A stretch of DNA of 64,000 bases from Spizellomyces punctatus DAOM BR117 (taxonomy: Eukaryota), in NCBI GenBank assembly GCA_000182565.2, contig KQ257451.1. The stretch is one strand, 5' to 3'. Below the pieces are notes generated by a model. The model did not search any database. It saw only the letters and a program-made list of their open reading frames with translations, and had not been told where the DNA came from. Positions 1 to 64,000 of this stretch are shown here, piece after piece. A program made the translations under genes and the position numbers. Every line of letters begins with the position of its first letter. The first letter of the stretch is position 1.

Positions 1-264
1 TATCCAGCGCATGTCGCGCAATCCTATGATCTCCCACTACCCCCGCACCCTATGTATATGCAGCAGGCTCAGGCACGAATCGCAGCAGCCGTGGTACGTA
101 GGAGACAGAGTGTGCAAACTTGGGCTGCTGGTGGTTATCACGGCGTAAAGGGACAAATCGGACAGATGGTGCCTGTGGGACCTATGGGGGCGGGAATAAA
201 TGGGCACGGGGCTGTACCTGGAATGCCCGCAGGAAACGTGCAAAGGAAGGCGGCAGAACGATGA
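1..264 (+). CDS. Probable 3' end of a gene truncated by the window edge (low-complexity Pro/Gly/Gln/Met-rich tail)
   Basis: Open frame ending in TGA at 262-264, followed by T-rich UTR-like sequence. No recognisable domain. Confidence 0.35.
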   Translation, partial: YPAHVAQSYDLPLPPHPMYMQQAQARIAAAVVRRRQSVQTWAAGGYHGVKGQIGQMVPVGPMGAGINGHGAVPGMPAGNVQRKAAER

Positions 265-458
265 CGGGAGGCTTGGCTGTAGTTTGGGTATTTTTTGGGG
301 GGTAGATGTTTTCAGTTTTTCTTTGTTTGCGGAATCGCATCCGCTACTTGATTAAAGATGTGTTTACGATTCATGTACAATAATCTGATTATAAAATTCT
401 GCATGGCGGTGGGCGGACGAGCGTAGATTTCAACAGTTCGATGGCCCATTGCATGCAA

Positions 459-2590
459 TCAATATTCTTTCCCACTCTTTGCTTTCCGGTAATATTCTCG
501 CAGCTTTCCAAACAGCTTCTGTCTCTCTGACGCGTACCTAGAAAACCTGTCCATTACTATTTGCTTCCGCACATAGATAGTCAAAGCAGCCTTAACTTAC
601 ATTAGAGCGGACGTCACAAAAGCGCATGCCCCACCGAGGAGAATATGCAAAATCTTGCTCTTCCAGGTATCCCATCCGTATAACAAAGGAAATATATACG
701 TCACAATCCACGACACAACCAGGGTCGCATATACTTTGCCATCACCCGGAATCATTTCCTTCACCGACAGTGATCGTTTCATGTCCGAGGGCTGTTCCCA
801 CTTCCTTGACTGCAAGTAAAACTCTCGTATGAAGTGCCAGCAGAAATATATCCGCATAATCATATTGGCGATATTCGCCACAACGAGTCCTCCAGGACCC
901 ATCGTGAAAAGGTTCATCGTGACGTAAGCCACGAGTGCGAATACCGCGGAGCACACCACAAGCCAGTAGCTTTGCTTTTTTATCGTATGGGAATCACCCA
1001 CACCTTGGAGGAAGGCTTCTGTAATACCGTTTATGCCCATTACTGGGACATAAAGGCAGTAGATGGACAGGGCAAGAACGATATCTGGTGTGGAGGCTTT
1101 GGTGTTGCCGTACAAGATACTGATCAAGGTTCCACTGTAATTGGTAGCGAAAAAGACGAAGTAGGTGCCGAGACACAAGTGAAAGCGTATCAACGTTGAT
1201 AAGAGATCTAAGGAAGTTGCGAGAGACTCTTTTCGGACGCCTATTTGTTGTTCAAGGGTTCGACAATTTGGGCTGATTCGCGCGCAATGAGAGACATCAC
1301 TAACCAGTGGGATTGCTCAGTGTCCTAGAGAAAAACGCTCGAGCGGTTTCTTCCAATGGCTGGAAGACTATTCGTGCAATCAACGAGCCTGAAATTCCGA
1401 AGCCGCTTTCTTAGATGCGTCAATAGTATGCATCCCGCGCATAACGAAACTTACCCAGGTCGGACACCATCTTATACGCGCCCTTCTCGTCATTATTGCG
1501 ACCCATCCACATGAGTAGGATCCTGTCCCCTTCTGTAAGGATATACTTGAGGGCTGATTGTGCAGTAAAGCTTCCTGCTACTGACAAAAGATACGGGTCC
1601 AAGTAGAATGATTCCGTTTTCCTAAACGTGATTTCAAGGCTCTAGCTCCGGCCTTTGGATACGTTCGAGGATGCACTGTGCGCCAGATTACCCATGCCCA
1701 GTTATTTCTCTGATTTTGCAGGGACGCAATAAATGCGATAGGCTAGCGGAGCTGGATTCAGTGCTATATGACAATCGTGACATCACGGATTGACGCTTTA
1801 AGGCGCGGACGTAACCAAGGATCAGAAAAGCTGCGTACGCCAATTGGCCCCATGCGTAGGCTTCGGCACCGCCCATTTTCAACCCAAAAATCGATGCAGA
1901 CTTGAGCGACGTAATGGTCATGGTCAAAGCGAATGTCGTAACACAGCGCACTAACAGGGCCGTGCCTTCCACTTTTGCTCGAACATCATACAAGAATCTG
2001 CTTTGGCACAAGATGTACAGCGGTTCGCTTCCTAGCTCTACAATTGCAGCAAGAAGATAGACCCACAATGCACCCATTGGCCTCCCGTGCGTCGGTACTG
2101 TATAATGATAGCATAGAAACGCCGCGACGAGAAATACGCCGACCAATATAGGCAAGTAGGATAGGTTGATAAGTTTCTGTTGCTGCATTGCGTTCCCGCC
2201 CATATACTCCTCTGAGGGTTTAGGTACCGCATTACCAGTTTTCCTTTTTCGCAGGTTACCAACCAGACCATTTGCACTAACGTCCACTTCTCCCTTCGTA
2301 GACGGATCCGACACATTCGGAGAGTCGGCTTCCGTGGTCCGCAGCAGAGCCATTCTCAGATTTTCCCTCGACAAAAACAACACTGTGCCGGACAATAATT
2401 CCAAGTCCGAGGCAATCCCAACCGTTTGTATTGAGGAAACGCGTTGAACAAGATTGTTCAGTAGGAATGTGGCTGCTCTGGAGGAAAGCTGAAGCAAAAA
2501 GAGATATCCAGCGCCCTTTATGCTCGATGACAGTGCTCCACCGCTATCCTTGGTAGCCATCGCTGGCGCGTTATTTGCTGTCGCAGTCAT
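459..2590 (-). CDS. RFT1: Rft1, Man5GlcNAc2-PP-dolichol translocation protein (multi-exon)
   Basis: Motifs LQLSSRAATFLLN, LELLSGTVLFLSRENLRMALLR, ELGSEPLY, LKYILTEGDR, YCLYVPVMGINGITEAF, GLVVANIANMIMRI. Last exon ends ...SGKEY* at 459. Confidence 0.92.
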
Positions 2591-2758
2591 ATTCTCAAGA
2601 TCTCATCATCTTCGTCCAATGGAACAGCTGCTGGCTGAGTGACGGACGCGTTCAAAACAACAATGGCGGGGAACCGGCAGTCTGGTAACGCTGACAGCAG
2701 CAAGGCGGCGGGAACGCTAGCGAGGGAACGCGACGGGTAGCCGATACACGCCCCCCCA

Positions 2759-2876
2759 GCCATCCACATCCATTCATCCATCCATCAAAGCCCTTCTATC
2801 GCATCCGCTCCTTCCATCCAGCATCCCCTCGACGATTGCATCGACTACCGACGAATACCATCCATCCATCCATTCT
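2759..2876 (+). repeat. Imperfect (CATC)n low-complexity tract upstream of the PP2A-A start codon
   Basis: catccacatccattcatccatccatc ... ccatccatccatccattc seen directly. Confidence 0.55.
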
Positions 2877-2902
2877 GACCACCCGTTTGATCTGAGCCGG
2901 CG

Positions 2903-5495
2903 ATGAACCCCGAGGAAACGGATGAGAGCTTGTACCCCATCGCGGTCCTGATTGATGAGCTAAAACACGAAGATGTCACTTTGCGTCTCGGTGCTATGCG
3001 CCGTCTGAGCACAATTGCTCTTGCATTGGGCCCTGAACGTACGCGTGAAGAACTGATACCCTTCCTTGAAGGTGGGTAGACCTAGTAAACGCGCTGCCGT
3101 CTCCGCTCCCCACGCGTTGAGTTTGAAATTTGGATAGTGGGAGGAAGTGGGATGCGGAAGAAGTTGCAGCTGTTGTAATGTGAAGTGCATCTGCCTCAAT
3201 ACGGGAGGCTAACGTTCTTCCTGTTTGTAGACTCGATTGATGATGAGGACGAAGTGTTGTTGGCGTTGGCGGACGAGCTTGGAAACTTTGTTGATTACCT
3301 GGGCGGACCTCACTACGGACATCTGTTACTCCCAACTCTGGAGACTTTGGCCGCTGTGGAGGAAACCGTCGTGAGGGACAAGGTGGGAATGCGGATGAGG
3401 AGCAAACTCGCCAGCTTATGCAAACCGTAATAACCTCGTAATAGGCTGTGGAGTCAATTGCAAAGATTGGGGTAGTTCTTAGCCAGCAACAGATAGAAGA
3501 GCATTACATCCCTATGGTTAAAAGGTTGTCCATCGGAGATTGGTTCACAAGTCGGACGAGTGCGTGCGGATTGTACGCGCCTATATATAAACTCTCCACT
3601 CCCGCCACACAAGAAGAATTGCGGAGGTATCTTTCGGCGACAGTGCATCCAGTTCGATAGAATACCTGAATATGGCTAAAAAAATTGCATTACGTAGACT
3701 GTACGCGCAGCTCTGCCATGATGATACACCAATGGTCCGGCGAGCGGCTGGAACACATTTGGCGGTAAGGATTCCCTTCTGCTGTATCGGGCAGGCGAAA
3801 AATGGATATCGACGCTGAATCTCACCTGGATCCATCAGAAATTGACAAAACAAGTGTCCAAAGATAACGTATTGTCTGAAATGATTCCCCTTTTCAAAAA
3901 CTTGGCCGCGGATGAGCAGGTATGACGTAAGCATTTGGTGTGGTAAAAATGGACTATCGACTGATCGCGCTTAAAGGACTCTGTTCGGCTTCTGACTGTG
4001 GAGAGCTTGATTGCAATTGCAGAAGTTCTGACACCCGATGAAAACAAAACCCAAATCCTTGATACCTTGCGTACCATGTGCACGGACAAATCCTGGAGAG
4101 TACGATATATGATCGCTGACAAATTTGTGCAGGTAATGGTTGCCCACGGTTGAATCGTATTACAGCTCTATACAAGAGAGCGACAGCCAAGGCTTAATCT
4201 ATAATTCCATTTTAGCTGGCAAAAGCAGTTGGGGCGGATATTGTACGAGAGGAATTGATCACGGCTTTCGTGCATCTTCTGAAGGATGGGGAGGCTGAAG
4301 TTCGAACGGCCGCTGCAGGCCAGGTTCCAGGTGAGTCTGACCTGTGCATGCACTTACTCGTTTGGGACGACGCGGATGACCAGAATATCTGCGGTAGGCT
4401 TCAGCACGTTGATCGATCAGGACTCCGTATTGCGGGAGATTCTACCATGCGTGAAGGAACTCGTGACTGACACTTCTCAACATGTCCGCGCCGCTCTTGC
4501 TACCCAAATCAGCGGTCTTGCACCCTTCCTTGGAAAAGACAAGTGGGTGGCGTCTGGTCAAAGGTTTCAACTATTCTTTGAGGGTTGCGTTTAAACGTGA
4601 ATCACAGCACCATCGAACACCTCCTCCCCTTATTCTTGCAATTACTAAAGGACGACGCACCGGAAGTCCGTCTGAACATCATTTCCAAGCTGGATCGCGT
4701 GAATGAAGGTTCGTCGAACGTGTGTGTTGGAGCAGAAACCCAGAGTATTAATAATGGACCAACGTAGTTATCGGCATTGATCTCTTGTCTCAGTCCCTTT
4801 TACCGGCCATCGTAGAGCTGGCAGAGGATAAGCAGTGGCGTGTGCGATTGGCTATTATTGAAAACATCCCCCTTCTGGCGAAACAGTTGGTAGGTCTCCT
4901 ATCGTTATTCGAATCCAGTCCGAATGCTTCACTGACAAATGGGGTTTCCCTCTCAACAAAGGGCGTAGAATTCTTTGACGAAAAACTAGGAAATTTGTGC
5001 ATGTCATGGCTCGGTGATTGCGTGTTTTCAATCCGTGAGGCTGCGACGATAAACCTGCGAAAGCTGACGGAGGTGTTCGGAGTGGAATGGGCGAAACAGA
5101 CAATTATTCCCAAGATCCTCCAGATGGCTCAACATCAAAACTATCTTTATCGCATGACCACCGTTTTTGCGTTGACGGTAAGATGCAAACTTGATTTCAT
5201 CACTTATACGGGTTCTGATTTCAGCCCTTTTCTTTAGACGTTAGCACACGCTTCCAACGGGGAGACTTTGAGAGAGTTCATCTTGCCTACCATTGGCAAC
5301 TTGGCTAATGACCCTATCCCCAATATTCGATTCAATGTGGCGAAATCTCTTGAACAAATTATTCCCCTGGCGCGGAAAGCAAATCTTTCCACTGCGGTTA
5401 ATGATCAGATCAAGCCTGCGTTGGCGAAACTTGCAGAGGACAGTGACGTTGATGTGAGGTATTTTGCCCAACGTGCGACGACAGCTGCGTGGTAA
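2903..5495 (+). CDS. PPP2R1A: Protein phosphatase 2A scaffold (A) subunit, HEAT repeats (multi-exon)
   Basis: [73 protein letters not shown]. Orthologue of yeast TPD3. The last few codons may be spliced differently. Confidence 0.96.
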
Positions 5496-5717
5496 GGTCT
5501 AATAGCGAGCGGGACACGCAGCGTAAAAACATTAATGATTCTTTATTTCAGAGCGAATGACGATATCTCTCTAGTTGTATGGAGAGTCGTGATGTGTTAA
5601 GTCTATGGACAACCAATGAACGAAGTTCATCTGTACAGAATAAAAAATGAAAATCTACTAGTTCTGCCTAATCTATCTAAAATCGGTTCCCCTTTATCTA
5701 CATTGAAGAGTGCCTTA

Positions 5718-8700
5718 TCACCAGATGGGAATCTTCTCCGCAAAAACATACACCAGATCGTCCTCTCGAACTCGCAACGATGGCCTGGGATTCACAACCA
5801 CATATTTTACCAGGTTGTTGCGCTCCACCGTCCTCCTGTACAATCCCAATGCCAACGTTCGATGATTTCGGAGCAGAGACCTGAACAAGGCACCGTAGCT
5901 CACACCCGTGAAGCGGCCATCGCTTGGGAGCGATATCTGAAACAGATTGCCGTGGACTTGTGATTTGTCATCGGGATCGTTTTCTGGATGTGAGGGTTGA
6001 GGCGCCCTAACATGGGCAAGGTAATTGAACCACGATGGTGCGCTATCGGAACGAAACAAGGTGGTAGGGTGGGCTTCCGCAGTGGTAGTATGTTGTGGTG
6101 GTGTATGGGTTCCGTTGAAGATGAAATGCTTATTGACAAGTTAGCGATTACAATTTTGATCAAAAGGCCCACAAGTAACTGGGTAAAGTATGCACGCCTT
6201 ACCTTGAGAACATGGAGAAGATGGGGGTTATAATATGTCTGGCACAATAGAGAGGAAAACATGGCGTTGAAGAAAACGTGGCCGGCTACAAAGCACGGCA
6301 TCAGGTTGTGCCCTAATTTGCAGGTCAGTCAGAATGTTCCGTCAGTTCTCTTCAAAATCAGATAGGAAACCGTACCATGTACACCATCGTTATAATATTT
6401 CTCCCCATGACCGATGAACTTGGCATTTTCTGCATGGATGAATTCTACCATTGTGAAAATGTGCCTTTCATCTACGACCGATGTCATTGCCTGCACATTC
6501 AAAACGGACAAGAGGGCTTGGGCATCAGCCGCACGGTCTGCCACACTAATATATGGTTTAGTACACTAGCCAAGCAAACTGTTAAAACTATCATGAACAC
6601 GTACTTTGGTTGTTGAGGATTAGCCATGATGACGGCCCGCCAAGCTTTCTCCACTTTAGCCCTCTGCAAATCCTTTCTTAGCAGCGGTGTGCCAACAATA
6701 TAATAGACCTCCGTGAAAGCAGCCAATTTTATCCATTGATCGGCAGCAGGCTCCTCGGCGCAGAGGATCACAATAGGCCGTAGATCCTTGTGACGGAAAG
6801 GGGCGATGAAAAATGCCAGATTTTGAGGGAAAGTAGGACTCAAACTGCATATTAGCACATGATCCACGACACTATCCGGGACCGAGACTGTGGTGGGTTC
6901 TGTCGGCGCAACATCGGATTCCTTAAATTTTCCGCGTGGTAGCGCACTGCTTAGAATTGACGCGGCCGATGGCGGTTCTTGTTCAACGCTAGCAGTCGGT
7001 CGGGCCTTTTGCCCGAAACTGATCAAATCATCCTTCGCAGACGCCGATAAAGACCCTGACGAGAAAGATTTGACTGGCGGAGATCGTGATGGGTTTTCAG
7101 TTCGATCATCGTAAAATGATGCTCCTTGTTCCTGATCGCCATCCATTTGTGATATTCCCATATCCACAGTCGCTTCCTTGCTCCAGCTTGTACCAACACC
7201 ATTCCACAAAGATCCTACCGGTGTATCGGGTACGTCGTTTAGCACCACACCTTGAGTAGCAATGGTTTCGGCGACTGCACTTTGAGTGGTAATGATGTAC
7301 GCAGTTTCTCCGCCCTTGATGATATAGTCTTGGGGATTCATCACAATCCACGGTTCAGAGTCATCTGTCTTAAACCCGACAGCAAACAAGACAGCAAAGT
7401 GGACCATATAGACTCTTTCAGCAACCTCAGGGAAGCTCATTCCAGCGAAGGCTGAAGAAAGAGTCACCGCGTAAATCTCCATTTCTGCCCCATCCGCAAA
7501 CTCATCGACCCAGGCAGCCAACCGCTTCTTGCTTTTCAGCGCTTTCTTCACGGCGTCTGGGATGGATGTGGTAAGGAGGTAGAGGAGTGTGGAGAATCCC
7601 GGTGCCAAACAACTCTGTGCTAGCATTCCAAGTTTGAACTCATCAATGCACAGTATGTGATCCGCTGAAGATTGAATTTAGCTATGCTGAAGGTTATGAA
7701 GACAGGAAAGATCTCACGCACCTAAAATCTGAAAGTGGGTTTTGTTACCGGGCAATATGACTTGCGCAAAAATGTTGGCCTTTTTATGGAATTTTTTGAT
7801 GGCCTGCACGCTAATGTGAGCACCTTGTTTTCACCAACAAACAGTGTTCATCGCGACTTACAAGGGCGGTCATTACTGTCTCGGCATCGTCCTCAACGGC
7901 GGGCTTATCCGACAACCGTGAAGCAAGTACAAAGCATGCTTTCGCAGTGGAAGCCTGTGCCTTTTCTAAAGACCTGAAAGACATCGGACTCCCTTTTACA
8001 TACCGAACCCTACTCAAGTAGAGGGGATCGGCCTAAGGACAATGCATCGGTCAATAACAGCCGGCAATCATTGCACCATTATTGAACTCACGAGTAAGGC
8101 CTCCAATTCTTCGCTGGGTTCGTAGGGATTTAAAAGCACAACCTGCGTCGTCATCGTGGCTGCTCCATGATCCTAGATTCCAACTGGTGAGAACCCTCAC
8201 GCAATTTGAAAAGTGCTTACAACAAGGATATGCCAACCTCGCAAAAGAATTCCCACAGGAAGTCGCGTAATGATGTGATCTCAAAATTACCCGCAATTAG
8301 GACATGTGAGCGGTTGGTGGACTTGTATGAACGGTCGTATTTCGATTTATTACGAATCAATGCTAGAAGGTCGGCAAGATTTGTGGGAATAAATATCGCC
8401 CCCACTATCATCACGTACTATAATGCGTTTCGTAAGTGCTTATTGCAAGCAAACACAGGCATTCGTCAAACTTACCATGATGACAATGCGACTAAATGGA
8501 TTGTCTGGTATGATCTGAGTGCTCAACCCGGACGTTGAAGAGACTATACAACGTATTAATAAGAGGACCGACACACGTGAATGGTCGAAAGCCCATGGCT
8601 TTGAAATTCTTACCAGCGATTGTATAAAACACATCAAAAAAACTAAGATCATAATATTTCTGGAAATCCAGATGATATGATCGTTTAAGTTTCAGTACGG

Positions 8701-9694
8701 TATTCACATCCAATGCAAACTAACAGATTCCTGACCTGAATTATGTACAAACAAATATGAACCCAAGCAGTCACAGTGATTAAAGTATTGAAAATGGAGA
8801 GACCCAATCTCACGGCTTTCTGCGTGATCGGGGAGAAATTGAAGGCGACGTTTTTGCTATGGACGAAGCTATATCACTCTGAGAAGGTCCGTTATCACGG
8901 GACAGCACAGACTTACCTTGGCGTAAAGACCATCATAATGGATAAATGCATTCGCCAGAATCGTAAGGGGTAGAGGAACGCAAGAACCTGACTTGCATCA
9001 AGGTAATCTGACTTCGCGTCGTCCTTTTGAACGAACGCCCATATAACCGGCAACGTCGCCAAAAAGGACACCAGAGAGAACCATGAGACCAAGTCTGCCA
9101 TTGGATCCAAAGATAAATAAACCCTCGGTAGCCATTGGGTCAGTATCGCACAAGCAAGCACCAAGTCTGCAACAAAGAGACCATCGGGCGGGGGTGCTGG
9201 TCGCTGTGGAGGAAGATTTGGGTTACCTCGCTTTGGAGCAATGATATAGGTTGTCATGTACACAAAGAGCAGAACGAATGCAACATTCAACGCGGCATCG
9301 AGAACATGCCACCTATCGGATACAAAATTTGAGAAGCTGCCAGAAGACGTTAGAGGTTTTGCAGCTTTACTAACCATCGGCCCAGGGTTGTATAGTCCAG
9401 ATAGTATGCCCAGCGCTCCCGCGCCGAAGGCTGTCTGATTTTCTCCCCTACATTTCCTGTAATTCCCGTATCCAAGTAATGACAGTCATTGTCTTCATCT
9501 TCAGAGCTACTGTCACCCCTCTTGCGCGAGACGGGCCCGTCGTCGAAATTACGTCCAGGTCGTGCTCTTGCTGTGGGTTTTTTTAGCCATTTCTTCCCGG
9601 ATGGTGACCAGACCGGATGAACTCCTTTGGTCTTGGGAGCAGGAGGCCGAGAAGACACACCTGCCGATGCGAGCAGTGGTTGACGTTCTGCCAT
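5718..9694 (-). CDS. Slo/BK-family (KCNMA1/KCNT-like) channel with tandem RCK domains and a non-canonical pore motif (multi-exon)
   Basis: Transmembrane helices, S6-linker PTNLADLLALIRNKSKYDRSY, RCK1 HVLIAGN, MLAQSCLAPGFSTLLYLL, EIYAVTLSSAFAGMSF, RCK2 DHVLIC, C-terminal LGLYR...YVVVNP...DDLVYV. Confidence 0.88.
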
Positions 9695-9824
9695 GTCTTG
9701 CTGTAGGCGTCGTCAACGTGAAGAAGGGCAAGCAGGTATCTTTTTCAAGCCGATGGGTTAGGTAAACCAAAGATCGCTTATAGCCACGTGATTTGCGGTC
9801 AGGACGCCGTGCGTTTCAAGGATC

Positions 9825-10178
9825 ATGTCCCTTATGCATGCCGTGAGGGAAGAAGGGTTACGACTTTTCGACTTTCTGGCGCGGATAAGGTGGCAAGACT
9901 TGCATGATAGTCTGGATGGCCGCGGCGACGATGTGCCAGACCCTGATCCGAAGGGCGATGAGGAGGGAGGTGAGGATGACGAGAGCGACGACGACCGGAG
10001 TGGGTCGTCCAGGCGCCGGAAGCGCCGGCACAAGAGGTCTCGGCTTCAGCGTGCTGGAGCGAAGGATCCGGTCGTCGATAGCACCGCCAAGGTTCAAGGT
10101 TGGCTTGCTCATGTAATCCAACCGGAAGGCCCAGGCGCTGCTCCTGGAGCGGAGGATCTTCCTCCCTTCGCGTCGTGA
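9825..10178 (+). CDS. Small orphan protein (117 aa) with an acidic tract followed by an Arg/Lys-rich motif (RRRKRRHKRSR)
   Basis: ATG-initiated intronless ORF ~130 bp from the divergent channel ATG, matching the head-to-head layout of other genes here. CACGTG lies at 9785-9790. No family recognised. Confidence 0.5.
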   Translation: MSLMHAVREEGLRLFDFLARIRWQDLHDSLDGRGDDVPDPDPKGDEEGGEDDESDDDRSGSSRRRKRRHKRSRLQRAGAKDPVVDSTAKVQGWLAHVIQPEGPGAAPGAEDLPPFAS

Positions 10179-10266
10179 TCGTTGGGGCCACCCGACTTTC
10201 CGTCCTCCAGGTAAGTATCGAGGTAAGTATGGTCTCTCCTTCCCGAAGAGGACGTGGTAGAAACTA

Positions 10267-10472
10267 CACAGCGCAGTGGCCTAGCGGCTGGGCGAATCTG
10301 TGGGGCCACGCTGAGGGAAGCCGATAAGTCGCGCGATACGGTAGCAAGTTCACAGCGCAGTGGCCTAGCGGCTGGGCGAATCTGTGGCGCCGTACACCCG
10401 GTGTTATTCCCGAAGGACGTGGTAGAAACTACACAGCGCGGTGGCCTAGCGGCTGGGCGAATCTGTGGCGCC
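10267..10472 (+). repeat. Three near-identical 41-nt direct repeats (10267-10307, 10351-10391, 10432-10472) with 43- and 40-nt linkers
   Basis: Consensus CACAGCGC(A/G)GTGGCCTAGCGGCTGGGCGAATCTGTGG(G/C)GCC. Copies 1 and 3 also share the upstream TTCCCGAAG(AG)GACGTGGTAGAAACTA. Confidence 0.95.
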
Positions 10473-10542
10473 ATGCATTGTACTTTTGGAAGCAGGCGAC
10501 TCTCGGGAGCACTTTGGCCGTTGAGAGTTTTCTTTCAACGGT

Positions 10543-10619
10543 GGAGGTGTAATGCAGCTGTACCCGTCCCAAGCCGGGGGCTCGTTTCTCCATGAAATGG
10601 GAATGCAGAGGGCATCTTC
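10543..10619 (+). ncRNA. Twister self-cleaving ribozyme, P1 type, with a P5 stem
   Basis: P1 GGAGGUG/CAUCUUC; UAA (10550-10552); P2 UGC/GCA; P4 CCCG/CGGG closing loop UCCCAAGC; GAGGG at 10608-10612. Pseudoknot partners CCC/GGG and GC/GC are present. P5 CUCGUUUC/GAAAUGGG. Matches the twister consensus as I recall it. Confidence 0.88.
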
Positions 10620-10865
10620 AAGTGTGGTCTAACATGTTGGGTCTAAATGTGTATTATCGGAACCGAAACGCGAGACTTCCAAGCTTTTGCGTTTTCAATA
10701 CATTTGGACTTGTTGCAGACGGTGCTTGTTATTCAAATGCCTTTTGTTTTAACGCCCTCTTCCAGACGCCTCGCAACGACCAAGAAATAGCAATTAAATG
10801 TGCTGAGGAATTGTCACAAATTTATATTGTCGAGTAGTTACATCACGTCCATCTAAATAGGGGCA

Positions 10866-13800
10866 CTATGCAAACTCCTCGGTCGTTGGAACGGGAGTTA
10901 TTTTCCATATCCTTTTGGCATAATCTTGAATGGATCTGCGCGATGTGTAACGTCAAAGAGACATCCAACGCGGTTCAAACGGTCAATTGCTAAATACCTA
11001 TCAGAACTGAATTTCCCCATGCTTGCAGCAGCTGTGATGCACTTCTTGGCCCATGCAGACTTGTTCTTAAAAGCTGCATCGACGCGTTCCATCGCCTCCA
11101 AGTCTGTGTACGACCAATTAATACCCAATGATACTTGAAGTTACGCTTTAAAATCAATTCAATCTTACATGGTGTAAAGTCCTTGCTTAACAAATAGTAA
11201 TCGGAGCGAAGGGTGCCTAAGATCACATTCGAATCGATAAGAGCTTCCTCCGCGGCCTTGTTACTAAAGTGCGAGCCTTACCGAGAAGAGGCTCAAATAT
11301 GACCGAGTCCCCGTAGCGACCCGATTGAATGCTTTTGATGACACCTTGAAGCTTGGCATCCATTGCGACGTTGTGATACATTTGGTGATGCCGGATGTCC
11401 TCCACCTCAGCTGTCAGAGCGCCAAAGAAAAAAATGTTGTCCTTGCCAACTTCTTCGCCGATCTCAATGTTGGCTGAACAGGAGGAAAAGTCAGTATGCA
11501 ATGGAGCCCCATAGCAATTCAATCATCAAATGTGCACCTCCATCAACCGTTCCCAGGATCAATCCTCCGTTTAGTACAAATTTCCTGCATGTTGGGAATT
11601 AGTCCGACTCGAAAACACAAGATGAAAGGAGTCCAGATTGCCCCGCGTTCCTTACATGTTAGATGTGCCCGAAGCTTCAGTTCCAGCTGTTGAGATATGC
11701 TGGGAAAGATCACTTGCCGGAATTAAGATCTCGGCAACAGAGACATTGTAGTTGGGGATAAAAATAAGCTTGAGGTATTCAGATGTCTGTGGGTCCGCAT
11801 TCACAACATTCGCCACGCTGGTGATCAGCTTGATAATGAGCTTTGCAGTGTAGTAACCTGCGCTAACGAGTGAATGGGCAACTCTTTTGACAAATTACCA
11901 TATCAGCGGAAATAACAATACTGACCTGGCGCAGCCTTGCCCGCAAAGATCACTTTTTGGAAGGACATGTGAGCGATGCTTCCATTGCCAAGCTACAGGC
12001 CATATCACATACCGACTCGCGGAACGACTTTTTCCAATTCCGCCTTGCTCATACTCTTCAGTTTCTCATACCGATGAATGACGCCAAAGATATTCATGTG
12101 CTGACGCTTATATTCGTGCAAACGCTTGCATTGCACGTCGAAAAGCGCATCAGGTGAGAGTGTCACACCGGTAACATCCTTGACATACTCTGCCAATCTG
12201 ATTTTGTTCTTGTACTTGATGTCCATGAACCTGTTCTGAAAGCCCACGTCATCGGCAAATGCTTTGATTTTGTCCAATTGAGACAAATCCTTTAACCAAG
12301 CAGTTCCCCCCAACTTCTCGGAAATGAGGGTACTCAACCCAGGGTTTGCTTGGTGCAGCCACCTTCTCGGGGTAACACCATTGGTCACGTTGACAAATTT
12401 CTCTTTACCAAAGAACTCAACGAAGTCAGCGAATATTGTTGTCTTCACAAGTTCAGAATGAAGCTCAGCAACACCGTTAACGTGATGGCTTCCGATCGCT
12501 GCAAGGTGCGCCATCCTCACATACTGAGGGTGTCCTTCTTCAATGACAGACATGCGCCGCAGCCTGTCTCTGTCACCCGGGAACAACTTTTCCACACGTT
12601 GTAGGAAGTAGAGGTTGAGCTCAAAAATAATCATCATGTGACGAGGAAGTAAGTCTGAGATCAAGGGAACTGCCCATTTCTCCAGAGCTTCGGGCAAAAC
12701 TGTGTGGTTGGTGTACGAATATGTGTGCGTCACTATATCCCATGCCTCGTCCCACGTAAGTCCCTCCTCGTCAATCAAAATTCGCTGCAGCTCGACAATG
12801 GAGAGGGTAGGATGCGTATCGTTCAATTGAATGGACACCTGCTGGGGGAATTCTGACCAAGGTCGGGATGTCTTCTTGAAACGCCGAATGATATCTTGCA
12901 ACGTTGCGGAAACAAAGAAGTACTGCTGCTTGAGACGCAGGACTTTGCCGACCATATGGTTATCGTTCGGATACAAGACACTTGTAATGTTTTCGGCTGC
13001 CTTCTGCTCCTCCACACTCTTATCATAGTTGCCCTCGTTGAAGCTGACGTAGGGACGCGTTCAGTGTTTGCAACAAAGCTACAAGACTTACATGGCAGAA
13101 ACATGAATGGGCTAACTGAGGATGGCTCACCTTGCAAAGTCAAACTCCTTCTTCGGCTTACTTGACCAGAGGCGGATGTTGATGCAATTCTTGGTTTGGA
13201 ACCCAGGAATAGGATAATCATTTGCGACCGCGACAACCTTTTCGCCTCCCTCCCATCGATACCGTGTTTGTCCACTAACGTCTACATATTTTTCAACGTA
13301 CCCGCGGAAGCGAACATCATACGAGACATCCAGACGTTGAATTTCCCACGGGTTTCCAAACGTGAGCCAGTAATCAGGGTACTCTGTTTGGTACCCATCC
13401 ACCAGCTGCATTCATGCAATATGATCACTGTTAGTATCCAAGGAGTAAAAAGCATCTGAAATTCTCTCCACCTTCTGTTGAAAGATTCCGTATTCATATC
13501 TGATCCCGTATCCCCTGGAAATCGTCAATGAGCAAGAGACACACATTCGCTTTTAAATAAAACCGCAGTGCACACCATGCAGGATAATCCAGAGTGGCCA
13601 AAGAGTCCATAAAACAAGCGGCCAATCGCCCCAAGCCCCCATTGCCCAATGCTGCATCAACCTCTTCATCGACAAGATCCTCAATTGTGAATCCAATACC
13701 ACCAATTGCGCGTTTATAGTGGTCCTTCAAATTCAAGTTCAACAAGGCATTATCAAGTGTTCGTCCGATCAGAAACTCGAGCGACATGTAATAGACGCGC

Positions 13801-14212
13801 TATTCATGGATGAGTTTGGTCCATGGGTAGTGGAGAGAGGGAACATCACAACAACAAACCTTCGGATCTTTCACACTATGGCAATGCTGTGTCGCATTCC
13901 ATCTGTCAATTAAATGGTCACGCACACTGCGGAAGGACAATAATCAACATATATCTAAGAGGCGCCACCATTAAAATTATGCTGAGCAACATAGGCCTAC
14001 CTGTGAGCGGTCGCTTGATATGCAGCAAATTGATCCATATTATAAGAGCTGCGGGCCAGGGTCTTTGTAGCATGACGTATAAAAGACTTCTGGATAGTTG
14101 CCTCATCGGTGCTCTCTTCTTTGCTAAACTCGTTCCAAATCTGCTCAGCCGCAGCCGGTGGAGCCCATGCGGGAGAATGACTCGGTCCAGTATGGCTTCT
14201 GCTTCTACTCAT
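10866..14212 (-). CDS. GPH1: Glycogen phosphorylase (multi-exon)
   Basis: [92 protein letters not shown]. Confidence 0.97.
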
Positions 14213-14398
14213 GATGAGATATGAGCACGTTCGGGTAGTTACAAAAGTTTGTTGATGAAAAAGATGCCCTGGAAAGACGGCTGGCTGCTGTGGCAGCTTC
14301 TATCGGGATGCATCACGTGATCATTGTCGCGTAATCAGTAACCGCGGGCTGCGCACCCAGAGATCATGATGATGATAAACAAAATGCAACGATTCTAT

Positions 14399-15702
14399 CT
14401 AGCGCTTCGGTGGTTCTATTGTGACGCAAAATCTATGGGCCTCAAAGTCGAATGCCTTGCTACCATCCTCGTTAAAGTGAAACTTGTCGAAGCAATCGTC
14501 ACACCACAAACACGGATCGCGATCGGCCCGCATGTCTTCAGTCGTCGCCCATCTAAAATAACGTTGGCATCTCTCCTACACGACATTAAACTTTTTCAAG
14601 CGAGACATACTCAGCTTTGTGGGAACCACAAATGTTACACAATTGATGAAACTGCAAAAGACGACTAGATGCAATCGTTTTCGGATATGCATGCAGTCGG
14701 CGATCGTCTTGCTCCGTGATCAATCTGGGAACGCGCTCTGAGATTCTTCCCAGATCTAGCGGTCTGAGCACTCTTCGTACTAACCTGACTTCCTTAAACA
14801 CCATAATATGTTCGCAATTGCCTTGATGGACAAATAGGTAGGGTGTGTTCAACCTCAGTGTAAGGTCAATGAAGCGCCGTTCAGACATCACATCCGTCAA
14901 GTAAGGCCCAATTGACGGATGCCGGCCCTCCTCTTCCGCCCATTCAATGATTGGCCTATGTTGATTATGGTCAGTTACACGGAGCTGTTGCCACCCTTTG
15001 AAATTAGCCTGCACCTGCTATAATCGGCAGCCGACGGGTTGCGGGTGTCGATATAGAACACATTCTCAATGAAAAAGTAAGATGCCGATTGTTTCACTTG
15101 CAGATTGTCAATAGGAGGATCCCAATTGTCTAGTTGTAGGAAGTCCGTAGGGCAGTAGAATGTATTCCGTAATGCTGTCAGAGGTTGCGACCCGAGAACT
15201 TGTATTTCTGCCAATGCTTGATGTCTTCCTCTGCGCGGATGGCAGAAAACTACAGATATCACAATTTCATCTAATGCTATTTTCGTGGACTCTTCTTCTG
15301 GGTCGACCGGCTAATGCAATAAAACAGGCATATCAGATATACCATCTGCATCGTTGAGAAAATTGAAAACTAGTAAATTACATCGTCCGCCATTAGCTGC
15401 TCTAAAAATCCCAATCCATTTTGACTGGCATATTCATCAAATTCTTGGAATGCTGACGGTGTCTGCGCGAAATCTTCCGACTCGTCCGTGTCAACATCCT
15501 CCTGTCCATGGGAATCCAAAGGCGAAAGAGGAAATTCGAAAACTGGAGAGGGTCTCTCTTGAACACCAGCCCGATTATCGCCGTGAGCTTCCAGTTGTGT
15601 AGCCCTGCTCTTCAGCGCATCGTCGCGAAACTGAGTGATCTTAATCGCTTTTGAGGGTGTACCATACGCTTTCTTCTTCCACTCCAGCGAGGGTCCATCC
15701 AT
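14399..15702 (-). CDS. SNAPC3: snRNA-activating protein complex subunit 3 (SNAP50)
   Basis: VLGSQPLTALRNTFYCPTD, SYFFIENVFYIDTR, RFIDLTLRLNTPYLFVHQGNCEH, C-terminal CNIC...CDDCF zinc finger. Confidence 0.9.
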
Positions 15703-15905
15703 AGCCTATATAAACAAGCTCAGGAGAAACACCAGGCGAGGCGGTTCCTGTCTCTGAATCAGCCAGGCATCCCCATAGCAAGTGTAATTGGTGGTAATTT
15801 GGGGGTTGTTGCAGAGGGACTGTGCATGATGGCACGTGAGCTTGAGCACATCTGCTGTCAAGTGCACTGACGAAGTGTTCAACCTTGTCTTTCAACACAT
15901 CGTGC

Positions 15906-18012
15906 ATGGCATCTAGTAATGAACAATCGAAACTAATCTCACCCGCGAATGCTCTGGACGCGGCATTGAACCTAGTGGGTCTGAAAACGTCGGCCGGCAA
16001 GGACCACGAGACATTCGCATCGGATGCAACATTATGCGGTTATGATCTACCGACACTTCTGGAGAAGCTTGAAAGGGCACTAGCGGCAAATCGCGAGTCG
16101 CAAGCAAGTCTTCGAAATCAACTGCGACAGATAAAAGACGCCCAGGAAAGGAAAAGTGACCTTCTGGTAGTGGCGCTATCTTCGCCGATTTGGGGATCTA
16201 CTTCTAAATTGTGTTGCCATCAGGAGCGCTTGGATAGGCCAGCGCCAGCGAAGCGAAGTGCTGCCAAGCGTGATGATATTCGAAAGAGAAGACAGAAGTA
16301 TTCTACTATTTTTGTGGATCCCAACGATGGCTCGGTATGTTCCTTGTAAGGCATGTCCTTGTGGCAGTATTTTTTTAGTTCGTACATCTGATAGAGATTT
16401 GAAACAGACTCCCGATGATAACATGGATACAGAAAAAGAGAGGAACATGTTTGGAAATCTAAAAAGAGTTGATATCCTCTACAAAGTTCCTACATGTAAG
16501 ACAGTGTTCGGTCTAGTTTATGTTGTGTTCTGGAAGTCAATCATGGATATGCGCGCGTAGGGTCTGGTGCAGAGAAACGGCTGTTGGAAGATTCTGTCGT
16601 GCGGCAGAATAAGATGAAATAGTATGTTGAATCTAATGCCGCAGGAGTGCAACCGACAATGCTCATATTACGAACAGCTTCAACCGACAAACAGGTAGAG
16701 TTGAGGTGGACCAAAAACGGCTCTCTGAAGAGATGGAAGATTTGGACTGGGAGATTATTGCTGGCTATGTATGATTTTGATGTTAACCGAAGCTACGCGG
16801 CTACTTACGACCGAGATGGAATAGGTTGGAACGCGTACGGCGAAAGACTGTCTGCGACAATGGACTGTCAATCAGCATCCTCTTATTGCCAAGAACAGGG
16901 TCTTCACTGAGGACGAGTTGGAGAAATTAGACCGAGCTGTTGCCAAATACAAAGGGCGGAACTGGGACGAGATCGCGGCCGAGGTTGGGGTATGTGCGGG
17001 GGACGGGCGAACCCTCATTTCCGGGCACACGCTTATTTGACACGTGCTAGAATGGAAGAGTAGCGATACAGTGTCTACGAGCATATCAGACCAGACTGAA
17101 ACCACACCGTGGAGGGTATGCAAGCACTTATCCCCGTTCTGCTGGTGCACAAATTGGCGTCTTACGGCTTTTTCAGGGCATGGACAGACGAAGAAGATGC
17201 ACAACTGCGGACGATTGTAGCAGAATTGAGAGTGCGTCCGTCAGATCACGGCTGCTGGACTCGTGTTGCTTCACGTATGGTGGGTCGCACTCGAAAGCAG
17301 TGCCGTCAACGATGGGAAAAGATTAGTGCGGCGAGAGTTGTCGGACCGTGGACCCAGGAAGAGGATGAGGTTAGGAGGCGCTGTACGATAGGCAACCCAT
17401 GCGGTTTTCAGTAAAATCTCATGATACTATCGTATAAGCAATTGCTCAGGGCAGTGGCAACTCATAGTGGTAACGGACGAGGAAAATGGACAAAAGTGGC
17501 TGCCGAGGTTCCTACTCGAGAACCTACACAATGTCGTGAACGATATGAGCGGTGCTTAAAGCCTGATGTCAAACGTGGTCCATGGACTACTGAGGTACCA
17601 CATAATTTAAATTGTTATGCTGAATGAGCATTTTGCTGAAGTCTGCGTCAGGAGTATGAACGTCTGAGGGTGCTAGCTATGGCGACTCTGGATCGAAGGA
17701 ACTGGGCGCAGATGGCAGCCGCCCTTGGTCGTGCTGACAGTGAAGTAGGTCTTGAGTATCCAAGTAGTTGTTTGAACACTTGGCCGACAAATCATCCTGT
17801 AGGTGAAAAGTCGATATCGGATTCTGGAGAAGAAAGGGTATTTTAATGAACCGCCTGGAGAGGAGGCTCTCAAGTACCTGAAACTGGCTGAGAGTAAGGC
17901 AGCTGTCAAACGTGAGAGAGATGAGCTTGAGCAAGAGGTTCTGGCCAAACAGCGCCGTCTTGCGCCAAGTTCTGCAGTTATGGCGACCGACACCGACCAA
18001 TTGCAACAGTGA
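15906..18012 (+). CDS. SNAPC4: Multi-Myb-repeat protein, probable SNAPc subunit 4 (SNAP190)
   Basis: N-terminal coiled coil (ALAANRESQASLRNQL), then ~4.5 Myb repeats: DWEII, FTEDELEKL..NWDEIA, WTDEEDAQL..WTRVASRMVGRTRKQCRQRW, WTKVAAEVPTREPTQCRERY..GPWTTE. Confidence 0.75.
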
Positions 18013-18268
18013 CGGGGTCATCATCTACGTGACATATCAACAGTTTCGCCGTGGTGCTACTCGTTGTCCGGAATGTATATAAGTAAGGGTCTAAATATGC
18101 TGTGGAGGCAGACTGTACGTTATGAACATGTTACTTGGGGATTTTCATATAGCATAGTGCTAGTGTATGTATATAACTGTCTATATATTTTTTACAATGG
18201 TATCGGAAAGAGTGAATTCTTCCATACTTTGAGGATACGAAGACGAAAGTTAACCGTTACACTCATGT

Positions 18269-19239
18269 TCATTGCGCCAATATTGTGACATAATCTATAC
18301 ATAGATTGAGATTGCAATGCTGCATGTGACTACAAAGAGAATGTTCAACTTACCCTCAAACCAGATTTTCCCGTCTGTAGGATCTGTGCATGCCTGGTGG
18401 CGATGTCGGATCATCAGATGGAGGCTTCTTACAGTATCACGGAGGACGTACCATAAGCATTTCGTCCATCTCTTCAGCAGTGAACGGCTCCCCTTCTGTC
18501 GTCATAAATTGACGTAACTCATCCGGGGTAAGATAGCCCTTACTGTCGGTATCCAATGCCTAGGCGATGCAAACGCCTTAGTCGTTACGTCTACTGTTAG
18601 GCATAAAGCGATCGCACACTACCAAAAATGCCCGGTACAGTTTCTTTTCAACAGGTGAGGATAGCATAAACCCTTAGGAACATTGTTTGCTAGAATGCAA
18701 AATTATTCTAGACCCACCTCCTCATCATCACGCAGCAAGTTGCTCGTCAACAATCGCAATGCAACTTTGGATAATTTATCAAACGTCACGTAACCAGCCC
18801 GTTCTTCTCCTTCCATCTTTCATAAACATTAGATCATAGCAATCTCACACAATCTTAAAAAGATCCACCATGTACCTCTGCTATCCACCCTCGAAGTTGC
18901 TCTTCGGATGGGTAGATGCCCAGAGATCGGATGATGGTGCCAACTTCCCTTGCTATTTCGTTGAAACATGAGGTGGTTAGTATATTGAAGTCAGAATCAG
19001 CAACCGTATAGCCAAAGAAGCATACAATCGCATGTTTGGTTCTCTGTCTGATCGAAGGTATCAAAAGCTAAAATCAAGTGTCAGGCAACCGTCTGTGTGG
19101 ACCCCAGTGGTCGCAAATCGTGAATATTACCCTTTTTGATCCTTTTCAGCAAAGCTTGGCGAGTCTCATCTGGAATTACAGTTTCTGCTGTAGGTTTGAA
19201 GTCTGAATTACTCTTTGCGCTTTTGATCCTTTTAGGCAT
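18269..19239 (-). CDS. EFCAB2: EF-hand protein, dynein regulatory complex subunit 8 (multi-exon)
   Basis: Spliced by eye: AFDTFD..REVGTIIRSLGIYPSEEQL, LDTDSKGYLTPDELRQFMTTEGEPFTAEEMDEML, ending DYVTILAQ*. Confidence 0.8.
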
Positions 19240-19405
19240 CTTGAACAAGGGTTAAACAACTACTCAGTACGGAGGTCGGGATTGTCGGGTAGCTAAGCAG
19301 TATTAGGTAAGCTCCCTTAAGATCAACCAGCAGCATCCTGACTTCGTTTTCGCTTCGTTTACTTTAAATACTCTAAATACATAATACTCTGGAAAGTACA
19401 TCGAC

Positions 19406-21921
19406 ATGCTACCCTCTGTCATCACCAGTAGGGCTTCAATACCCAAAGTCGGTGCCAATTTAAAAACACCGGCCCCGCCCCCACAACCTACAGAAGAGCA
19501 GATCATGAAAGGTCAGCCCTATCTCATTCCTTCTCAAATCTTCTCAAATACTTGTTATTCCAACATTACAATTATTAGGCGGTCATGCGCTACGGAAGTT
19601 GAAGAGCTACTGCGAAGAATTGTACAATATCAATGACGGTATGTGCAACTAAATCTCATTAGGGTGCTGTAGCTGACTGTGGTGGCATCAAAGATTATCG
19701 AGAAGAACTTTCCAACGCAAACGTCCTCATCCAGAAACTCATCTCACAAAAAAATAATCTGGAGGGTATGGTCCGGTGTAACGTCTCGTCCCGACAGCCG
19801 TAGTAACTCAGGTCGTCTGAAGGCGAGCTGCAGGAAAAAAATGACCGAATCGCGTTTCTTCGACAACGAGAACAGAAGGGCTTTCACGTCACTCGAACGC
19901 AGTAAGTTGAGGACAAACTTGAAGGTTTTCCGATGGCATCAGCTGATTCACTTCAAGTCTCTACCATTAAGGGAGGAAACAGAACGACTGTTACACGAAG
20001 AGATACGGAAACGACTTAAAGCGGAGGACGAGTGTTCAGAGCTCACTGCCAAAATCGAGCAAATGAAGGCAGATCATGAAACATATAGGCGGTGAGTACC
20101 GCTCAATTCCACTCCGAAACGCCATCGTTAACAGAGTTGAATTATCCAGCGGAATAGAAGCAGAAGCGCTTCAAAAAGATACACAGAAAATTGTAATAGA
20201 AGAACAGAAGAAGAAAATTGCAGAATTAGAGCTTTTCATCAAGTATATTCACATTCCCATAAGTGCAATGCGCCAGTTCTGATGCTGACTGTCACATATT
20301 AGAAACCTTGAGTTTGACTTGGACGAGCAGCGAGTGCTAACCATCAAGTTTCAACGAACGACTGGGGAGCTGGAGATGGCAATAGCGTAAGCTTTACAAC
20401 ATTGTTGCTTTTATCGTTCATAAGACTGAAGTCTACCCATATAGGGATCTCAATCGTAAACATGATGACTTGACTATCTCCGAGTCTACATTCCGGGATG
20501 AAAACTCGCAGCTGCAAAAGCGCGTAAGGTTGGTGGTAGTAGTTGCACATTACACCTGAATGTCTGTTAGCTACATGTCGCTTCAATTCGCCTTCAGGGA
20601 TCTCATGGATGCCAATAAAGAAGTAACGGCAAATTATCAAGCAGTCAAAAAGAATCAAGACCTCAAACGTAGCGAGTTTGAAGCTCTTGCTACCGAACTA
20701 GAGGAAGCCAAAAATGCATGCCAAATGGCAATTGTAAGTGTGTATGCGTTCATCAAAGAAAGATGCTCTCTATTAATTTGTATACCTTACATTACAGCGA
20801 CAAAAAAAGCAGCTTCAAAATGAACTTAATCAGCTTGTTAAGCAACGAAATGAGCTTACAGAAAGAAATAAAGCCATGGAAAACCTACTGAGTCGGAAAG
20901 AAAAGGATATTTCGGATCTGCTAACGAAAGTTAACGATACAATCAACGATTACGAGCAAAAATTGGAAAAGAAAGAGGAGCAAATGTGGGCTATGAGCTT
21001 GCAGATGACAGAGGCTGTTGGGAGGACCCGTGAGTAGCTATCGAGGTCACAGCACATACTCATCGGTTGACTAAATTCATTCATCTGCAGAGGCTCCCGA
21101 ACCGCCAAAGGACCAGAAAGGACGTACCCGCGTGGACATTGACCCAGATTTCATCGACAACATTGAAAAGAAATGGCAGAGCAGAGAGCGGAGTTTACAG
21201 GCGGAAGTTGACCGACTGGGTGAGAGCATGGCGGTGAAGGAAAAGCAAATTGAGAGTACGTGCCTGTTCCTTCTACAGCAAAGGGAGTCGTCGCCATTCA
21301 ATGAGATTCATTAGAATTGAATGCCACAATTACGGAACTCAACAAAAAGCAGTTCCAGCCAAGAATGGAGCGATTGAGAGCTATTGAGAAAGACATCAAG
21401 AACAGAATGGAGGAGTACGCTCTAGCAGAAGAGCGAATGGAGGTAGGGCCATTCAACGGAAAATGGTGGCTAAACGTGCCTTCAGCTAATGAACGAATGT
21501 TCCAGACCGGGTTCCTCTGCCCGCGAGATGTACAGCTATTCAAGCATCCAATGACCTTGATACCATGCGGGGTAAAGTGAATAATAGCAACAGCGTCCTC
21601 CTCAATGCTAACACCGAAATACAGCACACCTATTGTAAACCCTGTATCGAGTCCATCAAAGAAGAAAATTATAATGTACTTGCATGTCAAGTTTGCTCCA
21701 CCCCCGTTGAACATGTCTTCCGAAACGAACAGTTGGAGTCAGTCGAGGAGCAGTTTCAAAGGAGAAAAAACCTGACAATCTCGTTTTTGGAATGGTAGGA
21801 CTGTTACGTGCACCTTTCTACTCGGCAGGTCTAACTAACTTGGGTCTCCCCCCCCCGTAGGATCAAGTTATTGAAGGTATACTTACCATCTGATACTGAT
21901 AATCGGCCCTTATCGCAGTAA
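19406..21921 (+). CDS. Long coiled-coil protein with a C-terminal RING-like zinc finger (multi-exon)
   Basis: Glu/Lys/Gln-rich heptad exons. C-terminus FLCPRD..PMTLIPCG|HTYCKPC..CQVC..RNEQL. Confidence 0.75.
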
Positions 21922-22055
21922 ACAGCTTCATGTGTATAAAATTACTTGTTTAAAGTAGTACATTAATACATCTCATACATTAGCATATCAGCTGTTCAAT
22001 ACGCTGCAGTCCTTTTCACCACCATGTGATGTTGATGGAGTCCTATTCATCATAG

Positions 22056-22601
22056 TTATGATCGATGGGCTTGTAGCTGTAGCATATCCAACTTTGTTCC
22101 TGCAAGCTTGGAACGACATAACCAGATCAATCCTGGCATCGACGCAAAGGAAAAACTTTGCCCTTACCATATCAGTCAATACGGCGATCTTAAACTTTAG
22201 AAGTTGATTTTCAGCCTCTAAAATTCGGTTCTTTTCAGACAAATCATGTAAAGCTTGGCTGGCCCTCCCAGATCCCGCGTCGACTGGTCCATCTGGATGA
22301 TATAAAAATGACATTGATGAGCATTTGCCATATCTCAAATGCAGCCTGGTAGGTCATACCTAGCATCCATTCATTTCCCTCATAGATCAAGTGTGCTTCG
22401 CCTAATTGTAAGTGGATTGGGTCGTCATCTTGGGGTGTGAAATATGCTGGCTTTTCCTTAATGGGTGACCGTCGAAAGCTACCATTGGCCAGGATCACCA
22501 GTTAGCGGTAGCAATGCGAAAGTACCGGCACCATAAACTTTGCACACTCACCCGTCTGAAAGCCTTCGTGTGTGCTTCTTAACATTCTCCCAGGTGGACA
22601 T
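22056..22601 (-). CDS. CBY1: Chibby family basal-body protein (4 exons)
   Basis: PIHLQLGEAHLIYEGNEW and NRILEAENQLLKFKIAVLTDML resemble the two conserved Chibby blocks. Confidence 0.75.
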
Positions 22602-23467
22602 CTGTGTTTCTGGCTGACCTAGACAGAGCCGTAGGAGAAAGGTTGGCCCACTTTTGCCTCTACTGAGTCAGCACTTAGGTAACGCGTCGCGTCCGAGGAA
22701 AGTCTTCGATATTTGGCTGCTGCAGTAGGCAGGTTATGAGAATGTAAATATCTCGAATTGGAGTCGTTTTTACGTATGGACTTCACATTTTGGGTCTCCA
22801 TCGACGACGCTACATGTGGGTCTGCCCCTTGGAATGCAGGACGATATCAGATTTTGTTGATTTTAAAACGTCCTATCGCGGAAGATCTGAAATACAGTAG
22901 GTATCATGATCATCCGTCAACGTCCATCGGCAGTTTCGTTGACAATTGCACTTTTCATGACGGTAAGCAACCCAAAGGAAAAAAAAACTTGGCTTTTATC
23001 GATTCCTGCTATGCTTTAAACCAATTGTTATCATGCTAATACTGGGTGGCACGAGACAGCGTTATTTGCTTAGTTATGATACAGTTACGGAGAGATAGCG
23101 GGAGCAGAAACTCCTGTCCATCCATAAAATGCACTGACGTTTTACTGGCCTCAGTTCATCTCTTGCACCAAGAAGCATAAATATGTTCGACTGGTTTGAT
23201 CACTTCTCACTAAATATCCGCAACAGCAATAAGAATCACTTTTCCGTCCAAAAGATCAATTCAATGTACGCTGTTCCCTCGCTCTCATGTATGTTCCAGC
23301 TCCATCTCCACAATTTTAACAGTCCTCGTATCTTGTTGATGCTCGCCTGGAACACCATGAGTGGTCGCAATACATTTTCGAACCGGTTTCATAATTCAAT
23401 CCATTAATGGAGCCTGAATTCCTGTTTGTTATTGCCCATAGCACGCTAGATCTTGTTCATGCAAAGA

Positions 23468-23977
23468 ATGACCTCGGTCATTGACTCCCGAACAGCAATC
23501 CGGTGAGTATCGTGGGTCACCAGTCCCACTTTTCAGCTTGAGGTCTTACCCTCAGGCTCTAGAGTCAGCTCAACTCTCAACCGAGATGTCAAGGCGTACG
23601 GAAAACATTTCTTGACCGATGGTAACGATGAAACATGCTGGAATTCCGACCAAGGGACACCGCAGTACATTTCCATGGACTTTTCGCCGCGGAGTGTATT
23701 GGTCTCCGAACTGCGTATTATGTTCCAAGGCGGGTTTGCCGGAAAGGAATGCAAATTGGTTGGCGTGGCGGATCATAGGCGGCCAGAAGAAGAGCAGTGG
23801 GAAGACTTGCTAAATTTCTACCCAGAGGATAGCAACAGCTTGCAGGTATTTCCAATAAAGGAAGGTGCGAGTAAGCAGCCGTGGAGGAAATTGAGGGTTA
23901 TCTTCTTGAACAGTACCGATTTTTATGGTAGGGTTACCATATATCGATTAGAAGTTGTAGGGGAGGCAAATGGCTGA
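23468..23977 (+). CDS. NR2C2AP: Nuclear receptor 2C2-associated protein (galactose-binding-like fold), 2 exons
   Basis: VSSTLNRDVKAYGKHFLTDGNDETCWNSDQG, FQGGFAG, FYPEDSNSLQVF, STDFYGRVTIYRL. Confidence 0.88.
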
Positions 23978-24128
23978 ACTGTAGGTGCCATGTGCTGGCC
24001 ACTGTACCATACTGTAGATCAGAGGGTAGATTCCTCAAGAAGGATGACAAAGACAAGAGAATATTATATATATGCTGATATTTCATTACACTGGCTGTCC
24101 AAGCAATGTGATATAGAGCAGATTTTGA

Positions 24129-25483
24129 TCACGTAAAATCCATTTCTTCGCCAAGAGACTTTTTCACTCGCAAAAGGAGAGTGGTCTTCCAACTGTCAAG
24201 TTTCGTCAGTCGATCCCAGTCCGCTACAACATCCGTGAAAGCTTGAACATCTTGCGCCTCAAGGGCCTCCACCAGGGCCTACAAAAAGCATAAATAGGAA
24301 TATGAAGGCGGAGTTTTGAGAAACATCGCAATACCTTTAAGAAATTGCACTCTCGAGTTTGCGCAAATGTTACGTCAAGATTTTGGTATCGTTCCAGTGC
24401 TTGTCGAGCCCTGACAAAGTCCTAACACGAAAGCACTTAACTTGGCACGATATCCTGCGCGGACGAAATAGGCCATACTTGTGTGCACAAATAGCATAGT
24501 CCAGCCTTCAAAAAGTACTCTCTCAGCGAAAAACGCGTCAACTGGTTGTCCATGCTGTTGGTGGCTACTTGCTCGAATTTCTCGATAGCCTTGTCATATT
24601 GTTCAATCTGCGCGGCAAACGTGCCGACTTTTAGTAGACACCCATTTGCTTGACTGGATAGGTGGGCGTTAGTTATAAAACTGATTGACGCTAATCTTCC
24701 ATATTTTGGCTAGACGTACGCATTTGAGTCCTCCCCATGGTACCACTCAGCGGCCATTTCGTACGCATGCATCGCCTTTTCGAAATCAGCTAGATCCGTT
24801 TCATATATCTCTGCTATTTGCTTTTGGTTGTTTGCAGCAGCTTGAAATCGGCCACGCTCCGTCAGAATCTCTACAGCCTGTTGAAGGGCATTTACAGCAT
24901 CTTTGTACTTGAGGTTAGCAAAAGAGGCACTATAGAGGACTACAAAATATGCAAAATAACGCCACCTTGAGGGCTATTCTTTTTGAAGCACTTTGCTGCA
25001 TTCATATAAGATGACGATGCTTCATCTCGTTCATTCATTCGATTCAGGACATTCGCTTGGGCTATGAAGGCGTCTCCAGCTTCCTTCCCTGGTTGCAACG
25101 TTGTAGAGGGTACGTTAGCAAGGCCCCGCGTTTACACAATGCTATACTAACAATCCTATCGATATGATACGTATGCAGCTCACTGAAGGTAATACCAGGA
25201 CAGGCTTTACGCTGCAGAGCATACCAACACCCATTGTCCCGCTAACTTGTCCACCTCCTTGATATATTAGGAAAATGCCATCCCCCTTTCCAAAGGAATC
25301 GTTTCCAGACCCAGCCAAACTCTTTCCAAGCTTACATTTCTTTGCCAATTTGAAAGCATTAGCGGCTTTGCCGTACAAGTCAGCGGCATCATCTAACTTG
25401 TTGTTGCCGAACCATCCCTTATATGAAGCCTTCTTGTCAGCCTCGGTAATGAGCGTTCGGCCCTCGCGTTCAAAATTGGACAT
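24129..25483 (-). CDS. SEC17: Alpha-soluble NSF attachment protein (multi-exon)
   Basis: NKLDDAADLYGKAANAFKLAK, GRFQAAANNQKQIAEIYE, CLLKVGTFAA, WDRLTKLDSWKTTLLLRVK. Confidence 0.93.
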
Positions 25484-26116
25484 TCCCTAGCTATGTTGCG
25501 TCGAGTTATGAGTGCGATGGGAAGACGGATTGCCGTGGTGTTGTGTAAGTGGGTAGTCCTGAATCCAGGCGTAATATCATGGCTTAGCGCTTCTCACGTA
25601 ATCATCATGCCAACCAGATTCGCACATGCGGCGTGCACTGACTCTCAACACTGACTTTTATAGCCCGCCCTCAAGGCGAATAAACGATACGAAACAATAG
25701 GAGATATATGGATGTGAGCAGTGACAAACACACATTGTATGCCTGTACATATTCGACACTGATTAATTTTGCTCGTCAGTGCAGCTATTGCAATATCAGT
25801 ATCATGAAGGATGAATAGGGTTGGGAGAGCATTGGCAAAATATCTACTTGAATATGGGCATTCTCTTGCTGCGATTAACCACGGCTGAGTCCACCATAAA
25901 GCACACATCTGACATACACTCAGTTGGGATGTTCGATGCAAAGGATGACAGTTCACGTGACTCATTCTCACGAGCTTGATAATACTAGCCAGAATAGTAG
26001 CAGCCTTCCACGCCAAGAACGCTGCCACAAACAACCATCACACCTGAACCATCTCAACTACCAGCCTTTGCACGTCACTTACTTCCAACAACTTTGCGAC
26101 AAAGGACACACTAGCC

Positions 26117-27291
26117 ATGAACCGTATCTTTGGGACTGGCAAACCAAAGGCCCCAAAGCCAACCATCGGCGATGCCATCAACTCCGTACGTACTGCTGTC
26201 ATTGAGCCGAAAGTGAACATGGGCTTCATGTGTAGCATTTGACCATTGAATACATTGACATTGCAGACAGATGCAAGGGCGGACTCGGTAGAAGTTAAGA
26301 TAAAGAAACTGGACGCGGAGTTGATGAAGTACAAAGATCAAATGAAGAAAATGCGCGAAGGTCCAGCGAAAAACTCCGTAAAGCAGAAAGCAATGAGAAT
26401 ATTGAAGCAAAAGAAACTGTAAGTAGCAAGTGAGCTCGCGGGTATATGGTCCGATCAGGGGTTGTGCTGATCTGCTGGTGGCACTTGCATGCCTGGTCTT
26501 ACGCTTAGCTTCCCTCTTGGGCAGTTACGAAGGTCAGCGAGATCAACTCATGCAACAGTCTTTCAATATGGAACAAGGTATGCACTACCTCGTGCTTCAT
26601 TCACAGTACATCTCATGGAATTGTGTCAGGAAATATGGCATTGGATAATCTGAAAAATACCCTGGTGACTGTCGATGCTATGAAGTTGGCAAATAAGGAA
26701 CTGCGAGGGCAGTACAAAAAGGTTAACCTTGACAAGATTGAAGTATGTATACGAACAGTGTACTGGAGCAAATGCACGCGTTATTCCTAATGACTCCCAT
26801 TGTTATAGAAAATACAAGATGAGATGGAGGACCTGTTGGAACAGGCCAACGACATCCAAGAGACAATGGCTCGCTCGTATGGGCTGCCCGAGGGTATTGA
26901 TGAGGATGATCTAGAAGCAGGTAAGAAGGCACGCCAGAAACTTGTTTGTTTTGATGTAGAGCTAATACATGGCAATATTAGAATTGGAAGCACTTGGAGA
27001 TGAGCTCATCGAAGATGAAGCAGAACCTTCGTATCTGCAGGAGCCAACTTACGCTCCTGAAATGCCAAACGCATCAACCGAAGAACCGGCCCTGGTGAGT
27101 GGAGCACTGAAAGGTGATGGTGATTATCCAGGGCTAACAAGTTGTGTGACCCATCATTCAGAATGGTGTGGAAATGGACGAATATGGTAGGAATATTGAC
27201 AGTATGATATCCATTTCTTTGGTAGCATAATACTTATCTGCGGCTATTTGATACAGGTCTTCCTCGTGCACCAGCGAAACTCAATGCGTGA
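26117..27291 (+). CDS. VPS60: ESCRT-III protein Vps60/CHMP5 (multi-exon)
   Basis: [97 protein letters not shown]. Confidence 0.93.
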
Positions 27292-27543
27292 ATCACATAT
27301 CTCTCCCCGCAGTCCAGTGATGTATTCTATATTTAGATCAGATTATGTAAGCATGAGTAATCATGGTCAGCACGTCGGAAATTAGCACTCTCTGAGATTT
27401 AGTGAATTGCGCAATGTTTGAATGTACAAGTTGATTTACAAATACGAAGGTTTTAAACAAAGAGTCTAGTTTTTCTCGAGTATTTCATTACGCGCTTGCC
27501 CGGTCCGCTGACTGCCAGCTTCAGGCATCAGTAATCGAGTAAA

Positions 27544-29375
27544 ATGGTGAGCTTCAACGCGCTCATAGCCCATGCTGAAAGTCAAGCAAGTCGTTTCCCT
27601 TATCGTTGTAGACGTTTGGTTTCATCATGTAGTCAGCAAAAGCCCGAAAATCTGCTCCCGGATCTTCCGCCGGCTCTCGAAGCGGCACTGCCAAATCAAA
27701 GCGGGATGCAAAGTCGGCCAAAGGCAAGGGGACTGAGGAAGGAGGGGAGGGGGGAAAATCCAAGGGCGATCTCGAAGCCGACCTCAAGAAGCTGACGGAT
27801 GAGCTCACTGCCGAGAGGGAAGAGAGGAATTACTTTCAGCTAGAGAGGGTAAGGCCTCGACGGTGATATCATGGCATCGTACAGTATAATTTATTACTTA
27901 CCGGACAGGACAAAGTAATGTCATTCTGGGATATTACTAAAAATGAGCTGTCGCAAATCAAATCGGAGCTTCTTAACAAGGATCGGGAGCTGGAGGAGCT
28001 GGAGGAGAAACATCAAGTTGAAATTAAAGTGAGTAGTGCAAACCGGCACTTGGTGTCAAGTCAATAGTACGAAGCGCTGGATCTCAACAAGGATTTTTTG
28101 CTTATAGGTGTATAAACAAAAAGTGAAGCATCTACTATATGAATACCAAAACAACGTCGCCCATCTCCAAGCGGATTCCGAAAAAGCTCTGCAACTAGAT
28201 CAAGAAGACCACCTCAATCGTGAACAACAGCTAAAACGAGATAAGCGCGCCCTCAAGCTAGAGTTAAAGGAATTTGAGCTTTCCCACGAAGATATCATAA
28301 AGAATCTAAAACAAAAGCATGACGAGGAGATCACAAAGATGAGAAACGACTTTGAACGACGGGCCAGGGAACTGCACGGCAAATATGAAAAGAAGATGAA
28401 GGTCGTTCGGGATGAGTTAGAGTTGAAACGGAAGAATGAGATCCATGAGATTGAAGAGCGAAAGAATGGACAGATTAATGCGCTAATGAAGAACCATGAT
28501 AAAGCCTTCGGAGAGATCAAGAACTACTACAATGATATCACTTTGAACAATCTGGCGTTAATCAATTCGTTAAAGGTATGACACCAAATGATGCTAGATT
28601 CCTATCAAAGTACCGTCAAATAACAATTGGAAAAACAGGAACAAGTCGAGGACATGAAAAAGAAGGAAGAGCGCAATGAGAAACAAATGGCCGACATTGC
28701 ATCCGAGAACAAGCGTCTCTCTGAACCTCTTCAAGCAGCCCTCTCCGAGTGCGAGAGTCTCAAACGTCAACTGCAGAACTATGAAAAAGACAAGCAATCC
28801 CTTCGCGACACCAAAGCACGCCTCAAGGTCTTAGAGGATCGGCACAAGGCGTTGTCTTGGGAACACGAAGTGCTCGAACAGCGATTCGAGCAAGTCCAAA
28901 AGGAGCGGGATGAGCTCTACGAAGGATTTGTCGATAGAATTGTGAGCGTACAACAAAAGACTGGATTCAAGAATTTGGTATTGGAAAAGAAAGTAGAGTC
29001 TTTGAAGGAAATGGTGGAGAAGCGGGATCTTCAGGTGAATGAAATCCTAAAAGCTACAAATCTCGAGCCGGGAGCAATGGCAGGCCTGACTAGGAGACTG
29101 GAGGAGGTCCTTGATGCCAAAAACAGGCAGATTAAAGAGCTCCAGTATGATCTGGCAAAGGTCACCAAGGTATGCTGGATGGCAGCAACCTATTCCCACT
29201 GGGCAGACCCTCTCTTAACCTTGTCATCTTTTTGCAGGCTCACAATGACATGATACGAACATATGAAGCCAAGCTCACAGAATTCTCAATACCAGTTGAG
29301 GAACTTGGGTTCAAACCTTTGATGATGTCCACAGGAGCGACATCGAATCCCGCTGGTCTAGTAGCGGCTCAATAA
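27544..29375 (+). CDS. GAS8: Growth arrest-specific 8 / dynein regulatory complex subunit 4
   Basis: [84 protein letters not shown]. Exon 1 appears to be the ATG alone. Confidence 0.94.
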
Positions 29376-29942
29376 TTGATGCTGGGTACTTTTTGGTCAC
29401 TGTATCCTGCCTATCTGTTACTTTCTACCATCCCCAATAAATGTGACATACTCTTGGCTGTTGTGTGTGTGTGGTGTTGGATGCGAATTGCCAAATGGAT
29501 TTGCAAATGACGACGACGAGAAACGACGCGCCCCCGCATTTGACGCTTTCCCATTCTTTGGGTGTGGCTTGATTTGTACTCATTAGGGGAATTTGCCGGA
29601 GCGACGAAATCTTTGACTTTTGAAATTCCATTATTTCGACGATTCAGCTTTGCATGTTCATGCACGCCTTCAACCCGCTGGAGGGAATAAAGCATTTAGG
29701 ATCCCCACAAACCGCACCCCTGGAGCACGCAACCCAAAACGCCTCGCCTTTCTTTCTTCTTTCAGAGTGTCGCTATTTTTAGGACCTTGACGGTCGCAAA
29801 GTTATTCATAGCACATCGCCGTTGACATTACCGTTAGCCAACAGTCGACTGGGAAACTGCAAGAGTAGTGTGTTCAAAACCTGAGCTTGCTCGACTCACC
29901 CTCTTTTCTTACACCTACGCTTCTTTTGTTGTGAAGGAGAGC

Positions 29943-32102
29943 ATGCCTCAACCGTACATTCGCATCCCGAGCGTAGAAGAGTCAACAGACACACCTCTCT
30001 CGCTGGCTATATCCGTCGAGAGTCCAACACCACCTACAGACCACCACTCTATAACGATCCAAACCCCGTTTATAAAGATATCGCCCACGAAAACACCCGC
30101 GAGCCCTTGTGACTATGATTACTTGTCAGACGAGGAAGGTTGCATGTCGCCTTTTGGCATACAACATGAACAGCCAAAATTTATCAAAATGGTGGGGGCA
30201 CCAAAGCCGTCATCGTCCGGCGAGGAGCCGCTCGAACTAGATCCCCTCACCGGGGCTCCTATCAAACCAACGCCGTCTTCAGTCGTCAACGCGGTAGACC
30301 ATGAAAATGTTCTCGTGGATGTGTTGGAAGCTCAGAATGAGGATCCATTTACTCTGGAGCCGTTTGACTCATTGATTCAAATGCATATGGAGAAGGACAA
30401 GGATTTTATTATAGCACGAGTGACAACTGTGGATCCCAACGATGAAACCAGGTTCTACTATAGTTACTATGCGGCACACCATATCAATAAGGTGTTATTC
30501 AGGACGCAGCCTGAAGAGGGATTGCTGCACAGAATGAAGGCGAAGAATGTAAGTTGCGTACTTTTGCGTCCCATCATCCGGGTTGCGGAGGTCTTACTGC
30601 CACTTTCATATAGCCGTTGAACAACATGACAATTGTTGGAGATGTGCATTATTTCGTAGTATCTGCAGCCGCTATGAGAGCTCAAAACAACGCCATAACT
30701 CCCGGAAGAAGTTCGTTTGATTCCATCCGCTCCGTCAACTCCATACGTTCCATATCTTCCATTCGCTCTGTAAACTCTATTCGAAGCATGATGTCAGTCT
30801 TCTCCACAGCTTCTGTCTCATCTACAGGGTCCGGAAGGCGGGAATTTGATCGTTTTCGACGACGACCTCCACGAGCAAAGAGTACATCTGTATCGGTTCA
30901 TGAGAGCGACGGAGGAAAGGCAGGGTTGGGGAGGTTTCTGGGGATTGGACAGCATGGTGTCCGAAAGCGAACGCTCCATCTCATCATGCGACCTGATGCG
31001 TTTGAGAATGTGGTCGAAGAGGTCGTGCCGTTGACAGAAGAAGAAGGTGGCAAGGGCAAAGGCATTAACGGTAAAGGCGTCTTTGTACGAGGGAAGATAC
31101 GGCCTCTGTCAGCGGAATCGGGTAGGAAGGTGAAGGAAGATCCACCTGAGGGGCGACGGAGCCGGAGGAATTCTATGGATGACGCATTTGCCGAAGGAGA
31201 TGGCATCAAGATGGGCACACGGGTATCGTCCTCAAGACAGGAAGATGACCGGTCATCTGAAGGACGCTCATCATTGGACGGCGGTGCACACGCTGGAACA
31301 GCCAACTACCGTGTTGGTAGCACGACCCCAAAAATTCACAGAAGGGTGCGCTCGATCAGTTTTTCCAACGAGCATCATGGCGTGTTAAACTTGCAAGATT
31401 GGATAAAGATGCACTCTGAGGACGATAAAGTCTCGCCCTCGGGCCCTGTCAATGGAAGGGAGTCGAACAATGGTGCATCCAGTAATAAAACCGCTATTCA
31501 GCGCCTCCGATCAACAAATGGACATACCTCACATACAGCCCCTTCCTCAAGCCGACGACAACATTCCCCGCCACCGCGCCAGCAACGTCGGACGCGCACT
31601 CCCCTTTTGGAACAAGCCTTGTCCCCCACATCTCCCTCCATTCCCGAGCCCTTTTACTTTGTCGCAAAATTCTACGCAACCGACGACGATTTCTTAATGA
31701 AGGCAGCCGTCAGAGCATATTTCAAAGAGAATGCTCTGGATACATCTGATGCAGTTTTGTTCACAATTCCGTCCAGCAGAGACGAGAATGAAGTATTGGA
31801 AGGAACAGAAGACCATCCCGCCTTGATGGGTTTTGTGTATGCCGTGAGCGAAGAGGATGAGGAAGGAGGATGGCTTGGACGCAGTAGCGGAGGCTCAAGA
31901 GGGCTCAAATGGATATTGCTCTGTTACGTCGCCTTTGGGTTTTTGTTGATCAAGTTCGTTGGTAAGTGTTTGTTAGATCAGAAATTTGATGGTAAAACGG
32001 GTACTTGAACGCTGTCTTCTTCTAGTTCCGGACGCTTACGCATACATCATGGCCTTCCTTCTCATCTTCCTGCTCTGTCTGGTGATGATATTATGTTTGT
32101 GA
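29943..32102 (+). CDS. Uncharacterised protein with a split conserved-looking domain, a Ser/Arg-rich insert and two C-terminal TM helices
   Basis: EDPFTLEPF..FIIARVTT..YYSYYAAHHINKVLFRT..KNPLNNMTIVGDVHYF and, ~330 aa later, AKFYATDDDFL..YFKENAL. Family not securely recognised. Confidence 0.75.
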
Positions 32103-32426
32103 GCAGACCTACTGTAGATAGACCTAGTCGTACTTCAGGGTAGTACGTGCATGAAATCTCTTGACGTGTCCTCCCCAAGTGGTTAGCATGGTAGGGATAG
32201 ATGGCTTTGGATGCCAACATACTGTATTATATCATGCCTTTGAGCGGAAATCATGAGCCTCATGTATAGATAATAAGCATTTTTGTTTGCTAAATAGTAA
32301 TCGCTTTCGTTTTGTGTATCCATTGCGTTGCCCGATCAATTTCCGTAGTATAATATATTATTCTAAAAAATATGTACACAAAAGGATTATGGTCTCGTGT
32401 ATGTCGAGTGTGTAATGCCGGTGATT

Positions 32427-33334
32427 TCATGAACACATGTCCCACAACATGTTGGCATAGAAGTATCGCGAGAATTTGTCTTCAAACTCCAAAATCTGTA
32501 TGTCATGTCGTGGATAACAACCTGAAAATACGTTATCAGCATCCGGTTGTCTTGTCGTCGTCAGGTCCAAGAGATTCAAAAGATACGTACGGACTTTACA
32601 CTTGGTAAACTCGCCCGCATCACTTCGCTGCAGCTCAATACCCAATGACCGGAAGAGCTCCAGTTTCAATCTACGTCGACACGGAAGGGTACGATGGTTA
32701 GTTTCAGCTCTGAGGCATAAGGAGGCTCGTCGTTTGGATCATACCGTTGTTCGGTGGGCGGCATTTCTGCCTCAGTGCGCTCTTCTCTTTCCAAGACGAC
32801 AAGCTCGTTCTGTAGCTGTGATAATTGACATTCGAGAGATGTACATAAATAATGGCGGGTTAAGGATCCCAACGAATGTAAACCAAATGCAAAGGCCGGC
32901 AGAACAGCAAAAGTGAAGGATATTCTATGGTCGCATCAATGTCTGCAATGTTGCGGGCAACAGTATACTTTTCTCTATCCAACGTAACCATACGATCTGC
33001 ATGTTGATGCACTTCGAGCTCGCGTTTTGGACGCTCCGCGTTCTCTTTTGCTAGCTGAAGCTGCCGACTCAAGGCTTTTCAAAGTTCATAAAATGGTCAA
33101 ACGGGCCTTCAAGATCCTTCTGGCTGGGAAGGCACGGTGGTCCCTACCTTTGAGAGTTGCTCGAGCGTCCTCGGCCACTTTCGTCCGTTCATCCTCCGTT
33201 TTCCGCATCATGTCGTCAATGCTACGAATCAGGGCGGCATCCTGCGAGGGGTTCATTCCTTCCATGAGGGTATATGCCAAGGCCCGCGGCTCATGAAAAG
33301 CCTGACTCATTTGCTGTGAATTTGCGGAAAGCAT
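32427..33334 (-). CDS. SPC24: Kinetochore Ndc80 complex subunit Spc24
   Basis: Coiled coil (LDREKYTVARNI), then LKLELFRSLGIEL and SRYFYANMLWD, typical of the Spc24 C-terminal domain. Confidence 0.85.
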
Positions 33335-33544
33335 GGTGGTCACTTTGTTGGGTGGTGCTCGAGATCTGCCCGAAAGTTGGAGCGAACCTGAAGGACGCGT
33401 TATGGTAGACGTCCGGACTTTGTGACTGTGCCACTGACGTTACTCACTGCCTCTTGCCGCATTCGTTCGGTGGATGGTCGAAGATCGCGGCGGATGAGGC
33501 TTTCCCAATCAATTCCCGAAACGTTCTTGTCGTGCGCCGTCGGT

Positions 33545-35847
33545 ATGGTTTCTCTATCCAGAGCGACGCGGTCTTTCGTCGTTTCCGTTCTTCTCGTACT
33601 CCCTCTCTTGACGCTGGTGGCAAGTTCTTCATCCATTTCGACGAGCCCTGTGGCCATCAGTCCAGACTTTGTCAACAACAATGTCGACCGCGTCTTGGAT
33701 CTCTCAAATCCTTCCATCGTTCGCGAGCAAACGACTCTTGTGGTGCAGGGGGCAAAGAAGGGGGGATCAGATGACTACGTTTTTGCTATTCCATCGGATG
33801 TGGCCGACTTGAGTTTGGCCCTGTTAGAAGTGGCGGAGACAAAGGGAAAGAACGACATCGGAGAAAAGCTGCAACTCAGCAAAGACCAGTATGATGTGAA
33901 AAGGTTTGATATTAGAATGCGCCGTCAGTCAATGTCCCGCTCGTTGTTGATTGTGAGGCTAACGTCACCGTCGTCTCAGAGCTGCACAGTACTACAAAGT
34001 GAAATTGCCACGAAGTTTGAAGGAGGGGGATACAATTCAATTAGGTGTATGGGCGGCCTTCACACATTTGGTGCGACCATATCCAAAGGAAGTATCCCAG
34101 AAAGAGAAGCAATTCTTAGAGTTTCTCGGGAACGCATACTTTTGGAGTCCATATCACTCCAAACAGCAGAAAACCATCGTTAAGTGCGTGTTTGCAGGCA
34201 TCTTGTGTCGCCAAGAGATATGGAATTCGGTTTTTTACTGAGATTGGCTATACAGATTGCCTAATGACGATGTGATAAGCTTTAAAGAGAAGCCAGAGCC
34301 AGTTTCCAAGGCGGGCAATGTGATTACGTACGGCCCATACGCCGATGTGGGACCCTTTTCACATGCGGAACTGTACGCTCACTACCAGGACCCCAAAGCT
34401 ATCCTGGTTGCCAAAACATTTGAAAAGAGAATGGAAATCAGCCACGGGGGTGGCAATCTGGGAGTGCAAGAGGATTATGAATTACATCATGAAGGTGCCA
34501 AGTAAGTATACCGATACTTCGGACATGTTGATATGCGGGTTGATTATGAGCTCTTGGGATTCATTTGCATATCGCACGCAGATTGAAGGGACATTTCTCG
34601 CGCGTTGACTTCACCTTCAGTCAATGGACTCACCACCAAACCAACGTGGTGAAAGATTTGGTCATCACATTGCCGCCAGACGCAAAGCATGTTTTCTATC
34701 GCGACACCATTGGCAACGTATCGACATCACATTTTCGCAACGAACGGCAACGCTCTATTCTCCACATCAAACCCAGATATCCGCTTTATGGTGGTTGGAG
34801 ATATACCTGGCACCATGGATATAATGTGCCCATAACGTCATTCTTAAAAAAAGACTCGAAGAGCGGTCAGTTTGTATTTCGTGCCCCATTTGTCGGAGGC
34901 TTGTCGAATGTTACTATTGAAAGGGCTGTCGTTAGCATAGTTCTGCCGGAAGGAGCGCAGTAAGTACGAAGAGCATCTGCAATCATCGCGCTGTACACAG
35001 CTAAGCTCTTTTTCAGGAACTACAAAGTACACACACCGTTTCCAATGGACCGGACGTCAGAGTACACAACTTTCACCTACCTGGACACAACTGGACGACC
35101 AATGATAGTACTTGAGAAGCACAACGTTGTGGACGAGCACGCCGCATCATTTGTTGTCGGTATTTTCGTTCGTTCTACATTGAACCAGCGGTTAACTTGA
35201 GGCATTTTAACAGATCACGTACGACTATGCTTCGTATCGCTATTTGCAAAAGCCCGTCGCCATCACAGGCGCAGTTCTTGGCCTTTTCTTCCTTGCAGCC
35301 GCATATAGTAGGCTCGATCTTTCCATTACAAAGGTATTTTGCGCTGAGAGGATCGAGCGCTAATTCAAGCCACTCATTCGCTCTCTCCCTGCAGGACCCC
35401 AAAGCTGAGCGGGATGCTCTCCTCCGGTTATACCGCCAAACTGTTCGCACAGTTGCCAATGGGGAACCCCGCCTCATCACCAAGATTACGTCGGTCTTCC
35501 AATCATTGAAAGCTGAAAAGCGACTGGCTGAATACAGCGAAGCGACCTCGGAGATTGAGGAAGAGGTGAAAGCGGGATGGCAACGTTTGACAACTATAGC
35601 GAAGCAGGCCGAAGGAGGCGATGTGAAGTTTGCCAGCGACATCCGTAAGCTCCATGATTTGCAACAGGACCGCCTACGTAAAGTTAGGGCAATGCATGCA
35701 GAAGTTGTGAACCTCGCAAAGGGGAGTGGTACAGTGGACGGACAGAAGAGAAAGGAGTTGACCGCGGCGCTGGGGAGATATGAGGAAGAGCTCGAGGAGC
35801 TGAATGAGCAAATTGAAGGACTGCTAGAGGAAAAGTTTGCTGATTAA
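33545..35847 (+). CDS. RPN1: Oligosaccharyltransferase subunit ribophorin I (Ost1)
   Basis: Signal peptide, VNNNVDRVLDL, PYPKEVSQKEKQ, EISHGGGNLGVQEDY, FSRVDF, YRDTIGNVSTSH, PRYPLYGGW, YLDTTGRP. Confidence 0.93.
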
Positions 35848-36025
35848 GATTGTGCAATATGATTATGCTCCATCTCATCTTCTTTAAGGCTGGGGCTCGC
35901 TATTACAATGAAATTCTGCAAATCTGCGATCATCTCTCTGGAGTTGGTTGAAAAATTAATTACTCCCTCTAAGCGTATTTACAGCAAAATATATACAAAA
36001 TCTCCAGGAGGGCACATTATCATAT

Positions 36026-37096
36026 CTACGAACGGTAAGAACGATAATGATCATTCCGTGGTGAAGGGGAGCGCCTTCTTCTTTCGTTATCATCGTAACG
36101 ACCGTATGACCGATCCCGGCTACTGCGGTGGTACCTATCACTCCCCCATGCTGGACTGCGTGATCTGCTCCTACTTTTTGCTCTTGTGTTTTCCCTGTCA
36201 CGTCCCCGCGAATAATGTCTATCTTCCCGGTTTCTACGGACATGTGTATCGTCTTCATCATCGGAACTCTCGTGGAGCCTCTCCTTCTCCTTTTTATGCT
36301 TCTTTTTGTGCTTCTTCTTGTCCTTCTCTTTCTTCGCTTTTTTTTCCTTCTTGGGCTTATGACTGGGGTTTGCATTTTCCGTGACACCTGAGCTCACCGC
36401 CGTTGCCGTCTGCGGGACACCAGATTCACTTTGCATTATATGATCTCCGTCTCCCTCGTCGACTTCCTTTACAGCCTGGACTCCAATCGCTGCGATCCGA
36501 CTCTTTGCACTACAGACGTCCCATTTTGAGTACTGACGACGATATCATTCATGACAATAATGCGTACCTTTGAAATCCCAGTCCTTTCATCTCTTCCACA
36601 TTTACTACAGCGGTCTCCTCGTCGTCCGCAAAGTCCTTTTTAACAAGACTCTGGATCTCCTGTTTGCTAACTGCATTTCCATCTGTCCGGCGACGTTTAG
36701 GACCAGCATACCCCAACGCTTCCGCCAAAGCCTCTGCTTCATTTTTCCTAATTTCCTCCAGCTCAGACGTAATTGTATCCTCCCGAGCCTGTGTCTTCTC
36801 GGCCTCCCTGCCATACCAGAGTAGATCTACTCCATTTATTAGATGTAGCCTCGAAGATGACTATCGTATGTCCGCTCACCTTTGTTCTTTTGCCATCGAC
36901 CCACTGGCGCGTTGAGGGAGTGACCAAGGTAATTTTCTCGATACTAGGAGAGTGCCGTGAGTTGTGTCGTTAGGATAAATTCTTCAGGACCACGCAAGAC
37001 AGTAATGCTGGAGATTACCTTATCCTCTTTTACATCTTCCCATTTGAAGAGTCCCTGTCCTCCTCTTGTTCCTGCTCGCGTCGGATGATGAAACAT
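36026..37096 (-). CDS. Multiple myeloma tumor-associated protein 2 (C1orf35)-like, with Lys-rich and RS-rich tail
   Basis: MFHHPTRAGTRGGQGLFKWEDVKEDK, ENYLGHSLNAPVGRWQK, DLLWY. Confidence 0.85.
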
Positions 37097-37264
37097 GATT
37101 TACCACAAACTAGAAGGGCAGAATAGCACTTCCGCTTTCTGGACGCAATCAGTCAAACTTCCAACATCGTCGAGTTGCAAGTCATTCGGTCACGTGGCTT
37201 TTTTGTTGCTATAGTAATTGAACGCGTAGATCGATTGAAGGATTGGTCTTCCTGAGCGTGCAAG

Positions 37265-38913
37265 ATGGCCATAAACGTCATGAACTCGAGAATTCCTGTG
37301 TCGGCTGTCTATCGACTGACAATACTTCGAAGAACCACAGTTGTATCTCGTTTAGCGCACCCTGGGCCCCGCAACCGTACCTGTCACAGCGCGACAATCT
37401 TCTCCACACCCAGAAGCTTCGAAAGCCGGCGGCCCTCGTGGATTCTGAATTTGAGGACTTTCGCTTCAAGCAGCAGACAGATGGCATTCTCAAACGAGGA
37501 GCTACGACATGAAGGCACTCAAGAAGAGACTGCTGGAAGACAAGGTATTGTATGAGCCATTTCCACCTTCTGTCAGTTGCGGCGACGCTCACATATATCA
37601 CCGAAGTTTCTCCACTGGTGACAACCTCGTGGTTGGCCGAAAACCTTTCCCGAGTGATACCTGTAGATGCCACGTGGTATCTACAGCCGGACTCGTCCAT
37701 TGCATCCAAGGGACGACGAAAAGATGACAATTGGGTGTTTGATCCCGCGCAAGGAATGAAGCCAAAGCAACCTGTAAAAGATGCCCGCAAAGAATATGCC
37801 GAACGGCATATACAGGTAGAACGTGGATCTACTAGTAGACTGAAAGTAAAACAGTAGTAATGGTGATGTCCTGATAGGGAGCCCGATTTTTTGATATCGA
37901 TCACATTGCCGATCGCCTGAGCTCCCTCCCTCATATGCTCCCAAGTCCCGAAGAGTTTGAGGAGCATGTTGGTACGGATGACACTCTGGTGGCTTAGATT
38001 TCCAATCGGTGCATGTCCAACTAAGGGTGCCATATAGGCGCACTTGGCATAACGGAGAACGATCATGTGGTTGTGTATGATTTGCATGGGATCTTCTCTT
38101 CTCCAAGGGTGTGGTGGACATTCAAGGTGAGACCCACACACTAACAGACCCGTTTTCTGCATCCTTGATGTCGCACTAAACGAGGGTATTTAAAGGTCTT
38201 TGGACATAGAAACGTGAGCGTGTTGGACGGGGGTTTGCCAAAGTGGCTACGAGAAGGACGACATGTCACCAATGAAGTCGACAAAGCCGTGGTATGGTTA
38301 AACTGTGGAATTGCAGGCAATCCGTCACTGTGATATTGACGTAGACAACGTAGAAAAGTACCTATCGGGCCGATTTTCAGGAGGACCTTGTTATTGACTA
38401 CCAAACTCTTCTTGTCCATGTCACGGATTTTATGTATGCCAAGAACTTCCAAATTCTCGATGCCCGTCCACGTGGAAGGTAAAATTCGAGAAGATATTCT
38501 TCTCCGCCATTGTAACTCACGAATGATGATTCTAGGTTTGCCGGGTTTACTGCGGAGCCTCGCGCTAGTCTTCCTTCTGGTCATATACCCTCCGCAATCA
38601 ACATACCCGCCAGCGAGCTCATCGATCCCGAGACGAAGACAATGCTTCCTCCCCAGGAAATACTTCGTCGAATGTTCATCGACAATGTGGATCTTGATAG
38701 GCCGATTGTCACAATGTGTGGTGAGTCACTACGGACATATGTGTTTTTTGGTTACCAACTTGACACGGCCCATCAACAGGGAGCGGAGTTACTGCTGCGA
38801 CGGTGTTTTTGGCCTTGGAGATAGTGGGTAAAACGGGTGATGTCAAGTTGTATGATGGAAGCTGGACCGAATGGGCCAGCAAGAGCAAAAGTCCTATCAA
38901 AACATGGACCTAA
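37265..38913 (+). CDS. MPST: Tandem-rhodanese 3-mercaptopyruvate sulfurtransferase (Tum1/MPST-like) with probable mitochondrial presequence
   Basis: LVTTSWL, FFDIDHI, LPHMLPS, SPRVWWTFK, VLDGGLPKW, SGHIP, active-site loop CGSGVTA, LYDGSWTEW. Confidence 0.9.
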
Positions 38914-39723
38914 GACTCTGGCTGCAATGCAGATATACGGTGTACTTGAGACGACGGAATTGACTTTGACCGAATTACCATCACATAAATGTGTTTGCAA
39001 GCATGGGCGTACAATCCATATTATAGGCCGTAGCCGCAAAGTCAGCGATTACAGTGCTACTTGTGTTTGCCAATCCTGGTTGTCACCCGGTATGCTATCC
39101 AGTAGTCTAAGGGAATGTTGACATGTGGTCATTGCATGTTTAGTCATGAGCTACATTGAACAGTGGAACAGAGGATTCTGGTTGGCACTTCAGCTGTCGT
39201 GGAAAGGCTCAAAAGGTTGTAACACCGTCTGACACCGTCTGACGAAATGGACGTCACCTTGGCCAAAAGACGCAAAGAACGAGATACCGCTAAACACACA
39301 CGCGACGCGTCGCGAAGGCGACTGCCAAGAGATGGAAACTTGGTGTGCTTTGTGAGATCTTAGATTTTTGACTCTAAACGATACGACGAGTTGACGAGTT
39401 CACGAGTTTCAAGGCGGTTGGCTTCACGGCTCTACTCGGCTGAAGTTTCACGCACCTTATTGAGGTTTACGAACTTGTGGTGGCGTTTCGCCTGGGATAA
39501 CTTCGGTTCAGTTGCGGATATCAAGAGACAAGGTAAAGGAAGGATATTGGGGAGAGGTTCCTGGCGGCATGTGTCGATGACCAATTTCTGAGTGTCGTCC
39601 GCAAACTTCCCTACCGCGTAAAGCCAAGATTAGCGATCATTGACAGACAGTTTTCTCATTATGCACAACCAACACAGCACGTCATCCCACACCGCATTGT
39701 TTCCCACACCCAATTGACGAACG

Positions 39724-41672
39724 ATGGACAAACCTTCGTTTGCCAGCTCATTCTGGGTATGGGGAGAGCGTTTAATATTGCCATCTCGGGCCACTTTTAT
39801 GTTGACGACATGAATTTGACTTGTAGGGCGATAATGATAAAGGGTTGGAGGTGTTGATGGGGCGAATGAGACAGGGGAAGCACGTTAGTGAAGAGGTGCA
39901 TGCTATGCTAAAGGAGAGAGCGACCATCGAAGAAGAGTATGGAAAAAGACTACATAAGCTTGCTAAAACCTTTAGTCCCAAGGAAGAGATTGGGTATGCA
40001 AGCACTGGCGACGTATACATGTTAAGGACTATAATTCATCATACATCCTCTGCTGAAGAACCCTGCGAGACTCGTTGGATATTGTGAAGAACGAGCTAGA
40101 GAAGAGCGCGAAGTCACATACTGATCTAGCTCAGGAGATTCGCGTGAAACTGGAGAAACCACTGGGGGACTTTATTGGAACCCAAAGCGGAATACGAAAG
40201 AATGTAAGTCTAGTAACTTGAGCGATATGACGGTTCTATTGTAGAATTAATAAGGCATGTTGATGTTGCTTGCAGCACAACGCCATCGTCGAAAAGCATC
40301 AAAAAGCCAAGGCAGCTCAAGTAGCGGCCGTGATGAAGTCCAAAGAACGGTACGAGGCAAAATGCGCCGAGACAACGCAATTATCGCAGATAAGAGCTGA
40401 TCCAGCGTCTAAGGAAGCGGAAAAGGTACTTGAGTATGCGGCGTTCTATAATACACGTGCGAGTAACACTCCATTTCAGATCAAAATGAAACTGCAAAAA
40501 GTCCAGTCACAGGCGAAACAGGCCGACGTAGATTACGTCGCAGGAGTGGAGAAGTTGACCGAAATCCATCGAAGATGGGTGGATGACTTTCGCACAGCTT
40601 GTACAGTAAGTTTAAACCACTTACCCATTTTTTATTAACATGACGGAGGCGGCCGTGCTCATCCAAACTTCTTGCCGTTACAGGAATGCCAGAAGTTAGA
40701 GGAAGATCGATTTCACTTTCTACGCGGGAATATCTGGAATTACGCTAACTTTATATCGGGCGTGTGCGTTTCGGACGATGAGGTGGGCTCGCTTAGATGT
40801 TTGGATATGCAGACGGAAGATCTTTGCGACTTAACGATCGTTTATACGTAGGCATGTGAGCGAGTGCGTGTATCGCTAGAGGCTTGCGATTTTGAAAAAG
40901 ACCTTGCCTTATTCTTGGATCGGAATACGACCGGATCCGTTATCCCACGTAAGTTTTTCCTTCCGCTGTTCACGTTTTTTGGCCCGTTGTTAATTAGTTT
41001 TCAAATATCAGAACCCCTACAGTACATCAACTATTACACCGGGACGCAAGAAAATTCTCTCTCGGGTAGGCGCAAGAGTGCAACTAGCAATGACCTGCCA
41101 GCGACCCTTCCGATGTACAATCCTTCGCAAGATGACTTGGGCAGCACCCACACTCTTGGTTCTGGACCTAGTGGCTACAATGACCCGACAACAACCCGAA
41201 GAGATAGTGCATCATCCAAAGGATCCGCCGCATTTTCGGGGGCAGTTGGACCGCAGGTACTCAATGGGATGCCTCAACAGCAACAGCAACGAAGTGGATC
41301 CAATGCCCCGCCGGCGGGAGCGGATGCAACGTTCCAATACGACCCCTATGACGTGCCAGAAAGCATGCCGGTTCTGTTTTCGGGTACGAAGGAACTGTAC
41401 TTGGTTTGCCGTCTGGATTGTTACTTATCCTTTGACAGTTCGAGTCCTATATGACTACCAAGCGCAGGCGCCAGAGGAGCTCACCATTGGCAAGGGCCAG
41501 TTGATTCCGGTAATCGCAACTCATGATGATGGGTAAGTAACCGAACTTCTCTAATTTTGACCTTTTGGACTTATCATGCATGTGCTCTAGGTGGTGGGAA
41601 GGGCTGGGATCGGAAGGCGGACAAAGAAGAAAAGGCTTATTTCCAAGCAACTTCACAGAAACCGTCCGCTGA
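39724..41672 (+). CDS. F-BAR plus C-terminal SH3 protein (Cdc15/Hof1/PSTPIP family)
   Basis: SFASSFW..GLEVLMGRMRQG..KERATIEEEYGKRL; CQKLEEDRFHF; SH3 VLYDYQA..EEL..DGWW..KGLFPSNF. Confidence 0.9.
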
Positions 41673-41929
41673 TCTACTACTGGGGCCAAAAGACATACGA
41701 CAATTTTGGAAGCGGTTTGGAAGCATTCACTCACGCAGCGCGTTCACTGAATGGACACTGCGTACTCTAGAGGAACGGATCATACATAGTCCGCACATTT
41801 GTATCTTTGACGTCGACAATTGTACTGAGAACCATTTACTTGTGGTAATCATAAAAATATCGATATGTACATGATATGGTATTCGTTTGCCCTGCGAATA
41901 CCTCCCTTGCGTTGTTGTTCAGTGTGCGT

Positions 41930-42712
41930 TTATGCAATTGATGTCAATAATCTTCTGAAGGTCGACTTGCAGGCATAGAACCAGCACAGAATGCTAACAG
42001 AACCTGTAAGACCGGTATGTTAACAACGAGATGAAGAGTGTTCCAAATCAAACTGTCTCATACCCATTGGCGCAAAAGGTAGTGCAAGGAGAGGAGATAT
42101 GGGCCCCAGCCAATCATGTGGTGGGTAAAACATCGGCGTCGATCGGTATATTGAGATAAGCAAAAACTGTGCTCCCCAGATGAAGGAGCGAAGACCCCAC
42201 GATATCTTCAGCTCAAAGTATGTTTTCGTAGAAGCCTCTTGTTTCGCTGTTCCATACAATGTTGTTCAATAATTGGATAATAAGGGACGGCTCAAACTAA
42301 AGATACCTTGCGTCTCGTAGTCTGCCTTCAATTTATCGAGCCTCCTACGCAACTTTGCCCATCTAGCGAACTGGTCCTAGAGTTGATGCACACGTGTAAA
42401 CTTCATAAGCTCTGCTAGCTAGCGACAGACAACAAGTCGTCGTGGTACCTGTGCACTCGTTCGACCCAATTCCGTCTGAACATCGATTACCTCACGTTTA
42501 AGCTTATTGATCTTTTTCGCTTCCGCTTTTCGGAAGATGTTATCGTACCAGTTCCACACCTGCAAGACACATGATGTAAGGAAGGAATGAAATGCAGAGG
42601 AATCGAGTGTCAGTTGCGGCAGCAGTACCTTGCTAGCTATAGCCCCATATCCGAGCCATTCAAAGAGTTGTAGGAAGAAAGCACAGAGGATGACCAAGTG
42701 AAGTGGATGCAT
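41930..42712 (-). CDS. GET1: Tail-anchored protein insertase Get1/WRB
   Basis: TM helix, coiled coil with TSAQ|DQFARWAKLRRRLDK, then PMFYPPHDWLGP..LALPFAP|GSVS. Confidence 0.9.
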
Positions 42713-42840
42713 GATGAGCCCGCTTGAGCAAACAGATGCAAGATGTTCAACGAAATGTACACGTAAGGTCGCCGAGGTGGACGACGAGAGTGAGTCATAG
42801 AGCAACCTTGAGCAAGCGCCTGCTGTCGAACTCAGTTGGA

Positions 42841-43953
42841 ATGAAGATCTTATCCAAATGGTTACTAGCCTATGTCTCCACACAGATTGATGCGACACCT
42901 ACAACGCCGTCGGTAGCTCCGGTCCTTTCGGAGACTGCAGAAACTGACGTGAATTCCGCCGTAGCTTGGTCCACATTGCACCCGAAAAAGCGGGTTCAAG
43001 TGCGCAAGGTCAGCAACAACCACGGACTTTACCGACGAGGTTGCCATTTTCTAAATACCATTAAGACAGATAACGTCACATAGTCCGGGGACGAATATCC
43101 CTCTTACTATGGAATTGAGCGATGGGCAGTATTATATTGACAGCATGCTCACGAAAGAGTGTTTGGAACGATATGACCTGTAGGGCACAAATGCCTCGAT
43201 TCGTGCTGCTACGGACCTTGTTGTTCAAACGCCTTAAATTCTTGCCCTAGTGCGCGAGCTGAGCTGGATACCCATTTGCCTCCAATCACCAGTCTGCGAG
43301 GGGCGATCATCATCGTCCAGAGTGCCCGCTTGAGATTATTGAAACCTCACCGATGCCGTCAGCTATTCAGCGTCGGTCTGGCGATCGATGATTTCACATT
43401 TATAGGCAATCACGGCACTGAACCCGTTGACCAAACGTACCCTGTGGCAGAAGCACAAAAGGTGATGGCGAGTATATCTCACCTTATGTATCGGTACGCG
43501 GATTATGACTGCTCGGCCAAAGTTGTAAAACTAAATTGCATTCTAGCATAGGGGTGTTTAATGGTCGCCGCAGTATGCGTCCATCCACCGCCAACGTGCA
43601 GCACTCAGTCCCCGCGCGCGAGTTTGATCCTTCCGTCGATCTTACGTTTCTTGGTCAAATGGAGCTTGATATAATGTTAGATGATGATTAGCTATCTTGA
43701 CCTCTAGTTGCAAAAGAAATATGCGAGCATTGGGGACGCTACAACAAATATCAGCTAGTCGACCAATATGGTGTCGGAGTATTCCCCGTCGATATTGTAA
43801 CGTGAAATGTTGTCAATCAGCTGGGTTCTTAGGAAAGAAGTTTGCGCAGGAGACATGTTCTCTCAGGGTACCCTGACGGCACCAGAGCTGGCAATCCTCA
43901 GTGCAAACGAGGTCTCTGAAATAGTTGATAAAGTCCGTGTTATAGTACAATAA
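42841..43953 (+). CDS. Putative TPP1/Est3-like telomere OB-fold protein (multi-exon; 3' part tentative)
   Basis: Spliced by eye: LSKWLL..RVQV|..MELSDGQYYIDSMLTKECLERY|..SLRGAIIIVQSARL..LAIDDFTFIG, the motif order of TPP1/Est3 OB folds. Confidence 0.65.
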
Positions 43954-43984
43954 ACATGTCTTTCGTATTATTCTACTGTCCATT

Positions 43985-44458
43985 TTAGTGACCGTGCTGG
44001 TGCTCAGGGCTCAACAGATATTCCTTTCGGTTGTAATATTCAAACTGTGGGGAAAGAACGCCTATTAGCAATACGGTACGAGAAGAGTGACTTGAAACTC
44101 CATCCAGCCAGCTCCACACACAATAAGGTCGCTCCACAGACCACACTCAGGTCTCAAACCCACCTTCTTGTCAGCCCAACCCTTAACCCAAAAGAAAATA
44201 AGAGCAGGGGGAGCGATAAACACTGCTTGGCGAGCAGTACGTTTGAAGAGCTTGAAGGCACCGGGGTTGAAGAAGCCCTTCATTGTCTTGGTCTCAAAAG
44301 GAGACAAACCGTACTCGTAGAAACCATTTTGGTACCCGATGCTACCCCACCACCTTTCGACGTGCAGAGAGAATTGCAGAGTCAGAATTTCGCCCAACAG
44401 TGATGTTAGACCTGTTAAAACAGGTGTTCTTAACCACTATCACTCACTTGTGACCCAT
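43985..44458 (-). CDS. QCR8: Cytochrome bc1 complex subunit 8 (3 exons)
   Basis: MGHK|WWGSIG.QNGFYEYGLSPFE..FKRTARQAVFIAPP..|FEYYNRKE. Confidence 0.9.
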
Positions 44459-44585
44459 TTGCAACTAGACTATACAGGGTATGTTAAAACAGGATGTGCA
44501 GGACGCTGCGTGATGCTAATGAGGTTGCGCGAAGCCAGGTCTAGGGAAACTTTCGGGTTTGTTTGGCGGTGATATCACATGATCA

Positions 44586-44600
44586 GTTGCCTATAGCAAC
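44586..44600. promoter_or_regulatory. RFX X-box-like palindrome GTTGCCTATAGCAAC
   Basis: Fits GTNRCC(N0-3)RGYAAC and lies ~130 bp upstream of the QCR8 ATG. Confidence 0.4.
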
Positions 44601-44710
44601 AAGGCCCGTCAGATCAACGATGGACTTCAATCTACCATGTATTAGTGCAAATCCCCGACACTTTATGCAACACTCGTTAATTCATTCGCATCCTCCTTGG
44701 GCCTATGAAT

Positions 44711-46723
44711 CTACCGCCATTTATTAATCTTTCTTTCCTCCGCGAAGCGGGATTGGACAAACTCAATAAACTCTGGAGAATAATGCTTCTCTAGCTCGTG
44801 TGGCAGGATTTTTTCATGCTTCTCTGCTTCGTGGCGTGTTAAACAGACGACGTTCTGGAAACTTGCGGGTTTGGTGACATCCCATCGAATGAGCTGAAGT
44901 TTGTCAAAGGTGCCGGAAAGTGCACTCCTTCCACGCCATATCTGAGTTCAACAGCGGTTAGGCACAACCCTATAGCAGATTTCCCTTGAGCAGTGTTTTC
45001 CGTTCTTACCTCCTCAAAAATATAGCCCACATCAGATACGTTAAACGGTATATTGGCACTGTATAGGACATAGTGATTAAAACGTTGCCAACGTCAAACT
45101 TCTAAATATCCTTACCTTGCGCCGAAACCATCCTTCTCCTTATTGACCAGATCTCTGTGTAACCGCATATAAGTTTTCTCCCGTAACTTAATGGCCAGAG
45201 GATTGGTAGGCCAACCGGCCAACTCAGTAATGACATAAGATGCCATGCAATTGCCAAATAGTGCGGGGAGAGTTCCAAGAACTGTATGGAAAATATCGAT
45301 AAGATCAGTCCTATGACTGCCCGAAAACTCATTCGTTCATACCAGGAAGAATCCTAAAGGCATCGTTCCCATTAGAAAGCAAACTTAGGCAGTGGTTCTC
45401 CCCACTGAAGGCACCTTACCGAACACGAAAGTCTGGCAAAGCTGAGTACTCATCAGCTTCCTGCACTTTCTCCTCCTCCAAAGGTAGCAGTTTAACCGCA
45501 CCAGGCTTCTCTGTAGAGTAAACCACGGTCACTCCGCTTTCCACTCCTTTCAACTTTAGACCTCTTCTAGTAGCTCTAGCCAAGGGATCCTCTAGATGGA
45601 TTGAGCTTGTCAGCCCGCAGTGCAATCAATGAGTTACCCTGCGTGAATATAGTCACCAAAGGTTTCGCTAATGTCCGCAATCTGTATACGTGATGGATCA
45701 GCCTTTGCTCCGGCACCCATAGAAGAGATTATCCGTATTTTGCTGTCCACACAATATTTAATCAGGTCCATCTTGGTATTGAGGTTATCAATACAATCTA
45801 GCCTTCGCGGGTTAACTGAGCATGCTCCAGTAAATGATGACTCCTGGACCACAATTACCAAGAACATAATCCGGATTGCCGCTAAGCAGCTCCGGGGCAG
45901 CCGCAATATTGAAAAGCTCCATGCACGCATCTATTTTGGCGTGAGGGGCAATGTCGAGGAAATGCTTCTTCAGACATGTGCTCTTGGGCGTTCCAACATC
46001 GGCCTGCGTCGCTACAGCGTGACGGTTCAAGCTCGAGAGTGTCACTTGGTCAAAATCGATCAGACGAAGATGCTGCAAGATGTTAGAGGTTGTACTATAC
46101 AGCACAATACAACAGCCATGAATTACCTCAACTCCAGATCGTAGAAGCATATGTGCCTATTAACATAAACGATTTACAAATTGAACATACTGCGCCAATG
46201 GAAACGCTATTCGTGTCATCGCTAATACTGGTCTAATGACTTACCGCATGGCTTCCTAGTTTTGCGTGATCAGTATAGGCTCTAGCACTGTACAAGACTC
46301 TTACATCGCTCACCTACGCCCCCTAATCCAACCACTATAACGAAAGACGATCGGATCTTTGCCACTCCCTGGTGCGCAAAAGATATTGTCAGAGCCATTG
46401 ATGCTGGATCCACGGATATCCCACAATGTCACCTCTTCCCCTAAAAATGCGTAATTGCGGGCGAGCTGCTCTCGTATCAGGCCTTCATCAGTGGTCAAAG
46501 GCTTCTTTGACGTGACTCCTCGGGCGATGTCTGTCGCTTCATCGAGGTGGTTTATGGAGTTTTGGATGGAGTTAGATATATCTCTCTTTATGCGTTTTAT
46601 CCGAGCCCGTTTATTGAAGTGTTGTACGATAAATATTGAAGATGCTGTGAGAGCCGATGCTGCAATTGCCACAGCAAGAGTGTTTACAATGCTATCTCCT
46701 AGTGAGGCAGCTTTGAGTCCCAT
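44711..46723 (-). CDS. tRNA threonylcarbamoyladenosine dehydratase (Tcd1/Tcd2, ThiF/E1-like)
   Basis: N-terminal TM, LIREQLARNYAFLGEE, LRLIDFDQVTLSSLNRHA, DCIDNLNTK, SSMGAGAKADPSRI, DPLARATRR, VVYSTEKP. Confidence 0.9.
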
Positions 46724-46859
46724 GATGCTGATCGAGTTAAAAAGTCGAAGATACAAGCGCAACCTGAAAATTTCATAACGCTAATGAGTCATTAGTGCTT
46801 ACGCAATTATCCTTCATGGTTATCGGAAGCGCGCACACTTCAATTCTCGCACCTAAACC

Positions 46860-47941
46860 ATGCCGCAATTGGGACAACCATCAAGTGGGACTAGTCCCCG
46901 AACAACGCAAAGTATTGGCAGCGTTTCCTCTACATCTTCCGTTTCTTTGAGTGGAGTTGCCTCCTCATCGGGGGTGCTCATTGCACCACCTAGAAAAAGC
47001 TCACAGATTGTAACATCCGCGACATCACCCGCACCAGCTTCGATATCTTCACAAGGTCTAAGCCCATCTTACTCTCATACATCCGTGTCAAATATCAACA
47101 AGTCACTGTCAACACTCGATGCGCAGAAGATTAGCAAGGACATTGCAGCCGACTCAACCATTAGAGGAAGTGCTTGGCAAACGCTATGCGTTAAAGTACT
47201 CCCTTTGTTCAATGGCCAAGGCTTAAAAGGGCATATGGAAGACATGAACGAGCTTGTCAGGTCCGTTTATCATTAGTTCCTTAACACGTACCGGATTTTC
47301 ATGTACTGACGTTCCTCCACACAGCAACTGGTTAACTGACACTCCGGCATATTTGGTTGTGGAAGAGCTGAATGACTTACTAAATACTGGAATGCTGACA
47401 CTCGGAAACAAGCTCGCAACTGTAGCGAACGAGGTTCTTGCAAGCCGTTTGGTGGAAGTATGGTCTTTCTATTTCGGAACGGTTGTCCCGTACCTTCAAG
47501 GCGTGTTTCTACCCGTTCGAACGCAATGGCGCAATGCTGCAGCTCGAACTGGTGATTCTCCAGATGTAAGGAAAATGGCTCTGATTGCTTTTCGCGACCA
47601 AATCATTGTGCCTTTAGGTGGTCGCCTCACAGGTATCTGTTCGTACCTAGTGGATGACTTTTAGCAGTAACCCGTAGCCGGTTCAGGTGCTGACTATTCT
47701 GAACTCAATAGGGATTTTCCCCAAGCTGGTCGCAGACATTGAAAACGGTAGAAAAATCAATGACACTGCCTCACGCCTGATGCAAATGCTATGTATTTTG
47801 GACGGTATTCCCTTGGCCGATGATCGGGCGAGTCCCATTGCAGAAGTCTTGGCTGTATTCAAGGAGACAATGATGGGAAACCCCGGACTTAATCGAAATA
47901 GCATTGCCCTATTTGGTGCGCGGGTGCACACATCCACATGA
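46860..47941 (+). CDS. HbrB-domain protein (Bit61/PRR5-Protor-like, TORC2-associated)
   Basis: AWQTLCVKVLPLFNGQGL..EDMNELV, LVEVWSFYFGTVVPYLQGVFLP, LIAFRDQII, RLMQMLCIL. Confidence 0.85.
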
Positions 47942-48224
47942 TTTTTTCGATATCCGACATAACCAGCTCTGTCAAATCGTGCACTGACGACAAACTTTGG
48001 TTCTCTGACGTGTGTATTGTACAAAGCACATCTTCGGACCGATAGCTGTATGGCAGCTGGTCACAAAGGGACCGAACCGAAACGAAAAAGGGGTGGACCA
48101 CTCTGCTGGCCACTAGTTAGTTACCTAAGCGCTGTGGAACGAAGTTCACTTCGCTCTATTGGGGAGCCACGACGATACAAGTTGCGCTATCAGGGCAGGC
48201 ACATGATGAACATGTTACGAATGC

Positions 48225-49471
48225 TCAGGTATCGAGATCAAAAAGTTCGGAAAATCGTGTCTCCATTGCATAAATATTTGGATGGTTGATATCAGAGACG
48301 GTGGCTCGTGACTTTCGCTTCCGATCCTGGTCGTATAAGACGTCTAATGCCTTGAGCAATGATTTCTTTCGCTGATGCCAGTATTCGCCAGTTAGTATTA
48401 CGTGTTAAGTGGTGCAACGTTAATCATAACCCGTACCTCCTCCATGTGAATGCCGCGTACGGCTTCCTTATAGCGCTCCGCCGCTTTCTGTTTTAGGAGA
48501 TGTTCTCTATCTCTATGGAATACCTCGTTTTCTATTCTCATCTTGACGACCTTGTCAGCTTGTGTCCATGCATCTGTTCTACGCGCGGTGGGGTCACAAC
48601 GAGTTGCTGCAAAGTCCCGGTGTAGGCACGTCTTGTCGAAACTCTCAAACGTTCGGCTTGACAGCAATGTGCGTGGCACAGGCATTGATGGTATTTCTAC
48701 GTCTGGTGCACTGGCAGCTTTTCGCTCTCGGTATAATTGGGCTAGTTGGACTGCACGCTCATTCTCCTTCTTCCTCGTTTGCTCCAAGATCGCTCGCTTC
48801 CGAATGGTGGGGGCAAGCCGGGCAGTCGTCTCATGGTCTCGCTGAAAGTCTGATTGTTCACTCTCCACCTAGGTTTATAAATTGAGAGTTGCGACGAACC
48901 TCTATCCGAGCCTCAGCACCACGCTGCATCTCTTGTTCCTGTCTCGCGGCGGCTGTGGCCCTCAAATGTTCTAAGGCCTTTCGCTGTCCAAGAAGGAACA
49001 TAAGCTTCTATTCATTTCAATTCAACCAATAGTGGAGAACAAGCTCACCTCAGCCATTAGGAAGCTACTTGCATCATGATGCGCCGTACCTGCAGCGCGG
49101 ACATGTCGCCGTTCTAAGTCTGTGAGAGATCCTAACAATGCGTCGCGCTGCAAAGCCCATTTCTCCTGCATGCCGCGTTAGAACATTGAGGCATCCATTG
49201 ACAACCCGGACAGTATCCCACCTCCAGTTGGTCAATGGTATCGCCCCACTCAGTGCCGGCAGCTGCCCTGTAACGTCGTCGCCGTTCTGCTGCGATCCGC
49301 TTCTCCTGCTCCCGAATCTAGGGGTGCCTTCGTTCGTAAGTCTTGCAAGTACGCGAGCCGCGCCAAATCTGTTCTCACCTGCTGTAGGCGCTGCACCTTT
49401 TGCTTCTTTTGCTCCTCTTGTTTGAGCTTTTCCGCCTCTCCTGGACTCGGTCGGAGAAATCCAGCCGCCAT
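48225..49471 (-). CDS. Short coiled-coil protein resembling the conserved N-terminus of centriolar CEP295/Ana1
   Basis: Spliced: FLRPSPGEAEKLKQEEQKKQKVQRLQQ|IREQEKRIA, GTAHHDA, AAERYKEAVRGIHMEE|RKKSLLKALDVLYDQDRKRK. An in-frame upstream non-ATG start at 49528 is possible. Confidence 0.55.
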
Positions 49472-49606
49472 TTCGAAGGATACGCGTTGCGAACCCAAAC
49501 GCGTGGGAGCTTCTTGGTAAATCTGCACGCTAGATGCTCACTCAGGTGGAGATTTGGGCTGCAGTTCCACGTCCATGACGCTTCTGGGCTGAAGAGAAGT
49601 CTCCTC

Positions 49607-51019
49607 ATGGCGACACCTGAAGTCCCTCTTCCTCCCTCTCTATTCGGACTGGACCACTTGTTTTGGATAAACTCCAAATTGTTCGTGGCAGACATTCTAG
49701 CTTTGCTCCCACATCCTGAGATCGCTGATGTTTACCTGTACAATAACCATCCCTTGCGCAAGGTGGAAGTGACTGGAATTATTGTGGGAAAAGAAGAATC
49801 GGCCAGTTTTGTCTTATACACAGGTAGCTGTCCGATGGTGAATTGCAGTACATGCCTAATATTTCCCTATTACGACCCAAGTTGATGATGGCACTGGCCT
49901 TGTACCGTGCATAAGCTGGTTTTCTCGTACCGAACGGTTCCTAATTGATCGGAAAACACTCCTATTGGGAACGCTAGTTAGAATAGCAGGTCGCGTGTCG
50001 GATTATCGAGGTCAGAGGCAGATAACTGTGAATGCGATCTGTTAGTATATTTCCTTCCACTCCCTTACTATCCAATTCTTGAAAAATAGTCGACTCAAAG
50101 AACTTTCTGTCAATGTAGCAGCGGAAAACGACCCGAATATTGAGACTATGCGATGGCTAGAAGTTATCGATTTGAAGCAATCTGTTTACGATGTGCCCCT
50201 CGAGATCTCTGGTGGACACATGGAGCGTGCTCGGGTACTATTGATGTCCCCAGAAACCAATAGGGTAGCAGCGAACAACTGCCCCGGGGATCGAAATCCG
50301 TCCGTGGAGGTGAGCTGGAATGGTACCTCCTTGTTTGCTCTGTAGAGACGGCAGCGTGTGATTGATTGATTGTTTTCTCAGCTGGAACAGCTTCTAAGGG
50401 AAAAGCGTGACCTAGATACGACCGAACAAGATTTAAAGCGGGCCTTAAAGCTCTTCATCCAGAGCAAAGAACTGGTGCGAGTTCCCTACATGGTTCTCAG
50501 ACATTCGGACGAGATTCTCTTCCTAGTTAACAGGTTGCTGATGACACAAGTAAGCTGCATGGTACTGTATAAGCTCTGTGCTGTAACCGGCTAACTACGT
50601 GCTCTAGAATCAAATATCAAATCCTAGTGCACAACGAGTTAACTCAACCTTAGCCCGTGCCGTGCAAACTCTGGTTAGGGAGGGATTCATGTATTTGTAC
50701 AGTGAAGAGGAGGATGTGTATGAAATTATCCGTCACGATGTCAACCTGGGATTGGCGATTCTCAACCTTATTAAAAGCGATGCAAAATGCCAGGGAGGTG
50801 CGTTATCATTATTCTGTGCGATAAATTTCAGGCTTCTTCGGCTAACGTCCATCTTTGGAAGGTGCGGTATTGGAAAACATCATCTTCACTCTGCGATTGG
50901 ATAAGAAATTCAAATATGTCCACAAGAACGCCATTGAGAAGTCCGTTGGGCTTCTGGTCAATGCAAGCGAAATTTATGAGGTAGACCACAAGGAATACAG
51001 AGCTGTTGAAATAGGCTGA
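49607..51019 (+). CDS. STN1: CST complex subunit Stn1 (OB fold plus winged-helix C-terminus)
   Basis: LFGLDHLFW..KLFVADI, YNNHPLRKVEVTGIIV, VDDGTGLVPC, VRIAGRVSDYRGQRQI, DPNIE..RWLEV. Confidence 0.85.
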
Positions 51020-51283
51020 TGGAGCAGTTCACCCAAATGGGGGATAGATAGCTCAGTCTAGGAGGCCGAAATTGACCGTCATACAGCGATTGTACCTCAA
51101 GTATATAGAACGTGAAGTAACTTGGCGCCAGTCTTTCTAGTCCTGGATCTCGTCTGCTCAACCCATTGCTAAAGCAATGTCGACGCGATAGGGGCAGCAG
51201 TCAATATATTCAGTCCCATTGTGAAAAGGTCCTTCTCATAGTCGTCGTGAGCAAAACGAATTTTGTTCTCACCCACCCATTCG

Positions 51284-52191
51284 ATGGCGATCACTAATGA
51301 GGGGAAGGTTCACGTACTACTCAACTCAATGACCCCGGCAGACGCATCCCTTTACATGCGAACCGCAAAGCACTTCAACCGGATCCTCCCATCCATTAAT
51401 GAGCAACCCTTAACGATAGATTCTCTAGTCAAGTCAAGACCTGGAACCGCAGCGGAACAAGCAGCTTTGGAAAGATGCCATATCTGGAGGGACCAAATAC
51501 TTGAGAAGAGCACGTAATGTGTCGAAGATCTGTTACCAGCGGTTGGAGATTTTAACGGCCGACCCTTGCATCCCATGCATAGGCAGTCGAGTTCGCAAGT
51601 TGATGCAGGGCCTTGCAGAAAAGGGCTGCGCTTTTCGGAAGGAGAACTTCACATGCATAACATGCGACGAAAAGTTGGCAGGGGGCTTTGGCCCTGCTGT
51701 AGGGGTACGTTGTGGGTATTATATATATCTAGTCTGTGCTCATGCTACCGCTTGTTAGGTCCATCTATGCAGCAATATTTTTCAGACAAAAGCGCACATG
51801 GAAGACACCATGGCCCACGAACTCGTCCACGCATATGACTATTGTCGAGCGAATCTCGTTGAAACTAACTGCCAGCATCATGCTTGCACGGAAATTCGTG
51901 CGGCCAGTTTAAGCGGTGATTGTGATATGTTACGGGAGTGGAGTAGAGGAAACTTTGGCTTCTTTGGCCAGTTTGAGGTACTGTCGTTGCATTAGTTACT
52001 CATAGTGCAGAGAAATCGAGTTCGTAACTATTCTTCGATGTAAGAAATGCGTCAAACGTCGAGCAACTTTGGCAATATCTTTCAACCCGTCTTGCCACGG
52101 AGATAAAGCTAGACAGACAGTGGAAGCAGTCTATTCACAGTGTATTGTTGATATATCACCTTTCAGTAAAGAAGAGCTAATAGAATCATAA
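51284..52191 (+). CDS. ATP23: Mitochondrial inner membrane metalloprotease Atp23
   Basis: AGGF, LCSN, EDTMAHELVHAYDYCR (HExxH), HACTEIRAASLSGDC, CVKRRA. Confidence 0.93.
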
Positions 52192-52548
52192 TAGCTGTTG
52201 TACACCAACAAGCCAACACTTGCTTCTAGAACCTGTTGCTCGAGTTCTCTTCATTTTAAATTACTGGACACAACATCCGGAATGGTAGGTTAAGGCTGAG
52301 ACTTCCGTGCACTCTGGACGATGTACGCAGCGTCCTTTGCATTTCCATCAACCTGTGCCCGAGCGTCAGATGTCGTGCTTCCCCTTGTCGTTCATGCATT
52401 CGTACTGTCACCTCGACATTGACATAATGTGCCCACAGATGGATATGTCACCACGATTCGAGTTCATGATCGCGGTGAAAATGTTTTCATTCACTTGCGT
52501 GAGGTGTTCGGGTACTTAAGAACAGCATCCATGACATAAGACGATGGA

Positions 52549-53211
52549 CTATCCGTGCACGGTATACTCGACATCGAAGATCTTGACCAATAACTCAAAA
52601 AATCGTACATCATTCCACACTTCGGAAGTAAATATGCACTGAACGAGCGCTCCCGAGTCAAATCTTTCAACAAAGAACTGTTCAACCTCCTGTAGATCGC
52701 TTGAGAAATATAAATGCGTCACTGCCTCCCATTCAGGCCCTATGAGATCGTTTGTAACGGGATACGGCACCCCCAGATCGATATCGGCTTTATGAATGTT
52801 AGATAGCGCTGGAGCAGAGTTGCCCCTTGGAACGGTGGATATATGATATAGTATGTCACTAGTATCTAACACGTCCAGCTTCTTTCTTATATGTAGTTCA
52901 AACCACTCTTTTTCCATGAACCCCTCAACGTATGGACGCTGCTGAGCGGTATCTTCGTTCAGAGGAGGTTGGGACGAGGTAGTGAACAAGGCGTGCTTAT
53001 TGAGGTGCAAAAGGTATCGAAGAATGGAGTTAGATTCAGCCATGAGAGGACCGACGCAACTCATGCTCGATGTCAGAACGCCCCTGAGGTAGGCATCGTT
53101 CAGAAACAAAAGGTCCGCGAACGAGCGGGCTTTGGTATGAAATAGACTCATGCCGTTAGCATGCTTCTCCTTCAGTAATTCTGACCACGGTTGTGTGCAC
53201 TTGTTGTTCAT
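52549..53211 (-). CDS. Intronless hypothetical protein with a motif like the MTHFR regulatory domain
   Basis: 220-aa ATG ORF containing PLMAESNSILRYLLHLNKHALFTTSSQP...QQRPYVEGFM. Confidence 0.65.
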   Translation of the reverse strand: MNNKCTQPWSELLKEKHANGMSLFHTKARSFADLLFLNDAYLRGVLTSSMSCVGPLMAESNSILRYLLHLNKHALFTTSSQPPLNEDTAQQRPYVEGFMEKEWFELHIRKKLDVLDTSDILYHISTVPRGNSAPALSNIHKADIDLGVPYPVTNDLIGPEWEAVTHLYFSSDLQEVEQFFVERFDSGALVQCIFTSEVWNDVRFFELLVKIFDVEYTVHG

Positions 53212-53501
53212 TACTTTGAAAGACCTTGGTGATGAGCGAGAAACTTCAAGGTTAAAGTCGTGATGGAGAGCACAACTTCACGTGCCATTCACCGCGCGAC
53301 ACGCCCTTGACACCACCGCTTTGTCAACTTTGGACCGACCAGCAAGTGGAGGGTCAAACTGCGAGCACAACCGGTCGTCGTGCAGCCATCGACATATCCA
53401 GACGCATTTGATAGCCGACACAAGGCAGTTCATGTAACAGAATGGTGCGTTGCTGTGTTTCAATACATGCAAGATTTCAGCCCGGCTCACAATCCCAGTC
53501 T

Positions 53502-56500
53502 ATGCGAGGGTTAACGGTTTTTATCGCCGACCTCCGCAATTGTTGGTATCGACGATCTTGTCATATATGAGCCGTCCATAGTCATCTAAAATGAGTAATA
53601 GGTCGTGCGCGAGAGTTGGAGGAGAAGCGAGTGAACAAAGAGTTGGCCAACATACGCTCTAAATTCAAAGGTATTAAGAGTTTTCACCGGCTGCTTCAGG
53701 CGTAATATGTCTAATTATGCAACAACCTAGATCCAAATCTCAGCGGTCGACAAAAGAAGAAATATGTTTGCAAACTGTTGTACATGTATATTCTTGGCTG
53801 GGATGTGGATTTTGGACACATGGAAGCCGTTAACCTACTGTCGTCCAACAAGTACTCTGAAAAGCAGATTGTGAGTAGGCATACGAGAACGTGCATCCTT
53901 GCGGCTTATTCATATGCTTACCCTTTCATGAGTAGGGATATCTTGCTGTAACCCTTATGCTGACGGAAACCAATGAACTTTTGCGATTGGTGGTGAATTC
54001 GATGCGGAAGGATTTGGATGATCCTAACGAAGTACACCAATGTTTAGCGTTGCAAGCGATCGCGAATATTGGTGCGAGGGAAATGGCCGAAGCATTATCA
54101 AATGATGTTCTACGTTTGCTGACGACAAGGTGCGGACTACAGTAATGTGTATGCTAATCACAAGGCTAAATTAGTCGTTGGTGAATCTGCTTTAAAGCCA
54201 TACGCGAAGTTTTACCAAGAAGAAGGCTGCACTTTGCTTATTGCGCTTATACCGCCGACATCCTGATTTAATTCCGGTGAAAGAGTGGGTCGGCAAACTT
54301 TTGGGTTTAATGGAGGAGTCGGACATGGTATGATTGCCAGGTTTTGGCTATTTTTCTACAAACTAAAGGTGCTTTTTTTAAGGCGGCGGCACTGGCATCC
54401 ACGAGCTTAATTCTCGCAATAGCCCAGCAATACCCTGACGAATCGGCAGGCTGTGTCCAGCGCGCAATATCAAGAATGCATAAGGTGCGGATTAGACGCA
54501 ACTATTTGCATGCATGTGACACTCGCTGAACCATTTTCTGTTTGGTGCAGATTGTGATTGAAAAAGAGTACAGCCCGGATTATGTGTACTACAAAGTTCC
54601 GGTTCCCTGGTTGCAAGTGAAGCTCTTGCGTCTTTTGCAGTACTATCCTCCACCCGGTACGTTGATAGTTCATCGCTTTATAACATTGCTGCAAAGCTTA
54701 CAAAACTCAATTCAGATGATAAAACTGCTCGGAACAAATTGATCAATGTGATACAGACGATTTTAAATAATGCGCAAGATATTCCAAAGAATGTTCAACA
54801 TAACAACGCTCAAAATGCAGTTCTTTTTGAAGCAATAAACCTCGCGATTCATCTGGATCCCGAATCGGAGATCGTGGTACAAGCATCGGCACTGCTCGGG
54901 CGATTTATATCATCAAAGGAAACCAACATTCGGTACCTTGGGTTGGAGACGATGGCTCATCTCGCCGGTTTCGCCGAATCGCTCGACACAGTGAAAAAGC
55001 ACCAGGAAACCATTATTCAATCGTTGAAAGACAAGGACATTAGCGTACGACGCCGGGCTCTCGATTTGCTGTACAGTATGTGCGATGTCACAAACGCAAG
55101 GGCTATCGTTTCAGAACTTCTGCATTACTTGACAATTGCCGACTATGCAATCAGAGAGGAGATGGTGTTGAAAATTGCGATTCTAACGGAAAAGTTTGCA
55201 ACGGACTACAGCTGGTACGTCGATGTTATTCTCCAGCTCATAACTATTGCGGGAGATAGTGTGAGCGATGAGGTGTGGTACCGCGTTGTCCAAATCGTAA
55301 CAAATAACGAAGATCTTCAAGAGTACGCTGTCCGTACAGTTCTGAATGCTCTGAAATCACCTACATGCCATGAAACGACTCTCAAGGTGGGGGGCTACAT
55401 TTTGGGAGAATTTGGACATCTGATTGCGAATTCCGCCGGTGGAACCCCAATGGAACAGTTCATGGCTTTACATTCAAAATTTGGCATGTGCACTGGTGCT
55501 ACAAGGGCACTGCTCTTGTCAACTTATCTTAAGTTCACCAATGTTTTCCCCGAAATTAAAGATCAAGTTATACGAGTCTTCAAGCAATATCGATTTGTAC
55601 TTGATGTGGAACTACAGCAGCGGGCTTGCGAATATCTAGCCATTGCTACAATGCCTAGTGATGACTTACTACAGGCTGCTTGCGAGGAAATGCCCCCTTT
55701 CCCTGAACGGGAGTCTGCCCTGTTGAACCGACTTCACAAAAAGATTCAGGATACCGAGGATAAGCGTACATGGCAAATTGGTGGGAAGGACGCTAATAAG
55801 GAGGCGATGAAAAAGGCGGATCGTCGTCGTTCTGCCGTTGAACGTTCTCAAGAGAACATCGCCGCGACTACATCGAGTCAGCAGCCTGCACGGTCAGAAA
55901 TGGATGAGCTACTCGGACTTGCGACCGAACCAATTTCTCAACCTAGCCCGGAACATAATTATAACAAGTTGATCTTGGAAGCGAACGGGGTGCTATACGA
56001 GGACCAATATATCCAGATCGGTATCAAATCCGAATATCACAATAACCTAGGCCGAATGGCAATTTTCTTCGGGAACAAATCGACGTCCACGATAACGAAC
56101 CTGAACACAAATCTTCAGTCAGGTGAAGGAGTGAAGACTACGCTGATTCAGCCGATCGCCAGCACTGTTCCACCGGCTACGCAATACAACCAAGTAATGT
56201 TTTACTGTCTCTTAAAGTTGTGTCGGGCTGGCTTTAATAACATCTTGTACGTCGTAAACAGATGTATAACGTGGAGTGTCATGATGTGGTTGGACATGAA
56301 GTAATAATGCTCGTGAACTACAGTATCGGATCTCACCCCATAGAACTGAACATCAAGATGCCAATTGTGCCTTCCAAGTTTGTTTCTGCGGTAGAACTCA
56401 GTTCTACGGACTTCTTTGGACGATGGAAGCAAATCGGTGGGGCGCCAAGGGAGAGCCAATATATCGGGAAACTGCGATCCACAGATGTGAGCAGAATGAG

Positions 56501-56792
56501 GGATCTCATCAAAGGGCTCAATTTCAGCTTGCTTGATGGCGTTGATCCAAATCCAAATAACCTGGTTGGCGCTGGAATCTTTAGCTCAACCAATATGGGT
56601 AAAGTGGGATGTCTGATGCGGCTAGAGCTGAACCTAGATCAGCAGGTTTGTACCCTTGTTGTACGTCATCATACCATGCGCTCCTGTAACGCTGTTCACC
56701 ACCAGATGTATCGATTTACGCTACGGACGACAAATGAGTCTGTAACCGAAGTGTTGGGGCTTCAATTCAAAGAAGCCGTTGAAGGCCAATAG
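53502..56792 (+). CDS. AP2A: AP-2 adaptor complex alpha subunit (Apl3)
   Basis: [74 protein letters not shown]-terminal ear domain. Confidence 0.96.
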
Positions 56793-56904
56793 CCGTTTTG
56801 ATCAAGAATATGGCTATGTATTCGTACAATGTAATCTATTTACAAGGTTTTAAACTGTGGACCCATGCTGTTTAATGCTCTTCATTGCAAACCCACAAAT
56901 ACTG

Positions 56905-57969
56905 TCACTGATATAGACCTTGTTCCCCTATATATTTGACTACCGAGTCTGGCAGGAGGTATTTGATAGATAGGCGCCGCTTAACGAAGAGCCTGCAAAG
57001 ATCGGTATGAGATCCTATTTCCTCAGCTAGCACAAGCATCCTTCGCATGCCAATTACCTGATTTTTGTGGAGGATATGTCATTATTGATGTGCTGTTGGA
57101 TGAGGTGGATATTTTTCTATTTCGCCGATATAGAACGTGATGAGTCAGCAAGTCGATGAAGCTAAGTACAAAAGGCAGGCGCACCCTATGTCGGTATAGC
57201 ACATCGCTTTGCAGCATGAACTCGGTCAAATCTGCGCCCGATCGTTCAATGATCAGACACCCAAAGTCACCTATAATGTGATCGAGCTATTATAGAGAGA
57301 GAACACACTGAAACGGTGAGAAGGCTCCAGCAAGATCCGTCAACAATTTCACCTACATCCGATTCCTTCCACAGGTTGGGCACGGCGAACGATTGTATAA
57401 GATCGCCCCCAGCTAGCAGCATGATGTGAATACGCGGATGGCTTCTTTCAGTGAATGTGCTTTGTCCATTCAGCATTCTATCGAAATGGTCCAGCACCCA
57501 GGCCGTCCGCTGGTATTCTGGTTGTCTACTTTCCCATGGGTCAACCATCAGCCAGTCGCTATCCGCCACGGCAAGTTCACACATGCGAACACGGTGATTC
57601 CATGCTGCTAGCCCCGGTTTATTATAGGCATCGGAGACCGGGGAGAAATAGCCGCCGAGTAGGCAAAACTGGGGATGGTCATTGATATAGTCTCGCGCCA
57701 TCTCTAGCGCACAGAGTTAGAGCAATGACCACCGGAAGAGCTCGCGGAAACGCAAACGAGGTACCAAACATGCGAAGGTGAAGATTTGTGACGGGAGAAT
57801 AGGATCCGCAAGCTACGATGACTAGCGGTATCACCCCTGGGCACAGTTCCATCCCTCTTTTGAGTTTGTCCTTTGGGAATACATAATCATCCGGATACGT
57901 AGAGTGAGGGGTTTCCCGAGCGGCCGCTACAGCAGCAAGGCTTGTTGCGTGCGTTGAGATGGAGCTCAT
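56905..57969 (-). CDS. NMA1: Nicotinamide/nicotinate mononucleotide adenylyltransferase
   Basis: LVIVACGSYSPVTNLHLRMF, GGYFSPVSDAYNKPGL, WLMVDPWE, MLLAGGDLIQSF, NDISSTKI, YLLPDSVVKYI. Confidence 0.94.
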
Positions 57970-58172
57970 TCTGTGATCTCGAACACGGATTGTCTAACGT
58001 GCGCAGCAAGCTTAGTTTCATGACGCCATGAACGCTGACTCACCGCCCAGAAACCCGTCGGCAGCCTCCAAACCCGCCGCTCCAATTTGGATATAGATCG
58101 TCCCAGAACTAGGCAAGGAAGAAGCGCTACTACTCGGACTACTGTTGGGTTACTTCCTCAGGTAGCACCACC

Positions 58173-61100
58173 ATGTCTTTCCAATGGTCATCCAAAAACC
58201 AAGCTCAAAATGTGCGTGATAACTCCGCTTTGCTCTCATGGCATTTTGCGTTCTTTGTGCACTTTTGCTAACCTGAGCCATGGGCTGGAACCGATATCAT
58301 TTAGGGGGTGGAAGACATGACGGTGGGTCCTTTGATGCAGTATATACGCGCAGTTAGATAACTGATTTACCCCGATGCGAATGTGCACAGCTCCTCAGCA
58401 AGGTCACCGATGACCAGGTACGCATTCTTTTGTATCGCATGGACTAGTATCTTTGTTTAGTGATTCTTTTGCGTCTGAAGATCACGGAAAACCTAAAAAA
58501 GAGGTAGTGATTTCCTATTCATGCGTGCTGCTTGCTGAGCAGTTATTTACCGAAAAACGGATACCGTAGGATTCAAGCAGATTTGATGTTCACGTATATT
58601 GGTACGTATGGTCAAGTTCATGGAAGCGATTATATTTGACTAAACAGTAAGCCTACGTCAGGACCTACTCTCGTCGCCGGTAACTCCATACTTGTCCTAG
58701 CTCACCGTTGTTGAATCGGAACAGTGACTGACTTCGCACAACCTGGTTAGTGAATCCCTATAAGAAACTTTCTTACTTTACGGAGAAAGAGATAGGTACG
58801 CGTCGGCATCTCTGTGAACTTTTCTTTTCTACTATTCTGTCAACGCTGACTCGTAAAATGGCTGTCTGTAGAGCTGTATCATGGTGCCGTGAGTATCAAG
58901 ATACATCATGTTGCATAGGATGACGAAAACGAAATATGACTTTGGCTTCGTAGGCGTCCTACGAGCATCCCCCGCACATCTACGCCGTCGCTGATAAAAT
59001 GTAGGTGCACTCTGCTGCACCCTCTTCTCATGCAATGACTTAGCCACCAGATCGCAGGTTCCAGAGTATGATTACCGACGAAGAGAATCAATGTGTAATC
59101 ATCAGGTACGAGGAGCAGAAGGGCTGTCCGTTCAGCCCATGCTGACTTTAGCTTCTACAAATGTGTAGTGGAGAGAGTGGAGCAGGTGTTTATGGAGCAT
59201 TCGCAGCCGATGGAATTACAAGCTTCTGAAGCATTTCATATCATTGCACAGGCAAGACGGAGTCTGCAAAATTGATCATGTACGAATGAGCGCATTGTGA
59301 CTGCATGGGGTTCTCGCGTTTGATGTATTCAACTTGGTTCCCGTCACAGGAACTACATCGCTGCCGTGTCCGCCAAAGGTGGATCGATGAATCGTGTTGT
59401 AGACGAAGTTAAGCGAATCATTTTAGGGTCGAATCCCCTATTGGAGTCTTTCGGCAACGCGAAGACTCTCCGAAACAACAACTCCAGTCGTTTCGTATGT
59501 ACCTTGAGTTTGCTGTTTACTCGTCAATTTGAAACCTCTCTGAGATGTGCTGGCTTTAGGGAAAATATTTCGAAATCAACTTCAGTAAAAGCGGGGCACC
59601 TGGTGGGGGGAAAATATCTAATTTTCTCCTGGAAAAGGTAATGTCATGGTGCCCTTTGCACAATTTGCAATGTAGCTCATCTGTAATATTGGACCATCAG
59701 TCTCGAGTTGTAGGACCCGGTCCCGGAGAGCGGAATTTTCATATTTTCTACCAGATGACCAAGGGTGCCAGTCCACATGATAAGGAGCAATTGGGCATGA
59801 TGGAGCCAAAATATTTTCATTACCTCAATGTCAGTGGAGAGTATAATGCGGACGGTATCAACGATGTCGAAGAGTATGAAGACATGAAGAAAGCAATGGC
59901 AGTGTGCCAGATCAGCGAAGCGGATCAGCTGTGCGTATTGCAAATTGTGGCGGGCATTCTGCATCTAGGAAATATCGCATTCTTCGAAGAAGGGAACGAC
60001 GCAAAAGTGTCAGATCCCCAAGCATTGGCATTTCCTGCCTATCTTATGGTAAGACTTGGTGCTGCAGCCATAATTTTCGGCGGGCTCATCTAAGTCCATG
60101 GCTAGGGGGTATCCGAAGACTTACTGCAGGCGAAATTGACAAGGTTCGTGTGGACAGTTTCGGTTCGATTGGATTACGGGCTAATTTCTGTTATAGCCGA
60201 AGGATGACCACTGGCGGTTTTGGCAAAAGAGGCTCCTCCTACAATGTACCGCTTAATGTGCAGCAGGCACAAGGAACGAGAGATGCACTTGCCAAGGTAG
60301 TGTTTCGGGCCCCGGGCGTTAGGTGTGCTTTAGTTACAATACTCACCAGCAAGGATAGGCATTATACAGTCGCCTTTTTGACTGGATAGTACAGGTTTGC
60401 ATCTTATACCCATTAATCATGACTGCCAGCAAATTTGACTCTATCCTAGGCCGTCAACACAGCAATGGCTAACTTAGCAGCCGGCTTACGAGAAAAAGCC
60501 CAGCTTTCCTTGGGCGTTTTGGATATCTTCGGGTTTGAGGTACTTCATATCCCATTTGAGCCGAACCACAAACATCTAAATTCGGCGTGTTCTACTTTAT
60601 TCCTTTAGATCTTTGAGGTATTATGCAGATGCAGTGAATGCCTGAACTCGACTTCAGATACTGATTGAAGGCACCGTAGCGGAATGGATTCGAACAATTC
60701 TGCATTAATTATGTGAACGAACGATTGCAACAGATTTTCATCGAGCTCACTTTAAAATCCGAGCAGGTAAGCTATGACGGTGTTACATTAGATTACCGTG
60801 AGATGTCGTGCTAAGGTAATTGTCAAAACAGGAAGAATATCAGCGAGAGGGTATCAAGTGGACACCGATTGACTATTTCAATAATAAGGTGGTGGTTGAT
60901 CTGATCGAAAGTAAAGTGAGTCTTTGAGGAATTCTGCATTCTGAAATGAAGGGGTACAATGTTAAACGACCGATGAATAGAGACCTCCAGGCATCATGGC
61001 AGGTGAGCTCCATGGCATCTTTGGATTCCATTTGATAATGATTAATTTTGACGGAATATTAGTCTTGGACGATGTGTGCTTCACCATGCATGCTGTGAGC

Positions 61101-63822
61101 GAGGGGGCAGATCAAACGTTCGTTCAGGTTGGTACACCTTGTGGTGCCGTTTGAGGGCAGATTGAGTTCACCCACAACGACTATGGAAATTGCAGAAATT
61201 GGATATGGCTTGTTCTCAAATAAGGTGTGTATTGCTGAAGCGTTCGGCACTGGTAAATGGCATTATCTGAGAGTGAGTACAGCATTATCAAGGGATGCAG
61301 ACGCAATTTGTTATTCGTAAGTAGCCGCGGTACTTCAATTGTTAATCATTGCGTTGATGCCTTGGTTGTACTGTAGAGCATTATGCTGGTGCTGTGACAT
61401 ACGACTGTGACGGTTTCACAGAGGCAAACAAAGATACTCTGTTTAAGGACCTAATCTCTCTTATGCAAACGACAAGCAAGTACGTCCGGATATGGGCAGC
61501 AGATGGCGACGGATGCTAATGTGTGGTATCAGTCCTTTTATTTTCAATCTCTTCCCAGAAGAAGTGGACGAGACCGATAGAAGGCGACCAACCACTGTAT
61601 CTCACAAGATCAAAGTAAGGGCTTGACTAATCCAGCTGACCCGATTGAAGTTGGATTTATATATTAATCTTCGTCATAGAACCAAAGCCAAGAGCTAGTG
61701 GAGACTCTGATGCGGTGTACACCTTCATATGTCAGGTATCGTTTGATTCTTTTCGCGCGTACAATACAATTGTGAGATTTCTAATAGTTCTATAAAAGGT
61801 GTATCAAACCCAATGAGACGAAGCGGCCGAAGGACTGGGATGGCAAAAGGTGACACACGTGGTGGGCCGTAATCCACAGCTGCCTTCCTCGCTCACATAC
61901 TAGGCCGATATTTCCAGAGTTGAACACCAAGTCCGATATCTTAATTTGAAGGAAAATATAAGGGTGCGGCGTGCAGGTTATGCCTACAGGAATACATTCG
62001 AGAAATTCCTCAGAAGGTAAATACTTGTTGGCATATATGTTTGATGAAAGAACGTCCCGCTCACTCCCTCATAGATTTGCAATTCTGACGAAGGAAACCT
62101 TTCCGGTCTGGCACGGTCGCACGGAGGATGGTATTAAGGTGATAATGCAATCGGTCCATATGGAGCCTTCAGAGTGGCAATTGGGTGTTTCGAAAATCTT
62201 CATCAAGTCGCCCGAATCTCTATTTCTGTTGGAGGAGCAACGCGACCGGAAGTATCACGGATATGCTAAAGTAATTCAAAGAGCATACCGGCGCTGGAAG
62301 AGCCGAAAGTATTTCTTGGAGCTGCGGAAGAAGGCCGCTGATGTGATGTACAACAACAAAGAGCGAAAGCGGTTCAGTGTAAACAGGGAGTTTTTGGGGG
62401 ACTACGTTAACTACCTGGACAATCCGATCCTGAAGAATCTTGTTGGTGTGTTAGCGATCTCTCCCAAAATTCAACTGCCTTTATCCCTGCGACGTTAATG
62501 TTGGAAACGATTTTACAGGAAAGCAAGAGAAGGTGTTCTTTGCGGACATTGTCACTAAATATGATCGGAAGTTCAAAGCCGCTCAACGGGAATTGCTCAT
62601 AACGGAAACCAGCTTAATAATGATTGGAACTGAGAAAGAAAAGAGCGGGCCGAACAAGGGCAAGCTAGTGAAAGCCGTAAAGCGGAAGATTCCTCTAAAC
62701 GATGTCCAGTCAGTATCCTTGTCAACCAAACCAGACGACATCTTTGTACTTCATGTGCCGTCTGAGTACGACAATGTGCTGGAGAACATCTTCAAGACAG
62801 AACTGATAACTGTGCTTAGGTGAAGTCAAGTCGAGTTCGCATAAGTAATGGGAAGGGATTAACATCTATTTATCAAAGTGAGAAATACGAGTTAGCGGTT
62901 GGTCGAAAGCTGCCCATAGTCTTCTCAGACAGGTAGGGTGAAGAGTCTTGGGACGCGATGCAAAATATCTGAACGACGTTTTACAGTATCAAATATTCCG
63001 TAAAGAAAACGACATGGCAGAGCGGCGGCCAGCATGAGATCCGTTTTGTGACAGACGCCTCTGTTAAGGCACCACTGATTAGAAATTCAGGAAAAGTCAC
63101 GGAAGTCCGAGTTGCCAACGGTCTTCCCAAGGATTCGCGACCAAATGCGGGTACAGTCGCACAAACGGGAAGAGTCGGCGGTGTCGGAGGTTACGGACGG
63201 GGAGGTGCCACACCAGCAAGTGGCTACGCAGCTGGTGGTGCGGGGCGAGCACAAAACAATTTCTTTGGGGCCTCATCAATAGGGGGTGGTGCTGGGTCAA
63301 GACCAACGGGAGGCGGATTGGGGGGCGTTCCTTTACCTCAAGGCATGGGATCGGCCACAAATCTGGCAGCCAAGAAGCGACCTCCTCCCCCGCCGCCTGC
63401 GAAAAAACTGCCGACCTGTCGGGCTTTATATGTGAGTAACAGAATTCGCACTGTTTATCAGCATCTGCTTATTTTGTGTCTCGGAACTCTTAGGACTACG
63501 AAGCTCAGGAAGCTGGTAAGCATGTAGAGCCACCGGGTGCCGTAAGTTTTAGCTTACACTATATCTGTGTCTAGATGAGTTGACGTTCAGAGCCGGAGAT
63601 GTTATAACTATTGTGTCAAAAGGTAAGCGGTTGGATTCTTGGTGCAACACGTCCACATAGCTGAGTAGTCACATCCTTTAACAGATGACGAAGGATGGTG
63701 GCAAGGGAGCGTTAGTGGAAGGAAAGGGTTGTTTCCCGCAAACGTGAGTCTGCAATTCGTTCACTTGATCCAGCGTCTCCATGTAACACTAGACTCCTCT
63801 GCAGTATACTGAGCCAATGTAG
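58173..63822 (+). CDS. MYO1: Long-tailed class I myosin (motor, IQ, TH1, Gly/Pro-rich TH2, terminal SH3) with many micro-exons
   Basis: [66 protein letters not shown]1 [15 protein letters not shown]3 CRALY..GWWQG..GLFPAN|YTEPM*. Confidence 0.95.
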
Positions 63823-64000
63823 ATGACGATGACTGTATGTGGGCACATTTTGTTCCCTAGTATATAAGGACAAAATTAAAATAGAAATGGCATCGCTGTC
63901 GCCGTATTTTTGGTTTATTGAGTATGAAAGCTATCCTTTTGACTCTTGCTTTTTTGCGTCCTCATTTATATCAACGTCCTCCCAGTCATGTTCTTGAGAT

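Follow-up and report, generated by a model that had tools for sequence, protein, structure and literature searches.

A GC-rich segment of Spizellomyces punctatus DAOM BR117 contains, on one strand and in this order, the truncated coding tail of a protein family found only in Spizellomyces, a tandem pair of donor motifs, an array of hairpin repeats that is conserved at the nucleotide level, and a twister ribozyme of type P1. Tail and array are linked at other loci as well, and a contig from an RNA library runs across the donor motifs unspliced. We tentatively propose, with somewhat less than even confidence, that the segment is the 3' portion of one gene of this family and that it carries a conserved 3' RNA module, in which the twister would cut the transcript before any poly(A) signal is reached. 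All coordinates refer to the window, by which we mean the whole 64-kb stretch of DNA that was analysed (contig KQ257451.1, assembly GCA_000182565.2).

The GC content of positions 9700-10600 is 0.55-0.61 as compared to 0.41-0.50 in both flanks, which bears out an impression recorded in an earlier interpretation of this DNA made from its letters alone (hereafter the sequence-only reading). The island is located between a channel gene and a convergent phosphorylase gene, named GPH1 in that reading. A CACGTG hexamer (9785-9790, no strand) had also been counted as part of the cassette, but no link to the feature can be demonstrated, and the 13 copies of the hexamer in the 64-kb window are roughly what chance would give. 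This part of the DNA is rich in inverted repeats of 10-16 nt, with 10 pairs within 1.4 kb, and an ARAGORN scan of the whole window detected neither tRNAs nor tmRNAs.

The 117-aa ORF at the 5' end of the segment (9825-10178, plus strand) had been described as a small Arg-rich protein gene. The ORF is present, but its origin is a different one, as it corresponds to the C-terminal tail of a family of longer Spizellomyces proteins and represents a 5'-truncated copy. The tail is composed of an acidic stretch, an Arg/Lys-rich stretch and a conserved ...GAED end, and homology to the family begins at about 9819, just 5' of the ORF. A phmmer search against 1.84 billion representatives returned three matches, namely the ORF itself, P0002 (E 6e-37, 75% identity, P0002 residues 287-391) and P0003 (E 1e-18), and word-based protein searches returned four and five proteins, every one of which, besides the window's own, is named Spizellomyces. 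The family consists of five members including the window copy, from two genomes and all of them Spizellomyces; its complete members are 339-406 aa long, and an alignment of all five contains 44 invariant columns. With the exception of P0003, the full-length members stop 1-7 residues past GAED, like the window ORF. When all four relatives were compared with the window by tblastn, the N-terminal domain of about 280 aa proved to be absent: alignments begin only at residue ~280, and beyond the tail there was no match below E 0.1. Judged from these alignments, the ORF is a truncated paralogue that has lost its ~280-aa N-terminal domain and is not a stand-alone novel gene. It may still act as a separate small gene, since its frame is intact at 63-75% identity to the relatives; its GC content by codon position is 0.74/0.49/0.59.

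The domain that is missing from the window copy resembles, in the full-length relatives, the fungal PD-(D/E)XK-like families PDDEXK_12 (PF20516) and DUF7924 (PF25545). For residues 40-300 of P0005, the resemblance is given a feature score of 0.95 in the ESM Atlas and a model TM of 0.74-0.77, and P0004 gives a sub-threshold match to DUF7924 (E 0.065). Pfam thresholds are reached by none of the family members, the AlphaFold model of the N-domain is unusable (pLDDT 32), and a profile search of PDB sequences gave no match at E up to 10. A profile search for viral relatives of the family gave 590 pattern matches, none of which was confirmed.

The twister ribozyme that had been noticed downstream of the repeats was recovered by cmscan. 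It occupies positions 10542-10620 of the plus strand and is of type P1, with P3 absent and a P5 insert; the alignment to the Rfam family twister-P1 (RF03160) covers 10546-10616 and spans model positions 1-68 of 68. The score is 35.8 bits, with an E value of 1e-5 in a 1.4-kb search and of 4.6e-4 when the whole window was searched with 4227 families, and this is the sole Rfam match with E<=0.5 in the window. The score lies under the Rfam gathering threshold of 67.2 bits, which is why the ribozyme is missing from a default Rfam scan, and it is low because 17 P3 positions are deleted and 20 nt, corresponding to P5, are inserted. Outside the deleted P3 all upper-case consensus positions are matched, among them those of the P4 loop and of the U-A dinucleotide that marks the cleavage site. 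Helices and pseudoknots, the latter being left unscored by the covariance model, were assigned from the sequence against the architecture given in the available text of PMC11662667. P1 (10542-10549/10613-10620) has 8 bp, two of which are G-U, and P2 (10553-10556/10604-10607) and P4 (10563-10566/10575-10578) have 4 bp each and follow in the canonical order P1, P2, P4; P5 (10581-10588/10594-10601) is an 8-bp hairpin. Pseudoknot PK1 joins 10557-10558 with 10573-10574 by two G-C pairs, and PK2 joins 10568-10570 with 10610-10612 by three. Cleavage is predicted between U10550 and A10551. A further element in the sequence-only reading, a long stem-loop 3' of the ribozyme, corresponds to an AT-rich stem-loop at 10640-10710 (plus strand; fold z -1.43), but 16 of 200 shuffles fold equally well and it has to be regarded as chance-level.

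As in type-P1 twisters (RF03160, clan CL00120), the window copy runs from P1 through the cleavage-site loop, P2 and P4, whose loop is conserved, to a purine-rich 3' strand. Formation of both pseudoknots is possible, and the predicted cleavage on the 5' side would leave the ribozyme on the 3' product. It differs from them in lacking P3 and carrying the 8-bp P5 hairpin, and in its setting in the 3' region of a fungal nuclear gene beside donor motifs and a structured array, for which no published precedent was found. Nothing relevant was returned by literature searches on twisters in chytrid or early-diverging fungi, on Spizellomyces ribozymes, on both locus tags and on both Pfam families, the supplementary candidate lists of the 2024 survey lying outside these searches. 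Would such a ribozyme be active? That it is, and that cleaved RNA species arise from it, is what we infer from its sequence. As far as the available text of PMC11662667 goes, P5-bearing twisters were all active in a high-throughput assay, and the pseudoknots are the twister elements least tolerant of defects; the same 2024 assay found multiple fungal twister candidates to be inactive in vitro, which weighs against the cleavage model.

Immediately upstream, a 10-bp hairpin with a TTTT loop (10518-10541, plus strand, 90% complementary), which the sequence-only reading had likewise picked out, abuts the 5' strand of twister P1. It is preceded by the three hairpin repeats, whose 37-nt core is found three times at no more than one mismatch as compared to 0 occurrences in 100 shuffles, so that this observation too holds. 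The repeats can be described as units in a 63-nt register at 10249, 10333 and 10414, with periods of 84 and 81, on the plus strand. Unit 1 (type 1, 10249-10311) has its core hairpin at 10267-10303, an outer stem CGTGG/CCACG and a 9-nt joiner. Unit 2 (type 2, 10333-10395; core 10351-10387) has the outer stem TACGG/CCGTA, in which three pairs are altered on both sides relative to unit 1, and unit 3 (type 1, 10414-10476; core 10432-10468) has one G-U in its outer stem and a single A-to-G change in its core that turns an A-U into a G-U pair. Over the unit structure, 51 of 51 cells are paired and three pairs are changed on both sides, as compared to at most 48% paired cells in slid controls; the covariation shuffle control is weak with three units, and 42 of 500 shuffles do as well as the real units. 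Three G-U positions pair on the plus strand only, and because of these and the three compensatory pairs the array structure belongs to the plus-strand RNA.

As to known RNA families, a cmscan of 9600-11000 at E up to 10 returned only the twister and three chance-level matches, with no match to riboswitch families. HDV-like, hammerhead and pistol ribozymes, judged by eye, fit in none of these cases all three units and had no tool support, and neither did C/D or H/ACA snoRNAs, tRNA-like or polymerase III box-bearing RNAs, iron-responsive-element-like loops or telomerase-RNA-type precursors fit by eye across the three. Searches for the 28-nt core among metagenome contigs and for the 25-nt core among viral contigs gave no match. 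Repeat-unit contigs with different linkers are present in environmental RNA libraries.

But do the repeats have to function as RNA at all? They may instead be a DNA-level element, such as a binding-site cluster or a minisatellite, or a coding repeat, in which case the twister would be decayed or a chance look-alike. Both periods are multiples of three, frame 0 of the plus strand is open across the array (10227-10594) as is a 121-aa ORF on the minus strand (10109-10474), the array is translated in the gene model of one relative, and the inactive fungal twister candidates of others' tests (available text of PMC11662667) would fit such a reading as well. We nevertheless consider it very unlikely. 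The gene model concerned is that of P0003, in the C-terminus of which 91 of 127 residues are made up of exact runs of at least five residues from three frames of window positions 10179-10600, including runs of 19-21 residues over the unit cores, the tail proper being 74% identical. This read-through translation contains a 4-unit array, at a locus of Spizellomyces sp. 'palustris', with the type-2 unit in another frame, so that a single predicted protein reads the core in different frames. Moreover, in an RNA contig of run X2, from another sample, the units are spaced 8 nt more closely than in the window (9-nt instead of 17-nt linker), and the change in spacing is therefore not a multiple of three. 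The minus-strand ORF has a GC content by codon position of 0.59/0.68/0.55, unlike the genes of the window; with this non-coding-like pattern and no Pfam match it was ruled out as a gene. The three double-sided compensatory pairs, the strand-specific G-U pairs and a twister with E 4.6e-4 and all core nucleotides present likewise argue against the absence of RNA function. By comparison of these sequences, the array is non-coding and conserved as nucleotides rather than as protein.

The linkage of ORF and module in relatives had been set beforehand as a test, and it stands for the array: in a second paralogue, represented by variant contigs, the tail ORF is followed by the donor pair and the first repeat unit, and the 'palustris' locus has four units. 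Linkage of the twister to tail and array is seen in the window locus, the sole locus checked for it. The contigs come from four runs (X1 to X4) with thin coverage, of which X1 is of a kind guessed as RNA and X4 of a kind that is not established; X1-X3 leave parts of 9300-11300 uncovered, twister included, and since X4 contains sequence from an intron of the neighbouring gene, the contig ends that it shows at 9768 and 10797 are not taken as transcript ends. Contigs with an 8-nt insertion behind 10160 encode ...GAEDLE-stop, which is the C-terminus of P0002, and contigs sharing the substitutions that accompany this insertion run through both donors, in X4 as far as 10249 and in X3 into unit 1; the X3 contig itself starts 3' of 10160 and thus excludes the insertion site. 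As read from these contigs and the gene model, at least two further loci have the array behind the tail.

A tail that travels with its module also bears on the idea that the island is a mobile or once-mobile element between the channel and phosphorylase genes, be it a retro-copy of an element RNA, an introner-like or, as the sequence-only reading had offered among its alternatives, a retrozyme- or viroid-like insertion. Loss of the 5' part beside an intact 3' end is what retro-copies typically show, the GC content is sharply unlike that of the surroundings, several paralogous copies exist, and the environmental contigs with other linkers would agree with mobility too. Yet terminal direct repeats and a target-site duplication were looked for and not found, 9701-11000 contains no run of four or more A, and just five family members are known, from two genomes. 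Also, the truncated copy has diverged by 25-37% in protein while its frame was kept, which favours an old, maintained gene over a recent insertion. With retrozymes and viroid-like circular RNAs (PMC4918200 and others, in the text available) the segment shares a small ribozyme together with a structured non-coding RNA of a few hundred nt. Such elements, however, need ribozymes in two direct repeats or in both polarities and many dispersed copies, whereas the window has one twister in 64 kb, on one strand, no long flanking direct repeats and a fixed linkage to a coding tail. The sole back-joint observed (10472 to 10409, run X2) is a unit-to-unit junction of the array with a 9-nt linker and not a circle junction. 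The retrozyme- or viroid-like variant is not supported by these features, and to a mobile origin in general we assign only a slight probability.

Between tail and array lie two tandem consensus 5' splice-site motifs, AGGTAAGTAT, starting at 10209 and 10221 (10209-10230, plus strand), which form a 12-nt duplication 31 and 43 nt past the stop codon. These two copies are the only ones in the whole 64 kb, where 0.06 would be expected. The sequence-only reading had them inside a stem; the sites are there but the stem is no better than chance, as the fold around them (z +0.66) is equalled by 153 of 200 shuffles. Both AGGTAAGTA cores are retained in paralogue-type contigs with a single flanking position swapped (places 10208 and 10220), despite surroundings that have diverged by 4 substitutions and 10 gap letters in 119 nt. 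On the far side of the ribozyme the branch/acceptor motif of the same reading was located by motif match (10749-10765, plus strand), consisting of a candidate branch point (TTAAC, 10749-10753), a pyrimidine tract and an AG acceptor (10764-10765), and it resembles the ends of short GTAAGT introns elsewhere in the window. A candidate intron within the 3' UTR, of 555 nt from donor 10211 or 543 nt from donor 10223 to acceptor 10765, thus has a donor, a branch and an acceptor motif that are all of the kind used in the host genome. The first canonical-type poly(A) hexamer 3' of the stop codon, ATTAAA (10793-10798, plus strand), lies 28 nt past this acceptor.

Donors, a good branch and acceptor and a poly(A) hexamer soon after have the look of a designed intron, which weighs against the cleavage model. 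The module may accordingly be a spliceosomal 3'-UTR intron of 543-555 nt (donor 10211/10223, branch 10752, acceptor 10765) whose removal would yield a short-UTR mRNA polyadenylated via ATTAAA at 10793, while twister cleavage of the precursor or of the excised intron would compete with splicing or make array RNA; in a sub-variant only the first splicing step would occur and free the 5' exon at the donor site. This was the first alternative of the sequence-only reading, there perhaps with the Arg-rich protein binding the repeats, and we regard it as possible but doubtful. The conservation of both perfect donors, the resemblance of the 3' motif to known intron ends and the position of the hexamer are all in its favour, the final base of one X1 contig is 10222, immediately before the second donor, and an 11-nt complementarity of 10245-10255 with 10752-10762 (91%) could pair the intron ends. 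The complementarity, however, is unremarkable where inverted repeats of this length are so common, and the intron would be 6-10 times longer than the recognisable GTAAGT introns of the window, which measure about 55-90 nt. A joint of 10210 or 10222 to 10766 was sought in the thinly covering contigs of the four runs and none was seen. Finally, the X3 contig, from an RNA-Seq library, crosses both donors unspliced from 10181 to 10296, although the same library contains a correctly spliced phosphorylase contig from which a 62-nt intron has been removed.

We keep to a module terminated by the twister as the preferred reading, and of the three alternatives proposed earlier the one that fits best is an array RNA whose 3' end is set by the ribozyme. 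No poly(A) hexamer of the listed types occurs from the ORF stop (10178) to 10697. The window copy would have kept, besides an open frame with start codon for the acidic and Arg-rich tail, the family's non-coding module, ordered as tandem U1-type donors, higher-order array, terminal hairpin and type-P1 twister, the array consisting of two alternating types of ~60-nt unit, each with an outer stem around an invariant hairpin. Transcription would start at about 9770-9820 and pass through ORF and module without meeting a poly(A) signal, upon which the twister would fold and cleave between U10550 and A10551. The upstream product would comprise ORF, donors and array and would end in a cyclic phosphate 9 nt past the 10-bp hairpin, without a poly(A) tail; the downstream product, with the ribozyme and a 5' hydroxyl, would be discarded before transcription enters the convergent phosphorylase gene. 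Unspliced donors and repeats may then set the fate of the RNA, for instance whether it is retained, how stable it is or which proteins it binds. Roles for U1 and for the tail protein are putative. Going further, tail ORF and RNA module might form a self-contained protein-RNA unit that is under selection despite the loss of the N-domain, in which the Arg-rich tail binds the hairpins of its own twister-terminated, non-polyadenylated transcript and the tandem U1-type sites keep the transcript nuclear or gate a slow splicing step. We think this extension unlikely; if true, such a ribozyme-based autoregulatory or RNP-forming circuit of protein and RNA would be of a kind not described in eukaryotes.

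How does the segment compare with other RNAs that act from within transcripts? The rodent Clec2 hammerhead is a self-cleaving ribozyme in the 3' UTR of a protein-coding gene. Like 3'-UTR ribozymes of this kind, the window twister lies on the sense strand, 3' of the stop codon and 5' of the first poly(A) signal, and its cleavage would part the ORF from the tail of the message; different from the Clec2 hammerhead, it belongs to another ribozyme class and another kingdom and has extra conserved RNA elements between stop and ribozyme. TPP riboswitch introns, in turn, are fungal introns in which a structured RNA governs which of two 5' splice sites is used. They have in common with the segment two close donors, a conserved folded RNA behind these and an acceptor far downstream, but the window element is in the 3' rather than the 5' region and its folded RNA is a repeat array plus ribozyme. 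Engineered 3'-UTR twisters are mentioned in the available text of PMC6765202, according to which no biological role is known for most of the small self-cleaving ribozymes that genomes encode.

What the locus offers in this respect is a well-formed twister in a fixed position within a transcription unit, beside RNA elements whose conservation exceeds that of the coding sequence next to them. The organism can be cultured and transformed. The segment is thus a rare natural setting in which to study eukaryotic twister function, with one locus, one cleavage site, two donors and three repeats to mutate. It also illustrates that a small ORF with the look of an orphan can prove to be a truncated paralogue, the conserved part of which is a non-coding 3' module.

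The match that supports the claimed twister ribozyme lies at 10546-10616 of the plus strand, where the Rfam model twister-P1 is found with all conserved loop nucleotides kept (35.8 bits; E 4.6e-4 for both strands, all 4227 families and the whole window), and with E-value reporting it is the single match in the window with E < 0.5. A default Rfam scan reports nothing since the score is below the gathering score of 67.2, the low score being due to the missing optional P3 hairpin and to a 20-nt insertion at the place of P5 in other twisters. When the window sequence is read against the consensus P1, P2, P4 and two pseudoknots given in PMC11662667, the plus strand accommodates P1 (10542-10549 with 10613-10620, 8 bp), P2 (10553-10556 with 10604-10607, 4 bp), P4 (10563-10566 with 10575-10578, 4 bp) and the pseudoknots PK1 (10557-10558 with 10573-10574, 2 bp) and PK2 (10568-10570 with 10610-10612, 3 bp), along with a P5 stem of 8 bp (10581-10588 with 10594-10601). 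In the assays of PMC11662667, good cleavage was seen for every tested twister that has a P5 stem-loop, and multiple fungal twister candidates displayed no activity in vitro. The motif thus has the anatomy of the known twister class but scores below its curated gathering threshold; by this anatomy we regard it as a genuine twister, with self-cleavage predicted between U10550 and A10551. An inverted-repeat search places a 10-bp hairpin at 10518-10541 on the same strand. A retrozyme- or viroid-like origin of the element, which had also been proposed, is not supported. It requires direct repeats that carry ribozymes, or else ribozymes of both polarities. Here there is one ribozyme only, and neither terminal repeats nor an A-run nor a target duplication were found.

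Upstream of the twister, the three repeats noticed in the sequence-only reading proved robust: a 37-nt core is present in three copies with no more than one mismatch, which none of 100 shuffles reproduced, within units at 10249-10311 (type 1), 10333-10395 (type 2) and 10414-10476 (type 1). Each unit folds on the plus strand. With the outer stem of unit 1 as reference (CGTGG/CCACG), that of unit 2 (TACGG/CCGTA) has three pairs altered on both sides, and in unit 3 one outer pair is G-T and one core A-T pair has likewise become G-T. Standard pairs fill 51 of 51 cells of the unit pairing as opposed to at most 48% in slid-partner controls; in a covariation shuffle control, weak with three sequences, 42 of 500 shuffles reached the observed value. 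Because the opposite strand would have A-C mismatches in place of the G-U pairs, the structure is assigned to the strand of the ORF and the twister.

The array can also be followed outside the window. P0003, a 506-aa relative of the 117-aa ORF of the window, has no stop past the conserved GAED and continues for about 125 residues, and 91 of its last 127 residues are within exact matches of at least 5 residues to window positions 10179-10600 in three frames, with exact runs of 19-21 residues over the unit cores. One nucleotide core is read as different peptides in successive units, the linkers holding frame-shifting indels, and we take this multi-frame reading to be the signature of a non-coding element swept into the gene model. 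The P0003 locus holds four units with types 1 and 2 alternating. These matches show that the array stands behind the tail in another species too, its conservation exceeding the tail's own. This multi-frame reading contradicts a repeat that is coding or purely DNA-level, as do the wobble pairs, which are specific to one strand, and the compensatory stem. Around residues 380-395, compared with window 10158-10250, P0003 leaves the tail frame for a second one (HPTFRPP) and then enters that of unit 1 without meeting a stop, and residues that would correspond to a translation of the two GTAAGT motifs are absent. In this 'palustris' locus the donor pair and the stop codon may be missing, or the gene model may be wrong there.

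The segment had been described as GC-richer than its neighbours, and indeed its GC content is 0.55-0.61 over window 9700-10600 versus 0.41-0.50 in the flanks. This island sits between two minus-strand genes. The first ORF of one, a channel-like gene, starts at 9694. The second gene encodes a glycogen phosphorylase (PF00343, E 5.6e-135 for one exon), and its 3' end was placed at 10866-11140 with the stop codon at 10866-10868. In the channel-like neighbour (9350-9694 and 8913-9377, minus), the N-terminal exon is GC-richer (0.53) and of low complexity, and membrane-helix-like sequence comes after it. As the start codon of this gene is only about 130 nt from the start of the plus-strand ORF, a short divergent promoter region would be common to both units. 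The CACGTG counted as part of the element has 13 copies in the window, which is chance level.

That ORF (117 aa, 9825-10178, plus) had been taken for a small Arg-rich protein gene. Its frame is intact, yet it is no stand-alone gene but a truncated member of a five-protein family. Whereas a word-based protein search returned the ORF only, exhaustive phmmer added two cluster representatives, P0002 (392 aa; residues 287-391, 75% identity, E 6e-37) and P0003 (74% identity, E 1e-18), and further searches brought the family to five, by NCBI name two from Spizellomyces punctatus DAOM BR117, two from Spizellomyces sp. 'palustris' and the window's own. Full-length members share an N-terminal domain of about 280 aa followed by the tail, and in four of the five, the window ORF among them, a stop lies 1-7 residues past GAED. 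With tblastn the four relatives align to the window only from residue ~280 on, beginning at 9819, and have no other match in it below E 0.1, which makes the window copy a 5'-truncated paralogue. It keeps 63-75% identity to its relatives and all 44 of the 44 invariant alignment columns, starts at an internal methionine invariant across the family and has a GC content of 0.74/0.49/0.59 by codon position; we infer that the tail-only ORF is probably still under coding constraint. The N-terminal domain, missing from the window, reached no Pfam threshold (best DUF7924, E 0.065, for P0004, another full-length member), and its structure model is unusable (pLDDT 32). ESM Atlas look-alikes are fungal PD-(D/E)XK-like clusters (PDDEXK_12, DUF7924; score 0.95, TM 0.74-0.77), a modelled likeness that we treat as a lead only. 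The linkage of the twister to this protein family is based on one locus, that of the window.

Between ORF and array lie two AGGTAAGTAT motifs (10209 and 10221, plus), by a window-wide motif count the sole two copies in 64 kb, with 0.06 expected. U1 snRNP binds tightly to consensus donor sites as strong as these. The candidate acceptor on the plus strand is an AG whose last base is 10765, preceded by a branch-like TTAAC and then a pyrimidine tract. The stem proposed around the donor motifs (fold z +0.66) and the downstream stem-loop at 10640-10710 (z -1.43) do not rise above chance. CCTCCA (10203-10208), just before the first donor, is complementary to TGGAGG (10543-10548) in the 5' strand of twister P1; this 6-bp pairing could in principle link donor access to ribozyme folding, although a 6-mer complement easily arises by chance.

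Would the 543-555-nt segment then be a real 3'-UTR intron, its splicing giving a short-UTR polyadenylated mRNA and cleavage competing or processing the excised intron? Donor-site quality and conservation, the presence of an acceptor and the placement of the poly(A) hexamer argue for it: none of 13 common hexamers tested occurs from the stop codon to 10697, and the first canonical-type one, ATTAAA at 10793, lies 28 nt past the candidate acceptor. The length of the segment argues against it, as the introns recognisable in the window are 6-10 times shorter (about 55-90 nt). GGTAAGT occurs 12 times on both strands of the window versus 4.7 expected, and many GTAAGT sites have a branch-like motif and YAG in the next 55-90 nt; short introns of the GTAAGT type are therefore the norm for this genome. 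Further evidence comes from public sequencing runs, six of which contain part of the stretch; contigs of four (X1-X4) were aligned, and such contigs cannot reveal RNA ends, strand or level. X4, a run of unspecified kind, contains the window form and a variant that differs from it by 8 nt inserted behind 10160, by substitutions at four positions (10171, 10186, 10208, 10220) and by the loss of 2 nt at 10233. Since the insertion makes the ORF end in GAEDLE-stop, the C-terminus of P0002, we assign the variant to the P0002 paralogue and not to an allele; both donor motifs are intact in it, one flanking base being swapped between them. In X3, an RNA-Seq library from a root metagenome, a contig at 10181-10296 with three of these substitutions and the 2-nt deletion runs continuously across both donor motifs into unit 1 and is thus unspliced, and a second covers 10267-10380. 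A phosphorylase contig from X3 lacks the 62-nt intron 10936-10997 (minus, GT..AG), and hence the library has processed RNA of the same or a closely related organism; this contig extends down to 10815, so that the phosphorylase 3' UTR runs towards the plus-strand unit and may overlap with it. The donor of that intron is GTATTT, not GTAAGT. X2 (RNA-Seq) contains a unit-to-unit junction with a 9-nt linker versus 17 nt in the window; it represents a further form of the array, with a spacing not divisible by three. X1, whose kind can only be guessed, gave a single window-identical 270-nt contig with 10222 as its final base, immediately before the second donor. Contigs joining 10210 or 10222 to 10766 are absent from all four runs. 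Together with the unspliced contig and the length, this speaks against such an intron, which still fits the data but is the less likely reading.

We tentatively prefer, with confidence just short of even, a reading in which twister cleavage divides the primary transcript at 10550/10551. This is not exclusive of splicing; a slow splice gated by cleavage would correspond to the competition between the two that the sequence-only reading had put forward. Ribozymes in 3' UTRs are known from other settings. In the published literature searched, which left out the candidate and context lists of the 2024 twister survey, we found no nuclear twister of a fungus whose gene context is defined and conserved, nor did we find in that literature a twister combined with donor motifs in tandem and an array of structured repeats. 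Donor sites of this kind in terminal exons are known to prevent polyadenylation or to retain the RNA. Once the primary transcript were cut at 10550/10551, the upstream RNA would comprise the ORF together with donor motifs and array and would end just past the 10-bp hairpin without a poly(A) tail, and the unspliced donor motifs and repeat units would then control its fate.

Follow-up and report, generated by a model that had tools for sequence, protein, structure and literature searches.

A tandem array of conserved, apparently structured RNA modules beside a candidate twister ribozyme in Spizellomyces punctatus

The window analyzed here, 64,000 nucleotides of contig KQ257451.1 of Spizellomyces punctatus DAOM BR117 (assembly GCA_000182565.2), carries a tandem array of three modules, of types A, B and A, that are joined by two linkers (positions 10240-10476, plus strand, as delimited by repeat searches). 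We see about an even chance that these are structured cis-acting RNA modules in a 3' untranslated region (UTR), which a neighboring twister ribozyme candidate severs from the poly(A) tail. Part of this reading, and held at the same strength, is that the modules are structured non-coding RNA, with three copies here and four in a related species, in a small lineage-specific gene. The reading builds on the repeat itself, plus strand transcription, nucleotide conservation, a covarying closing helix, a match to the twister model and a step in RNA depth.

The repeat array and its closing helix

The array lies on the plus strand, 3' of a small open reading frame (ORF) and between two convergent gene ends. 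The ORF, taken from the ORF list and denoted P0001 (9825-10178, plus strand), comprises 117 codons followed by TGA (10176-10178) and is homologous to residues 280-390 of P0002, a protein model of the related species. A search of the protein collection with this ORF returned, among 18 candidates, the window's own product and nothing else. The flanking genes encode a BK-type potassium channel (minus strand, start near 9690) and glycogen phosphorylase (minus strand, 3' part within 10781-11300), the introns of the latter being bounded by CT..AC as read on the plus strand.

Tandem Repeats Finder reports the array at 10240-10472 with a period of 81, 2.8 copies and 74% matches. A repeat search resolves it into three 63-nt copies that start at 10249, 10333 and 10414 (steps of 84 and 81 nt), with copies 2 and 3 being 81% and 95% identical to copy 1 over the 63 nt, respectively. 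These searches confirm the three near-identical units that an earlier note on this DNA had placed, 84 and 81 nt apart, at 10267, 10351 and 10432. The two variable positions that it had counted over 41 nt are likewise found (A/A/G at 10275/10359/10440 and G/C/C at 10304/10388/10469), the repeat search agrees that linker 2 partly repeats the leader of copy 1, and GGGCCAC is indeed present at 10185-10191 and 10303-10309. A 37-nt core matches three times in the 64-kb window when up to three mismatches are allowed, and not once in 100 shuffles. Degenerate additional copies were not detected in the flanks, whose local alignments to the periods score within the random range. A covariance model built from the copies (R1) retrieved only the three of them in the window, the next match scoring 11.8 bits with an E-value of 0.7.

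Each unit had been drawn in the earlier note as two stems. Such a fold can be drawn, with -12.9 kcal/mol compared with -14.9 kcal/mol for the minimum free energy (MFE) structure, but 9% of 1000 shuffles fold equally well, and the folding z-scores of the 53-nt contexts range from -0.5 to +1.1. All 11 pairs of the two stems are invariant among the copies, and the copy comparison thus neither supports nor refutes them. An outer helix that closes each copy behaves differently: it is paired in all three copies, with three of its five pairs changed on both sides. In controls where the helix partner was slid by 1-3 columns, 25-44% of the cells pair and no pair is altered on both sides. RNAalifold recovers the closing helix unprompted, and the helix is present in both the MFE and the centroid structure of every 58-nt module on the plus strand, with weak z-scores of -1.6, -1.1 and -0.7. 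On the minus strand copy 3 loses the helix as its G-U pair becomes C·A.

Since the outer helix closes each copy, the functional unit would be a 58-nt module, and the predicted helix defines three apparently structured modules. Module 1, type A (10253-10310, plus strand), is closed by CGUGG/CCACG (10253-10257/10306-10310) and contains the 37-nt invariant core (10267-10303). Module 2, type B (10337-10394, plus strand), is closed by UACGG/CCGUA (10337-10341/10390-10394), and module 3, again of type A (10418-10475, plus strand), by CGUGG/CCAUG with one G-U pair (10418-10422/10471-10475). The variable part of linker 1 on the plus strand comprises 26 nt (10311-10336), and linker 2 comprises 23 nt (10395-10417, plus strand; repeat search and P0002 alignment). 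The A and B subtypes alternate, and the super-unit of A plus B is 165 nt long. A fourth module in the P0002 relative combines a B-type leader with an A-like tail, which, as far as can be judged from the protein sequence, would break one or two of the closing pairs.

The copy comparison also bears on a rival explanation, namely that a higher-order unit of ~165 nt (A plus B) was duplicated neutrally within the 3' UTR, that evolutionary closeness or gene conversion mimics conservation, and that the complementary differences between leaders and tails reflect chance or an effect of duplication junctions. We regard this as unlikely, yet as an alternative to be taken seriously. It accords with the unremarkable folding energies and with the small basis of the covariation, which comes from three sequences that are paralogs of one array and whose score is reached by 34 of 500 shuffles. 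It does not readily explain why three neighboring pairs have had both partners replaced and still pair, when the slid controls show no such case.

The array has no match to Rfam 15 at the gathering score, so far as any Rfam family is concerned the modules fit none, and the sole match in an E-value scan over the array is a chance-level snoRNA on the minus strand (E 4.7). A further suggestion, that the units are transcribed by RNA polymerase III and derive from tRNAs, starts from the A-box-like motif in each unit, which presumably resembles the A box and D-arm of long-arm tRNAs, and from a period of 81-84 nt that approximates the length of a tRNA. We consider it scarcely credible. ARAGORN finds no tRNA gene in the window, Rfam yields no tRNA or tRNA-like match even at E-values up to 10, no B box is seen by eye at the usual distance, and contigs from the RNA libraries run across leader, unit, linker and unit. 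The A-box idea of the earlier note thus has no support, with neither a cloverleaf nor a combination of A and B boxes of the type 2 kind being found.

Conservation in a related species

The frame-0 translation of 10227-10592 was used as a phmmer query against 1.84 billion representative sequences (E ≤ 1e-3). Three matches were obtained, one of which, P0002 (E 2.8e-14), is real; the other two, P0003 and P0004, were judged to be unrelated repeat proteins. P0002 is the model of a hypothetical protein of 506 amino acids from Spizellomyces sp. 'palustris', a chytrid. Its detection depended on a gene model that extends across the array, and this amounts to an ascertainment bias.

Residues 280-390 of P0002 align with the window ORF in one frame over 9825-10170, with 71 of the 95 aligned codons identical and 28 gap steps. 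Farther 3', a frameshift-aware alignment places frameshifts at 10170, 10213, 10326 and 10412, and the P0002 model carries four units that use window frames 0 and 2 in alternation, at spacings inferred to be 85 and 80 nt. The blocks of leader plus unit are identical to P0002 in 18/21, 21/21 and 19/19 codons for modules 1, 2 and 3, respectively (58/61 in total), compared with 2/6 codons in the central part of linker 1. Units that stay identical under two reading frames, with a conservation that exceeds that of the coding part, argue that the module constraint is, by this sequence comparison, one that acts on nucleotides rather than on a peptide.

The same comparison weighs against neutral duplication, as the modules retain 58 of 61 codons between the species while the ORF retains 71 of 95 with many indels, and as gene conversion acts inside one genome and does not preserve identity from one species to another. 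Other observations agree with that rival. The copy number and the order of linkers vary, and a contig from an RNA library (described below) shows a different order of units, a 75-nt spacing and a 3-nt insertion. Moreover, unit homologs outside one genus were not found in the protein, metagenome, viral and prokaryote collections searched, including the metagenome, viral and prokaryote-genome contigs in which the 23-nt unit core has no match. With its head-to-tail copies of alternating A and B type, and with copy number, linkers, order and spacings that differ between RNA data sets, the array resembles a tandem repeat or minisatellite. Unlike a minisatellite, it has units that stay the same in both species next to diverging flanks, and the covarying helix and strand-specific transcription suggest a function.

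Translation of the units into a peptide repeat was named in the earlier note as a case that would overturn its proposal. This idea, in which the array might for example encode the precursor of processed secreted peptides, now appears very improbable. What speaks for it is that all spacings in the window's species are multiples of three (84 and 81, and 75 plus a 3-nt insertion in the RNA contig), that 10227-10595 is free of stops in plus strand frame 0 and frame 2 encodes a Trp-rich unit, and that the gene model of the relative passes through the array. However, stops at 10176, 10212 and 10224 part the ORF from the array, frame 0 offers no ATG before the array, and frame 2 contains TAA at 10325. 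P0002 reads the identical units in alternating frames. A search for homologs of the array frame-0 ORF yielded none among 165 candidates, and one with the minus strand ORF none among 79; the only protein homolog is the P0002 model. No signal peptide or pattern of dibasic sites was seen on inspection, nor was a Pfam match obtained, and the linker substitutions, as read from the RNA contigs, show no codon-position bias. There is thus no single frame with a start codon and processing sites.

The proposal of the earlier note that the units are binding modules or processing signals fares better in part, being favored in outline by transcription, frame-independent conservation and the covarying helix, whereas the invariant stems originally drawn are neither supported nor refuted.

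Residues 1-300 of P0002 resemble fungal PD-(D/E)XK nuclease-like families (ESM Atlas; feature score 0.95, TM 0.68-0.70). P0002 has no Pfam family at E-values up to 1, so that the nuclease reading serves only as a lead, and a literature search on the PF20516/DUF7924 families returned nothing relevant. The first 300 residues have no counterpart in the window (best E 0.13), and the window gene may belong to a multi-copy family as one of its short or truncated members. This resemblance is the starting point of another rival, in which the array is an element at the DNA level, with units that serve as binding sites for proteins or as subterminal repeats in a selfish, multi-copy family of PD-(D/E)XK-like nucleases, of which the window copy would lack the 5' part of the nuclease gene and retain the tail. 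We think this improbable. The short inverted repeats that flank each module can be read as a DNA symmetry. The G-U pair of copy 3, in contrast, functions only in plus strand RNA, a repeat search within 9500-11500 found neither an inverted partner array nor terminal repeats, and, as noted, P0002 matches no Pfam family. The RNA data presented below bear on both sides of the question.

Two further observations concern the spacing and extent of the conserved region. The spacings seen in the window's species (84, 81, 75 and 84 plus 3) are all multiples of three, though the array looks non-coding, while those inferred for the P0002 relative (85 and 80) are not, yet give the same sum of 165. In addition, 21 nt on the plus strand between the stop codon and the array (10189-10209) match P0002 in 7/7 codons, in a frame other than that of the ORF, which indicates that the conserved non-coding stretch begins upstream of the array.

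Transcripts and the candidate ribozyme

RNA reads and contigs of four runs were mapped on 9500-11300. In the raw-read run, which consists of 60-nt first mates, 1350 of the 1442 mapped reads fit in part only; our guess is that these reads begin with short non-genomic sequence. The phosphorylase gene, on the minus strand, is covered solely by reads whose first mate maps to the minus strand, which establishes that the first mate has RNA sense. The array and the twister candidate are covered solely by reads with the first mate on the plus strand, and are transcribed on that strand. Strand-specific RNA over the array, between two convergent 3' ends, counts against the DNA-level rival.

Plus strand depth in this run is 0.3-5.6 over 9744-9987, zero over 9988-10109 and 0.3-0.6 over 10110-10231, and rises to 6.5-8.3 over the array (10232-10475). 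It then falls to 0.49 (10476-10536), increases abruptly to 126 (10537-10597) and 106 (10598-10658), and drops to 1.64 (10659-10719). An abundant fragment of plus strand RNA, which is presumably the 3' product of cleavage and proximal to the poly(A), is thereby placed at 10551-10660, its ends being known from depth to ~60 nt. The library is 3'-biased; the phosphorylase transcript, however, at 125-185 nt from its end still keeps a depth of 94-114 relative to a maximum of ~225, and the bias therefore does not account for a rise that exceeds 200-fold over 60 nt. Such a step would fit a 5' end generated by twister cleavage as well as the start of a transcript, and the 60-nt bins are too coarse to choose between them.

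Most of these reads carry letters that differ from the window. At 10590, 223 of 254 reads have variant letters, and similar shares (~85-88%) are seen at 10591, 10593, 10615 and 10619. All five variants are compatible with the twister fold, three lying in the P5 loop and the others changing a G-U to a G-C pair and a G-C to a G-U pair in P1. The depth step is still ~30-fold when only the reads with window letters (31/254) are counted. No such variant letters are found in the adjacent phosphorylase region of the same run. The variant reads suggest a second, more highly expressed copy elsewhere, an allele or a collapsed assembly; further copies are also what the DNA-level rival would lead one to expect. 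In linker 1, three of four reads have non-window letters, and other copies are therefore the simplest source of the excess depth seen over the array, which is not counted as evidence for a stable module RNA.

Two further libraries hold spliced phosphorylase contigs, and hence contain RNA, together with array contigs that cover 10181-10296, 10267-10380 and 10242-10394. The depth of library contigs is 4.8-5.4 over the array and 3.5-12.1 over the phosphorylase gene. The 10242-10394 contig has a different order of units, which are unchanged except at the known A/G site; one of its spacings is 75 nt, and its linker 1 differs by eight substitutions and a 3-nt insertion, in agreement with the variable nature of that linker. 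Within the mapped runs, the array and the twister candidate are not joined by any single read or contig.

An Rfam E-value scan gave one match in the whole window, to the type-P1 twister family RF03160, at 10546-10616 on the plus strand, ~70 nt 3' of the array. The score of 35.8 bits corresponds to E-values of 4.6e-4 over 64 kb and 3.9e-6 over 551 nt; it is below the gathering score of 67.2, at which a scan of the window is empty. The alignment spans the full model (positions 1-68 of 68), with the UAA at the cut, the GUCCCAAGCC loop and GAGGG in place. The MFE structure of the 77-nt segment 10543-10619 contains P1 (7 bp), P2 (4 bp), P4 (4 bp) and P5 (8 bp) as in the consensus. Twister ribozymes have two pseudoknots that link the P4 loop to both internal loops. 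On visual inspection, candidate pairings here are those of GC at 10557-58 with GC at 10573-74 and of CCC at 10568-70 with GGG at 10610-12. Helices P1, P2 and P4 and the conserved loops are all found, and the neighboring element (10543-10619, plus strand; Rfam match, fold and RNA depth) is probably a type-P1 twister, though under the Rfam cut-off, with the optional P5 hairpin (10581-10601) and without P3. Cleavage is predicted between 10550 and 10551, that is, between the stop codon at 10176-78 and the end of plus strand coverage near 10660.

The resemblance to RF03160 concerns this neighbor and not the repeat units. It extends over the full-length alignment and the helices and loops named above, and is qualified by the low score, the absence of P3, the insertion of the 21-nt P5 hairpin and a competing hairpin upstream. 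The latter, an 18-bp hairpin with a UUUU loop (10509-10550, plus strand), is predicted in both the MFE and the centroid structure of 10476-10625, and its outer seven pairs would occupy the 5' strand of P1 and the U of the cleavage site. It is predicted to prevail over P1 and could hold back or gate the cut. A direct pairing between unit and twister, in the sense of an "anti-twister", was considered and rejected, as the duplex energy of -39.1 kcal/mol is matched by 52% of 500 shuffled units. A search with a twister-core pattern found 23 metagenome loci (bioreactor and groundwater samples), mostly with minimal 6-nt gaps and none with the unit; to judge from sample names and gaps, they look bacterial and not akin to the array locus. 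Six of the 23 were scanned with Rfam, giving one Twister-P5 match, elsewhere in locus L005. A high-throughput study reports that a number of twister candidates from fungi showed no activity in vitro (PMC11662667). The literature searched yielded no twisters in chytrids and no nuclear ribozymes of Spizellomyces.

Proposed mechanism and relation to known systems

In the favored reading, of structured modules that a twister severs from the poly(A) tail, we infer that the array and the twister lie on one transcript and that the depth step marks self-cleavage. The twister would be placed between the stop codon and the poly(A) site, on the strand of the array and ~70 nt downstream of it. Self-cleavage would split the transcript into an untailed body, comprising the ORF and the modules, and a short tail piece that carries the poly(A). 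The modules would most likely act in cis on the body, as a multivalent structure that binds proteins or blocks nucleases, and such binding or blocking would set the stability or fate of the untailed mRNA body.

A stronger proposal, which we hold to be doubtful, is that array and twister form one device for the control of mRNA fate independently of poly(A). Modules with a bound protein or small ligand would protect and mark the cut mRNA body. Alternatively, they might gate the cut by favoring either the anti-P1 hairpin (10509-10550) or the active twister fold. If true, the one-device proposal would amount to a natural eukaryotic ribozyme switch in a multi-copy gene family of early-diverging fungi.

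By analogy, mammalian Clec2 genes carry a hammerhead in the 3' UTR between the stop codon and the polyadenylation site, cleavage by which removes the tail from the mRNA body, as described in a review (PMC6765202). The candidate ribozyme discussed above would occupy a corresponding place between stop and poly(A) site. It differs in being a twister that is continuous and not split, in another kingdom, with a conserved tandem module array just upstream of the cut. We know of no counterpart of the module array in Clec2. In the 3' regions of RNAs, repeated structured modules can stop exonucleases or serve as protein-binding sites, examples being the duplicated exonuclease-resistant elements of flavivirus 3' UTRs and the structure at the 3' end of MALAT1. 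The modules share with these the repetition of compact conserved folds near the 3' end of an RNA and a depth greater than that of the flanks, but they have no sequence or Rfam similarity to them, and the excess depth may stem from other copies. The likeness to CRISPR-like arrays is one of layout only, in that repeats of ~40-60 nt alternate with unique linkers of ~25-45 nt. In contrast to such arrays, the present one is eukaryotic and nuclear, has 3-4 units and linkers that are partly conserved across species, and its unit is absent from the prokaryotic, viral and metagenome collections.

The role of most genome-encoded self-cleaving ribozymes, eukaryotic twisters included, remains elusive according to the same review (PMC6765202). 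At the present locus a twister candidate sits at a defined position, after a stop codon and ahead of a poly(A) site, with RNA-seq signs that are consistent with cutting in vivo, and its layout could help test what twister ribozymes do in eukaryotes. The module would be a new RNA family, conserved, apparently structured and located beside the twister candidate. In the main texts searched on twisters and other ribozymes in fungi, chytrids and Spizellomyces, no such array is described. At least one Spizellomyces species can be transformed in the laboratory, and reporter tests of the ribozyme and the modules may therefore be possible.

Several minor features of the locus were also recorded. A 12-nt tandem duplication at 10210-10232 on the plus strand creates two perfect AG|GTAAGT look-alikes of 5' splice sites (10210/11 and 10222/23). 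A reading as splice sites was rejected, since the RNA reads contain no plus strand splice joints, and the relative, by inference from P0002, lacks the duplication. A contig of one run stops exactly at 10222. On the minus strand, reads confirm the 3' introns of the phosphorylase gene at 10936-10997, 11104-11168 and 11216-11280 (62, 65 and 65 nt), and the phosphorylase transcript ends only ~120 nt from the end of the plus strand transcript.

What the first reader, a model, noticed from the sequence alone, without database searches (positions are those of the whole stretch)
10543..10619. Complete twister ribozyme in a fungal intergenic/3'-UTR region
Seen: GGAGGUG-UAA-UGC-A-GC-UGUA-CCCG-UCCCAAGC-CGGG...P5 hairpin...GCA-GAGGG-CAUCUUC. 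All stems (P1 7 bp, P2, P4, P5 8 bp) and both pseudoknot partners (CCC/GGG, GC/GC) can form. Known: this is the P1-type twister architecture, with cleavage expected in the UA of UAA, between 10550 and 10551. Inference: it cuts the transcript of the upstream small ORF. No retroelement ORF is visible nearby, so it may be domesticated.
Basis: partly seen in the sequence, partly recalled or inferred. Interest (0 to 1): 0.9.

Follow-up and report, generated by a model that had tools for sequence, protein, structure and literature searches.

The report
Twister ribozyme motif in a chytrid
A complete copy of the known twister self-cutting RNA motif sits between two genes of a chytrid fungus, just after a short repeated RNA-like array, but whether it cuts in the cell and what for is untested.

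Summary
Window 10543-10619 (+) carries every core element of a type-P1 twister ribozyme: P1, P2, P4, a P5 hairpin, both pseudoknots, and the catalytic A and G. There is no P3. Rfam twister-P1 is the only family hit in the 64 kb window (35.8 bits, E 4.6e-4). That is below the curated cut-off of 67.2. However, 18 of 18 twister-P1 hits in environmental control loci are also below it.

The host is a Spizellomyces chytrid, so "fungal" is correct. The "upstream small ORF" is weak as a gene. Its only relative is the tail of one hypothetical protein in a sister species. A related RNA contig carries a 10-nt indel inside it.

Between ORF and ribozyme lie three 81-84-nt tandem repeats with an invariant core. 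These repeats are conserved in the sister species and occur in RNA-library contigs.

No RNA contig covers the ribozyme, no homologous twister could be fetched, and no genome copy count was possible. Thermodynamic folding with the native 5' flank disfavours P1 and P2.

Verdict: a new, probably active member of a known ribozyme class. It most likely trims the + strand transcript at U10550/A10551. Interest is moderate.

The parts
10543..10619 (+). Twister ribozyme motif, type P1, without P3 and with a P5 hairpin. P1 10543-10549/10613-10619. L1 UAA 10550-10552 and GAGGG 10608-10612. P2 10553-10556/10604-10607. GC 10557-10558 (pseudoknot partner). Linker UGUA 10559-10562. P4 10563-10566/10575-10578. 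L4 UCCCAAGC 10567-10574. P5 10581-10588/10594-10601. AA 10602-10603.
   Evidence: Rfam RF03160 35.8 bits, full model length; pairings checked by script; MFE fold gives the same four helices.
10550..10551 (+). Predicted scissile bond U10550/A10551. A10551 is in the general-acid position and G10608 in the general-base position.
   Evidence: Position in the Rfam alignment. The roles of these positions come from PMC11662667, section 32 (read). Cleavage itself is not tested.
10519..10542 (+). Stable hairpin (CCGUUGAGAG / CUUUCAACGG arms) directly 5' of P1. It would lie near the 3' end of the upstream cleavage product.
   Evidence: Folds. Its function is inferred only.
10240..10472 (+). Three tandem units of 84 and 81 nt spacing. 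A 28-nt core is identical in all three copies (10276-10303, 10360-10387, 10441-10468), within a 37-nt stretch that has a single variable position. The flanks diverge and form a stem that changes on both sides between copies.
   Evidence: TRF and repeat finder; alignment; exact 28-mer x3 against 0 in shuffles; folds. No Rfam family at E <= 10 apart from three chance-level hits, and no tRNA. The units are conserved in the Spizellomyces sp. 'palustris' protein model P0122 and present in RNA-library contigs with variant unit order.
9825..10178 (+). It is homologous only to residues 282-379 of the 506-aa hypothetical protein P0122.
   Evidence: BLASTP identity is 49% with 24% gaps. A 10-nt insertion occurs in a related contig.
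10207..10228 (+). Two adjacent consensus 5' splice-site motifs (CCAG|GUAAGU at 10210/10211 and GAG|GUAAGU at 10222/10223).
   Evidence: Sequence. The chance-level Rfam U1 hit on the opposite strand is their complement. Contig X1 ends at 10222, but another contig reads through unspliced. Use as a splice site is not shown.
10866..14212 (-). Convergent glycogen phosphorylase gene (context). Its stop codon is at 10866-10868 and its introns are about 35-75 nt.
   Evidence: tblastn of P0002 on the window; translation; Pfam PF00343.
6499..9712 (-). Slo/BK-type potassium channel gene (context), with its likely start codon near 9690. It is divergent from the + strand ORF.
   Evidence: ORFs; Pfam PF03493 and PF22614.

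Best explanation
10543-10619 (+) is a genuine member of the twister class of small self-cleaving ribozymes, in a nuclear intergenic region of a Spizellomyces chytrid.

A + strand transcript would run through the ORF-like region (9825-10178) and the three structured 81-84-nt repeats (10240-10472). The ribozyme would fold in that transcript as P1-P2-P4 plus P5, locked by the CCC/GGG and GC/GC pseudoknots. It would cut between U10550 and A10551.

The upstream RNA is then left without a poly(A) tail. It ends in a 2',3'-cyclic phosphate a few nucleotides after the 10519-10542 hairpin. The downstream piece carries almost the whole ribozyme and a 5'-OH. It would be antisense to the phosphorylase 3' end.

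Shown here: the motif is complete and not due to chance, and RNA-library contigs exist over the ORF tail and the repeats. Inferred: the transcript is on the + strand, cleavage happens in vivo, and cleavage serves 3'-end formation or dampening of that transcript.
For: - Full-length twister-P1 alignment, 35.8 bits, E 4.6e-4 for the window against all families, and the only hit with E <= 1.
- Every helix and both pseudoknots can form.
- None of the changes that lowered cleavage in the high-throughput assay is present. A at +1 and +2, the G of GAGGG, both pseudoknots, the fourth P4 pair and the L4 A are all intact. L2 length was found not to matter, and P5-bearing twisters all cleaved above 0.80. 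About 94% of tested candidates were active (PMC11662667, abstract and sections 32, 33, 35 read).
- The sub-threshold score is explained by the missing P3 and the 20-nt P5 insert. In controls, 14 of 15 metagenome loci with the same core pattern gave twister-P1 hits at the pattern site at 32.9-57.3 bits. All 18 twister-P1 hits in those loci were below 67.2, and several lie beside pistol or twister-sister ribozymes.
- In 6 viral loci, 5 had sub-threshold pattern-site hits.
- RNA-library contigs cover 9953-10222 and 10181-10472.
Against: - The Rfam gathering score is not reached.
- No cleavage data exist.
- No RNA contig covers the ribozyme, and contigs give no strand.
- No homologous twister could be compared, so there is no covariation support.
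- With the native 5' flank (start <= 10510), nearest-neighbour folding gives P1 probability 0.00 in 16 of 16 constructs and P2 <= 0.19 (MFE). These models ignore pseudoknots, and the competing duplex is no stronger than chance: 18.6% of 1000 shuffles and 34% of 53 GC-rich neighbouring windows do as well.
- PMC11662667 (section 35) reports that multiple fungal twister candidates were inactive in vitro.
- A ribozyme-generated 5'-OH is a poor entry point for known termination exonucleases (recalled, not checked here).
Confidence: 0.55

Rival explanations
1. A structurally intact but biologically idle twister. It would be a relic carried by a duplicated or mobile DNA segment (ORF tail + repeats + ribozyme) that landed between the channel and phosphorylase genes. 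It may cut in vitro but has no role for the host.
For: - The GC-rich block (55-67% GC) runs from about 9900 to about 10620 and stops at the 3' end of the ribozyme, against about 40-46% beyond it.
- The window holds only the part homologous to residues 280-506 of P0122, while residues 1-279 are absent from all 64 kb.
- P0122 lies on a different contig (163,149 nt) from the sister species' phosphorylase (296,212 nt).
- The number and order of repeat units vary between relatives.
- Eukaryotic twisters with a shown role belong to retrotransposons (PMC8501958, abstract and introduction read).
Against: - No target-site duplication, terminal repeats, poly(A) tail or reverse-transcriptase/endonuclease ORF was seen.
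- The core shows no decay at all.
- The P0122 model may be an annotation fusion of two neighbouring genes. The Met of the 117-aa ORF is conserved, in which case nothing is truncated here.
- The repeat cores are conserved between species, which argues for constraint on at least part of the unit.
Confidence: 0.3
2. The ribozyme works for the downstream RNA. It would create a defined 5' end, as twister variants do for Perere-3 retrotransposons and as ribozymes do in the 5' UTRs of fungal RNA viruses, where cleavage permits translation.
For: P1-type twisters leave nearly the whole ribozyme on the 3' product. Precedents: PMC8501958 (abstract read) and PMC13725137 (abstract and passages read).
Against: Downstream there are only about 250 nt before the convergent phosphorylase coding sequence. 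The only + strand frame there is a 94-codon stop-to-stop stretch with no support. No retroelement or viral gene is present.
Confidence: 0.07
3. A chance look-alike with no ribozyme fold.
For: The score is below Rfam's gathering cut-off. The folding energy is unremarkable, z -0.74.
Against: E is 4.6e-4 for the window against 4227 families, so about 1e-7 for this family alone (the division is mine). All invariant loop nucleotides plus four helices and two pseudoknots are in the right order. The core pattern occurs in 0 of 100 shuffles.
Confidence: 0.02

Closest known systems
Type-P1 twister ribozymes (Rfam RF03160; Roth et al. 2014, recalled and cited through PMC11662667 and PMC8501958)
   Same: The order of P1, UAA, P2, GC, P4 with the UCCCAAGC loop, AA, P2', GAGGG and P1' is the same. 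Both pseudoknots are present and the ends lie in P1. P2 (UGCA/UGCA) and P4 (CCCG/CGGG) are identical to environmental examples such as L020 and L008.
   Different: There is no P3 (a 4-nt linker instead) and a 21-nt P5 hairpin, a combination reported as uncommon (PMC11662667, section 33). The score is 35.8 bits, under the 67.2 cut-off. The host is a chytrid fungus. Bacterial and phage examples sit in clusters with pistol, hammerhead or twister-sister ribozymes; this one is solitary in 64 kb.
[quoted passage not shown]
   Same: It is a eukaryotic nuclear twister embedded in a longer Pol II-type transcript, with the 5' strand of P1 supplied by upstream sequence.
   Different: No retrotransposon body, target-site duplication or multi-copy family is seen here. 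Anything it serves is more likely upstream than downstream.
Twister and hammerhead ribozymes in UTRs of fungal RNA viruses (PMC13725137)
   Same: A small ribozyme in a non-coding region of a fungal-associated transcript.
   Different: Those are in RNA virus genomes, mostly 5' UTRs. This one is in chromosomal DNA between two housekeeping-type genes on a 2.17-Mb contig.
3'-UTR self-cleaving ribozymes that lower mRNA levels, such as the rodent CLEC2 hammerhead (recalled, not checked here)
   Same: A ribozyme downstream of an ORF would remove the poly(A) tail and so lower or redirect the RNA.
   Different: It belongs to a different ribozyme class, and the ORF here is doubtful as a gene.

Membership tests
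Twister ribozyme (type P1) | [quoted passage not shown] | tested here: met
   P1 7 bp, P2 4 bp, P4 4 bp, all standard pairs. P3 is absent and P5 present; both are described as auxiliary in PMC11662667.
Twister ribozyme (type P1) | Highly conserved loop nucleotides: U-A-A at the cleavage site, GC after P2, the UCCCAAGC loop, AA before P2', and GAGGG. | tested here: met
   All are identical to the upper-case consensus positions of RF03160 in the alignment.
Twister ribozyme (type P1) | Two pseudoknots: L4 CCC with the GGG of GAGGG, and L4 GC with the GC after P2. | tested here: met
   C10568-70/G10610-12 by script. G10557-C10574 and C10558-G10573 were read from the sequence.
Twister ribozyme (type P1) | Covariance-model score at or above Rfam's gathering cut-off (an operational criterion, not a biochemical one). 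| tested here: not met
   35.8 against 67.2 bits. Control: all 18 twister-P1 hits in 15 environmental loci (31.5-57.3 bits) and 8 of 9 in 6 viral loci also fall below it.
Twister ribozyme (type P1) | Site-specific, Mg2+-dependent self-cleavage giving 2',3'-cyclic phosphate and 5'-OH ends. | not testable with these tools
   This needs a bench assay. The RNA contigs laid do not cover the site and cannot show ends.
Twister ribozyme (type P1) | Conservation with compensatory stem changes among homologous copies. | tested here: inconclusive
   No homologous copy could be fetched. No genome is held. The metagenome scan gave only bacterial or phage-type twisters. Viral scans for the P5-specific 21-mer and the repeat core gave 0. 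Only the P4 third pair differs from the Rfam consensus, and it does so on both sides (G-C to C-G).
Ribozyme-bearing retroelement (Perere-3-like, retrozyme, Penelope-like) | A ribozyme at the element boundary together with an RT/EN ORF, LTR-like repeats or a second ribozyme, plus target-site duplications. | tested here: not met
   There is one ribozyme hit in 64 kb. No RT/EN ORF lies nearby, and no flanking direct or inverted repeats other than the tandem array.

The most novel reading that the evidence does not exclude
The ribozyme may be the 3' module of an undescribed chytrid genetic unit. The unit would consist of a PD-(D/E)XK-nuclease-like gene (full length in Spizellomyces sp. 'palustris'; only its tail here), an array of conserved, structured ~81-nt RNA units, a terminal hairpin and a twister. 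The unit would be duplicated or mobile between loci. The twister would release a non-polyadenylated RNA carrying the repeat array, so the array rather than the ORF would be the functional product.
Probability: 0.15. Interest if true: 0.65.

Novelty: new member of a known kind. Interest (0 to 1): 0.4.

Why it matters
Twister ribozymes number in the thousands, yet a biological role is shown for very few, namely the retrotransposon 5' processing in Schistosoma (PMC8501958). Fungal candidates are rare, and those assayed were reported inactive in vitro (PMC11662667, section 35).

This copy is flawless and solitary, in a tractable chytrid genus. It lies next to a transcribed, conserved repeat array. 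That makes it a simple test case for asking what a nuclear twister does in a eukaryote.

It is not a new kind of RNA. The full-text searches found no paper linking twister to chytrids or Spizellomyces. However, the species list of the original 2014 survey and all supplementary tables could not be read, so prior listing cannot be excluded.

Tried and rejected
- Whole-genome copy count: no genome is held for this window.
All are assembled contigs, and none covers 10484-10807, so nothing can be said about transcription or ends at the ribozyme. The X1 contig ends exactly at the GAG|GUAAGU site (10222), but no spliced joint or loose end was reported and an X4 contig reads through. This is not taken as evidence of splicing.
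- Homologous twisters: the one metagenome scan returned 20 loci, all of bacterial or phage type. Viral scans for the repeat core and for a P4/P5-specific 21-mer gave 0.
- Repeats as a known RNA: no tRNA and no Rfam family beyond three chance-level hits, E 3.1-5.9. A resemblance to Pol III A/B boxes and a tRNA D-arm was seen by eye only and dropped.
- Repeats as coding sequence: the minus-strand 141-aa frame has no homolog, 0 of 153 candidates. The + frame hits only P0122, where identical nucleotides are read in two frames. P0123 and P0124 are unrelated repeat proteins.
- An 'anti-ribozyme' switch in the 5' flank: the competing duplex (-31.9 kcal/mol) is matched by 18.6% of shuffles, so it is not claimed.
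- An intron hosting the ribozyme: local introns are 35-75 nt and no convincing 3' splice site was found, so it is not claimed.
- The PD-(D/E)XK assignment of P0122 residues 1-279 rests on ESM-Atlas likeness only. Pfam and PDB sequence searches gave nothing, so it remains a lead.

Full report
**1. Is it there?**

Yes. The 77 nt at 10543-10619 (+) read as reported. A script check shows the following:
- P1 of 7 bp, two of them G-U.
- The UAA loop strand.
- P2 of 4 bp (UGCA/UGCA).
- The GC dinucleotide, then a 4-nt linker in place of P3.
- P4 of 4 bp closing the loop UCCCAAGC.
- An 8-bp P5 hairpin, then AA, the P2 return strand, GAGGG and the P1 return strand.
- CCC (10568-10570) can pair with GGG (10610-10612), and GC (10557-10558) with GC (10573-10574).

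RNAfold on the 77-mer returns exactly these four helices as the MFE structure. The energy itself is ordinary: z -0.74, and 46 of 200 shuffles fold as well.

**2. Is it more than chance?**

At gathering thresholds the window has no Rfam hit. With E-value reporting, twister-P1 (RF03160) aligns over its full length at 10546-10616 with 35.8 bits. E is 2e-6 in a 281-nt search and 4.6e-4 for the whole 64 kb against 4227 families. It is the only hit with E <= 1. A 21-specified-base descriptor of the core matched once in the window and in none of 100 shuffles.

The score loss comes from the deleted P3 and the 20-nt insertion that the model does not expect (alignment). As a control I scanned metagenomes with the same descriptor and obtained 20 loci.
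- At gathering level only 3 of the 20 showed a twister at the pattern site, as type P5. Pistol and hammerhead ribozymes were nearby.
- I rescanned 15 of the remaining 17 at E <= 0.01; two were left out for the size limit. Of these, 14 of 15 had a twister-P1 hit at the pattern site, scoring 32.9-57.3 bits.
- All 18 twister-P1 hits in those loci were under 67.2.
- Six viral contigs behaved alike: 5 of 6 pattern sites were hit at 44.2-55.9 bits, and only 1 of 9 twister-P1 hits exceeded the cut-off.

The cut-off is therefore not informative for P3-less twisters. The window's score lies at the low end of that control range.

**3. Would it cut?**

The high-throughput study of natural twisters (PMC11662667; abstract and sections 32, 33 and 35 read) reports the following:
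- About 94% of tested candidates were active.
- Imperfections in P1, P2 and P4 are tolerated.
- L2 length is irrelevant.
- All P5-bearing examples cleaved above 0.80 (small sample).
- Activity is sensitive at the A after the cut, the next A, the G that opens GAGGG, both pseudoknots, the fourth P4 pair and an L4 adenine.

All of these sensitive positions are canonical here.

Against this, the same paper says that multiple fungal candidates were inactive in vitro. In addition, nearest-neighbour folding with the native 5' flank removes P1 (probability 0.00 in 16 of 16 constructs starting at or before 10510) and nearly removes P2 (<= 0.19) (MFE). That calculation ignores pseudoknots. The competing upstream duplex is no better than 18.6% of 1000 shuffles or 34% of 53 GC-rich neighbouring windows. 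I treat it as a caveat, not as a designed switch.

**4. Where is it?**

The phosphorylase fragment is 98% identical to that of Spizellomyces sp. 'palustris', and the next named hits are other chytrids. The window also carries a GAS8-type flagellar gene. The host is therefore a Spizellomyces chytrid, and the contig is 2,165,103 nt long.

The ribozyme lies in a ~1.17-kb gap between two minus-strand genes:
- A Slo/BK-type K+ channel gene, with its start near 9690.
- Glycogen phosphorylase, with its stop at 10866-10868 and introns of 35-75 nt.

On the + strand the gap holds, in order:
- A 117-codon ORF (9825-10178).
- Two adjacent consensus 5' splice-site motifs (10207-10228).
- Three tandem units (10240-10472).
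- A hairpin (10519-10542).
- The ribozyme.

GC content is 55-67% from about 9900 to 10620 and falls to about 40-44% right after the ribozyme.

**5. The 'upstream small ORF'**

The ORF has no Pfam domain. It found only itself among proteins of 64-205 aa.

Translating the repeat region and searching 1.84 billion representatives gave one real relative, P0122. This is a 506-aa hypothetical protein of Spizellomyces sp. 'palustris'. The window matches its residues 280-506 only (9819-10477), and residues 1-279 are nowhere in the 64 kb.
- The ORF part is 49% identical with 24% gaps.
- The repeat cores are near-identical and are read in two different frames within P0122. They are therefore conserved as nucleic acid, not as protein.
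- A related RNA-library contig carries a 10-nt insertion inside the ORF (a single contig at depth 3).

By ESM-Atlas likeness, the missing N-terminal part of P0122 looks like fungal PD-(D/E)XK-nuclease-like families: features 0.95 and structure TM 0.68-0.73. Pfam and PDB sequence searches give nothing.

P0122's contig differs from that of the sister species' phosphorylase. There are two readings. Either the window holds a truncated or relocated copy, or the P0122 model fuses two genes. The ORF's Met is conserved, which fits the second reading.

**6. The repeats**

Three units have a 28-nt core identical in every copy, within a 37-nt stretch with one variable position, and diverged spacers. The predicted enclosing stem changes on both sides between copies.

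They match no Rfam family or tRNA. Contigs from three root metatranscriptome libraries of one study, and one further library, cover 9953-10472. These contigs show variant unit order and differences confined to the spacers. Strand and RNA ends cannot be read from contigs.

**7. Mechanism and rivals**

Best reading (0.55): a real twister acts in cis on a + strand transcript of the ORF-like region and repeats. It defines that transcript's 3' end at U10550 and detaches the downstream part, which would be antisense to phosphorylase.

Rivals:
- Idle passenger of a duplicated or mobile segment (0.30).
- 5'-end maker for a downstream RNA (0.07). This is disfavoured because only about 250 nt with no supported ORF follow.
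- Chance (0.02).

**8. Comparison and novelty**

This is a new member of a known class. It has an uncommon but described auxiliary-stem combination, a rarely represented host group, and is solitary rather than clustered.

Full-text searches found no paper joining twister with chytrids (0 papers). None of the 8 listed of 9 papers holding both 'Spizellomyces' and 'ribozyme' concerns twister, judging by title and abstract. The 2014 discovery paper, which predicted twisters in 'a fungus' (PMC11662667, section 35), and all supplements could not be read. Prior listing therefore cannot be excluded.

Noticed in passing
window 10240-10472 (+): Three 81-84-nt tandem units share an invariant core, with flanking stems that change on both sides between copies. 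They are conserved in Spizellomyces sp. 'palustris' (four units there) and present in root metatranscriptome contigs. They match no known RNA family.
   Followed up: partly
window 9819-10477 (+) versus P0122: The region is homologous only to the C-terminal 227 residues of a 506-aa hypothetical protein. That protein's N-terminal part looks like a fungal PD-(D/E)XK-nuclease-like domain by ESM-Atlas likeness. In the sister species the gene lies on a different contig from phosphorylase.
   Followed up: partly
window 10207-10228 (+): Two adjacent perfect 5' splice-site motifs, 12 nt complementary to the U1 5' end, lie after the ORF stop. One RNA contig ends exactly at 10222 and another reads through.
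   Followed up: partly
window 9900-10620: A GC-rich block (55-67%) sits in a 47% GC window and ends at the 3' edge of the ribozyme.
   Followed up: partly
window 28624-29250 (+): A GAS8/dynein-regulatory-complex-type domain (PF13851), a flagellar gene, consistent with a zoosporic fungus.
   Followed up: no
L006, L008, L013, L014, L023-L025 (metagenome and viral loci): Environmental and phage contigs carry several twisters together with pistol, twister-sister or hammerhead ribozymes within a few kb. Most twister-P1 hits fall below Rfam's gathering score.
   Followed up: partly
window 6499-9712 (-): A Slo/BK-type calcium-activated potassium channel gene (PF03493, PF22614) in a chytrid.
   Followed up: no
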